Below, one piece after another: positions 1-64,000 of a stretch of 64,000 nt of DNA (within the stretch, counting starts at the first letter, position 1; each line of letters starts with the position of its first letter). The DNA comes from Styela clava (taxonomy: Eukaryota), in the NCBI RefSeq assembly GCF_964204865.1, contig NC_135262.1, forward strand, positions 1,240,001 through 1,304,000, written 5' to 3'. The notes below the pieces were generated by a model that ran no database searches, was not told the DNA's origin, and saw only the letters and a program-made list of their open reading frames with translations. A program made the translations under genes and the position numbers.

Positions 1-28
1 AAATTTCTCTTAAGTGTTCTATACACAG

Positions 29-3000
29 GTATGTGTGATAAAATTGCCATATCTCTCGAGAAAGAACTAAGTCCAGAATCGTTCTATTCAACAAAGATGA
101 TTGCAAACACTTTCAACTGCGCTGGTTTAGTTGAAAGTTGCAACAAATATGCTCTGAAGAATTTTCAATCAATTGTAGCTGAAGACGATTTCAAACATTT
201 GGATGAAGATTATGTTTTCTTTCTGCTTGGATCAAAAGAAGTCGATGTGAGGAGTCTAAATCTGTAATAAAATATATTTATTTTTGTGGTTTTTATTTTA
301 TACCAATTTTTGAAATCCAATATATCTTGATTTAATAATTATTAATTTATTTTTTCGCCATGCAGAAAAAAACACTGTGCAAATAAATATAATAAAGGAA
401 CCTAAGTATGGCATTTCAAGGATAAAGGAATCAAACAGCGACACCCGCGAATTAGTCTAACAGTAATATTGACAAAAGAGAAAAAAGGGCAAACATTATG
501 TCATTAAAAAAATGAAGAGCGAAAGGCAAACCCTAATATGTACAACATATGACTGCAAGCACTTTAAGTAAATGACATAATTAACAATCATTTACAATTA
601 TTTCTATACTCTATACAACTCCAGTTTCAGACTTTCTCCCAGTTCAACCCAAGATCCCACATATTAATAATTTCATTTCAATTGTAGGCGTCTGAAGATG
701 TCAAGTGCAAAGCATTGATTATCTGGACTAACTTCGATTTAGAGCATCGGGCATCAACATTTGGAGAATTATTTGGTAACCTGGATTTGACGAAAATATC
801 GGGAAATTATCAAAAGTTTTTGGTGGAGAAAGAGGTGAGGTAATAAGTTTATGAGCATGATATTTTGGATAGTTTACTTAAGTTTGAATATTGGTTAACT
901 AGTTTTATTCAGAGTACATGAAATTTAATTAGCCTTATTAAGATCTTATATCCTGTCATTACCGTGGATAGCATATGATTTGAATTTTTAAATGAGGGGA
1001 GAGAAAAACCAGTATGATTGTTTAGACATTCAACGAACAAAGTCTTCTTACAAAACAAGTCCAGGTTACCACTAAACTTTGGGCAGTTTTGAGAATAGCT
1101 ACTCAATTTATAGTTTCAGACTTGACTTAGAAGGACCCACCGCTTTAATATTTTTGTTTTTGTTTGCAAATTCATCGTCACATATTTTATTCTGTTATTC
1201 AGCCTTTAGTCTTCGACTCGAATCGATGCCTGAGAGCACTTCTGAAGATTTTCACTGGTGGATTACAATTTGTGGCGGAAGATGTTGTCATCAATAGTAC
1301 GTTTTGATATATCGTGGAGTAATGACTAAACTTTCTATCAATTATAGTACTATTTTTTTAGTACTGCTGTATACGTATACGAGGTAAGGCTAAAAAGAAA
1401 AGGGACTGACGTCTCAGATTGCGCAACACGATTAACCAACCATAATCAACACTTTTGCAGTGTAATATGTGTTCTTTGTTTAACAGCTGTTTTGACACAA
1501 TATCGCAATTATTTTTGCTTTTCAGGATCCATAAGTGAATGTGATAAATTTCTTGTTGAAAAAATGCTGTGCGAGGTCTGATTGAGTTTTTTGGCGATAG
1601 GGGGTTCAATTAAAGGATGACGACTGAGCAAAGAATTAACATTAAAATTTGTGTCAAACTTGGAAAAACGGCGACTGAGACTTTGCAGATGTTGCGTGAT
1701 GTTTATGGAGATTTTTCCGTGTCGAGAACAAGAGTTTTTGAATGGCACAAGCGATTTGTGGAAGGCAGGGAGGATGTGGAGGATGATCCGAGGTCAGGGA
1801 GGCCTTGCACTTCCACTAATGATACCAACATCGAAAAGGTTTGGCAGTTGGTTCGCAGTGACCGTCGCTTAACAATTCGCGTCGTTGCCAACGAAATTGG
1901 GATGGACAAAGAAACGGTCCGCACCATTTTGGTTGACACTTTGGGAATGCGAAAGGTGTGTGCCAAAATGATGCCAAAGGCTCTTGAGTTGACTGAGGAG
2001 CAGAAAGCTCAACGATTGAATGCATGCCGAGTTGACATGCATTTTTCCAAGTTTGAAACAAATTTAATGTTAATTCTTTGCTCAATCGTCATTCTGCAAA
2101 TAAACCCCCTATCGCCAAAAAACTCAATCAGACCTCGCACATCATTTTTTTTTCAACAAGAAATTTATCACATTCACTTATGGATCCTGAAAAGCAAAAA
2201 TAATTGCGATATTGTGTCAAAACAGCTGCTAAACAAAGAACACATATTACGCCACACTGCAAAAGTGTTGATTACCGATGGTTAATCGTGTTGCGCAATC
2301 TGTGACGTCAGTCTCGTTTCATTTTAGCAGGCCCTCGTATGCCCTGCTTCAGACGGATGCTTCTGTAGCCAGGCTAGTTTATGTTCACGGTGAATCCTGT
2401 TTTATTATATTAAATGATATTCTGCTCTTTTGTTGATATGACTCAATAGATTGATATAACTTAGTAGATTGTTTCTACTTTTTCTCTTTCAGATGCTGGA
2501 CCAACCACTGATCAAGTTCAACCGAGTAACGGTAAGTTTATATGAAGCAAAATATCAGTATTAACTATCGTTTGTTTTTGGAAGGAGTTGTACTCTTTGT
2601 ATAATTTGAATGATCATTGATTAGAAAATACAACTCTTAACATAAATATCTGTATGTCATTCAGCATAGTTTATATAATCTGTACCAAGCACTTTGTCAT
2701 TTAAAACATTCAGCCCAACTATGTTGGAGTTGCATGCTGAAAATCTACGACGTCATGCCAACTGTCTCACCAAGTTATGTGTTTTCTTCATCAGCTGTTT
2801 ATATCATTTGTTTGTACTAACAACCAAATTTGTTGACTTCTATTTTTTCTCTCTGTCAATTAATGTTTAAAATTCCTGACTTTTTTTCAGCGATTGTCGT
2901 TTTCAATAAAAAGTTAAAATCAATTCAAGCATTTCGACCAAAGACAAAAACCTGGACGACACTGCAGGTCTGTACAGTTTAACTATACTATTGATACGCC

Positions 3001-6000
3001 TGTTTTAACAATCAGATCATCCTTCAATGACTAATAAATATGCTTTAAGATTTTCATTGTTATATTGATGACAGGTTTGCTCTATATCGTATTTGTTTTG
3101 CAGTTATCTGGACTTGAACTATTCTAAAAGTACTTACCACCAAATTTTATATTTGGACAAAAATAATAAATTTTGCTACACAGAAGGTGAATTTGAAATA
3201 GATAAAGCTTTGACTCCCGACACCATATTTTTAGAGTCTTAATTCAACTTGTCGGATTGAATTCATAGAGTTCGAAAGCATTGTTCGGATTGAATTCATA
3301 GAGTTCGAAAGCATTGTTATGAAACTATGTGTTATTATCGACCTAACCAAAATCCACGATTTTAATCCAACAGGGCATCAGTGATGAATTTGTTGGCATA
3401 GGCTTCACCGCTGTGGTACTCGGTAACATCATCTGTGTTCTTGTAAATGGTGGAACCAATTATCAACTGAATTATACTGATACCAATGCTACATGGGTTG
3501 AACTGGCAGATCGGAGGTTGGCAATAAAACGTGTGGTTGCTGTTGCATTTGAAGGTTAGTAATACAGTTTTTTAATTGAACGTTGAAGATTCTAATTTTT
3601 ATGATTGCTATGCCAATTTACGTTTTCTATAATTCGCTTGTGACTCCACGATCTATAACATATAGGGGGGAATGAATCGTGTTGTGACATTGAACAAATT
3701 AGCGAACTGTCAGTCGCTCATTCCATTTTTTTGACAACCAGGTTCAATCTATTCATTTGATGACTCTGAGTGGACCAGTAAAGCAGTTGAAAAATTTGAT
3801 CCATCTGATGGAACCTGGTCTCATGTCACTGATAAATCTGTGGAAGGATATTATACATCAATAGTTGCTGCAGGATGTAGGTTTAGTAAAACGTTACGTT
3901 ATAAAACTTGGGTGGTAGTTGAATGTAGAATTGGCTGTTCTGGGTTTTGGTGACAGAGCATATGTGACAGGACTCTATACCTACTAAGACAATTTAAAAA
4001 TACTGACGGAGCTATTTTTGATTCGATAAAAAAATGTTAGGACAAATTAAAAGATAGAATTATTTCAAAATCAAATGTATTTGATATATATAATTATTCA
4101 TTCCGTAATAATTTCATTTGTGAATTTGGAACATTTCGGTTGCTATGTTCGCGAATATCATTTTTGAACATATTCGGAATAGTAAAATATTCAAATACCT
4201 TCGTTAGAGAGTATTCTCGACATGGTCCTAAATTATCGTTGTTCCTTTAATCATGCCACATCCTTTCTCTCACATTGGTGTCAAAGTAAGTTACAACTAA
4301 AATTGTCATTTCTATTAATTAAAGTCATTAAATGGCTTATGCGCCAAAACAACGCAACAGTAACCAGGGTAATATTGCGGGAATTATTAATTAAATTTAA
4401 GATGGAACAAATAAGAATTCGGTGGGTGCATGTTGTCCAGCTGCAGTCTCATGGCCAAAATATTATGTTAAACCAATGTTGGCAGGTTAAAAAGTCCGAT
4501 TCTATAAAACAGCTCTCATCTGAAAGAACTTGTGGTTACATGAAGATTGCCAACTTGCAAAACTAATTTATTTTTCATTTGATTCTATTTAGGTTTCATT
4601 TACTGTATTGAAGGGTACAACGGTGAAAATCTATCAAATGCAATGAAATTCAACCCATCAGATTCAACATGGACGACACTTCCTTCAATGCCGAATGCAA
4701 GAAATCGTGCAGCTGCAGTTGAGCTTGATAGGAAGATTTATGTCATGGGTGAGGATTTGCTCCTCAATACATTTTGGCTTGCGCATGCAATGCAAATCAG
4801 GTGCTCGATAAATAGATATTCCGATATACAGATCACCTGCAAATTGACAATTAACTTTCAACTTTCAATACAGCATAAGCAAACGCTTCACTTACCAATA
4901 CTAAACCCTGAAATCTCTGTCCTAATGCCTTCAATATTACATAGATTTAGTCAAGTGCTTCGTGAATTTAATATTTCTTTTCCAAACTCACTTCAGAATG
5001 CAAAATAACCGCAATTACTCCCAAAAAAATTGAAATATTCTCATGTGTGTATGAGTTCCTCCAGAATCTTTCTGTATTGACTTTCAGGAGGTAATTGTAC
5101 ACAATATTTTAAGTCATATCGGCCTAAGGCCTAGCGGTTCCCAACCTTTCTACCCTGGCGGACCGGTAAATTAGATTAAATGTACTCGCGTACCGGCAAA
5201 AAATTAAAATGGCCGGAACAGAAAAGAATAACATATTTTTGCGTAATATATTGCAATGTCAGGCACTCAATATGCTTCTAGACAAAAAAAGCACACTTAA
5301 AAACATTTCACACGGATCATGTACAAACACAATTAACTCCTGTGAGAATTTTGTTGCTGTTTCGTTTCCAATATAAGATTGCAAATAAGGCCTCAAAGAA
5401 GTTTTTGCAACACGTAGCTCTGCAGCCGCGTGCAGCCCATTTCTTTGCTTCATTTTAATTGAATCTAGTAATGAAAATGTTTTTTCGCATAACGCAGTAA
5501 CTGGCTGAAAAGACGGACAACAGTTTGATTGCTCGATTACTTGGCGATGGGTATTCGTTATCAAGAGATATCTAAAATTGTGATAAGTAATTCCTTTTTT
5601 TAATCTGGACTGTAAAGTAGAATTACCATTTTAATCAAGCCTTTTTTCATCATATTAATCCCTCTCCAGTTGATGTCGCGAAAGACGGCGGAAGATAATT
5701 GCGTAATGGGCCAATGCAACTGTGTCTACGGTAAAGCGATTGAGACGGCATAAAAACATCAAAACAACATAATTTCTCACGGACCGGCAAAAAAGCTTCG
5801 CGGACCGGTAAATCGGCTGATCGATATAAAATTTCCAGATAAATTCGAGTTGTTATTTTACAAGGTGGATACAACAATGGCTGCTTAAACATTGTGGAAT
5901 GCTTTGATACAGTTGCTGAAACATGGACCACTGTTGCCAGATTAAACAATCCAAGAGGAAATTTCAAAGCTTGTGTCGTTGAAGGAAAGATATTTGTTGT

Positions 6001-6830
6001 TGGAGGGTAAGTTGGAACCTAATTTATAAACTAAGATATTTAGTGCACGTATCTATTATTTAATCGAAAGGTTGAATAGACCAAAAGTGAAAACAACTTA
6101 TTACTTATCGATCTTAAGATCAGTGAGTACGTTGATAGGTATTTGTCTGTCTGTCTGTTTGTTTGTTTGCCTGTTAGATGAACGCGATATCTCACGGAGG
6201 CGAAGTTGAATCTGCTCCAAATTTTGCATGTGCATTCGTCATATCTCGGACCAACCAGAAGCCTATTGATTTTGGATGAATTATGTCGTATCAATAATTT
6301 AGTGATGGGACACGCGGTGTCACTATAGAGTCATGAATCGAAACCATCTTCGATCGATAAGTCTTAGGTCTCCGATCGATATTCTCGTTCTGTTTATTAG
6401 TAATTCAAATCTCTGAATAGGCAACCATTCGGACGTACAAATCTGATATTGCTAGAAAATTCGATTTTCACAGTCCGTCATGAAAAAACGCAACCCTAAT
6501 TAAGGTGATTTCAAATTGTAGATATCACTGGGTGGAACAGAAATCTAACCCAAAGTGTGTCCTATCGCTTATTTACCATCATTTGTACACTCGACCATTC
6601 AATAACAATTAATAAAATAAGTAAAAATTCAACCAATGTATAACTACATAAATATATCAATGCTTGTATTTACCATTCAATGCTTGAATTACGTTGTTAT
6701 TCTTTGCAGAAATAATTCCAATAACACGATAGAAGAATATGATCTCGCTGTAAATTCCTGGGAAGTTGTTGAAACAATGGATGGGAAAGGCATTGTGAGA
6801 TTGGCTTCCATCGCTTTGAATGTTCCTTAA
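29..6830 (+). CDS. Kelch-like BTB-BACK-Kelch protein, array copy 1 (5' BTB exons lie outside the window). Exons 29-246, 688-834, 1203-1296, 2493-2531, 2891-2967, 3374-3554, 3742-3876, 4593-4748, 5865-6006, 6710-6830
   Basis: All introns are GT-AG with a continuous frame to TAA at 6828-6830. BACK-like segment (NTFNCAGLVESCNKYALKNFQSI...ALIIW) and kelch blades (FNPSDSTWTTLPSMPNAR; GGYNNGCLNIVECFDTVAETWTTVARLNNPR). Exon lengths match copy 3 except for the microexon and the last exon. AATAAA at 6832. Confidence 0.88.
1380..2337 (+). mobile_element. Non-autonomous mariner (Tc1/mariner) element with ~290-bp terminal inverted repeats, in a Kelch copy 1 intron
   Basis: TA at 1378-1379 and 2338-2339; termini CGAGG...CCTCG; 1380-1668 is the reverse complement of 2042-2337 with scattered mismatches; contains a transposase N-terminus. 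Confidence 0.92.
1617..2285 (+). pseudogene. Truncated mariner transposase: DNA-binding HTH region and linker only, no DD(34)D catalytic domain; C-terminal ~80 aa are read from the inverted arm
   Basis: EQRINIKICVKLGKTATETLQML...VFEWHKRF..GREDVEDDPRSGRP...RRLTIR...LGMRKVCAKMMPKAL (degenerate WVPHEL motif), after which homology stops at ~2030. Confidence 0.88.
3252..3318. repeat. 33-bp direct tandem duplication in an intron
   Basis: tcggattgaattcatagagttcgaaagcattgt occurs twice in tandem. Confidence 0.85.
5132..5809. mobile_element. hAT-like MITE remnant (right terminus missing) in a copy 1 intron
   Basis: Begins TAGCGGTTCCCAACCT; subterminal GCGGACCGG repeats at both ends; absent from the homologous intron of copy 2 (15420-15490). 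Confidence 0.6.
6101..6389 (+). mobile_element. DINE-1/HINE-like non-autonomous Helentron-type element
   Basis: 5' hairpin ACTTATCGATCTTAAGATC, (GTCT/GTTT)n microsatellite, subterminal inverted repeat GATCGATAAGT, 3' short stem-loop, TT/GTT ends, no TSD; absent from the homologous intron of copy 2 (~15765). Confidence 0.75.
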
Positions 6831-8219
6831 TAATAAACAATGACTGAATATCCAACATCAAGACTTCAACCCTCAACCCTTTTACACTGCTATGATTTAC
6901 AATCACTTCAATGTTTGAGAACAATGCTTGATTTACTCTTCCTACGTGCTTTATCAAGACAGCAGATTTTCAATATATATATCAATATTTTCGCTAGCTT
7001 GGTGTGATTTTAAATTGTAAATATCATTTCATAAATCAAACAATTCAAGTCAATATTAAGATTTGAGAGTAATTGGATTCTATTGTTGAGACTCTATTAA
7101 TCTAGAATGAATTGTTTATTTTAGCTTAGTAATTACTATATATAATGATTTTTCATCATTCCAATGATTGTTTATTAATTATGTGTAACATTTGATTCTC
7201 AATAGTATGTAAAGAGTAAATTATAAAACTAGGTCGTGTGTGTAATTCCAGCGATATTATTTGTCAGATTTAGAAATTATTGCCGACTTTATTTTTATGA
7301 GATTTTCATATCTGCACTATTAACTACGCCTTAGTTATGATGCGACTCATGCGACATAGATAAAATCTGAAATTCCAACATATTGGGAGTCGTTACTCCA
7401 TAATCAGTGCAGTCTCCCTTTGTTCTAAATTACATTTTCTGCGCTGTACATCTAAAACATATTCTATTATACCAAAGTATTCAAATTTATGTATATTTGA
7501 GACGCAGTTTGATGTTTTCCTCGAATACATATTTATTTCATTTATAGGGAAGGCTCGGTACGTCGCTTTGCCAAGAAATATCAAAAAGTATTTGCATTCG
7601 AAAAGTCTTGAATGCAATGTTAAAAGTTTTACTCAATCAATCCTGCGCAAACACAAAACTGGGGATTAATTTGGTCGCCTGTTTGTCTGTAAATTCGGGT
7701 AAACAACTAGGCCCTGTCATTGCTTTTCATAAAGGAATGATTCTCTTACCTTACCAAAATGTTTGTAGAGTATCCAGTTATGCTGCAAAAGAGATTATGA
7801 CACAAGCAAAAGTATACAAGGTGTTTGGCATATATACTTACTTCTAAGGTTTATTGTCAATGATTATACTAAGATACTTCATGAATGGCTCTTCAATTAG
7901 CATTTTAACACCAAAAGATACAAGATAAGCTTTGCTTATATTTTCTGTGACGTAGCATATAAGTCAATTTAGAATATTTTGCAGTCAATTTAGTCGCCTC
8001 ATCCAAGCATCATAAATAAAAGTGCGGTCATCAAAGTCGATCTTCACGTAATTTGTATGGTAAATATGAAGAAGAAATCGGAATGAATATATAAGGAGTC
8101 GACCATAAATATACACTTTTCCCAATGGTGGCAAGTTTAGCGGTGCAGTTTCACGCATAAGTGTCATCGCCAAGTCTGTAAAACATGTTGCGCAATATGG
8201 CAATTCATTCACTAATATT

Positions 8220-8519
8220 TGTGTCACGGAGGACGGAGTTCCTCAAGGATATTAACTTGGCACATTATTCTTTCCTGCTTACATAAATGACATGCCTCGG
8301 TGTCTGAAATGCTCCGAGTCGATCATATGTGCTGATGACACAGATTCGATTCTTTACGGAAAAAACACAAAAGATATATTCGCGGTGGCAAATCAACTAC
8401 TGGCCAACGTTTACAGCTTGATGCTGATAAACCAATTATGTCCTAATGCCAACAAGACTAATTTTGTATTATTTCATCGGAAAAACTTGAAGTGTGAGTT
8501 ATACAAAACAATTGTTTGA
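8220..8519 (+). mobile_element. Decayed non-LTR retrotransposon (CR1/L2/Jockey-like) reverse transcriptase fragment
   Basis: GVPQGY*LGTLFFPAYINDMP...IICADDT (YADD changed to CADD)...LCPNANKTNFVLF; in-frame stop at 8253-8255. Confidence 0.85.
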
Positions 8520-10560
8520 TAATAGCAATAAAGCTATTATGTACATTTTACGATTTATTGTGATTGTGAAGTATGACATGAGTTCATTTACCGAACCTTT
8601 CGCTCACCTCGAACTTTTTGTGACTGCTTACTGTCAACTGATACTGTTATCCCATAACGGGTTATGTATGTCTAGCCAATTTTTCGCGTGCATATAAGCT
8701 ATCGGTCTCTTCAAATATTCTATCCCTGACGCTAGGCCGCATCATGCATTTTAGAGGCCCTAAACGACTGCGTACTCAAGATTTTGGTTTCCTACATATA
8801 TAAAAAAAAAAAGTAATATTCAATGAAACTGATTCTGAAAAGAATAAGTAAGTTTCAGTATCCAATACTAAATAATGGCCAAGTTTACATGTTTTTTTTA
8901 AAAAAACAGTGTACATACTGGACTAAAAGGATTTTTGAAGAAATCGATTCAAATTTGATTACTGCATCTCCGAATGGAATTATCCGGGCTTCGATCAACA
9001 GAAACTCTGGACGCTTCCACATTTTACTTCATATCTTGTAGGCCTACTCAATTTCCTTCCACTAGAGAGATTCTCTGATTTGCTAGTTTTTTGACAGTTC
9101 CATAAATTTATAAAAGTTGTTATCACGCAGGAATATCTAGGATACGTGTTGAAAACGAACTTGTTTGAACCGTCCTTTCATTTCATATTTGCACTACTGA
9201 AGATTGAAAATTTCTAAATTTCATTATTTCTGACGCTCGAGATTAAGTTGTTTGGCAACGTACATACAGGTTAAAAGGGATTTCCAAACAAATTGATTCA
9301 AATTTGACCTGGTATTGTTCAAAGGCACTTTGACCTTGTCAACAGTCTCAATTGTCATGTGAGGTTTGACATCACGAAAATCAAAATTCTTTGTATATTT
9401 CTGGATTTTGTCTAATGTTATCTTGTTGGATACCTCATTTTGAATTTTGGTTATGTAATCAAAATAGGATATATATAGTCAATTATCATATTTATTCTGT
9501 CTTTTGTATAAAATTAGTTGTATTCAGTCAAATATATTCAATCATTCAACTAATTGTATCCAGTCAGTTGTATTCAGCTAAATATTTTCAATGATTTAAC
9601 TAATTGTATTTAGCAAAGTGTATAGCCAAGTTTTCAGTCAATTACCATTTGTATTTTTTTATTTGATTTTGAGGTGGGGTGCGAGATTTGACAACTTTTA
9701 AAAACCGTTAAAAAGTTTGATAACCGCTGCTGTAGAATATACAGAGCTGAATGATCATGGTCAGGATGGCTCAAGTGACACCTGAGTTAAACTAGAATCG
9801 AACCTCCTGGAATTTGTAAAAGACTATCGGACTTGTCGTGTGTCCGTCTAGTAAAACACTTGATAAGATTTGGGTTATTGAAAGCTTATTATTCCGAGTT
9901 ATTCTATCGGCTCATGTCTCAGTGGTTGCTTATGCAAATCCTTGTTCAGAGGAAATGTGCGACTCACTTAAAGAAAGTGATATAGAAGAATGTATGATCT
10001 AATATTTCATGTGTACCTCTGTCCCACTGACAAGGCATATTCTCTATGTAAGTCTGTTGACTGTTGTTAATTATTAACTCATCATACAACGCACGGTACC
10101 AAGTAATAAGACCCTCAGCGATATTGTGTAAATATATTTATGGACTTTGTTCTCAGGCAATATTTTTTTTGTTGTATTAGTCATGAAGATAATTTAATTA
10201 TCTCTGATTTAAACTAGGTTTATTCTGGACCAAATGATTCTTCACGTGATGTCCTCATAATTGTTTGACGTCACAGGAATTCTTTACGGTCTCCATCAAA
10301 TATTGAAATCTATTATAACAACGCGTAGGCATGTAGCAGTTAGCATGTTAATATAGTATCGCAACCTAATTAAATTCTCTTATGATCAACTAGACTTTGT
10401 GAACGTACTTGCTATGTATTGTGAGGCTAATGACATACCCCGAACCGCATTAGGTTCCATTAGCAGCGTTGCATAATCTAAAATCGTGAAGTACAAGTTA
10501 GTAATGAACTTTGATATATTTATGCTGCATTTCAGCATTTATATAAGCAATTATGCTTAC

Positions 10561-13500
10561 CTTGATGCATATGATTTGAAGCACTGTGGAAAAATGATGA
10601 TGGCACTTAACGAGTAATAACGAGTAACGAGTAAACTGGCATTGTGACAATGGAACAAGTTCAATACTCAAGTGTGAAATCTTGCGTCAATTACATTTAC
10701 ACTGGTATTCACTCCTGGCCGTGAGGAGCGTCAACAACTGATGCACACAGCTCACATGTTACAGTCACAAGGTGAATGATTAAATAAACATAAAACATTT
10801 TTTGAACCATTAGTAGTTTCCTATAACACTGTTCTAGATCATCCTAGTCACAGCATGATAGCAACATCCTGTTAATATTGTAGCCACTACTAGCTTTACT
10901 TCAGGCTTTGTTTAACTCTTTATAACATGACAATCCAATGGCAGTTACGGCGACGGAATAGAATTGAATTTTAAGGAAGTACGAATTTGATACTTTCAAA
11001 TTCCACCTTCATGTTCCAAACAGGGAAAGGTGTTAAAAATTAAACTCAGTCCAAAAATGATTGTTTACTATTTTACATGCAAAATTGTTTCAATACTATA
11101 TGTAATATACTCAGGCATGATCGGCAAAATTGTCATATCTCTTGAGGAAGAACTGAGTCCAGAATCGTTCTATTCAACAAAGATGATTGCAAACACTTTC
11201 AACTGCGCTGGATTAGTTGAAAGTTGCAACAAATTTGCTCTGAGGAATTTCCAAGTCATTGCTGTTCGAGATGATTTCAAACATTTTGAAAAAGCTTTTG
11301 TTTCTTTCTTGGTTGGATAAAAAAAAACAAAGGTGTGTATCTGAATGCAATGTGGATATACTCAATTGATACTTGTCCTTGAAAGGCTCGAGAACTTAGG
11401 CATTTGTCCAATCAAACTCATTACCCCTAATTTTGTGCTATGATCAAACACTAATTTTTTCGAATGTTTGACACCACGGCATCAGCTAATAAGCTAACTT
11501 ATTCATCAGAGTCCATCAGAGGAGTTATATACATGCTGGTATGTATGTTTCTACGTTTCCTCTATATTGTTCATTTTGTTCCATGTTGGTTTGTCAAGTA
11601 TTAGAGCCATTATAGCTTTTTCAACACATTGACTAAAATAATAAGATCTTAAAGTTTGAATAAATTTGGTTTTCTATTGTAACAGGCAGGAGAAAAGATT
11701 AAATGCAAAGCGTTGATTATCTGGACAAGTTATGACATCGAGAATAGGAAATCATGTTTCGGAGAGATGTTCAACAAACTAGATTTGGGAAGAATGTCAA
11801 AGACATTTGATTGAAAATGAGGTAAATTGTACAAGGACAGTTACCGTTTCTCACAAGTTGGCTGAAGTAATGGCAAGCTTTACTGATGACCATAGATAAG
11901 TTTATAAATGGGATCGAAAAAAGTTTTCTGAGATTTATTACTATTACTTATGAATTGCATTCAAAATCAAAGATTACCTAATAAAGTTTTCAATCGTGAT
12001 GGTTCTCGAATATACCACAACTATAATACCAGATTCTTGATATTTTTTTCTTATATCCACAGGTTTTGGTTTTCGAAACAAATTCATGTCTTCGAGCCAT
12101 TGCATTTCTACCTTTCAATCGAAACAACATAAAAGCTAAGGATGTCACTCTTCAAGGTAAAGAATCTCCTTCATGTCTCACTTTATCAGATTCCACAGTC
12201 TTATTTAGTGAATTTGGAACTGTTGAATACCTACCAAGGTTTGCATGATTCAAAACTGTTTTGACAGACTTTGAGCAAATAATTGTTCCACATTTATCGA
12301 ATTTCAACATTTTTCTATTTTAGATCTTTCAAATCAGAAACTTTTTTTTTCAGAATTCCCAGTCGACAATGGTAAGTTATTACTGCAAAGTTTTTCGGTT
12401 TTAAATTTATCTATGTACAACTTTTATTTTTGTTTTCATTTGTTAAATTTGCAAATTTTAAAAGTTAGCATATTAGAACATCTCGAGCATTTTCCTCAGT
12501 TTGATTTCATTTTAGTTTCTTATTTACTTCATATTCTGTTTACTTAAGTTTTAATTATAGCGCTCCAGAACTGTGTGTATCAATATAGAGGAAAACTAAC
12601 TTTGTTCGCCTACTTTACATTTAGTTGTGTAAATAGACTGAAACCTATGGGTAGGGGGTATGTTCACTTGGCTAACACAGACAGTCTCCGAACTCGTAAT
12701 AGATATAAAATGAGGAAAATCGGAATAAAATTATGGCCTAACCCCAACCTGGTACACATATTACGGGAGTACCTTAATTATAATATTGAAATTAATTATG
12801 AACTTTTTTACTCAGCGATTGCCGTGTTTGATAAAAATTCTAAAGCGATTCAAGCATTTGATCCTGAGTTAAAGTCTTGGACAAAGATACAGGTTAGCGT
12901 GTTTTGTTTTATAAATGTTTGAGAAAAACAATTTGCAATTACTAGTCAAAAAAATATGTAAAAATAGAATTCATCAGATACTTCTTGGCAGCCCTATTTA
13001 GCCATTGATCAGATGCACTGCAAAGCATGGCCATGCAAATTACAATTTTTGCACATATCCAAGGTCCAGTTCAAATTTATTAATATATGTTTTTTTGCAT
13101 GCAGTTATCAAACATTGCAATTATTCATTTTATTCAAAATCCGAATAAATATGGTAGTTATGGTATTTCGAACACATTCACAAATAATTTTTTCATATCA
13201 GGACATCGATGATAAATTCGTTGGAAAGGAATTTACCGCTCTTGTACTAGATAGCATCATCTATGTTCTCGTGTTTGATGGAACCAATTATCAACTTGAT
13301 TATACTGATACTTATGCTTCGTGGATTAGACTGGCAGGTCGGAAAATGACAAAAAGTCGTGTGGCCGCGGTTACATTTGAAGGTCAGTAGGACATATGAC
13401 GAAGAAAATTTAATCAACACTTGAAGTTCTTATGATTGTACTAAAAAGTTTCAGTAATTTAGAATGATTTGCACAAAAGTTATATTTCATACGATATGGG

Positions 13501-16132
13501 TTCTGTTTTTAGATATATGATCTTCAGCAGTATCGGCCAAGTGAAATAAAAAAATATGGATTGCTGAATTAGTTCAATAACTGATTTCAATTTAAAACCA
13601 AATTTAGAAATCAAATTTGGACAATGTGCCTGGTAATCACTCATTCATGATTATCTTAGCATGACTTGAACCAAGTGATTGGCTGCTAGACATTAGGATG
13701 ATTTTTTTAGTAGATTTTTGTATTTTAAATTGAGTCGAAAGTATTAAATTGAATTGTTGGAAATTGTTTACAAAACATTCGTTAAATGTGGCAACAATTT
13801 TCAAATCTGACACAAAGTTAATTTTGGCCAACTTTAAAACTCCTACAAATGTCTTATCTACAATGCTTTATAATTTCACCCAATATAGCCTGGATGAGTT
13901 TATAGTCGTTAGCTAATCACTTCCAAGGATTATAACATGGGATATCTAATTTGAGACGCCTCCAGGTTGAAGCAGCTCACAAGGTCATGACAGCTTCTGG
14001 ACTCCAAAAATAGCTCTTCTATCTGTAAATTAGAAGTGCCGGCAACTCTATGTATAAATACTGATTTCTCTTTTCTTTAACCCTGCATTCGAATAATTTC
14101 ATTTATTTTCTAACAATCAGGTTCAATCTATGCATTTGATGATTCTGGCTCCACCAGTAAAACAGTTGAGAAATTTGAGGGAACCTGGTCTCATGCCACG
14201 GATAAACCTGTGGGAGGGAAGTATATATCAATAGTTGCTGCAGGAGGTAGGTTTAGCAAAGGGTGACTTTATTAGTACTTTAATGTAGAATTGGCTGTAT
14301 TGGTGACAGAGCATCTATACCTACAAAGACATTTTAAAAATAAGATGTTCTTGATTCAAGTAAAAATTTTCAAGACAAATTAAATATTTTTATTAATTCA
14401 AAATTAAATATATTTGATATTTTGTATTCTTTGTTTCCGGAATAATTTTGAGTAATTTCATTTGTAAATTTAGAGCAATTTGATTGTTTCATAGTAACGT
14501 ATAAAACTTTTATTTCAGAAAACTGTAGAAAATAGATGCACATATTCGGAATGCTAAATTATTCCAATACCTTATTTAGGTACTCGGTACATGGTCCTAA
14601 ATTATAGTTGATCCTTTAAAACTTAAGTAAATAGAAGTCGGAGAGTTGAAAAGTCCGATTCTATAAAACAGCTCTTACCTGAGTTGTATATCAGATTTGG
14701 TGAAATAACGTGTAGTTACATAAAGATTGCCAACTTATAAAACACATTAATTTTTCATTTGATTCTATTCAGGTTTCATTTACTGTATTGGAGGTCACAA
14801 CGGTAAAAATCTATCAAATGCAATGAAATTCAATCCATCAGATTCGACATGGACGACACTTACTTCAATGCCAACTGCAAGACATGGTGCAGCTGTAGTT
14901 AAACTTGATGGGAAGATTTATATCGTTGGTAAGGAATTAGTCTTCAATACAGTTTGTGTTGCGCATACAGTGCAAATCAATTGCTCGATAAGTAGTTGTT
15001 CAGATGTACGAATCGTTTCCATGGTGCAGCTGTAGTTAAACTTGATGGGAAGATTTATATCGTTGGTAAGGAATTAGTCTTCAATACAGTTTGTGTTGCG
15101 CATACAGTGCAAATCAATTGCTCGATAACAAGTTGTTCAGGTGTACGAATCGTTTGCAAATTGACAGTTATCTTTTCCCTTTTCACTTTCAATGTAGCAT
15201 GAGCGAACGCTTCACTTTCCAATACTAAACCTTTGGATATATGCCTTTAATACCTTTAACATCGGGTTAATATTACACAGATTTGGCCAAGTGCTTCGTA
15301 ACTTTAATATGTTTTCTCCGGCTCACTTCCAAATTCAAAATACTCGAAAAACATGGTGAAATAGCTTTATGTAATATGAGTTACTCATAATTCCAAAAAT
15401 ATTTGCACACAGTATTTCAAGTCATGTCGGCACAAGCTCACTAGTTGACTAGTTATCAAACAAAAATATTGCAAATCGACTGATCGATATGAAGCTTTCA
15501 GATAATTTTATCGTTGTTACTATTTTGCAAGGTGGACACAGCAATGGCTGCTTGAACATTGTGGAATGCTTTGACACAGTTTCTGAAACATGGACCACAG
15601 TTGCCAGATTAAACAATCCAAGAAGATTTTTCAAAGCCTGTGTTGTTGAAGGAAAGATATTTGCTGTTGGAGGGTGAGTTAGAACTTGATTTATAAACTG
15701 AGATATTTTTTGCATGTATCTATTATTTAACCAACATGTTGCTTAGACCAAAAGTGAAAACAGCTTATTCTGTGTATTAGTAATTCAAACTCTAAATAAT
15801 CCTAGAATGATTAATAGCAACCCGGATTGGGTGATTTCCAATTGTTGATATCACTGGATTAAACACTAATACAACCCAATGTGTATCATATCAATACTTT
15901 ACCATCATCTGTGCATTCGTAAGTAAAAATTCAACCAATGTATAACTATATATATTAATTCTTGAGTTTGCTATTCAATACTTTAATTGCGTCGTTATTC
16001 TGTTGCAGGATTAATTCCAATGCCACAATAGAAGAATATGATCCCGCTGTAAACTCCTGGAAAGTTGTTGATTCAATGGATGGGAAAGACATTCAAATAT
16101 GGGCTTCTGTTGATTTGAATGTTCCGTTATAG
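10561..16132 (+). pseudogene. Kelch-like array copy 2, pseudogene. Exon-like segments 10561-10771 (fused exon 1/exon 3), 11115-11332, 11686-11821, 12063-12156, 12354-12371, 12816-12892, 13202-13382, 14121-14246, 14773-14928, 15532-15673, 16009-16132
   Basis: BTB exon 2 is deleted; frameshift near 10710; TCA>TAA nonsense at 11318-11320; 11-bp deletion in the 147-bp exon (136 bp here); 9-bp in-frame deletion in a kelch exon. The downstream kelch exons are still open. Confidence 0.85.
14883..15156 (+). repeat. 137-bp tandem duplication of a kelch exon 3' end, its splice donor and intron start
   Basis: catggtgcagctgtagttaaacttgatggg...gtacgaatcgttt at 14883-15019 and 15020-15156, with ~4 differences. 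Confidence 0.92.
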
Positions 16133-18461
16133 ACAATGACTAAATATCCCACGCCACTGCTTTCAACTTCAACTCTTTTACACTGCTATGATTGACAATC
16201 ACTCCAATGTTTGAGAAATAAACGGATTTACTCATTCTGCGTATTATATCAAAACAGTAGATTTCCAATCTAATAAATTTTTTCTTTATCGTTGTGATTT
16301 AAAATTGTGAATTTAATTTTATTCAGAAAAACTATTCAAGTTAATATTAAACCTTGAAATTGATTGGATTCCCTTGTTGGGCCCCTTTTTATCAAAAATG
16401 TATTGTTTATATTAGCTTAGTAATTACTTTGTATAGTAGTTATTTCTTCATCCAAATATTTTCTTCATTACTTTTATGTAACATTTAATTATCGATAGTA
16501 TGTAGAGAGAAAATTACTGAAAATAAAATTAGGTCGTGTGTGTAATTCCAGCGATATCATTTGTCAGATTTAGAAATTACTGCCGACATTATTGTTATGT
16601 GATTTTCATATCTACACTACTACCAACGCTTGAGGGATGGTGTGGCCCGTTTGTAGATGAAGCAGAAACTTATTATACGTATTGGATGTCGTTGCTTGAT
16701 AACCAGTGCCGCCTCTCTTGGTACTGAATTCCCTTTCTGCGCTGTACTTTTAAATGATTCTTTTTACCAAAGTACTCTAAACTATATATATTTGCGCCAC
16801 AGTGGCTGCCTTTTAACTCTCCTGCAAATACTTATTCCATTGCTAAAAAGAGCTCGGTACCTCGCTTTGACCATGATTATGAAAGGGTATCTCCCTATGA
16901 AAAGCATTGAAAGCGAGGAGAAAAGTTCAATCAGTTAATCCTGTGCAAACATAAAACTGGAGAATAATTCTCCGCCTATTTTCCTGGAAATTCGGGTAAA
17001 CAACTACGCCTTGTCATATCTAGTATTTAAATGAAGGAATGAATCACTCCGGTTTCGACAATTTATCTCAATGTCGAAACATTTATCAAAATCTTCAGGT
17101 GAGTTCATATTCACAAAACTAAAAAACTGTTTTCCAACATAGAAGTTATACCAAAAATTGGCAATTTTACCAAAATGTCCCGACATGTTCTAAAAGAGTT
17201 CACAAAACATGAGAGCCGAAGATAAAATTGCACCTCCTTTTGTATGTTCAGTTTTCTGTTCAAAGAAAAGTATCCAAAGTACTTGGCATATAATTACTTC
17301 TGGGATTCCTTGTGTGAAGTGTATTCTACTGTTTCAAACTATGTCATTCAATAGATCAGGGCTACTAAACTATTTTTACCGAATACAGAACTTTCAAAAT
17401 TTCTGTGGTCCGGTCTTTTCAAAAATTATATTTCGACATCCTTGAACGCACGCTTTCCCGGTCGGCTAATGACTATTCGCTAATCAAGATAGCGCTATTC
17501 GAAATGTTTATAATCATATTTAATGAAAAGAAACCTCCACATATCAAAAGTGAGATAAATGACTTAAAATGAAGAATCAGATGCGGTACAAATCAAATAG
17601 TCGAAAAGTCAGGATTCGGACCGTGGTCAGCCAGTTGAGTAGCCCTACAATAGGTAATTCATCGCAAACAACCTAGTTTTGTGAGGCTGGATTTAGTGCA
17701 ATGTGTGTAATGAAAACGCAACATCGAAATGAGCAGGAAGTTGAAGACTATCGTCTATGCATGAGTAAAACCACGCCACAATTTTAGAAATTCGGTGTGA
17801 GCCAAGGAAGCTCGTTTTTCTCAGATTTATAAGAATTTCTAGTAAAATAAATGTTAAATAAAAATGAATATTTTAGGTTTTTTTTTTATGGAAGTACTGC
17901 GAGTATATTCAAATATCCCGTCGCGGGATTTCACTATTTGTTTAGGTCTTAGGTCTTTGTTAGGTCCCCCTACGATAAAATGAAAAAATAGGACATTTTG
18001 CTCTCCGCCGAGACGAATACAAAATATTTTATTCTTCAGTTACCTATTTTCGACCAGTAATATAATGTAGAATACCCGACATTGTGAGCGAAGTTGGCTC
18101 TTTTTATTTAACGCACGAATAATCACAACTGTTTTGGCTATACGGGGAATCCCCTCTATATTGATACATCAGATTCTGCTGTCTGGAATCTCATAATCGA
18201 CTCGTAAATCAAGAAATGCGGTTGTCAAATTAAAGATGCAGTAAATCAATTATCTAACCAGTTATTCACAGTTTTCACCAGGCAGATGTAAGTGATATAT
18301 TGTTGGCTTTTCTGCTTCTCATAGTAATTTAACCGGGATAGCATTTTACTGCTATTGTTTATCCAACTAGAATTGTAAAACTATTATTTATCAAGCTATT
18401 TTGGTTAATCTAAAACATAGTGAGTTTAGTTAGAACTTTCTAATTACCTGGAACTGATACA

Positions 18462-21400
18462 ATGAATCTAACTCTTGATGCATATGATTTGAAGCACTGT
18501 GGAAAAATGATGATGGCACTAAACAAGTAAGTAATAAAAGTTCATGTAAAATTTACTGCTTTGTGACTATTGTGTTGAAATCTGACTGAGAATATTTAGA
18601 ACCTTCTGAAATATAATATCAAATTCTGATAGGGCATTAGAATCTTCTTGTTTTTATGCAGAGGCTACAGAAAATTACATCTAAGCTGACAGAATTATTA
18701 CACTTAAAATACACAAAGAATATTCTGCCAAGCAAGTTTATACAAATAAAAGTTAGTGTGGACTATAAACCTAGATATTATACACCTATGGTATTGGTGG
18801 ATACTATTAGGATTCAGAATAGTTTAAAAATCAAATGATGAATGTCTAATAAAGGCAGATCATGGCACTGAATCATAATAAGACATAATATACCTTCTGG
18901 GTGGTGTAATTAAGTAAATTAAATTTCTTAGTCCTAATAATTTATTGATAAAATCTTTATATTTTGCACGATAAGTAAAGTAGTCAGTTATTTTAGAAGT
19001 ATCTATCTAATCTTATTACTATAATTCGAAAATAAAATATATTTTTGTAAAACGCCGTGTATTTAACAATTGAGTACATAAAATTTAAGTTGAATTTACT
19101 GCCTTTTTATTATTGCTTGAAATTTGATCAAGTAATTTTATAACTTCATGAAATGTAGTATCACGCCCACCTATAGCATTTGAAAGCATCCTGCTTTAAA
19201 AATAGTTTGATTCTATCTAAAAGGGGAATACAAAAAAAACTGGCAGAATTATTACCCTCTGATTGGGCCTTGATTATTCTGTAAACCAGTTTTAGAGTGT
19301 GTAGGTCATAATTCAAATTAAATGCTATATTGAGATTTGTTGAAAATGGATGCAAGCCAGTACCGGTAATTTTCAGGTCTGGGTCGTAATCTTCATTTTC
19401 TCTTTTTCACAAGGTTATCACTGAAGCGTAACTGGCCAGAATAATCCTATTTCAGTCTAAGTTGCTATTTTACATAGTACTGTTTATTGTTTCTGCGATG
19501 TGTCTACTCTATTACAATATTGAGTCCTTGTTAATAGCATTACTGGTCATAATGACAGTTACCGTATTCTCAGTTCAGGAGTTGAGTCTATTTCATTATC
19601 GTTCGGCAATTTCTATCACTTGAAATTATTATAGCAACACCGAATAGATTGAATATTATGTACTATGCTGTCGTTGACCCACCACTATTGCCCTTATATA
19701 TTCTCTTTGATTCTGTATATCTTAGATTAGATAGGGATGAGTTAGGTTAGCAAAAGTGTTGAACAACATAAGATAAGCATAGAAAGGTGGGACGATAACT
19801 CAATATTTCAACTTTATTTTAATTTAAGAAAAAAAAAGTTCAAATTAATGAATTAATTGTGGGGCGATAACAGGAAGTTATTGAACAATAAACAAGTGAG
19901 CAATACACATATCGTATATTTGCATATTTAATTAATAGTGTTCTCTTGCCTCATATAAGAATGTTCCCATTAATGTTTAGACATATACTTTCTCGTGAAC
20001 AGTTGGTACCATAAGTTTGTAAAGGTGAAATAGTTCGGCTTAGGTTAGTTTTCCTCAATCACTAATAAATATCACTGAAGCGTAGCTGGTCAGAATAATC
20101 TAATTTCAACCCATTGCTATTTTGCATGGAATCATTTTGGTTTTAATTCGTGCCCGTATGACCATATGGCCATTAAGGAATCCCCATTGGAATATTATTA
20201 GGAATCCCCATTGGAAACTTTTTTATGTGTCAGTCATTCTCAAATTTTCTAAATGATAAACAATGCACTCCGTAAACCTTTAATATCCTACAATATATGA
20301 GGAGTTCTATTGGATCAACTGAAGATGCAAACTCCAAATATACACGAGTTACCAGTATATATTTCAATTCAGACAAAGAGAAAGCAAAGAACATACTGAC
20401 TTCGCAATTATGGTCGGAGATGAGAAAATACCAGCACACAGGAATGTTCTGTCTGCAGGATCAGATTATTTTCGTGCAATGTTGTCTCATGAAGTGAGTG
20501 TTGTGTTATACTATGTGGAGAAATAAAAGTGATGTTTACTTGTTACTAATACAATATGTCTATCCTCTTCCAATATATTTTACCTCAACTGTTCCACATG
20601 ATTGCAATAATAAACCATTGTCAACGTTCACCCGTTTATGATGAGTAGAATGTATATTGAAGAGATTAAACCGAATCGACTGTGTTATATTGCAGAACGT
20701 TGAGAGCAGCAGTGGCGTTGTGGTAATGAAAGAGGTTCAATACTCAAGTGTAAAATCTTGCATCGATTATATATACACCGGTCATGTTTCAACTGCCGAC
20801 AGTGAACAACTTATGCATACCGCTCATATGCTCCAGTTGCAAGGTATATAGGTTGTGTTTATTATTTTTAAATCGGTAACACTATAAAACAATAATCTTT
20901 ATTTAAAATTTGAGTTATAGATTAAGTAGCAGGAAAAGCTATAGCTTTTACATCCCCTGCCCAACGGTTCACATGTCTTCAGTTCAGCCACAGTTCACGT
21001 TTCGATTTAGGTCATGCGGGATGTAGTTTCAAATTATACCAATCCCATCAATGTCTGGATCATAATCGTAACCAATATGAATCAAAATTACTACCTTACT
21101 TTTTAAATATATTCAGGCTTGTGCGACAAAATTGCAATATCTCTTGAGAAAGAACTGAGTTCAAAATCGTTCTATTCCACAAAAATGATCGCAAGCACTT
21201 TCAACTGCTTTAATTTAGTTGAAAGTTGCAACAAATATGCTCTGAGAAATTTCCAATCAATTGCTGCCGGGGATGATTTCAAACATTTGGATGAAGAATA
21301 TGTTTCTTTCCTGCTTGGATCAAAAGTACTCAATGTAAGGGATATAAAATTGCTAATATGTTAATTTGCTCATACTATATATGAAATTATAATGTATTTA

Positions 21401-24400
21401 ATATCATTATCGTTAGAAATTCAGCTTTTTATCTTATTCAGCAAGTACACTCAGATACAAGCTTATATCACCCATATTCCTACAAATCTATATGTTTTCC
21501 ATTTCCAATTGTAGGCGACTGAAGAGGTCAAGTGCAAAGCTTTGATTATCTGGAGCAACTTTGATGTAGTAACCCGAACATCAACATTTGTAAAATTATT
21601 TGAAAATCTAGATTTGGCGAAGATATCAGAGAAATATCAAAAGTTTTTGTTGGAGAAAGAGGTTGGAGAATTAATATTTGGCATCAAAATAGTTAGATAA
21701 TTAATCCATGTAGTGGAATACTGGACATTACTGAACTTGTGATATGTTTTCTTACTTCGTACTTTGCCACATTCCAAGAAAATAACGACATTCGTTACTT
21801 TGTTGACCACCAGTTTTGTGGCTTGTTCACAGTGAACACTATTTTTCACCTCATTTTATCCTTGGGCTAAGTGAATATTACACTCAGTGACAATGAACTT
21901 CATTTTATGATTCAGCCTCTGGTCTTTGATTCTGCACGTCACCATGCAACACTGATGAATACTTCAACTGGTGGATCAAATGTCGTAGCTGAAGACATTG
22001 ACATCACAAGTAAGTATATTTATTGGTTTTGATAACGTCACAAAGATTTGAGTGAACATTTCTGTTCGTGATTTCTTATCCACGATTTTTTCGATGCCAC
22101 AGGTTGGAAAATTAATATAGAACTTTTCTTTTCCAGATGCTGCAAAGCCGATCAACGGTAAGTTTGTATAAAACAAAATATCAGTATTTTTTGCTGTAAG
22201 GTTGTGACATTAGTTCATCGTGTTATGACGTGAACTGTAATTTGATTACCTAATTGATACTTCATTGAAAAGTACAAACCTTATATAAAAGTATGTGTTT
22301 GGGTAATCATCATTAGTTCAAGTAAACAACTATGTTGGTTGATGGTCGCGTTTATTTTTCATCCATGTTTACAGTTCCTTATTATTCTTCAGCAATTGCT
22401 GTTTTTGATATGAAATCAAGATCAATTCATGCATTTCATCCAAAGACAAAAACCTGGACCAAACTCCAGGTTTGTAAAGTAACATTCTTTAAAGGCTCTT
22501 TGACTACAATACCAGTAAATGAAAATTTATTTAGTTCTGCTTCTAAAAGTCCTAAATTCCGACCCATGGTTATCATGACTAGGGCTGGGCATTTCGCATG
22601 GAAAAGTAAATTATTCGAATCGGTTCGGTCGGCAATTTTGAATCGACGCCATCTTGTTTTCTGATATCTGCATGCAGGTTGAGGTTAATTACTCTTTTTT
22701 TTATTCAAGTCTTATTTTAAAATGCAATTCAGACATTTGACTCTTTTCTCCCTATTGTTGAAACATGTTTCTTATTGTGTGTGAACACTCAACAAACTGT
22801 CTGAAGGATAGACCACGTGTTTTCACCGATTTATGCGTCTGGAGGACCCATCACAAAAAAATCTCGTACACTTATTCGAGACTCAATTCGAAAAAAATTT
22901 CGACTCCATTCCGAAATTAACAGATGTTCGAAAATGCCTAGCCTTATCCATGATTATTATAAAATCGCGTTCAAACTCACCTTTTAACAGCAAATATCTT
23001 CTCTTCAACAACACAAGCTTCGAAATGTCCACCATGGTTTCCTTGACTCAAATCAATCCTGCAATCTTATTCAACAGGGCATCAGTGCTGACTTTGTTGG
23101 CAAACACTTCACTGCTGTAGCACTTGATGACATAATCTATGTTCTTTTGTTTGATGGAACCAATTATCAGCTAAATTATACTGATATCAATGCTACATGG
23201 GTTAGACTGGAAGATCGGAGATTGACAAAGAATCGTGTGGCAGCTATTGCATTTGAAGGTTGGTAGGAATAAATTTAAAGATTCTGATTTGAAGTGGAAT
23301 ATACAAATTTTTAATGTTCTTGTGGATGAAAGATCACTCATTGACTCAAAAATATTTTATTTCAAATTAATATATTCTTCGTGGAATTGGCTAACTGAAA
23401 GGGCAAAATTTTCCAATAGTAATTATGTGATTACTTTTTTCTTCAATCTTTGCATTTGAATAATTTCATTTGTCTTCTAACAACCAGGTTCAATCTATGC
23501 ATTTGATGATTCTTGCGACACCAGCAAAACAGTTGAAAAATTTGATTCATCTGATGGAACTTGGTCTCATGTCGCTGATAAACCTGTGGAAGGGTGTTCT
23601 ACATCAATAATAGCTGTAGGAAGTATGTTCGATTAAGATATATACTACCTAATATTCAGATAATTCAGAAAACCATCCGCAGATCGAAAGGTGACCATGT
23701 TTTTCCGGTGATTGGCCATATCAAATTATTGCAAGAAATATACAAGCATTTGAGTGAAAAATAATTGATGTAAGAACCGATGTTAATTTAATTGCCCTGG
23801 CTGCCCAACTGATGGTACATTATAATAGTTTAATTAGAGTCGATTTTATCAATTTTTATCACGTATTTGTTGGTTTGTTTTCATTTAATTCGTGCGTTGG
23901 CGAGTCACCAGAAAAACGCAGAGGGGGTCACTTCTTGGTGCTATAATATTAAATCAAGTATTTTTTTTAGTCCAGTTGGAATAAAAATTGAATTTTCACA
24001 CACTTTATTTGATTCTATCTAATATCTTCAAAACAATTGAATATTGGTATTGATTCGAAATTGAATGTATTTGATATTTTAAATTCTTAGTTTTCGGAAT
24101 AATTTTGAGTCATTTTATCTGTAAAGTAAACATTTTTAGCAATTCGAGTGTCTCAGGACAACGTAAAAAAACTTCGTTTCTGAAAACTGTAGAAAGTGAG
24201 TATGGTATTTCGAATGGTCGCAAATATTATTTCTAAACGTATTCGGAATAGTAAATTAAATTATTCGACTCCAGTACTCTGGACTGGACTATAGAGAGTG
24301 CTCAGGCCATAGTACTAAACTATTTTTTATTGGGCAAACTTATCCCACGATTCAAATTGATATCATACGTATGATCAACGTTTTAGTTATGGCAATCTAA

Positions 24401-25760
24401 CGATGATCATAGCGCATTTTCTGACGTTTGGAGAATATTCGATTCAGGATGAGAAAAATAAAAACTTAATGGGTTTCTCCAATTGCAATTATGTGGCGGA
24501 TTGGCCAAGTTGATAAACGGTTATTCACTGCTTTATGTATGAGTTATGTTGAAGGAACTTGTTGTCATTTTCAAAACGTATTCGTAGTTTCCACTTATTT
24601 GTTAAGGTTTCATATACTGTATTGGAGGATACAATGAAGGAAATTTATCAAATACAGTAATGTTCAATCCATCAGATTCAACATGGACAACACTCCCCCC
24701 AATGACAAATGCAAGAAATCGTGCAGCTGCTGTTGAGCTCGATGGAAAGATTTATGTTATAGGTGAGAATTTAGTTTGTAGTGTATTTTGTGCTGTCCAT
24801 GTACTATATCTTAGATTGCAGCAACTAAGCCTTCTACAATTTGACAGTCATTGACTGCGATATTATTGATGTTAGACTTATAAAAATTAGCTCAAGACTC
24901 TTAATAAATCTATTTAGTTAAGATCAAAAATGATTTCTTTAAAAGCAATTCACTTGGTTTTCATCTCTACAAAATACTAGCAAGGCTATAAAATATGTTT
25001 TATTTTAAAGACTTTCCATAATTTCCGATTCTTTTTGGTTCAGCGATTAGAAGCTTATAAATGTGATACTGCAATCGACAAAAACTCACTAGTTAACTTG
25101 TTTCGCGGCAAAATCTTGCAAATATTCTAATTTGAAATTGTTCTATATCTCCACGATAATTTTATTTGACTAGGTGGATACACCGATGAATACTTAAATA
25201 TGTTGGAATGCTTCGACACTGTTTCTGAAACGTGGACCACTGTTCCCTGTTTAAACAATTCAAGAGGACATTTCAACGCTTGTGTTATTGAGGAGAAAAT
25301 ATTTGCTGTTGAAAGGTGAGTTTGAACGCGGTTTTATCATGGTATATATCAGCTTAGTATCTGCGTAAAATGTAGCCTGATAGCAAAGTTTAGAAATGCT
25401 CCTTCGTTGGCTGACAATATTTAGCGACTGTTGTTGTATTGAGATGATTGTAGTCTACGTTATTATTTAAATAGAAGTACTTTATGTTATTTCCTTTTTC
25501 TCTTTTTGCACCACTATCCAAAACGGCGCCACGACACATGGCTGCCATACCCTAGTTACATAACTGTATCAGCTATATAAATATCAAGCTTTGGATTTAC
25601 TATTTGATACTTTGATTCTGTCGTTGTTTATTACAGAAATAGGTCAAAGAGCACAATAGAAGAATTTGATTTCACTGTGAATTCCTGGGTAGTTGTTGGG
25701 ACACTGGGTAGAAAAAACATCGAGAAAGGGGCATCCATAATTTTGAATGTTCCATTATGA
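18462..25760 (+). CDS. Kelch-like BTB-BACK-Kelch protein, array copy 3, apparently intact, 542 aa. Exons 18462-18526, 20373-20493, 20696-20843, 21117-21334, 21515-21661, 21916-22009, 22137-22157, 22393-22469, 23078-23258, 23488-23622, 24607-24762, 25174-25315, 25637-25760
   Basis: Exon sum is 1629 nt (543 codons) with all phases compatible. BTB signature TDFAIMVGDEKIPAHRNVLSAGSDYFRAMLSHE...CIDYIYTGHV...QLMHTAHMLQL; BACK and kelch blades follow; TGA at 25758-25760. Confidence 0.9.
22580..22946. mobile_element. hAT-like MITE (TAGGGCTGGGC termini)
   Basis: TAGGGCTGGGCATTTCG ... CGAAAATGCCTAGCCTTA; TTCGA subterminal repeats; homologous to 42725-43117. Confidence 0.75.
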
Positions 25761-26717
25761 ACAAGAACCGGATTTTTAAAACCTTCAACAAATATTTTTG
25801 AATGCTATAATTTACAGTTGATGTTTGACAACTTTACTGATTTACTTATTAAACTTGATTGATTAAAACAGCGGAAAATGTTTTCTTTTGTCGTGATTTG
25901 CAATTGTAAACACAAATTTATCCTGCTATACTCAATTACGCTTTACGTATGGTGAGACTTATTTGTAGATAAGGGGCAAAACCTATTATACATTTTAGGC
26001 GTCGTATTCCGCACTGTTCGTGTAAAATGTGTTTTATTTCCAGTATGGTAAAAAAATAAACTACTAAAAACTAAACATTGGTAAAATGGGTTGCCATTTG
26101 ATAGTTCATTGCCCACCACAACTCGTTTAAAGTTTCATATCCCACACACTCCAGCGCCGCCGTTTATATTTCGATTGAAAACATTTTACTATTACTTTTA
26201 TTTTTTATCATACTTGTGCCGTGCAGCGAAAATATATATATTCTTTGTATTAGTTATTAAAAGTGTTTTTCAGCGGCATTCACTTAATCAAGTCCCTAAA
26301 TAAGCAATCATTCGACCACGATAAAATGCTGTAGCTGGAGCGATTCGATTTTTTATGTCCAGCATGATGAATTTTTGGTGCCCCTGTCCAAACGGCGCTT
26401 ATGGCACAAGCCATGGCTGCCAAACCCAGGACCAGTTGGCCATGGCTCACTGCTGGGACACGCAGCTATTGAAAATTGCTGGAGTTTTTATAAATCAATT
26501 AGTTTTGATTGTAGTAGCAATAAATAATGATGTTATTTTTGCGACTGAGTGGTAATTTACATTTAAACTGAAGAGTTTTTGTTTTTCTCGTTGTATTTCT
26601 CTTGAAGTTTTGAAGAAAGTAAATTGGCCACGGAATTTTTGTTCGACGAAAGTTTGCCACAAAAAAAGGTTTGAAGGAAAGGAAAAAAGTTTGAGAACCA
26701 CTGCCCCAAATACAACA

Positions 26718-27515
26718 TTGTATCAGCTATATATATATATAAATATCAAGTTTTCATTTTACTATCCAATACTTGGATTCTGTAACTGTTTATTGCTGAA
26801 ATAGGTCAAAGAGCACAATAATTTGATTTCACTGTGAACTCTTGGGGAATTGTTGGAACACTAGATAGAAAAAGACATCAATAAAGGGGCATTCATTACT
26901 TTGAATGTTTCATTATAAACAAGAACTGGATTTTAGAAATCTTCAACAAATATTTTTAAATGCTATAACTTACAGATACTTCGATCTTTGACAATTTTTA
27001 CTGATTTAGTTATCAAACATGTTTGATTAAAACAGCTGAAAAATTTTTTTGGCTTGATTTGCAATTGCAAATATAATTTTATTCAGCGATACTCAAATTA
27101 TTCAGGTCAACATTGGAACTCAATTACTCTTTACTAATTATACATTGAAGGTGTCGTTGTGCGACATCGCGTTTTCCCTCGCTCCGAATTACCGTATATA
27201 AAATGTGTATTTTAATCTAATATAAAATAAACTATTAATTACTAACACTGCGTAAGATGGTGGCCATTTATTAGTTCCTATCATTGTCCACGAATCGTTT
27301 CATAACCCTTCAACGTATGGTGCGACTCATTTGTAGATAAAAGCCGCAACTTATTATGCATTTCTGACGTCGTTGTCTGCACTGTTCATGTACAATGTGT
27401 AAAATTTTCATTATGGTGAAAAAATAAACTACTAAAAACTAAACATTGGTAAAATGGGTTGCCATTTCATGGTTCCTATCATTGCCCACCACAACTCGTT
27501 TAAAGTTTCATATCC
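26718..27515 (+). pseudogene. Orphan duplicate of the Kelch copy 3 terminal exon and 3' flank
   Basis: Aligns by eye to ~25565-26140; acceptor TTACAG mutated to TTGCTG; small indels disrupt the frame. Confidence 0.85.
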
Positions 27516-28012
27516 CCTTTCGCCAACACCTATCGAGACGTTTTGTTAATCAAACAAATCTCAAACATTTCGGGTGTCCATCATTATCCGGTTGCTCCAG
27601 AGATCTTTCCTTGTATAGCTAGCTATATTGAAAAATACGTTGGTAGCTCAAGTTATTTTTCAGAGTTCAAACTGCATTGAATGCGAATAAAGCCGTTTGT
27701 TTATTGTTTTACGTGAATAGAGATCTATCTATCCATATTGAGGTTGCCCAGGACGAGTGTTGGATAATTTTGATCATTGCCGTGCAATAAAATGTTTTTC
27801 GCCACAAACTTATTACTTAGTGAAATTCGAACACGCCCGGATTTTATATTATTCATATTCACTCTCTTCCTGTGTTCGACGTGTCCGCGAACTTGAGTTA
27901 CAATATATTTGTAGACTTTTTAGGTTATTTATCTCAAAACCGAAGATATTTCGCACGTAAAAGCGTAATAATGAAAGAGAACGCCCTGGCGTGAGAATTG
28001 GTAAACGTGTAA

Positions 28013-28610
28013 TTACTTATCGATCTTGATCAGTAAGTATGTTGATAGATATTTGTTTGTTTGTTGCACTTCTTGATGTTACGCGATATCTCACGAAAGC
28101 GAGGTTGAATCTGCTCTAAATTTTGCATGTGCATTAGAGGTAAGATTGGGCCCAAAAATTCGAGCCAGACCCGTGCCCGTGGGTATTAAACCCGACTCGG
28201 GTATGGTAAGGTATAGGAAGAATATTTTCGGGATTCAAAGATCGGGGAAAGGCTCATTACAGCTTTTTCTCTGTTTTATTCAAATTAATTCTTTTATAAC
28301 AAGTATTGCGTTGTTTTGTATCCACACATAGATTTTTTTATAAATCTATATTTATTTCAAGCCCTACACGACCCGAACGCAATGATTAATATTTCAGGCC
28401 CGACCCGAAATGTCGAGTCGAGCTCGGGTTTCAGATCTTAGCTCTAATGTGCATTCATCATATCTCGGACCAAAAGCCTATAGATTATGTTGTATAATCA
28501 GCAAGTTATCAAATGATTAGTGATGAGACACGCGGTGTCGCTATTGAGTCAGAGCGAAGGGAACATGCGGCAGATCAATAAGTGGCGGTCACCCGATCGC
28601 TATTTAGGTT
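28013..28610 (+). mobile_element. HINE-like element interrupted by a hAT-like MITE
   Basis: Same consensus as 6101-6389, split at ATGTGCAT. Confidence 0.75.
28135..28446. mobile_element. hAT-like MITE (TAGAGGTAAGAT termini)
   Basis: Perfect 8-bp TSD ATGTGCAT at 28127-28134 and 28447-28454; CCCGA subterminal repeats. Confidence 0.88.
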
Positions 28611-28883
28611 TGTATATCTGCGATGAACTACAGTTACATTTGCTTAATTGAAAAGTTGGTTAAAATAGGTTTCTTTATTTATTCTCCTCTTTCAGAGGAC
28701 CCTCATAGAACAGCTCAATCGAATCCAGGTTACGAAGCATTGAATTAACCCATGCTGAATCGATAATTGGATCATTTCCAAATATATCGACTTCAAACGT
28801 GTTTGAGGGAACTCGTAGAAAGCTTCTTTTGAGATAATGATATTCAAGACTGGTAAATCTGCTAAATTGTACCAAACCTGCAG

Positions 28884-29252
28884 TAGAGGCAAGATCGGGC
28901 CCAAACATTACAGCCCGGCCCGACCCAGGCCCGTGGGTATTAAATCCGACCCGAGCCCGACTAACAAACTGGATTTGCAGGCCCGAGTCCGAAGCAAACT
29001 CGAAATTTTATATTTTATTTAGGAGATTTTTGAATTCTCATTACAAGAGTTTTTAGTACAGTAGGCCTATGTGTCGTGTTGATGAGGCAACTTCTGTTTT
29101 TTGCAGACCACGGTCTCTCGTGACCAAAACATGGCCGAAACGCATCATTTAAAAAAAAGTCAGCGATAGAAAAGCCCGACCAGACCCGAACGTAATGATT
29201 GATATTTCCGATCCGGCTCGAATTTCGGTTCGGGCTTCAGATCTTTGTTCTA
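28884..29252. mobile_element. hAT-like MITE, same family as 28135-28446
   Basis: TAGAGGCAAGATC ... GATCTTTGTTCTA; TSD ACCTGCAG/ACCTCCAG. Confidence 0.82.
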
Positions 29253-29284
29253 ACCTCCAGTCTCTCGTACCAGAGTATCTAAAT

Positions 29285-29767
29285 CAGGGTGGTCCAAGGT
29301 TGTCGGCTCCGCGGGCCTCAAAATTATTTTTGCATTGTTCGCGGGCCACAATAGTGCTTAGAATAGGTGAACAGTACAATACAAAACAAAGACTTTCATT
29401 GTGCAAACACATAGTTCTCAGACATAGCCATCCCAGGCTAATAGAATCCGCATCCGATTTTTAGTTTTCTTTGATGCCTATATTGTTAGCATATATTCCC
29501 GACCAAAAATATAGCCAGATAGTAATTTAGACTGCCAAGCACATCATTCAACTTCGCTAGTTGCCTCAGCTAGCCATAACACTAGTCAATTCAGTGACAT
29601 TATTGATGTAACAATATGTAAAAATATATTTCTGATGATGAGTTGTAATTTTATTACGAAACAACACGAAATGCGATTTTTTGATTACTCTCCGAATGTG
29701 ACGCGGGTCACAGATAATGGAGCTGCGGGCCACATGTGGCCCGCGGGCCTGAGTTTGGACCACCCTG
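29285..29767. mobile_element. hAT (Charlie-like) MITE
   Basis: TIR CAGGGTGGTCCAA/TTGGACCACCCTG; perfect TSD ATCTAAAT; inverted-orientation sibling at 52938-53429. Confidence 0.92.
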
Positions 29768-30758
29768 ATCTAAATAGATACGCGTTCACCTCCCCTGCAC
29801 ACTCCTTTTATGGTTGAGGCTGGGGACGTCGTTTTGATCAAATGAGGAATGATAATTTGTAAAGTCTTTATAGCAAAGTGAAAAAAGAATTCAGCGAAAA
29901 CACAGTAATAGCCTATTTTCCCAACATTTGGGAAAATATTGACAACTTATCTTAGCCAGACACCCTGTACTTTAAATATTAGAGATACTTAACTCCAGTT
30001 TCAACAGTTTATTGCACCGGTATTTGAACAATTTGGAGCGAGTGAAGACGTTTTGTTAAAAGCACAGAAATCTTTTGCTCTGTCGGTTGTTTTGAACCTC
30101 GAGTTGTATAGTAGTAAAAAAAGTTCAGAGGAATGTTCTTGCACAGGATGGTTTGTGAAACTTGAAGCAAATGATTGCATTAGAGCAAGCATAGAAAGTA
30201 AGTTTTATTACGTGATTAATACAAAAAATTCTTGTCCCACAGTTATCCTGCCAAAGCAATGCATATATAAAACCTAGAACATAGCACTTCGTATGCTTAC
30301 TTGGATCATTTGCCCCACAATAAATAAATATATATTCAGAACTGTGGGTAAAAGTTTGACAAGTGGGCACGACATTTTTGAGTCACTGCAACAGGACCGA
30401 CCCAAGGGTGCACAACAAGGGTTGCCAAATGTGACACGCCAAAAGCGCACACATGGCATGCTGGCGGTTTGGTGAAAAGTAATATTTCTGTTTATACCAA
30501 ATCTCAATAACGCACGCTAACACCGAGAAGTTGATATGTATTCGCACTGATTCTGAAGCACTTACAGTACAAACAAGCATTCTCAAACATGAAAATAAAT
30601 AAATTTTAGCTATGAAATTGGTTAGCACGCAAACATTTACATACAGTGATCGGAATTGCTATGCCTCGTTTAAAAGTAAATTTTCTAAATTTGGTCCATC
30701 GGAAACGTTTTTTCAGCAGTAGTTTTTTGTGACATTAAATCGTTTCGGTAAATGTTAA

Positions 30759-31064
30759 TACGAGAATATCGGTCAGAGACCGAAGACTTATCGATCGAAA
30801 GTTAGTGAATCCCCCAAAACAGCGCTCTTACTCAATAGTGACACTTTGTGTCCCATCACTAATTAATTATTAACTCGCTAATTATACGACATAATTCGCC
30901 CAAAATCAATAGGCTTCTGGTCCGAGATAAGATGAATGCACATGCAAAATCTGGAGCAGATTCAATCTCGGTTTCGTGAGATATCGCGTGCATCTAACAG
31001 ACAAAAATACATACAGACAGACAAATACCTATCAACATACTTACCGATTAAAATCGATAAGTAA
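30759..31064 (-). mobile_element. HINE-like element
   Basis: Full-length reverse-complement copy of the family consensus, with (ACAG)n. Confidence 0.75.
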
Positions 31065-31082
31065 GGAGTTTCATTGAAATTT

Positions 31083-31320
31083 TGCTCGGCGGTGTGGCGC
31101 ATCATGCAAAGCGTTAGGAATACGCTCTCCATCGCATCTCTGATTACCCTGTGATTACCCTCCCATACGGGGATGATCATCTGCGAGAGGAAAACAAATA
31201 CCTGGCTAACTAATTCCATACCCGAACTGGACTGGTAACCGGGCGAGAGGCGGTGGTCCACCCTATGGTTATGTCGTTTTATCGGCTTTCCTCTTCCTCG
31301 GGATAAATATGTAAATCACA
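31083..31320 (+). mobile_element. Probable SINE (possibly tRNA-derived head)
   Basis: GC-rich head with A-box-like TGGCGCATCATG; its 3' part (GGTAACCGG..GAGAGGC.GTGGT...GATAAATATGTAAA) recurs inverted at ~48023-48097/48796-48840 and ~50250-50300. Confidence 0.5.
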
Positions 31321-33639
31321 TGTTATTATTCAAACATGACGTGGCATGCGACAAGATTACTTTGAAAACGTATTCTCATTTTAGTTAACCCTTGCGCCAC
31401 CTAATTCACATTCCTATTTAGATGGGATAGCAAAAAAATACGTGCTGATATCAAACTTTATCACAAAACGTACTCCATAAAATTCATTTGTTCAAACTCA
31501 ATAAAACGAGTGTGTAGCTCCAGTTTGGTTTTGCCTTCCTTATGGAAGTGGCAACATTTCATGCATACTGGTACAGATATTGTAAGGTAGAAACTAACAA
31601 ACACATTGAACCCTATGGCGGTTCCACTGTTATCTTGTTCATTCCAAAATGTATTCGTTAATAATGCAAATGAGCAAGATTATAATAATTAAACCTTACT
31701 TAATAAAACGTTATTTATGAAAGCTTGCACGGCCATTGAAAACAACCGTTCTCGAGTGACATATCCACCGTGTTCGGCGAGTATACGAGATTTCACAAAC
31801 TATACATACCCGGCATATGGACTAATAATTAAAAGCTCAGTGTTCGAAGTAATTCTTTATCTGCGTTAAATCAACAGTTTCGATATTGGTATCGCTTACT
31901 CAATACATGAATTTCGTGCGATGATACCGCTGTGGTATCGATACCTCATAAGATAAAAGAGTGAATAGGAATTGGGTTATTTTGGTCGGTGGCCCAAACA
32001 TGAAATTGTCATTGTGGAGTGGCCCTGATTGGAACATGCCTGACAGCGAATTTCAGCTTGCTAATTATTGTTCTTATTAAGTTTAAATCGAAGTTTTGAA
32101 AGTCCGTGATTGCGCTTGGACTAACTAAACTACTGATAGAGGAATTGAGTAATATCATTGGCAAATTGAAAAACACTTAAAGATTCATGTGTAGATATCA
32201 CTGGCCAAAACAGAAACTAACCCAAGGTGTGTTCTATTGCTACATGTTAGCCATTCTGTGTGCACTCGCCATTTTAAAAGAACTTTATTAATAAAGATAA
32301 CAAGGTATATATTAGCGGTCACTATACGGACTCGGAGTAGTCAAACTCGAAATTTCTAAAGCCAAATCCATGAGAGAACTTCCGACATGCGCTCGATTCA
32401 ACCGTATGAATAAAAACCGCCGTTTAGTTTCAACTCAGTAAAAACTATCCATGAACTCGGCAAATGATCATCGTTTACCTATTTGATGATATAACTCAAA
32501 TAAATCCAGCCCTCGGGCGTTTCATAAAGCTATTTTTCGTGATTTGACGAGGTACACGCGACGATAACGTAACATTGTTTACTAGAAAAGGTCCCGAATT
32601 CGATTCCCAACACGTCTAGTGACTATTAATTACAATTAACAAAATGATCCATAGCTCTACTTCGAGACCAAAATTAATGATTTGCGTAAATATCTCTGTT
32701 TGGCCAAACGAAAAACCAAGTCTTCACAAAAAATCGCTCCATAAGCATGTGAACCAAGATGGCGGTGTTATTTATAAGTAAATGGATATCGGTTTTCATA
32801 TTTTGTATATTTGGAAATTTCGTAATTTACTACTTTGTAATTTTGTTTTCGATAAATGAAAATAAAACACATCCCTAAAATAAGACCTACTGTTATTTTT
32901 TGAAAGAAAATTGAAATGAGACTTTGTCATATTTTCCCATTGTTACATACATCAGTTATTGATTTTCAGTTGTGAACATTAAAAATACTTTTTATGAATG
33001 CATTTGAAATTAGTCTTATTCGATGAAGTTAATTCTTAATTTTGCGAACAATCTAGAAAATTATCGTTAGACAATTTATAACTTTGATCATTCGATGGTC
33101 GGACAAAAATGATAGTTTAAACTTCTGACGTGAGTGCGAAAAAATTAATCGGAATGATTCTTACCTCAAGCTGTCGCATTATCAAATGTTAAAAAAAACT
33201 CACTCAGCGTAGTTTGTTTAATTTAAGACTCTCAGAGGTTCTCAAAATTTTTAGGTCGCTCTCCCTTTTTAGAATTTGTCGAGTTTCGCCCCACCTCTAA
33301 AATAACCACCTAATAATGAACTACAAATAACGGACAATAACACAAAAGTATTTTTTTATTCAAAAAAAAACACGTTGAAAATACGTGGATGGAACGTAAA
33401 TAACCAAAATAAAGAAATGTAAATATCCAAAAGACGGCGGAAAGATCAAATAAATATTTTCCAATCAACTTCGCGCCCCCTCAAAAAATTGTCTATGCCT
33501 TGTGGGGCGCGCCCCGCCGTTAGAGAACTGATGCCTAGCTGCACACTCACACAAATGTATTTTGTTTGACCGAGATTTGTTTTTGGAGAAAGCTATCTAG
33601 CTTTAACGAGAGATAAAAACGTCTAATTCTCACAATTAT

Positions 33640-33936
33640 AACGAGAATATCGATCAGAGACCGAAAACTTATCGATCGAAAGTTAGGGGATCCCCAAAAC
33701 AGCGCTCTTACTTCATAGTGACACGTTGTGTCCCATCACTAATTAATTATTAAATCGCTAATAATACGACATAATTCATCCAAAATCAATAGGCTTCTGG
33801 TCCGAGATATGATGAATGCACATACGAAATCTGGAGCAGATTCAATCTCGCTTTCGTGAGATATCGCGTGCATCTAACAGACAGACAAACAGACAAATAC
33901 CTATCAACATACTTACCGATTAAAATCGATAAGTAA
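33640..33936 (-). mobile_element. HINE-like element
   Basis: Near-identical to 30759-31064. Confidence 0.75.
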
Positions 33937-36900
33937 TGACGTAATGTAAAAAACTGAAGTAAATGACAACTACAATAATAACAACGAATGTTTCTGAAGG
34001 ATTTAACGGAACAGTGTTAACGCCTGGAAGCACTTCATGACGACAGTTTTTATATGCGACCAGGTAATATATTATCTACAGGGAGAATTAGCAACAAGGA
34101 CGGTGTCTTATAATAACACATAATGTTCACACAGAGTGACCCTTAAAATACAGAACCCATAAATTTCCGAATTCAACAAAAATAGAAAGAAAAAAAAATT
34201 AACACTTAAAACTCTGTTTTTTTTATGATTGTACCCCAAATTTTCAGCAATCTAGGACACTTTGCAAATAAGTTTTGTTCTCCCTAGATAAAGTTTCAAT
34301 TGACCTAAGTTCTGTTTTGCGGTCATCGCATAGAAAACCGAAGTCTAAGGAATTCTCAGACAAACATATTTTGATATGTGATAATTACTCTGCGTAATTA
34401 TGTCGTTCAGAACGACCCACACTTCTTTTACGTCTAATAGATAGATTTAAATGAGTTCCTTGTTGTAAATTTCCCTGTTGCAACTAAAATGCATGCGTCA
34501 TAAGTTAGTCATATTCGATATAGTGAACTCTTCATTTTAACTATAATTTGAAACAGTTTCATTTTGAACTAATGAAATTCGGGACATTAGTAACAAATCA
34601 TGATTCACCACGGCAAGTAACATACTTTACATTGAAAACTAGTTATTTCGCTATCTGAGTTCTAAATTCAATTCCTAGGCTTGTTCACCAATTCTGATCC
34701 ATCCGAGAATTGTTGATGTTGTTATTTTAAAATACATACTTGAGTTTTGTTCTGTTGCTATTTTGTTTTGCGTTATCTTATATGCGGCTCCTTACAACTT
34801 CAAGGTTTAAAATTTTGCTTGGGCGCTAAAAACGGTTCTGAACCACTGAGTTGGAGCATTAGACCAAATGCGTTAGCATCGTAGATTACACAGCTCGGGG
34901 TATAGCCGTGGTTGCTTGTTCGGTGCCTTATACGGAGCGAAAGGTACGAGTTGAAGTTGTATAAGTCACAATAAAAAATAGAATATTAAAATGTGTCTAC
35001 GTGGCGAGCAAGTACGTTGTTAAACTAGTACATTCATTCGCTTTCGAAATCTCTCAATTACCTCATATAAACCGAAATTTTCTTGTATATGATATCATAA
35101 ACAATTACGTTATTTCGCGGGAAAAAATTTCCCGTTTTTAATTATATCGTCATAATATCATACTATTAAATCACAATGTATTGAAGTTTCGATTAACATG
35201 GAAAAATTAGTCAGTCAGAACCCGAAAATAACAAGAAGAGTTGATTATTCATAAAAAAAAATCCCACAGAGTTAATAAAAATGCTAGGAGGCGCGAATTA
35301 AAAATTCAACGATTTCGCGGTACAATTCTACCAAGAAAAAAGTGATAACATGAAAACACAATTTTTCAAGGCTTATATATGATATAGTAGGAACAACGGG
35401 CTTATTCAGTCTTTATATTTAACGGGCGCTGAAGCAATTGTGCAGTTTCGAGCCTCGATATGGTATGTTTGCGACAAAAATTATTTGTGATGCCTCCTAA
35501 TTCAGGTTTAAATAGTTAGCAGTTATTAGTATAAGTCGTAAATGAAAAAAATCGGGCAAAACATCGTTTTACAACGATTTCTAATACATCTGCTTAATTT
35601 AATAATGCCGTATGAAGTTTTAATATCTACTTAATACCACCGCCGTATCATCGCATATAAATGATATTGAATTCGTAAAATGAATTACTCTCCGCTGTTG
35701 CGAAGTCACAAAGATGATCAGAGTATAGGACAGACAGGGTTTCTATGCTTTAAAGTTAAACGGTAAAAAGGCAAAAATAGTTAGAATTTCAGTGTTGTTA
35801 AAGCTAGTGAGGTTACGAGGTTTGCTTCACGGAAAAGCAAGGTAGTTTTCAATTTTCAATTACATCTTAAGTAAAAGAAAAACCATTAAGACGATAAGCA
35901 TATAGGTAAATGTAGGGCTAATAAGCAAAGCAAATGACGGACTATACATATGACTATTTCAAACGGGATTCCGCCAATGCTGCCAGGTGGTTCCCCGAGC
36001 TTACATTAAATAACAATGTAATGAAGTATTTGGTAATTTTTTTTTCCAACTTAATTTTGAAGAAAAGAAAAACAAGAAAAACGGTAGGCTTAATAGGCAA
36101 ATATAGACTATCCTCCATTTTGATTGTAGTACTAATTATTGACAATGCTGTTTTTTGCTACTGAATGGTAATTTTCATTCTGAATATTAAAGGGAAAGTG
36201 TCCATTTTTACGCAAATGTTTTTGATTTTTCGTGTAATTTTTCCCTTGCAAAAAAATTGAATGGGCCACGAGTATTTTCGTGCAACGAAAATATGCCACG
36301 AAAGAAAAAAAACTGAGAACCACTGGTATAGACATACAATTAATACGCATATTACGGGCTGTATAAGGGCTGATTGGTATTTAGAAACAATAGCTTCTGC
36401 TTACTACGCTTCACGTAATTTTCGGATTTACAAATTCCAGAATTTATTTTCAGTTACGTCGGGTCATTCAAAAACATTGCCTTCTTGCTAGGCTTGCACT
36501 CCTATACATTATACAGTAATTCAGTTGTTTTCAATCGAGGTTTCGCAGGACTTTAGGTTTCCGCCGATACAATGCAGGGGTTCTTATGTATATAATGTAT
36601 GGGTGTCCAAAACTTCGCACATGGATAGTTTTGTTAATGGGTTGTTTCCTATTCTTGTTGTTATTTTTTGAAAAACCGCATTAAACTACTAGACCAATTG
36701 CTGTAGCTGAAGATTGTATTTGTCGCCAGAAAGCTATTACTTCATTCAAAAATTTCTGCGGGCTCTGTGGGATTTCTTTGTGCGATGACGTCATCAAAAA
36801 TTTCGCACCTTGTGGCGGTTTCGCGTTCGTCGTGTAGATTACCATGTCGATAATCTACTGTACGCGTACTATGGTTAGGCTATTACCAAAATCCCTCACA

Positions 36901-37303
36901 TTATACAACCACTGAGATCGCATACTAAAGTGGTACAGATCAGCCCACCCCATTAGATTTCATTTAACGTAAATAAAGACTTGCGCTTACTCATTTGGTT
37001 TCTGCGGGACTAACTACTTATCGGCCTTCTATGCTTTTGTAACGGTGGATCCGTATGAGTATGCACGGATGCTATAGCAAGAGTGAGAGAGATTTATTTC
37101 GTCAACCAAAATAAAAGCATTGAATCAATAAAAAATATATACAATATACACAAAGTAATTCGGTATAGACTCGGGGGAGCGATATGACCATAGGGTCATT
37201 TGAGTCAGCTCCCCCCAAAATAGATAGCTATCCTAAGTGATTTGAGAGTTTTGCTGCACACTAACACATTTAAAGGCTTTTCTTGTTATAGTTGAACTAT
37301 GTA

Positions 37304-37336
37304 TGTCTGAGGAAGTCTGACGAAACGTTACAGAAA
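37304..37336 (+). ncRNA. Degenerate Penelope-type minimal hammerhead ribozyme motif (stem II collapsed)
   Basis: TGT-CTGAGGA-A-GTCTGAC-GAAACGTT-ACA, followed by the same tail (TTTGTGTTAGTGTGCAGCAAGACTC) as the 47.4-kb copy. Confidence 0.5.
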
Positions 37337-37462
37337 TATATTTGTGTTAGTGTGCAGCAAGACTCCTGAATCGCCTAATAAAGAATGGCATCCCAATCTC
37401 TTTATCATATTTTTACAGATATTCTTATTAATTTAAACTGTAGAGGTGGGAAAATTGCAAAC

Positions 37463-40400
37463 ATGAAAACATCATTGGTTATAGCTGTTCTGGTTTTTGT
37501 ATGCTGTACCCTGGGACAGGCACTTCTTTGGGGAGACGATGGTGGGGGAAAAAAACAAAAAATAAGAGGTATGGCTACGAGTACGATTTATCTCTAGTGA
37601 CTGAAGCAACCACTTTCTATGCTCAAGTGATATCGACAGTAGGTCCATGAGTTTTTGCCCATTCTGGTCTTCAGTATTCCAGTTAGAATAGTAGTTCTCA
37701 ACCAGTGGTACGTAGAAGATTTTCGAGTGGTACGCGAGCAGTTTGTTGGCAGCAGAGTTGGCTAAAATATGGCGACAACGTTTCAACTTCCATTCTGAAT
37801 GTATTTGCTGTACGGGTTTATAGTATTCCTAGTTCTTGTCTTGAGATCGCCCTCGCTCACTACTGCCTATCTAAAACAAACGATGATCAAAGCCTTTCAG
37901 CTCCGAAGGCAGACGACGCAAATTCTCTCGCGGTTTTGCACGCAATTAGTACGTTGTTATTGCATAAAATTAATACGTTAAAACTTTGCACGAATGTCTG
38001 AAATGGATGTAGTCAGTGATGAGCTGGAAAAATCGTAACAACCGGAACGCACCTAATTCGCAAAAATGTAATATGTTTGCAACATGGCGCGGACGTTAGC
38101 AGAAAGTTTTGTATGTCCTAAGATGAAGTCAAAGAACTGCAATGAAATATTAAGAAATTATCTGAAATGTGCATGTGTAAAATTACTGGAATATTCATAG
38201 CAATTCAATACAAATGTTATTATTAGAGTATTGGATAAATTTCAATGGGGTCAAAGGTCAGGGAAACATATATTACATTACACGTTACTGCTGTACTATT
38301 TGCGTGATGTGATGTAAAAAGAATTACGGATTATGAAGTAACCAAACATAAATTTATAACTAGGTTTACCAGAAAAACTAGACTTTTTGTACCATAATTT
38401 TATTTCAACAACAGGAACGCAAATGCAGTAAAATGTCCAATAACAAGAACGCCGTTCCGGTGCGTTCCGGCTACAGCTCATCACTGGATGTAGTGTCACC
38501 TAAAATTCTCCCATAGGTTCTTGTGTCATTGTTCCTCATCCTAAAAGGGGGTTTTGTCGTGGTACGCAATCAGTAACATGTTGAGAAGCACTGAGATATC
38601 AAAGTCACAATTTTACGTTAATTCTGTTCAACTTTACATAAAAAGTCGTCTCATAAAGTTAATTTAAATTGCTCTGCCGCCCCCTATAATTTCAACTTGA
38701 GATAAATCAAATATTTCTGCATCCACAAGTATAGATCAAAGTATATACAGGGTTTCCGCAATATCTCATACCGTGTTTTCCGGAAAATAAGACCAAGCTT
38801 GAAAATAGCATTGCATATTTAGGAATGACCACTTGTATAGACACGATAGAAAAGTGCAACAGCTTCTGAGAAAGTCTGCGCCACTCGTAAATTGAGTCTT
38901 TATGTTGAGTGAAATATTCAATTCATGACCGACGCGAGCTTTCAATATGTCTTCCAATTTTAGTTTAATGTTAGCGTGTTCTACGTAACTTGCGCCTGCG
39001 TCGAACTGCGAATCAATCGACTTTTTTTTGACTTTCAACTTGTGCATTATTCACTATTGTTCTTAGACTGCAAATGGGTCGCATGGTCAGGTTCGAAATG
39101 CTTTCACATAGGCAACGGTGTGTACAAAATAAAACAGACGCGAAGAAAGATTCCAGCCAAGAACGGAGGCGCTGCTTGTAAAGGAAGCAACAAGCGTGAA
39201 ATAGGTAAGTTCTGTGATATACCGTGTTTCAACTGGCTATTTGGTTTTACGTTTATTTCAAAACGATTTATGTGATATAATGGGTCGGTGTTTTTTGCGA
39301 GAAAAACTGTTCCAAATCTGCAATAAATCCTTTTTTTTATGCTTACTCTAACCGATTGTCGAAAGTTTTACATCTATAGTAAACCGGAACATATCGCGAA
39401 TTCCACGTAATATTCTTACTCCTTATGTTTTGCCAACACTTTTATATCTGTTATAACCCAGAACATATTTAAGTCACACTCCTAAAACCATTTTTCTAAA
39501 GGTCATATCGAACCCAGAACATACCATGAATCCAACTTCATATGCTTACTCTAACCATTTGCCTTATGTTTTATATCTATCCTAACCCAAAACATACCAT
39601 GAATCCCACTTCATATGCTTACTCTAACCATTTGCCTTATGTTTTATATCTATCCCAACCCAGAACATAGCATGAATCCCACTTCAGATGCTTACTATGA
39701 CCATTTACCATAAGTTTTATATCTATGCTAACCCAAAACATACCATAAACCTCACTTAATATGCTTACGCGCGAGACTTGACAAATTCTAAAAAGAGGAC
39801 GCGGATAAAAGGTTTGCGAACCACTACACATTTCACATTTGTATATTTACTTCATATATGCAATTTTCATTCAAATACCATATTTACCATTTTTATCCAT
39901 TCCAGATTGCACTCCAGTTGAGTATACCGCCTCCGCTTTCTTCGATTCGTTCACAGCTGGTACTGATGACGGATCAACTGTTCGTAGGGTGAGAAGCTCT
40001 TACTAATTTAAGACTATCGACAAATATTTGTATTATGCGTTTTCATAAAGTGCTAAAAACATAAGAGTAAAACTAATCTTGGCACTAAGTTTGGAAGGCC
40101 AAGGGCCTTCAGGATTTGGGATTCCTCCATAACATGTGAATTATAATTATAACGGTTTATAAACCTTCAAGACAACCCTATATCCAGTGGTAGGATTCAG
40201 CCGGTTCGCACCGGTTCTATAGAACCGTCTCACGCAATTGTATGAGATCAGCGATCTGGTTAGCATTACTGGTTACGGTCAATGTTCTGTTTGTAACAAG
40301 ACCTGCTGAAAATGTGACTTTTGTGAAGGAACCGACTGACAAAAAATTTGAAACCCACCACTGTCTATATCATAATACACTAAAAATAATAGAACAAACG

Positions 40401-43400
40401 GTAGTTGTAAATACAAAAAGTTATCTGCGGTGCACGTAACCATAAATTTGCTGCGGTCGTCTATCGTTTAAATTCCTAAAATAACTCGACATTTCGCGCT
40501 AACGATTTGGTTGTAACACTAAATTTTATTGCTAAAATTACCTAAGTCGCTTAGACCAGTGGTTCCCAACCTTCATACATATCAAGCGACCCAACTTATA
40601 TATTTTGTAAATTCTTGCAACCCAAGAATATGCTAAAAGATTAAACGTGTACTCTTGTGGGTACTCCTGTAGTAAGCGAACCAAGATGGCGGGCACCGGA
40701 ACGTAGCATGTGTACCATGTAAGGGTTAGGCCAGGGGTTCCCAAGCTTTTTTCAGGACGACCCCAAAGACAACTTTCAAGTGTCCAGTGCGACCACAGCT
40801 CAATATATATATTTTTCATGGAACTTTAGAGCTTTTTTCTATTGGACTTTTGAGATTGGTCATGTGGTGGTATTAATTAAAATAAGCTAAAACCAAACAG
40901 TGATGTCACAACAATCACCTACATTTTCTATAGCATAAGCATAGAGCAATGCCTATGGGCCTGTTTTACAGTAAGCCATGGTACAAACTGCTAAATTTAA
41001 CATGGTTTGTCAAATCTTAGATGTTTTGCACATCCACCCTCTACCATAACTCAGCGACCCCATGAACTGTTTGCGACCCTACCTACTTATCACTCCGACC
41101 CAGTTTAGAGTCGTGACCCCTGGTTTGGGAACCCCTGGGTTAGGCCATAATTTCAGGTACAATTACTACGGGAGTCACTCGGCTAGTCCCCAAACTCGTA
41201 ATAAAACTAAAATAAGAAAAATTGGAATAAAATGATGGTCTAACCTTAACCTTGCACACATTAATTAAAAAAATAACATTTACTTTCTGAGAAATTACTT
41301 TAAAGTGGGAACTCCGCTCCTGTTTTTCGTCAGCAAGTTTTTTAAATCGACGCGTCGCTTATTTAAGCGAAATAAATGCTAGCAAGCTTTTACGCAGACA
41401 CGCAATCACTATTATGGCAACACTTCATATATATATATATTCAATAAAATTTACTATAAAATGAAATAATTACCTTTTAGGTTTTTACTGAAAAAAGCGA
41501 CCCCAAACAAAGTTTCAGGCTACCAAGTTTTGAGTCGCGACCCATAGGTTGAGAAATACTGGCTTAGGCTAATAATGGTTGCTACGACGGCCTACCGGTA
41601 CCGAAAAAGTGTGAAAAAACATCACGATTCGGCGACAGTAAGAGATTGGCAACGACAAAGTATATTACCTTCTTCTTTGTAATATTGATAACTAATGCTA
41701 ACTTGCTTTTTCAAAGCTATAAAACAACATGTCAGGACTAAGCGACAAAACATATACTTTTCGCTGCGTAGTTTTCACTGGGTCAAGTTTTTCAATAGTG
41801 ATATCATTAATGTGTATTGTTTCATTGTTACATCACTTCTAATTATAATACCTATTAAGTTGTTACAGTAGTATAGGTTTAAATTCAAAGTTAATTAAAA
41901 TTCGGTCTTCGGCTCCCGGAAGACACATCTTCAAATTGTTGATTAAAATCTCGGGTAAACAATTGTATCTCGTTGTCAGAGGGAAGTAAAAGAGATGATT
42001 AGCTCTGATATAGGATGAACGAATCTCTTTTGATTCCTAAATCCAGTCTGGAGATAACTACCGACTTATTACTTATTGATCTTAAGATTGGTAAGTATGT
42101 TGTTCCTTATCGATCTTAAGATCGGTAAGTATGTTGATAGGTATTTGTCTGTCTGTTTGTCTGTGTGTTAGATGCACGCGATATCTCCCGGAAGCGAGGT
42201 TGAATCTGCTCCAAATTTTGCATGTGCATTCATCATAGCTCGGGTCAGAAGCCTATTGATTTTGGGTGGATTATGTCTTATAATTATCGATTTATTAAGT
42301 TATTAGTGATGGGACACACGGTGTCACTATGGAGTAAGACCACTGTTTTGGGGGATCCTCTAACCTTCGATCGATAAGTCTTCGGTTTCTAACCGATATT
42401 CCAGTTTCATATTTAGGAGATATAATTATTCAAATCCTGGATATAACAATTGTCTCTCGCTCGGTTACCAAGCCCCGTTTGGTGCTAACTATTTTACAAT
42501 TGCAGGTCTGAAATGGGCAAAATACGGCCCGCGGGCCGGATTCAGCCCGTAGGGTAATTCAGTCTAGCCCCCGGATGCTGCCACAATCAAGCTGAAACCA
42601 AGTTTTGATGTTTAAACTAAAAGATAGCTCAATGAATTTATTGGGGTATAGGTCAACGTTTCCCGCTGTAGTATATATATTCATAATATTTTTCAGCTCT
42701 TCATTATTACAATGATTCTCACACTAGGGCTGGGCATTTCGAATCAAATATTCGAATATTCGACTCGACTCGAATAGTAAATTATTCCAATCGGTTCAGA
42801 GCTAAATTTCGAATCGCCGTCATCTTGTTTTTATCTTTCCGCTAATGGTCGAGGTGAATTCCCCAATTTTTTTTTATTGGAGTCATATTTTTTTAACGAA
42901 ATTCTAACGTATTACTATTTTCTGTAGTGTTATGTTATTCTGTGTGAACGCTGAGTAATCTATCTGAGTGATTTATTCTATGTCTTCAGTAATTCATTTG
43001 TTGAGAGGACCAATTACTATAATAAAGTCATTATATATTTTGTATTTGAGATTCGATTCGAAAAAATTATTCGATTCGATTCTGAAATCACAAGGTATTC
43101 GAAAATACCCAGCCCCAACTCACACATTATAAATTACATGAACTGCACGAAAGCAGGAGTGCGACTTGCGCATGACACTAGGGTCCATTAAAGATCCAAC
43201 AAATAACGGAAACATAGTTTTTACGGAAAGTATGGGGGTAATAACGCGATTCAAACAGGCGAAGAGGAAAATTTGATTTAAAAAGCTGTGCACCGCTGAT
43301 TTAATGACGCCGTAATCGACCTACGATTGAATAAACCATCCCCTGGCGGAGAGGAGCTCAGCAATCTCTCTCACAAAAATCAAATGACTAATTGTTTTTA

Positions 43401-46400
43401 TATTTACAGACTGGAACTAATTTAGTAAAAAGACCAGATGGGAAAGTCACATGCCAAGAGAACTCCCACACCGATCCATCAGGAACTCTTCGAATGATGG
43501 GGAAAACTTGTGGATCGTCGAGAAAACGACGGGAAACAGGAGAAAGAGTGAAAGTAACTGAATATTCTAAATCTGGGTTCTTCAATTTTTTAAGCTGCGC
43601 CCCCTATTTAGAATTTGTCATGCCTCGCGCCCGCCTCAAAAATAACTAGCTAACAATAAGCTACAAATAACAGATAGTAAGGCGAAAGTGTGTTTTATTC
43701 AAAAAACATGTTGAAAATATGTGGATGGAATCGCAATGGAATTGTCTACGCTTTCCTTGTTGGCGCGCTCCACCGTTTGTTAATCACTATTCTATATATT
43801 CCAAGTCGTCAAACTCGATTGGCTGTGAACTCCCTCCAGGGGCGGGCCAAACTTTTTTGCTGTCCATGACAAGTTTCTGATAACGACGCCCCTTATATAC
43901 CTAACTTCAAAAATAATTCGAGGAGTAAACCGAGTAATGTTATTATACATTAGAATGACTAGATTAAAGGTAAAGTAGGATTGAAATGTTTGAAACCCCC
44001 AGAAATGTAAAAAGCATTTTCCGTAGCTTGGAACGCTTTCTAGAAAGTCTCTTCAAAACCAACTTTTCCCGACTCCGGCCGAACCCGCTAGCTCATGCGG
44101 TCTAACTTGGAAATTAGAATTCCAGGAGCTTCAAATTTCAGCAAAAGTCGAAGTCGAACTTTTGTCACCTTGAATTTGGTTTTGTCACGTAATATTACTA
44201 AATGTGAAAACATGACATCAATTCAAAGAGAAGAAGAATAGTTCTAGTGAACAAAATAGACTAGAACGTTTAATATTCTTTACTTTCACATTCATAAAAA
44301 AAAAATAAGACAACGAGTTATAATGTTAAATGATCTTTTCTTTGTCCCCAGTAATCAAAAAGAGTAATCAAAAAGTAATCAAAAAGACAACAAGGTGGAG
44401 CGTTTTTAATCATCATTTCCCTTCCCCTGTTGCTAAAAAATATTGAACCTCTTGAAGTATGCGCACCAAGATGTCGCACAACTTGAACTGAGGTTGTGTA
44501 CCAGGTTAGGGTTCAGGTTGTGCGACATCTTGGTGCGCATACTTCAAGAGTACCAAAATATTTGTTTTCAGAGATCCAATCCAATTCTGAGTGACAAACA
44601 CAGAGACGTACTTTTCCTTGTTGACGAGAGCGGAAGCGTAAACGAGAACAATTTTAAAAGAGAAATGAAGATGGCCAAAGCCTTAACTGAAAGTAAGACC
44701 TTTTTGAAATTTCACTCAACATCTGATACTGGTACACACCAGCGATCATACATTTATTTATATGTCAGAAAACACAATGTTTAGATTAGCACTTATGCAT
44801 GAAAATCGAAAGTTTGCACAAATGCCCTGATATCCAGTCACTTATGTATTTTTTATAAATCACATCTTTATTGCTGACAATGTAGTGGCCTTATTAGTGA
44901 TTTTTCTCATATTTTGTAATGCTGCAGTAAAACCAGATCAGCTTATGTCACATTCAAATTTTGGGAAAATCGCCTTTTTGTAATTTTTTGATCTACACAG
45001 CTATATTTAAAATGGACATGAGGTACCACCTAATATTAACGGTCCAAATAAACATAAAATTAAAAAAGTCCATTTTTGAAAAATGTGGCACCTCGGTTTA
45101 GCTGTGGTGATATATTTATTTTTGAACTTGGCTATCCCATTTTTTTCAGAACTCTGCGGAAGCATCGCTGTTGGCAAACACACAACAAGAGTCGGCGTTA
45201 TGACATTTGATAAAGAGAATCATGTTCACCTCGGCTTCGATGAACTTTTTGAGCGACACCAAGTTTTGAATCATATGAAGGATATTACGTGAGTATCACT
45301 TTAAGATATGATCGATTTTATCTGATTTTCACGGAGTTCAGCGGATAAGACCTCAAATATGATAGAATTGTGCACTTTTGGATGCAAGCATGAAACTTGG
45401 AACACATGTAGTGTAGCATCTTCTGATTAATCTTGGATATGGTGCCATTCAAAAAAATACCCCGTTGCCATGGAAACGAGGCATTATCCGTATTGCTATC
45501 CAAGGGTAAGAATACTTTAGGAAAGAATATTTCCAAGATAAGTAAACCGATGTGTACTTAAGAAGTAAGGAATATGATAAAAAGTGCATTTTGACAATTG
45601 CCCTTGATAACAGAATACCTGGTTACCATGGAAACGAGGTATCGTTATCGATCAAACACGATTATTAGTCGCACAACCTGAACGCTAACCGGAACACAAA
45701 TACTACGTTCATGTTGTGCGCTACCTTGGTGCACATACTTCTGGAGCTCACCCATCCCTATTAATATGTGTACTAGGTTAGGGTTAGGCCATAATTTTAG
45801 GTATAAATACTACGGAAGGCTCTTGGCTAGTCTTCGAACTGATAATAGGACAAAAATAGGGAAAATTGGAAAAAAATTATCGCCTAACCCTAACTTAGTA
45901 CACATGTTACGTTCCGATGTCCGCCATCTTGGTTCGCATACTTCGGGAGCACCGAATATTGTCTTTAAAAAATACGTCTCTCCGTTCCTTGTTGAAAAAC
46001 GTCATTCGGAATCCACATTGCGTTTCCCACTCATAGTGATGGATTTGTTACAGTGGCTGGCAAATTACGGCAGCTGCAGAGAGAATGTTGGTAGAAAAAT
46101 AAGTCCAAACCTAGACTAAGGTTTATATAATAAACAGCATAATGTAGCAATCGGATCATCTTGGATGAGTTTCAGGTATATGTGGCTGGTTTTCCACATT
46201 ATTTACAGAAGCAGATAATACATTCTATATCGTAGCCGAAGACTCGTTAGTCTCAACGCAAATGTATATACATAGAAAATATATTATATATATTGTAGTC
46301 GTAAATTCTACAGGCACAAGTGGGCCGGATGAAATACTTCGGCGAGCTGGATCCTGCCCGCGGTATTTCGCCCTCCCTGCCTTAGTGGTACTTGAATCAA

Positions 46401-49400
46401 TCGGACTTCAATCAATTATTGGAAACGAAGAGTACATATGGATCGTTTTATTATTATTTTGTTCTTGCACCAAGGAGGCGCACAACATGAATGTAGTATT
46501 CGTGTTCCGGTTAGGGTTCAGGTTGTGCGACTAATAATCATGTTTGGTCGATACCTCGTTTCCATGGTAACCAGGTATTCTGTTATCAAGGGCAATTGTC
46601 AAAATGCGCTTCTGATCATATTCTTTACTTCTTAAATACACACCGGTTTACTTATCTTGAAAATATCCTTTCCTAAAGTAATGTTTTTTTTCACTTTTAT
46701 AGCTATACGGATGATGCCTCGTTTCCATGGCAACGGGGTATTTTTTTGAATGGCACAATATCCAAAGTTGATCAGGGGATGCTACTGTACATGTGTACCA
46801 AGTTTCATGCTTGCATCCAAAAGTGCAGGATTTTACCTCTTATCCGCTGGACTAACGTATAAACCCAATGTGATGAAATCTAAAACAAACATTGAAATAT
46901 TAATTTGGGTTGGATTGCGCGAGACTAACCTCCTATCCTTTCTCAATGCCTTTATGCCAGTGGATCCGTATGCGTATGCTGCAAGGATGCTGTAGCAGGA
47001 ATAAACATGACCATACTATGCCATTCAAGAGTCTTGCTGCACACTAAATCAAATGTATTTCTGTAACGTTTCGTCCGACCAGAGTCACACTTCCTCAGAC
47101 AAGCAGTTTACAACAATCTGATTGTTGTAATTAACTCGAAAATCGTGTGCACTGAACTCCAACAAACCTCAGTATTTTCACTACATTTTATAAGACTGCA
47201 ATTCCATTGGATACCAGGCAATATACTGTTCTATATCTGTCACAATGATTATAATCGCGGTGCTCAGGAAATGTGTATCGCGTAACGTACGAACGTGTCT
47301 AACAGACAGACAAATACCTATCAACATACCTACCGATCACGATCGATAAATAACGAGAAACATTGATTCATTGTAGTTAACGTGGGAATCAGATTGTTGT
47401 AAACTGTTTGTCTGAGGAAGTCGGACACTGGTCGGACGAAACGTTACAGAAATACATTTGTGTTAGTGTGCAGCTGGACTCTTTAATTGGATTGAAATAT
47501 AAAGTTCGATTTTTATTAATAGTTAGTCTTTGCACTTTTTCACCTTTTAAATGTTTTTCTCTCCTTTTTTTTTCCTCGTATACTTGTATGTATTTGTAAT
47601 GAGGAAGGACATCGACAAGGTTGTCCCTGGAAACATCCATGAAATGGGAAGATACAAAAAAATATGTCTTATGGACAAGCCTGCATACTGCAAACTTATT
47701 ATTTACAGTGTTTATGCCTTTCGCGGCCTTTATGCCTTTTTCTTTCGACTTAATTTATTTTCATTTGTGTTCACAATGTTTCCTGCATAACGAACATAAA
47801 AAATCTAATGTTTTCATTTTTTTTCAGTTACAATTCGAAAACAGCCGGACGGACATGCTTAACAGACGCTCTGGATTATTCTTTAAAAAGCGTGATCGTT
47901 CCTGGACGTGGGGCAAGGAATAAGGTTCCAGGAACGGAGAGGGTCGTCGTACTTATTACTGATGGGTAAGCTGCGAAACCTTAAACGCTTTGATATCATA
48001 TTAATATTATAGAATAAGATAGGCTTTACATATTTATCTAGGGACGATAAGACGGCTAAATCATATGGCGAACCACGGCCTTTCGTCCTGTTACCAGTAG
48101 GGCTGGGAATTTCAGGGAAAACACTTTAACCGTTAACCGGGTAAAATTAACCGGTTAACCGCAGCGTGACGTTCATATAATAATTTATAATTTAGCTTGT
48201 TACGTCACAATGGTTACAAAGCAATTTCGCGTGACCTTATTCTGGTATCGCTCAAAATTATTCACGAATCGAGATAGTTTCGTGATCGCTCTGCTGCAAG
48301 AGATATGCAGCATGGGTAGGTCATATGGAAGTATTTTAGTAAAACCCGATTCCGTTATTAAATTTCATTTATGTGACAAATTTTCAGTGTTTGATGTGCA
48401 AATTTTACTTTGAGATATATAAGGAAAAACAGCATCAACTACGCAATTGTTGGTTGACATTGTTTACGATTTTGAAATAAAATCGTGAACAATATATTCC
48501 GACCGAAAACTGATTCATAATTAATTATCGTCAAATTTTCATAATCAGCAATCTTGGTACTTCAATTTTTTTCACATTTATTGGGTCCACACCAATACAG
48601 TTAGCGATATTCTTTTGAATTAAACGCCACATGAGATAAATTTGCGATGACGTAATCATTTTTGGAAGAATTGTACATTTTAAAGATGATTTGTACCTGT
48701 GATGCCAGTTAACGGTTAAAATAAATCGTAACCGTTAACCATCTAAAATCGGTTAACTGATTAACCGGTTAACCATTCCAAGCCCTAGTTACCAGTCAAT
48801 GTCGGATGTGTAATTATTCAGCCAGTTATTTGTTTTCGGAAGTATGAACTTGATAGGGCGGGGATGGCGATCTTTTTCAAGGAATGGATCAAATATTATA
48901 TTTTCATCCCGTAACAGAATAGAGGCCCTAGTATTAATTAATATGAAATTTGTTGTTACATCACGAAGTAATACTTCTGCATTCCCTTCCCGAAAACAAC
49001 AAAATTTCGTTCAAAATTCCCCAATTTCAACATAGTCAATCCTCAACTGACACATGGTTCAATCATCAACTGACTAGACCCAGTAAGCCTGGCCAACAGT
49101 TGTACTTATCACAATGTCTCGTCTATACAATAATAACCAACGTTGGTTCTCCGAGGATTCAAACTGTGTGATTATCCTTTTTTTAATTTTGTGTATGATT
49201 ATTTTTTTTTGTACCCCGCGACTTCTACTCCCAGTAAAAATGTATGATTATCTACTTTTTTAACGTCGTGTATGTTTTATACTGGTTGAAAAGCGGAAGT
49301 ACTCCCTCTCAAAATGTGAAAAAAAGATTTTTTTTGTATCATACATTACAGTTGATAAACTCGAAACGCATTTTAGACATTCAAGGGGGGTTACGCCCCC

Positions 49401-51674
49401 CCCCCCCCCCCCTGTTTTTGAATGATAGTTAGAATAGTACTCCTGTTACCTTTTTATTATTGTATATTACTGTTTTTACTGGTTGAAAAAAGAAACTTGA
49501 TTTGATTTATATTCCAGGTGCGCAAATTGCAGAAACCAAAACTCGCTCCCGAATGCTTTGAATAAGATGAGAATTAAATTTGAGAAGGAAAAGATCCCGT
49601 TTATCACGTTTTTCATCGGAAGCAACACGAACTGTGTCAGAATCATGGCGGTGAGTTGATGAACGTTTTCAAACTTTGGTTTGGAGTAGCTGACAACTAG
49701 GGGCGCACACTTTTGCGGGTCGGACTTGGACTTGCACACACACACACACATACACACACCTTCGAAATGTAAAAAAAAAGGTTTTGACCCGCTAGTTGTC
49801 ACGATCAGATTCAGATTCAGATTTTATTTTCGTCATGCAAAACCAATATACGATATGAAAAAATAAAAAAAGGCATATAACAAATTACGAAGACGGATAT
49901 CGGCTTGTTGCAATAGACGAGGGATCGCGAAAGACTCAAAGAGTCATCCAGTCAGCGACACCTTGTAGCTGCATTGAAGCAGCAAATATAGCAACCGAAC
50001 AACTCAATATTAAATAGTCACTAAATTCGACACAATCATATATATAAAAGGGACAACAAAAAGAATGCCACAATGACCACGAAAATTTACCTAAACATTC
50101 ACTAAATTAGACTCACTACAATTAGAAATTTTACAACCCCCCTTTTGAAAATTCCCTTGTTGACATCCACAAGAATAAACTGTCCTCGGGAGCCGTGTAA
50201 AGCGTGCGAAAATTCGTTATTTATGTATTATTACTAGCGGAGAGAGAAGTTGATAAGACGGCGTAATCATATCACGAACCACAGCCTTTCGTCCGGTTAC
50301 TTAAGTATAAGTATAGGTTTATTTCGACTCCATAATCAGCAATAGACGATAATAATAACAGATAAAACAAAAATAAATGTAACTGATTATAGAATCGGGA
50401 GAACGAACAAAACCTCGACTTTCGTCCGGTTACTTGTTCAGGATTAGTTGAGTTTTTGTTTGTGACTTTTTTTATTGAATTAGATCCTCAAGACATATGA
50501 ATCATTTGGATTTTAAACAAAGAGTTCATCACTCAGTCAGTTAGAGGAGTTGTCTCACACAATAACAAGCATGTTTCGTCAATAACTCACAAGGCAGAAA
50601 AGAGTCATATGTATCCCAGAACTGCGTTTTACAAATATGACGAATCCAAATTGCCGTCTGAATCAATTTGAATTATTAACTATTGAATTGGATTCGAAAG
50701 CTCGATTCAAAATGTCTTGCTCTAGATTCAGATATTTATTATTCGTTAGGCAAGAATCAATTTGAAGCAGAAGAAAAAAGCAGCAAACCAAAAAACTAGA
50801 TAACGATCGAAGACTACCGACTTCGATCTAGCGGCGTGTATCCTTCGCTCTGACTCAATAGCGACACTGCGTGTCCCATCACCGAGATATGATGTGTGAT
50901 ATGAGATATGATGAATGCACGTGCAAAATTTGGAGCAGATTCAACCTTGCTTTCGTGATATATCGCGTAACATACGAAAGTGTCTAACAGACAAACAAAC
51001 AAACGAGAATATCAGTCGGAGACCGAAGACCTATCGACCGAAAGTTAGGGGATCCCGGAACAGAGACCGCGGTTTCGATTCATCCGCTCTTACTCCATAG
51101 TGACACCGTGTGTCATATAATTAATACCTCGCTAATTATACGACATAATTCATCCAAAATCTATAGGCTTCTGGTCCGAAATATGATGGATGCACATGCA
51201 AAATTTGAAGCAGATTCAACCTCGCTTTCGTGAGATATCGCGTGTATCTAACAGACAGACAAACAAACAAACAAATACCTATCAACATACTTACCAATCA
51301 AGATCGATAAATAACGAGAAATATCGATTTATTGCAATTAACGTGAGATCGCGAAAGACTCAGTGAGTCATCCAGTCAGCGATATCAAATGCTGTAATAT
51401 AGCAACAAATAAAGAAATGAAGCAATCTGATGAAAAAAAATCATCTCTAAATCACACAAGCATGGGAAAACAACTCAGCAATAAATTTGAATTAAATTAG
51501 TCAACTGGAACAAGTAACTTATTTGTAACTTCTTTCCAGGGACTCGCTGATGGCTCCCGTTGCTACCAAGTTTTCAGAGCGACGACCTGGCAAGAATTTG
51601 ACGCTATGATTGAACACATTGAGAAAAGAGATTGCATGGACGGTTGGGAGATCGGGCCTAGCTGCCCAGCTTAG
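37463..51674 (+). CDS. Secreted TSP1-like plus vWA domain protein, 378 aa. Exons 37463-37568, 39067-39204, 39906-39988, 43410-43553, 44572-44692, 45150-45288, 47828-47965, 49518-49650, 51540-51674
   Basis: Exon sum is 1137 nt, phases compatible, all GT-AG. Signal peptide MKTSLVIAVLVFVCCTLGQA; TSP1-like DCKWVAWSGSKC...QTRRKIPAKNGGAACKG...DC; vWA DVLFLVDESGSV...TRVGVMTF...GRTCLTDAL...RVVVLITDG. Extra small exons cannot be excluded. Confidence 0.87.
37689..38593. mobile_element. hAT-like MITE containing a second MITE
   Basis: TAGTAGTTCTCAAC ... GTTGAGAAGCACTG termini; GTGGTACG subterminal repeats. Confidence 0.6.
38014..38486. mobile_element. hAT-like MITE
   Basis: TIR CAGTGATGAGCTG/CAGCTCATCACTG; perfect TSD GATGTAGT. 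Confidence 0.9.
39338..39768. repeat. ~73-bp minisatellite, about 6 degenerate units
   Basis: TATGCTTAC-type unit starts at 39338, 39411, 39541, 39614, 39687 and 39760. Confidence 0.85.
40185..40363. mobile_element. Short hAT-like MITE
   Basis: CAGTGGTAGGATTCA ... TGAAACCCACCACTG; TSD CCTATATC/TCTATATC. Confidence 0.75.
40557..41561. mobile_element. Three-level nested insertion: outer hAT MITE, then a GGTTAGG-family element (~40660-41262), then an inner hAT MITE (40732-41137)
   Basis: Outer TSD GCTTAGAC/GCTTAGGC; inner TIR CAGGGGTTCCCAA with perfect TSD GGTTAGGC. Confidence 0.82.
42068..42406 (+). mobile_element. HINE-like element with a duplicated 5' hairpin
   Basis: TTA(C)CTTAT.GATCTTAAGAT.GGTAAGTATGTTG occurs twice (42068 and 42103) before the family body. 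Confidence 0.75.
42725..43117. mobile_element. hAT-like MITE (TAGGGCTGGGC family)
   Basis: TIRs; TSD TCTCACAC/ACTCACAC. Confidence 0.82.
44449..44550. repeat. Palindromic mini-element (40-bp arms) of the GGTTAGG family
   Basis: CTCTTGAAGTATGCGCACCAAGATGTCGCACAAC...GTTGTGCGACATCTTGGTGCGCATACTTCAAGAG; sibling at ~55835-55940. Confidence 0.88.
45334..46855. repeat. ~400-bp inverted repeat pair (45334-45733 and 46467-46855) in vWA gene intron 6
   Basis: The arms align as reverse complements over their length (e.g. GACAATTGCCCTTGATAACAGAATACCTGGTTACCATGGAAACGAGG). Confidence 0.88.
47060..47103 (-). ncRNA. Penelope-type minimal hammerhead ribozyme motif
   Basis: Reverse complement reads TTGT-CTGAGGA-A-GTGTGAC-TCTG-GTCGGAC-GAAACGTT-ACAGA. 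Confidence 0.6.
47407..47450 (+). ncRNA. Penelope-type minimal hammerhead ribozyme motif
   Basis: TTTGT-CTGAGGA-A-GTCGGAC-ACTG-GTCGGAC-GAAA-CG-TT-ACAGA: core CUGANGA/GAAA, stem II hairpin with one mismatch, palindromic ACGU in place of stem III. Confidence 0.65.
48098..48787. mobile_element. hAT (Ac-like) MITE inserted into a SINE relic
   Basis: TAGGGCTGGGAAT ... ATTCCAAGCCCTA; perfect TSD GTTACCAG; TTAACCGGTTAACC subterminal motifs. Confidence 0.9.
49806..49963 (-). mobile_element. Probable LINE/SINE 3' tail
   Basis: (CAGATT)n tail plus TTTATT on the + strand and a GACTC..GAGTC stem; similar pieces at ~37090-37215 and 51345-51385. Confidence 0.45.
50795..51314 (-). mobile_element. Two head-to-tail HINE-like copies (50795-51001 truncated; 51002-51314)
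   Basis: Family consensus present twice in tandem. Confidence 0.72.
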
Positions 51675-51849
51675 CTTTGAGATGCTTCTGTCGATCTTTT
51701 TGCTTTTGAATTATGTCTTGCAAACTTGCAACTTCATAATGAATAACAGAGAAATACAGGGTGGTCGCTAGAAAAACAGAAAATTTGTTGAACGGCTATT
51801 TATTTTTACAAAGAATAACTTTTACAAGTTAAAGGCATATGTCATATTA

Positions 51850-52052
51850 GGTGACCGTACATTTGAACCCATGTACATTTGAACCCATGCGTATATCCAC
51901 GGGTTCAATCTATATGCGGGTGCTAAAACCCATGGGTTAGGGTTAGTATGGGTTTAACTATCCGTGAAACAAAAAAAATTCCATAGGTGCAATAGCATAC
52001 AGGTGCAATTGTCATGGGTTCAAATGTACGTGGGTTCAAATGTAATGGAACC
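51850..52052. mobile_element. Small TIR element with 15-bp sub-repeats
   Basis: GG..TACATTTGAACCCATG twice at the left end, inverted at the right end; internal GGTTAGGGTTAG. Confidence 0.75.
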
Positions 52053-52937
52053 GTTATATTACAGTCATAGATTATCAAAACGTCGTTCATGCACTTCAGA
52101 GCAGTGTCTTAACCTAAAAGTCCAAGTTCGTGTAGCGTTTTGAATGTTAATATCGTAAAGTTAATATGTTAATATCTGTTTTTGTAGCGAAACCCTGTAA
52201 TATACGACTTTTAGATTCTTTTTTGATGTTGCTACGTTTGTTTCTCAGCGACTCAAATTAACGATAACGATCAACATAAATTAGCCGTTCTTGTTTTATT
52301 TTTTTGTTCCAAGGATTGTAATCTTTATCTTTGCAGTTGTATCTTGTTGCTTCTAAAGAATTAAACCATGATCTAATGAAATTTCATAAATATTTCATAA
52401 ACAAGATTATTTCCTATTTTTGAGGTAATTTGCAGGGAATGTGATCTTTAAACAGATGGGACGAATAAGTAGAAAAGTTGAGTTTTTCAAGTAGGATATA
52501 AAACAAGTATTCCATTCTGTGTCGCACTTTCACTTGATAATTAAATTTGCTTCGTTTTCCGAAATTTCGACGGCTGATGTGACAATTTCTTTTTACACTA
52601 CTAAAGATTACACACATTGCCCACACTCAAATAAAAACAAAGAGTCGCAAGTCACTAGCACTGTCAGTGCTGGATTAACCATTAGCACGTGTTTTGGGCA
52701 CCAAGGCAAAGGAGGCATCACAGAAATTTTCATATAATTTTTTTTTTAATGATGCATCAGTGTTTATTGAAAAACAGACCTCAAAATTGGCCCTGTGGCA
52801 AGTTCTCGGGTAGCCTACCAGCTTAAACGTCCCTACTAATTTTTGTAAGTATGAGAGCTGTTGTAAATTAATCGTAACTTGCCCTCCATTAGTAAGGAAT
52901 ATCGAAACTTGCTTATTCAACTTCAGATAACATAGAA

Positions 52938-53429
52938 CAGGGTGGTCCAAACCCAGGCCCGCGGGCCACATGTGGCACGCCGCTTCATTATCTGTGACCC
53001 GCGCCGCATTCGAATAGTAATCAAAATATCCTCTTTTAAATTGCTTCTCATCAAATAAATCAGGAGAATCGTTCGACATATTGTTGTTATATCACTACTG
53101 TGACTGAATTGACTAGCATGATACTATGATGGCTAGCTGAAGCAACTAGCGAAGTTCAATGATGTAATGGGCAGTTTAAATTGTTACTTGGATTTCTATC
53201 GTTTTGGTCGGGAATATATGCTAACAATATAGGCATGATACAAAACTAAAAATCGAATGCGGATGCCATTAGCCTAGCTGGCAATGCCTGTTAACTATGT
53301 GTTTACTTTACACAATAGAAGTGCTTGTTTTTTACTACACTGTTTACCTATTCTTGGTACTATTGTGGCCCGCGACCAATGCCGAAATAATTTTGTGGCC
53401 CGCGGAGCCCACAACCTTGGACCAGCGTG
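52938..53429. mobile_element. hAT (Charlie-like) MITE, sibling of 29285-29767
   Basis: CAGGGTGGTCCAA terminus; perfect TSD ACATAGAA. Confidence 0.88.
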
Positions 53430-55278
53430 ACATAGAAAATCAGTTCATTATTACTTTTCATATATATAAGGCACCAAAGTCTTAAAGTGCTTATGGCCTC
53501 TAAAAGACATGATCCGGCCCTTGCGTGTGTGTTGCAGCTATACTTGTTGGGGGGGAATCATGTCTTATACTTGTTGGGGGGCAATATGACACATCTGTGT
53601 CTTAGACCAGTAGGGTCTTGAACTTGTATTCCATCCCATAATGAAATCGGTGTTCCATATTATCTGTGTTTGCCAATCTCCCAAAAATCTATAGTATGAT
53701 TGTAGTACGATGCCGACAAGCTATTGAACAATATGATGGCCACCACCCAGTGACGTGTCAAACTTCCCTGCTGCCCGGGGTGAGTTTCTGATAACAACGA
53801 CCCCTATTCCAAACTTCAAAAATAATTTGGGAATAAAAAATATATAGATGCTGTTAAACATGGGAATAAATAAATTAAAGGTGACGTGTCAAACTGAGTC
53901 AAGTGAGAGTAAAATATTGTAATATTGTTATTTAAATCATTAAACTAAGTAACAAACTTACCCTTACCCAAACGTGCTGCCCGGGGCGGCTACCTCTTTG
54001 CCCCCCTCCAGGCACGCCACTGCTACCACATTTACTCTCCCTCTTTTCACACAAAAAAGTCACACAAAAGTCCTGAAAAATCATCTTTTACAATAACGAA
54101 CATGATGGAAAAACTATGAATAAAATCGCTAACGAAAACAATGCAATGAGGGCGTGTACCAGTAAAAGTGGGCGTGACAGGCTCACATCACTAAACGTCA
54201 ATAAAGTACATCGTTATTTATGAAACTTTTTGCTCCAAACAAGACCTCGCACTAGCAGCCATTGTAGGATATATGATAAAGGCCAGGGGTTACGAGATCA
54301 GGTTAGGGAAAAGCCACAATACTAGGCAAAAAACGATTTTACTTTTTACTATAAAACTTCTCGTTCTTCCTGGTTTCATTGCTTGATAAGGTTATTTGAC
54401 GACAAGGGTGTTTTCACTTTGTTGAGCATGAATTGTTCGAACATAATAGGATTTGGAAACTATGAACCAAAATATCACTATAAACACAACTGGTATGATA
54501 AACAGGGTGCCATGACACCCATGAGTGCTAAAAGTTTGTTGTGTACGAGGAAAAACTAATTTTTTTGTGTGATCCAGCTAGATGTCTGGGCAAAACTGAT
54601 TTTAGAAAACTCTGTGTTCTTCCTAGTTTCATTGCTTAGATAGGTTATTTCACAGGGTGGCCCATCGACAAAAAATGTCACGCACCCTTAATTCACTCAA
54701 TTGCTTTCCCCCTAAATTTTTGTGGGCTAGTGAGATGTCTGAAGTTGGTTATGTGACCCACCGACAAAAAATGTTGCTACCCGTTCTAGAATGACCAAAT
54801 TCTTACTAGTTCCCCATATGACAACTCACCTCAGTCTCTAATCCCCCGAAGAAAATTACACTCTAGTTTGTTCGGTGTTAAAAACACTTCCCTATATAAG
54901 GCCGATTGTGGCCAATGTTTGAATTGCAACATTAGTGACATATTAAATGTTATTTGGCTCTCGCTAACAAAAGACCATTTAAAATAAAGCTTAATGGCAC
55001 TATTTGAGGGGTAAATTTCACTTTTGAAATTTAAAAGAATAACGAGTAAGAACCCCTGTTCTCGTAGCTACAAAGGTAGCTATTTTTTGCTGTGTGTTGT
55101 TTGTTCTATTGGTCAAAGTTTCAGTTTCTGAACATTGATGTCAATATGACCTTCAAGATTTCCATTGACCTTGATATTATTTTTTGTCTTATCAGCCATC
55201 TAGTGGTCAAACATTTGGGCCAAATGTTTGTATTTATTGAAATGACCTTGTAAAATGTCCTTGACCTTGTAATGACCC

Positions 55279-58200
55279 TCATTTGCTTTTTCTTCTCGAT
55301 CTGTATTCTCTTATTTTTCCAACAAAAACAGACTCAACAATTTCCGCACACTTTGCGAGAGCAGAGTCCGCTCCGTTGAACATTCGGCAGTTATCGAAAA
55401 TTAACGATATGTCCCCCATCAGCTCCGAAAGCAGCGTGTACGACGGTAGCTTGTTCATGACGGTACCAAGATCTTAAAATAAGTTTTATTTAGAAATTAC
55501 AGCCAATCAGAAAGAGATATCGAAATTTAAAATTGGAGCAGGAATATTGAAAAATCATATATATGATATCATATATACGCAGTTATTTAAGTTTCGATTC
55601 AATTTGGAATCTGGCACTCTGAATACAATCCGATATCAAACACAATATAAATAATTATGCGGACACGAGGTTATACATTTTTTAATCAAATCCGGACCCC
55701 CCTTCGCCACAGTTTTCAATTTCAATATATATATACATTTTTTTTTTGAAGATTGCAGATGGAGAGAGTTGAATCAAAATTTTCTCACAACGAGACTTTT
55801 TTTAATAGCTTCGAGTTTGAGCTTGATAAAAAGGAGCTTCAGAAATATGTGTATCAAGATGGCACACAACCTGAACATAGTATGCATACCAGGTTAGGGT
55901 TCAGGTTGTGCGCCATCTTGGTGCACATACTTCGAGAACTCCGATAAAAATATGGAAGGGAACTTACCCATTGGCTTCTTTATTACTTTGTAATAATTCG
56001 GGACTTCGTATTTACTGACTGGTTGAAGGAACGGCCAAGCCATCTTGTGGGCCTGAAAAAGTAAGTTTATAAAAGGGTATAACACAAGTGTTAGATTGGT
56101 TACAAGTCCCATAACAAAAGTGTTGTAAGTTCACCACTAGGGTAATCAATTGCAATCGGTTGAGTAAGGAGGTAAAAAATAAAAACATTACAAAATTTCA
56201 AACAAATACAGATACAAATGACTTGGTGAAACACTTAGTCGCGCCATTGTTTAGGCTTTCAAGTAGATGCAGGCACAAAAATTTTGGTTATTGAACTTGT
56301 GAAAAAAAACATGAAAAAATCTTTTATCTTCAGCTTAATTGATTCCAAATATTCAGCAGTTGGATATGGAAGAATTCTTTACTTTCAATTTTTTTTATTA
56401 TAACTCATCATAACACTTTCATATGACATCTGAACTTCGTGCCCATATGTTTAAGCATTGATCTCTTGTATTAATTATCAAATACTGGAAGTGGCACACT
56501 TACCCTTAGTGATCTAATAATCTTTGTTAAAGCAATATGGTCCGAAGGTGTGAGTAAATTTTCTGCAACGGCTGAGCTGGCACCCTTCTTCTTGTTTTTA
56601 CACCGAGGGCATGTGTAGAACTCTATCTTATCTGCGTCCTTTTCAGAGATTCCGACGCAATCACCATGATACCAATCTTGGCAAATGTCACAACCAATGT
56701 AAAACCTGAAATATGCCGCAACCAGTTAGATGCCATGACCATTCTGTGGCATCAAATTGATACCACGTTTATGTAAATCTTTCCATTGAATGCCATGTAA
56801 AGCATCAAAGCGGTACTGTGGCAGCAGAGCAGTGCCACTCACATGAGAGTATTCATGTAACTCCTACAAGATAACTGACAAGGCATCAAAGTAGTGCCGT
56901 GGTAGTATGAGAACGCCAGTAACTAAGAACCATTTTTCAACTTCAATATTATTTGATGCCATATAAGGCATCGAAACAATGTCATGGCAGAAAAGAAATG
57001 CCACTCACATAGAATCATCATACCAATCTACCAGACTTTTCAACAAATTAACATCAAAGGCATCAAAGCAATGCCTCGGCAGCAAAGTAATGCCACTTAC
57101 ATAGAATCATCATACGGTGTCCTACATATACAATACAGCTCTTGTGCAGGTTCTTCCTTTGCTTTTTGACATTCCTCACATATCCACTCATTCATTGACT
57201 TAGCTCGTGTCTCAGGGATGCCAACGCACGTACCATGGAACCAGTTAAGACACAGATCACAGCCGATGTAGAATCTGAAAAAAGTAAACGATAGGTTGAA
57301 TGTGGCACAGTCTAGCAAGCCAGGTCTCGTTCCCTCGACCAAAAATGGAAAGAGTACCGATAGAAGAGTTGCAAGTTTGCTCAAAGCAAGGTACCGAGCT
57401 CTCAACTAAAAGTGGAAAGAGTACTGATAGAAGAGTTGCAAGTTTGCTCAGAGCAAAGTACCAAGCTCTCAACTAAAAGTGGAAAGAGTACTGATAGAAG
57501 ATTTGCAAGTTTGCTCAGAGCAAGGTGTCGTGCCCTCAACTAAAAGTGGAAAGTGCACTTCACAGACTTGGGTAGGAATAAAACAAACAATAACACACTT
57601 ACTTTGTAGGATCATACTGCGTCTTACATATGCAGTATAGCTTTGTATCTTTCTTCTTAGATTGCGTGTTTATCATTTTCGTTTTTTTTGTTTCGGGAGG
57701 CGGGGACATAGTTTCGCGACGCTTCTTTATGATTGGTTGTTGATTTCCTTTGCCTTCTTTGATTGGTCGCTTTGAATTGTTCTCTGTCAAGACAGCACTT
57801 GTTACGATAGCGTTTCCTGATGTTTTCTTTGGTCGTTTAGAAACTGGTGCCCCTGTTGATTCGGTCACATTTCTGCGGTGTTTGCGTAAATCCTCACGAA
57901 GCTCGTTCTGATGAAATAGAAGAAATAAATGAAAAATTTAGGTTTAGAGCTTGATTTCAGTCTAATCTGTGCTTCACTTGCTAAAAATGACATAGGAATA
58001 GACATATGCAGGGGCGTAACCAGAAATTTTCAAAGGGGGGGTTGACATTTTTTTGCCAAGTTAGATCGAAACAGCTAGCGGAGTTCGATCGAACGCTGGA
58101 ATACGCATGTTTTTAGTAGTCTTAGGGGTCTAAAAAGTCTTTTAAGCTACAGAAAATTGCTATCTATGATACAGAAAAATGATTTTATATTTTTTACATT

Positions 58201-61200
58201 TCAAAAGGAGAGGGTTCGACACGCAAAAACAACCCCCTGGCTACGCCACTGGACATATGGTCCCAATTGCCAGTTGAATGACCTTCTCTGCAGAGAGCTT
58301 TTTGGCTGCCATATAGACAGCAGGTTAGGAATAAGGATGGATATATGGTCCAAATCGCCATTCGAATGCTTTCTCTGTAGAATGCTATTGGTATACGGGT
58401 AAATTAGGTACTTATATATGGTCATTTGAAATTTTAATGGCTCTCTTTGTGGAGGGCTATTAGGTTGCCATGTAGACAGCAGTTAGAAATAGAGGGCTTT
58501 ATGCTTTATCGCCTGCATTCAAACCAGTACCGGCTGTTTTATAGCCCGATGTATAGATATCAAACCCAATCTAATCAATTTCATTTCAGATCCCCTTATA
58601 CCCGGTGCGCCTTATGCTCCATTAAATATGCTGCTTAGTATAGAAATATGTAAATGCATGCTGTTAATTTGCTGAATATTTCAGTCTCTAAGTATGCATT
58701 GTATTGCCACGTAGTGAGCACTGTTTTGTAAAAACTTTGTGGACCAACACACATACCTTAGCAGCATGTGTTAAGTATTTCTCAACAACTGCTCTTCTCT
58801 TGAGAATATCTTGCTTGAGATGATCTCGATGTTTGTGAAGAATCTGGGTTTGACGGTTGTGGACTTTCATCTGTGGGAGTAAAGAAAAGTGGTTTTTAAC
58901 AGTGTATATGGTGTCTTTTTAAATTGCAAAGGGAATTTATTGATACCATATATTGTTTTGGCCCTCCCAGATGTATTAAATGAAGTAAAGATACTTGAAC
59001 ATTGCTGTTTAAAAAACAACAAACCTGATAAAGATGCAAAGATAAATTGAGAACTGACTTCATAACAAAATTGGGTACTGATTTCCGGGTTGTGCGCCAT
59101 TTTGGTGTGCATACTTCGGGGGTCCCAAAATTGAAATTGTAAAGAGATTTCATGGACACTCTGTATTAATTAGATGTTTTTCCAAGTGAAGAGTGGAATG
59201 TAGAGGGCGCTCCAGAGGTGTGTGTAATAATATAAAGATAACTAATTTCGTTCGCCTACTTTATACAATCACTTGGCTAACACAGACAGTCCCCGAACTC
59301 AAAATAGAACTAAACTAATGAAAATCAGAATAAAATTATGGCCTAACCCAAATCTGGTACACATACTATGGGAGTACTGTGGAGAGCGGACTTGGACTTT
59401 TAGTAGAGAAATTAATTTAATTGGCTTATTATTTCAATATTATTATACATGCATCTGACTGTGATCCTCTACACTTGACATCCAAACTACGACCAGTTGG
59501 TTGATTCAATCTGGCCCGCCTGATGCCGCCACAACCAAACTAAAACCAAATTTTGATGATTTAGCTAAAAAATAGCTCAAGAAATCTGTTTAAGTTTGTT
59601 GGCACGAGGCTTAGTGTTTCTACTTTTGCTTTTGCAACACTGTGAATATTGTTTACTTCAAACTTTTTATGTCACACTTACATGGCCGGCCAGTGTAGGT
59701 GCTGAAATATGGTCCAAAAACCTTGCCCACCCCTGCTCTACATCATCCTCTTCAGCTTTTCTTCCCCCCAAATGACCAAAAATAAAAATAAAACTATGTG
59801 ATTTCAACCTGTTCTGTTTGTTCTTTTCGTTCCTTCTGTTTCAGTAAAGCTTCCTCCCTTTTCCTTTTCCTGTTTTCCAGTTCTTCCTTTCTTTCTATTC
59901 TGTCCAGGATTGATTTCATCACTTGCATCACAACAGTTTGCCTGAAAAGATGAAAAAAAATTAATGGGGGGAATGGGGGGTGGAATTAAAAAAAAATGAC
60001 ACAAGAGTATACCCAGATGATACAGTGCCAGGAAAAAATAAAAAAAATTAGTGAGGGGGGTGGGGTGGAATTGGAGAAAAAATTACACAAGTTGATACAA
60101 GTATCTTCACTATATGTGAACATACACTGTTTGTTAAAATACAATGGTGCGCTTGAGATCCGGGGAGGGATAAAATTTTAGGGGGGGAGTTGAAAAAATA
60201 AGATGAGAATATACTGAGACGCTACTAGAACATTCACTTTATGTGGACACTGTCTGCCTTTAAGAACTGGGGAATTTGAGGGGTGAAAAAGTTGAATTCA
60301 TGTTTTATCAGAAAAAATCTGAGTGTTGAAAAGGGCCACACTGAATGGCTTAGCACTTGTTGGGCACCATCAACCATCACAACGTCCAAAATAAGATAAA
60401 TTAAAAATTGAGTAAGGACCGAAATTAACTAATTCTGTGTCTTGTGAATCAGTGGTTTACAAGCTTTTGAAGTTGTGCCCTCTTTTAGAACTTGTCAGAT
60501 AGTGAGGAAAAACATAGAATATGTGGATGGAATCACAATCTCTAAACAATGAAACTAGAATATCGGTTAGAAACCGAAGACCTATCGATCGAAGGTTAGG
60601 GGATCCCCCAAAACAGTGGTCTTACTCCATAGTGACACCGTGTGTCCCATCACTAATTAATTAATAACTCGCTAATTATGGGACATAATCCAACCAAAAT
60701 CAATAGGCTTCTGATCCGAGCTATGATGAATGCACATGCAAAATTTGGAGCAGATTCAACCTCGCTTTCATGAGATATCGCGTGCATCTAACAGACAAAC
60801 AGACATACATACAGACAAATACCTATCAACATACTTACCGATCTTAAGATCTTAAGTAAATCTAACAAATATATATTTTTTATTAGCTTAAAAAAATTGT
60901 CCTTCTGTGGCGCACTCTATCGTTTGAGAACCACTGTTGTGAATAGTAGCCCAAGCAAAACCACACTCACCTCATTCCCTCTTCTTTTCTGATCCTACTG
61001 AGAGGTTTCGGCCTCGGTCGCTCTACATTGTCATGACGATGTTGATGGTGGGAGGAGATTGTTGGAGTACGTTCTGCAGATTGTGGCCTGTTGTGCAAAT
61101 TAATTTTTGTTTGCATAGCTCAATTGCCGTTAGTGTTGGCCTTGTGGTTAAATCATTAGACATAAATAAAACATTGCAGGTTTGCACTTGAGTGGCATTA

Positions 61201-63833
61201 TGAAATTTTATATTTTCGTTCACTTATCAGTTTCTGCTTATATGGAGTATTGTTCGGAGTAAAAGGCATGTTTAATGTAGCGAAAAGAATGTATTCTCAT
61301 GCTCAAATCTCATGTTCCCCACCTCACAGAGGATGTTCCAAATTGGGTGGGAAATGTCATACCAGAAGAACCAAGTTCATTATAGGATGAATTAGTCTTT
61401 ACATGGTAAGTGAAAGTGTCTCATCGTAAAAAAACGAATTCAGGGACTGTATATAGCACTTATCGTATCAGTGCTGGCTTTCAACTCTTCTGTTGGTTCA
61501 ACTTTTATTCAAGTGATTAGAATCTTGCTTTACAAAAAGTTTATAAACCATTATATTCCCTTACTTGCTTCCCCATAATGGGTCTTTGTCTGTCATCAAT
61601 CGTTTCATTTCAGTATTTTTGTTCCTCCCTGGCATGAATTGATGTTTTTGGATTTGTTGAAGTCGTTGCGATAATGAGGCTGATTTGAGACTAACTTCAT
61701 TGACAGGAGGTGATACTGGAGCTGAAATAGAAAAAACATTGGTTATGACTATGAATCTAAAAAGGATTTAAAAAAATAAATTTTCGTTTATTTATCATTG
61801 GAAAAAAGAATTTTAATTAGGTAAGAAATATCTATGTATACTTTGGCTATTTGTAGTTGTGGTTAATTTCTGGAGGCAACAACAATAATTTAATTTTTAG
61901 GACTAGTGAAAAAGATGTGGGAAAATTAATGGAATATGAAGGTATCTTATCTCCTAGTGGTAAATTATGGCAGATTGACCTGTTTTTCAATTACTAATGA
62001 GTTATGTAATATTCAATACCCAATATGGAATTTCTCCTTTGTCTTGCCTAATTCATAGCCAATGTTAATTCAAAAATATATATAGTGACAGGAATATGGT
62101 CACACGACTAAATATTCCCATGACATCGAAGAGGTATCGAAACAATACTGAATGTGTCAGGCATTAATATAAATGAAATTTGATTTGATGTTTTAAAAGA
62201 TTGCTAATTAGACAAATGTGCACACTATAAAAATATTCACAAAATTTAATACATTTTTGGCGTATTCTAATCTTAGTCATATTGACTTGAATTGATTAGA
62301 TGTGTCAATCGGAATATACTGTCATGCGACGGACATAAGTTCCCTTCACTTCTGAGCGATTCCAAGCAGCTCTGGACACTTCAGTGGTTATTGCGATTTT
62401 GCTCAGAGATGAGTTTACTTTACTCCTGAGATTTTGGCATCCCTGTAGCCTGAATTCCAATAACTTTGCTCAGTGATGAGCACTTTACCTTGAGCGATTA
62501 CACATGGATTACACAGCAAATTCTCTAAAAAATAAAAGAAACACTCACTAGGTGGTGGTATAGTCTCAGAAATCAGCGTAAACAAGAACTTCTTGACCTC
62601 CCCGCCAACTCTAGTCTGCATCAGCTGTTGTCCTGATGAAGGAGTGACTTGGGATCCTGGAGGGATGAGCTGGATTTGCCCAATACCTGAAATACAAACA
62701 AGAAATTTCTTTTAAAAAACAATTTTTATCCTACTATTTCACTCTCGACAAGGCAATGTACAAAGGGTTTCTGAAGTCTTTGTACAGAGCTTGAACAGTG
62801 TTTGAAAGGACTGGACTTCTTTCTGTCCAGCAATTCATTAATTTTGTTTAAGTATTTGTCTGAATATCTATAATTTTTACTGTCTGGCCTAATGCCTTTT
62901 ATAGGAATAAGAATCGGAATTCACTCAAGGTTCGAGGTTTCAATGTTCTGTGGCTCTGGAGCAGAAGTCATTGCAATTTTAATAAACCAGCTCCCTAGCA
63001 CACTGCTCTTACTGGTTTATCGATTCTCGCTTCACACTGAAATGCACATTTTTTATCTTTTCTCATTCTGTATGTGCAATGTGTACTCAGCATATGTAAT
63101 TATAAACTACTGACTGGCTGTTCAGGGTATACAACTTGGGGTAAATGATTTGAGTAAGAATTTGAAGTGAGATCCATACCGAGTTTCTCAACCAATGCGC
63201 CTTGACCCAAAACTGTGTCGCCTACAAATTTTCTTGTGTCGCTTAATTTTTCAACAAAAACCTAAATGCTACTGTTAGTTTCTAGAAATTTTATTGTTTA
63301 TTATATATTTGTATTGAAGTGTTGCTAATACAATAGTAATTGTATAAATGGTAATTATCACAGCGTAAAAAGTATTTATTTTGTTTTGCTCAAGTAAAGC
63401 CACAATTTCAAAACCTCGCTGGGGACTAACCAGCAGGTTTTCCCACACTGATTTATTTTAGTCATTCAATTTTGCGGCCATGAAAGTACTGCATGCTATT
63501 TAGTATTTGAGCATATCTTGTGGTCGCCAGATTTTACAAAATTTATTTATTAGAAAACATGGGACAAATGGGACACAACATTTTTGAGACACCCCTCAAT
63601 GAATACTCAAAAAGACAAAAAATGAAAACCTACCAGTTCTCCCATTTCCAAGGGTAACAGACACACGAACGGGGGTTGCAGCCCCAACTTTCATCAACTG
63701 AGAGAGCTGTGATGTGGTTAGTTTGATCTGTGTTTGTTGACTCGGGGCTGGGGGCCTCGGTGCGATCGTTGCAGGGCTGGGTAACAATGGGGACTGTTGG
63801 TTGAACTTGATCGCATGGGAGCCATCACTCAAT
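55279..63833 (-). CDS. BPTF: BPTF / NURF301 (nucleosome-remodelling factor subunit), 3' portion. Exons, high to low: 63634-63833, 62549-62686, 61565-61721, 60971-61087, 59809-59941, 58757-58870, 57603-57907, 57101-57274, 56504-56705, 55968-56052, 55279-55472
   Basis: Phases compatible. GQIQLIPPG...QQLMQ...KFLFT; [14 protein letters not shown]...KRKREE; ILKRRA; [13 protein letters not shown]; two PHD fingers ([18 protein letters not shown]; [18 protein letters not shown]); bromodomain [12 protein letters not shown]...[11 protein letters not shown]...IFDNCRMFN; TGA at 55281-55279. Confidence 0.95.
56725..57115. repeat. Degenerate intronic tandem repeat that includes copies of a BPTF exon end and donor site
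   Basis: Recurrent TGCCA / GGCATCAAAG motifs; TGCCACT(C/T)ACAT at ~56833, ~56999 and ~57091. Confidence 0.7.
57334..57553. repeat. 67-bp minisatellite, about 3.3 units
   Basis: Unit starts at 57334, 57401, 57468 and 57535. Confidence 0.9.
58009..58251. mobile_element. hAT-like MITE
   Basis: CAGGGGCGTAACCAG ... CTGGCTACGCCACTG; perfect TSD GACATATG. Confidence 0.88.
60553..60859 (-). mobile_element. HINE-like element inserted in a hAT-like MITE (~60450-60936)
   Basis: Family consensus; flanks CAGTGGTTTACAA ... TTGAGAACCACTG. Confidence 0.72.
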
Positions 63834-64000
63834 CTGAAATTTAGAATTTTAAAATTGGGGAAAAAATTAAGTTTCTAAAAGAGCATCTCCAAAGCTGGGG
63901 GGGAGCATGTGGGGTTGCTAAGATGGAAAATTCTTGCTTAGTTTGCTTGCTTCAGTGGTTTTACCCACATTGCCGGGTGCTCCAGAATTGTGTGTACCAC

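Follow-up and report, generated by a model that had tools for sequence, protein, structure and literature searches.

The inverted pair of hammerhead motifs found in an intron of a Styela clava gene is best explained as one short head-to-head insertion of Penelope-like pLTRs, lying in an intron that is spliced out and carrying two mutated hammerheads that are predicted to lock one another by pairing. We put the probability of this reading, in which the insertion is likely inert for the host gene, at roughly 0.88. The arms are pLTR fragments of a young EN+ Penelope-like family, and the locus is a real, ordinary relic of a known kind. Taken singly it matters little, being one of hundreds of decayed copies with a described motif in a described layout; its modest value is as a single instance from a family whose ends open the mechanism to test. 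These ends bear on two matters left open in the accessible text of PMC3846280 and PMC11167929, the origin of head-to-head Penelope ends and whether the hammerhead cuts the template, and they name positions that can be tested: −53 for the start of transcription, and about +50 and +165 for the starts of reverse transcription (RT).

Positions are those of the window, the whole 64,000-nt stretch of DNA that was analyzed. Element positions are counted from the predicted cut, with +1 at 47446 on the plus-strand arm. The features of the locus are as follows:

39066..49651, plus strand: seven host exons, defined from contigs, with a 299-aa open frame and six GT-AG introns
45289..47827, plus strand: host intron, GT-AG, inside the vWA-like domain; contigs of runs X1, X2 and X4 join 45288 to 47828
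46891..46900, plus strand: left copy of the 10-bp target-site duplication (TSD), the 10-mer being identical at both outer ends
46901..47117, minus strand: long pLTR arm with tail, element −53 to about +165, 90.5% identical to the young copy L031
47060..47102, minus strand: minimal hammerhead antisense to the host gene, with a G·G mismatch at the third helix II pair
47115..47130, plus strand: head-to-head junction and 10-nt stub of the second arm, with 3 nt between the arm ends
47115..47130, plus strand: first copy of a 16-nt direct repeat
47135..47276, no strand assigned: filler 1, 142 nt from the interior of an unrelated repeat that measures 1–2 kb or more
47276..47386, no strand assigned: filler 2, part of another unrelated repeat, of high copy number and containing a CAGA microsatellite
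47387..47402, plus strand: second copy of the 16-nt direct repeat, 15/16 identical
47393..47490, plus strand: short pLTR arm without tail, element −53 to about +45/+50, 95% (95.2%) identical to L031
47408..47450, plus strand: host-sense minimal hammerhead, with G·G at 47423/47434 and the predicted cut at 47445/47446
47491..47500, plus strand: right copy of the 10-bp TSD, the same 10-mer as 46891–46900

The two inverted arms (47018–47123 and 47387–47492) are each 106 nt long, 90% complementary, and separated by 263 nt, confirming the inverted copies at 47029–47121 and 47387–47481 reported in the initial annotation. The start given there for the cassette, 46905, falls slightly short, as left-arm homology continues to about 46901. 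Each arm contains a CTGAGGA core followed by an additional A, then a 7-bp hairpin whose loop has 4 nt (7+4+7), GAAA-CG-TT, and TGT/ACA flanks, the hairpin leading through GAAACGTT into a short helix I. This composition agrees with that claimed except in the minus-strand hairpin, the 5' strand of which reads GTGTGAC and not GTCnGAC. In the plus-strand copy the core occupies 47412–47418, the extra A 47419, and helix II 47420–47426/47431–47437. A G·G mismatch breaks one helix II pair in each window copy; the plus-strand copy nevertheless keeps all of its catalytic core bases, and six of its seven helix II pairs can form. The minimal type I core (CUGANGA / GAAA / UH, with a palindromic 15.2–16.2 and no helix III) is present, with U at H17. 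The motif pattern matched the 377-Mb genome exactly 512 times (257 forward, 255 reverse) compared to 0 matches in a reversed control, indicating that the motif is not due to chance. Rfam covariance models gave no hammerhead family at E ≤ 5 over positions 44000–50000.

Assignment to the minimal hammerhead type is supported by a match in features to the min-HHR as described in the accessible part of PMC4209133: helix III is lacking, positions 15.2–16.2 are palindromic (CG), the family's helix II has 7 bp with a G10.1-C11.1 pair, an extra base lies between 9 and 10.1, and helix I is of 4–5 bp. The published type has a helix II of 7–8 bp, many solo copies, and opposite-strand pairs, the last two likewise found here; such pairs are reported there to lie 100–700 bp apart in metazoan Penelope-like elements. 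The present case differs in that the family sequence is new, the window copies have helix II mismatches, and cleavage is only predicted.

A DNA search of the animal's own genome yielded 3014 candidates, of which the best 40 were scored (129 matches), and ten wider stretches were examined. The window arms are 90–95% identical to the pLTR of copies that contain an ORF with RT and GIY-YIG. The 893-aa frame of copy L032 matches RVT_1 (PF00078, E = 2.8e-10) and GIY-YIG (PF01541, E = 4.5e-05), both above the curated cut-off; it also has the DKG and YIDD motifs, with a Cx3CxxC linker at residue 760 of P0002. The genome search for full-length Penelope elements thus recovered an ORF with RT and GIY-YIG adjoining the same motif, and the Penelope origin claimed in the initial annotation is upheld. 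In L031 and L032 the motif is found in a partial tandem, about 680 nt past the stop of the long ORF and 199 nt ahead of the next ATG; L031 runs from the ORF end through the 3' region and the motif to the start of the next ORF, the order of a partial tandem forming pLTRs. The inverted copy, one-sided tail, and target-site duplication of EN+ Penelope-like elements are all present in the window. The order of RT, a Cx2-5CxxC linker, and then GIY-YIG at the C terminus is shared with the Neptune/Nematis clade, for which the linker is described in the accessible part of bioRxiv 10.1101/2021.04.23.441226; membership of the family in this clade is set by motif only, without a tree against reference elements.

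Other loci were noted in the course of this search. L031 (2050–9001) and L032 (2385–8501) are young Penelope arrays, tandem and inverted, that contain long open frames (97–99% alike); the family was recently mobile. L034 (3570–4662; at about 14.33 Mb of G000:C3) has a 360-nt unit repeated in tandem as three identical copies that span the hammerhead and ORF start, a retrozyme-like derivative of the window's Penelope family. At least six near-identical multi-kb segments on G000:C19 (5.3–6.7 Mb; L015, L028–L030, L033, and L035) each contain the same head-to-head insertion; they may reflect segmental duplication of the locality, or else a larger carrier element. In L223, L225, L226, and L227 there are a few cores that resemble a hammerhead but have unrelated AT-rich stems, possibly from another Penelope family. 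Within the window there is an older second head-to-head relic of the same family, at 36995–37078 (minus) and 37279–37371 (plus), with a short match at 33537.

The structure of the cassette (46901–47490), flanked by the two copies of the 10-bp duplication, is informative at its ends and at its junction. The short arm is preceded by a G that is absent from the element. At the junction, the left arm is followed by three bases, a 10-nt stub of the right arm, 256 nt of filler, and then the junction again. The filler consists of pieces of two unrelated repeats, and no single match spanned both in the search of the same genome. The spacer was also considered as a neat later transposon insertion, which is not shown, both pieces being internal fragments that lack ends of their own. 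Restarts of a like sort, without a long filler, occur in copies L040 and L211, making it plausible that the filler was captured at integration; the alternative is that it was inserted later. The layout is shared with the EN+ inverted-pLTR insertions described in the accessible parts of PMC3846280 and bioRxiv 10.1101/2021.04.23.441226, which have head-to-head arms, a one-sided tail, a target duplication of about 9–14 bp, and captured sequence between the pLTRs. It differs in its tail of about 110–115 nt, compared to the 30–40 bp described in the text available, and in that both window arms are reduced to the pLTR. The two arms differ from each other at 12 of 100 bases, subfamily sites included: the long arm has older-subfamily states at +30, +31, and +39, sites at which the arms disagree. 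A single simple event does not on its own explain these differences.

To place the locus among its relatives, we used 295 distinct copies from all samples, with a few segmental duplicates among them. One sample drew on a pattern just past the cut, which matched 363 times; 100 of these matches were used, giving 98 distinct rows. Another drew on a tail pattern with 124 matches, of which 100 were used, giving 96 distinct rows. The 5' end could be placed in 212 of the 295 copies, the remainder extending past −60 (60 copies) or being ambiguous (23 copies). In the tail sample, 5' ends fell at −54 to −52 in 20 of 96 copies, which is 20 of the 76 ends within −100 to +94, where 1.2 would be expected; there was no significant pile-up at the cleavage site (−3 to +1) in the same sample (3/96). 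Among 130 copies of at least 92% identity, an extra non-element G preceded 13 of 20 ends at −53 compared to 18 of 68 elsewhere (p = 0.003); with −54 to −52 pooled the count was 19/42 (p = 0.06). The bases around −53 fit an initiator. A 3' splice site was rejected as the source of the −53 peak, no AG being found there. The pile-up together with the extra G suggests that −53 is likely the RNA start and that the template is likely uncut by the hammerhead. In L1, an extra G is taken as the mark of a reverse-transcribed cap, according to the accessible part of PMC4859970.

The 3' ends of the family cluster at +44 to +54 and at +161 to +166, and this is reflected in how arms are combined. We counted 85 head-to-head pairs among the 295 sampled copies, 40 of them with a flanking direct repeat of at least 9 nt. 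Long and short arms were combined in 53 pairs, no pair had two long or two short arms, and 32 involved another end. The back-to-back layout described in the initial annotation is, with 85 such pairs, the routine insertion form of the family and not peculiar to this cassette. Both arms reach −56 to −50 in 10 of 61 long-plus-short pairs (counted with wider bins), the window included. Arms of a pair are closer to each other than shuffled arms (8.0% vs 11.0% divergence; 46 pairs, 0/2000 shuffles). Four of 30 typed TSD-bounded pairs, the window again included, disagree at no fewer than two of the three linked subfamily sites, and the older state is always on the long arm. The discordant arms could derive from two RNA templates, from a source with unlike pLTRs, or from later gene conversion. 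Long-arm 5' ends at +40 to +59, an interval set post hoc, numbered 11 of 76 (p = 0.16, or p = 0.013 without the −56 to −50 peak); this excess, a signature of twin priming on a single RNA, is weak.

The pattern of ends and the subfamily differences between arms fit twin priming on a capped, uncut RNA. By such a route, the element protein would nick the two target strands 10 bp apart, and reverse transcription would extend each nick, one from about +165 and the other from about +50. Both cDNAs would run to the 5' end of the uncut RNA at −53, and the two products would be joined head to head, the junction in this instance including a restart and 256 nt of unrelated filler. A more specific version, which we offer tentatively, has both target strands primed by an asymmetric complex at the fixed positions +165 and +50 (about 112 nt apart) of a sense, capped, uncut RNA, with copying to −53; two RNAs of different source elements would sometimes be used, and the window would be such a case. 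If true, the small insertions of this family would be a fossil record of how Penelope head-to-head ends form, and asymmetric priming would replace the published reading of self-priming on an antisense template, which is suggested for inverted pLTRs in the accessible text of PMC3846280 with the matter left open.

Two known systems invite comparison with this scheme. PAc, the Poseidon element of Anolis carolinensis, also has 3' ends fixed at two positions, which would be the sites where RT starts, and in the accessible part of PMC11167929 nothing points to RNA ending at the ribozyme cut; in vitro, PAc extended both strands and the template was found uncut. It differs in that its hammerhead overlaps the ORF start and its start sites are inside the ORF, whereas the 3' ends of the window family precede the ATG (+199). 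L1 twin priming, as described in the accessible parts of PMC4859970 and PMC11702581, likewise produces a 5' inversion inside one TSD and an extra G at full-length 5' ends, and rare L1 insertions from two RNAs are reported in the latter. L1 arms are mostly non-overlapping and the second start is not fixed, whereas here the same 100 nt is often copied twice. We found no report of a cap G or of two templates in the literature on Penelope inversions, subscription papers, supplements, and figures being largely beyond that search.

Two independent Penelope insertions of different age, which chance or homing would have placed 270 nt from each other, are an improbable source of the cassette. Such a history would account for the differences at +30, +31, and +39, for the unequal identity to L031 (90.5% vs 95.2%), and for the unrelated filler that separates the arms. 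However, the two outer ends share one bounding 10-bp duplication, −53 is the start of either arm, six junction bases are common to both, the long-plus-short geometry is the rule in the family, and a like discordance is found in three other TSD-bounded pairs of the 30.

Our preferred reading, a single inert insertion, also requires consideration of the host transcript. Contigs of four runs, judged RNA-like by guess, were compared with positions 38500–50500. In three of the four runs, from two studies (X1, X2, and X4), one contig continued unbroken through exons 44572–44692, 45150–45288, and 47828–47964, indicating that the intron 45289–47827 is removed and supporting the claimed placement within a sense intron; no contig of run X6 fell on the host exons. 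The spliced contigs may come from animals without the insertion. A contig in all four runs joins left-arm sequence at 46997 to 47446, the first base after the predicted cut; the joint is probably from another genomic copy. The vWA part of the TSP1-vWA label given to the gene is supported by weak Pfam matches on three consecutive exons to successive parts of the profile (E = 0.001–0.09, each below the gathering score); for TSP1, a Pfam search of its exon gave no match. The first exon presumably resembles TSP1 by motif.

The initial annotation proposed that the plus-strand hammerhead could cut this pre-mRNA or be masked by fold-back with the antisense arm. Of the sampled copies, 159 have the motif without gaps; any given helix II pair is formed in 150–158 of these, and 94 have an intact core with all pairs. 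Neither window copy is of this kind. Common subfamily changes in the stem are one-sided with pairing kept (U·G 109 / U-A 38; C-G 133 / U·G 22), two-sided changes are rare, and the copies are related. Loop 2 (12.6%) and N7 (9.4%) vary most, compared to 3.5% in the core. A search for other hammerhead families with a different first stem base gave only 5 matches, too few for covariation. By ViennaRNA, whose figures are equilibrium predictions, the probability of helix II is 0.77 in L031, 0.03 in the plus arm alone, 0.35 in 47131–47520 (without the antisense arm), and 0.0 in the pre-mRNA context. There the plus-strand core is paired to the antisense arm with a probability of 0.92, and forcing the hammerhead fold costs 69 kcal/mol, so that masking by fold-back is indeed predicted. 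The antisense arm, being transcribed first, would pair with the sense arm in a duplex of about 100 bp, and this would be removed along with the intron.

Cutting of the pre-mRNA is accordingly disfavored. According to the accessible part of PMC4209133, a single min-HHR motif gave no cleavage in vitro and dimers cleaved at a low level; this motif type needs a dimer on one strand, and the antisense copy of the cassette cannot serve as the partner of the plus-strand copy. Nor does the window have an intact partner on the plus strand: the one further copy found there (37279–37371) lacks 11 nt of helix II. Because both copies are mutated and predicted to pair with each other, cutting of the host RNA is unlikely. 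That the plus-strand hammerhead should even so cut, with help from the element protein or from an RNA partner acting in trans, and thereby affect host expression, appears very improbable. Its core bases are intact and it lies in sense orientation in the intron, and a related hammerhead, that of the anole element, cleaves when the element's protein is present (accessible part of PMC11167929). Against this are the G·G mismatch, the fold-back penalty, the splicing of the intron in three of four runs, and the 5' ends at the cut site in only 3 of 96 family copies, which is no significant excess (p = 0.09–0.21).

We give least credence, and very little, to the cassette being a mobile unit of its own (a retrozyme or foldback mini-element) or a co-opted double-stranded RNA signal for the host gene: the 360-nt pLTR-region tandem at L034, the prospect that a long duplex could be edited or diced, and the siRNAs from inverted Penelope copies described in the accessible part of PMC3681739 would be in keeping with it, but none of the best 40 scored of 3014 search candidates has both arms and the filler, no match in the genome search joins the two filler pieces, pair junctions differ from copy to copy, and the arms are decayed and not conserved. 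A non-LTR retrozyme, with same-strand tandem units each containing a hammerhead, is ruled out by the inverted orientation of the window copies; retrozymes are same-strand tandems in the accessible parts of PMC7229834 and bioRxiv 10.64898/2026.07.22.740005, the latter placing 42–44% of copies in Xenopus within introns.

The same intron contains a further pair of long inverted repeats (45508–45733 and 46466–46685), 92–93% complementary and from a different repeat, which is further double-stranded RNA in intron 45289–47827. Elsewhere in the window, exons on the minus strand at 55279–57937 encode PHD-finger- and bromodomain-like text, presumably resembling a BPTF-like gene.
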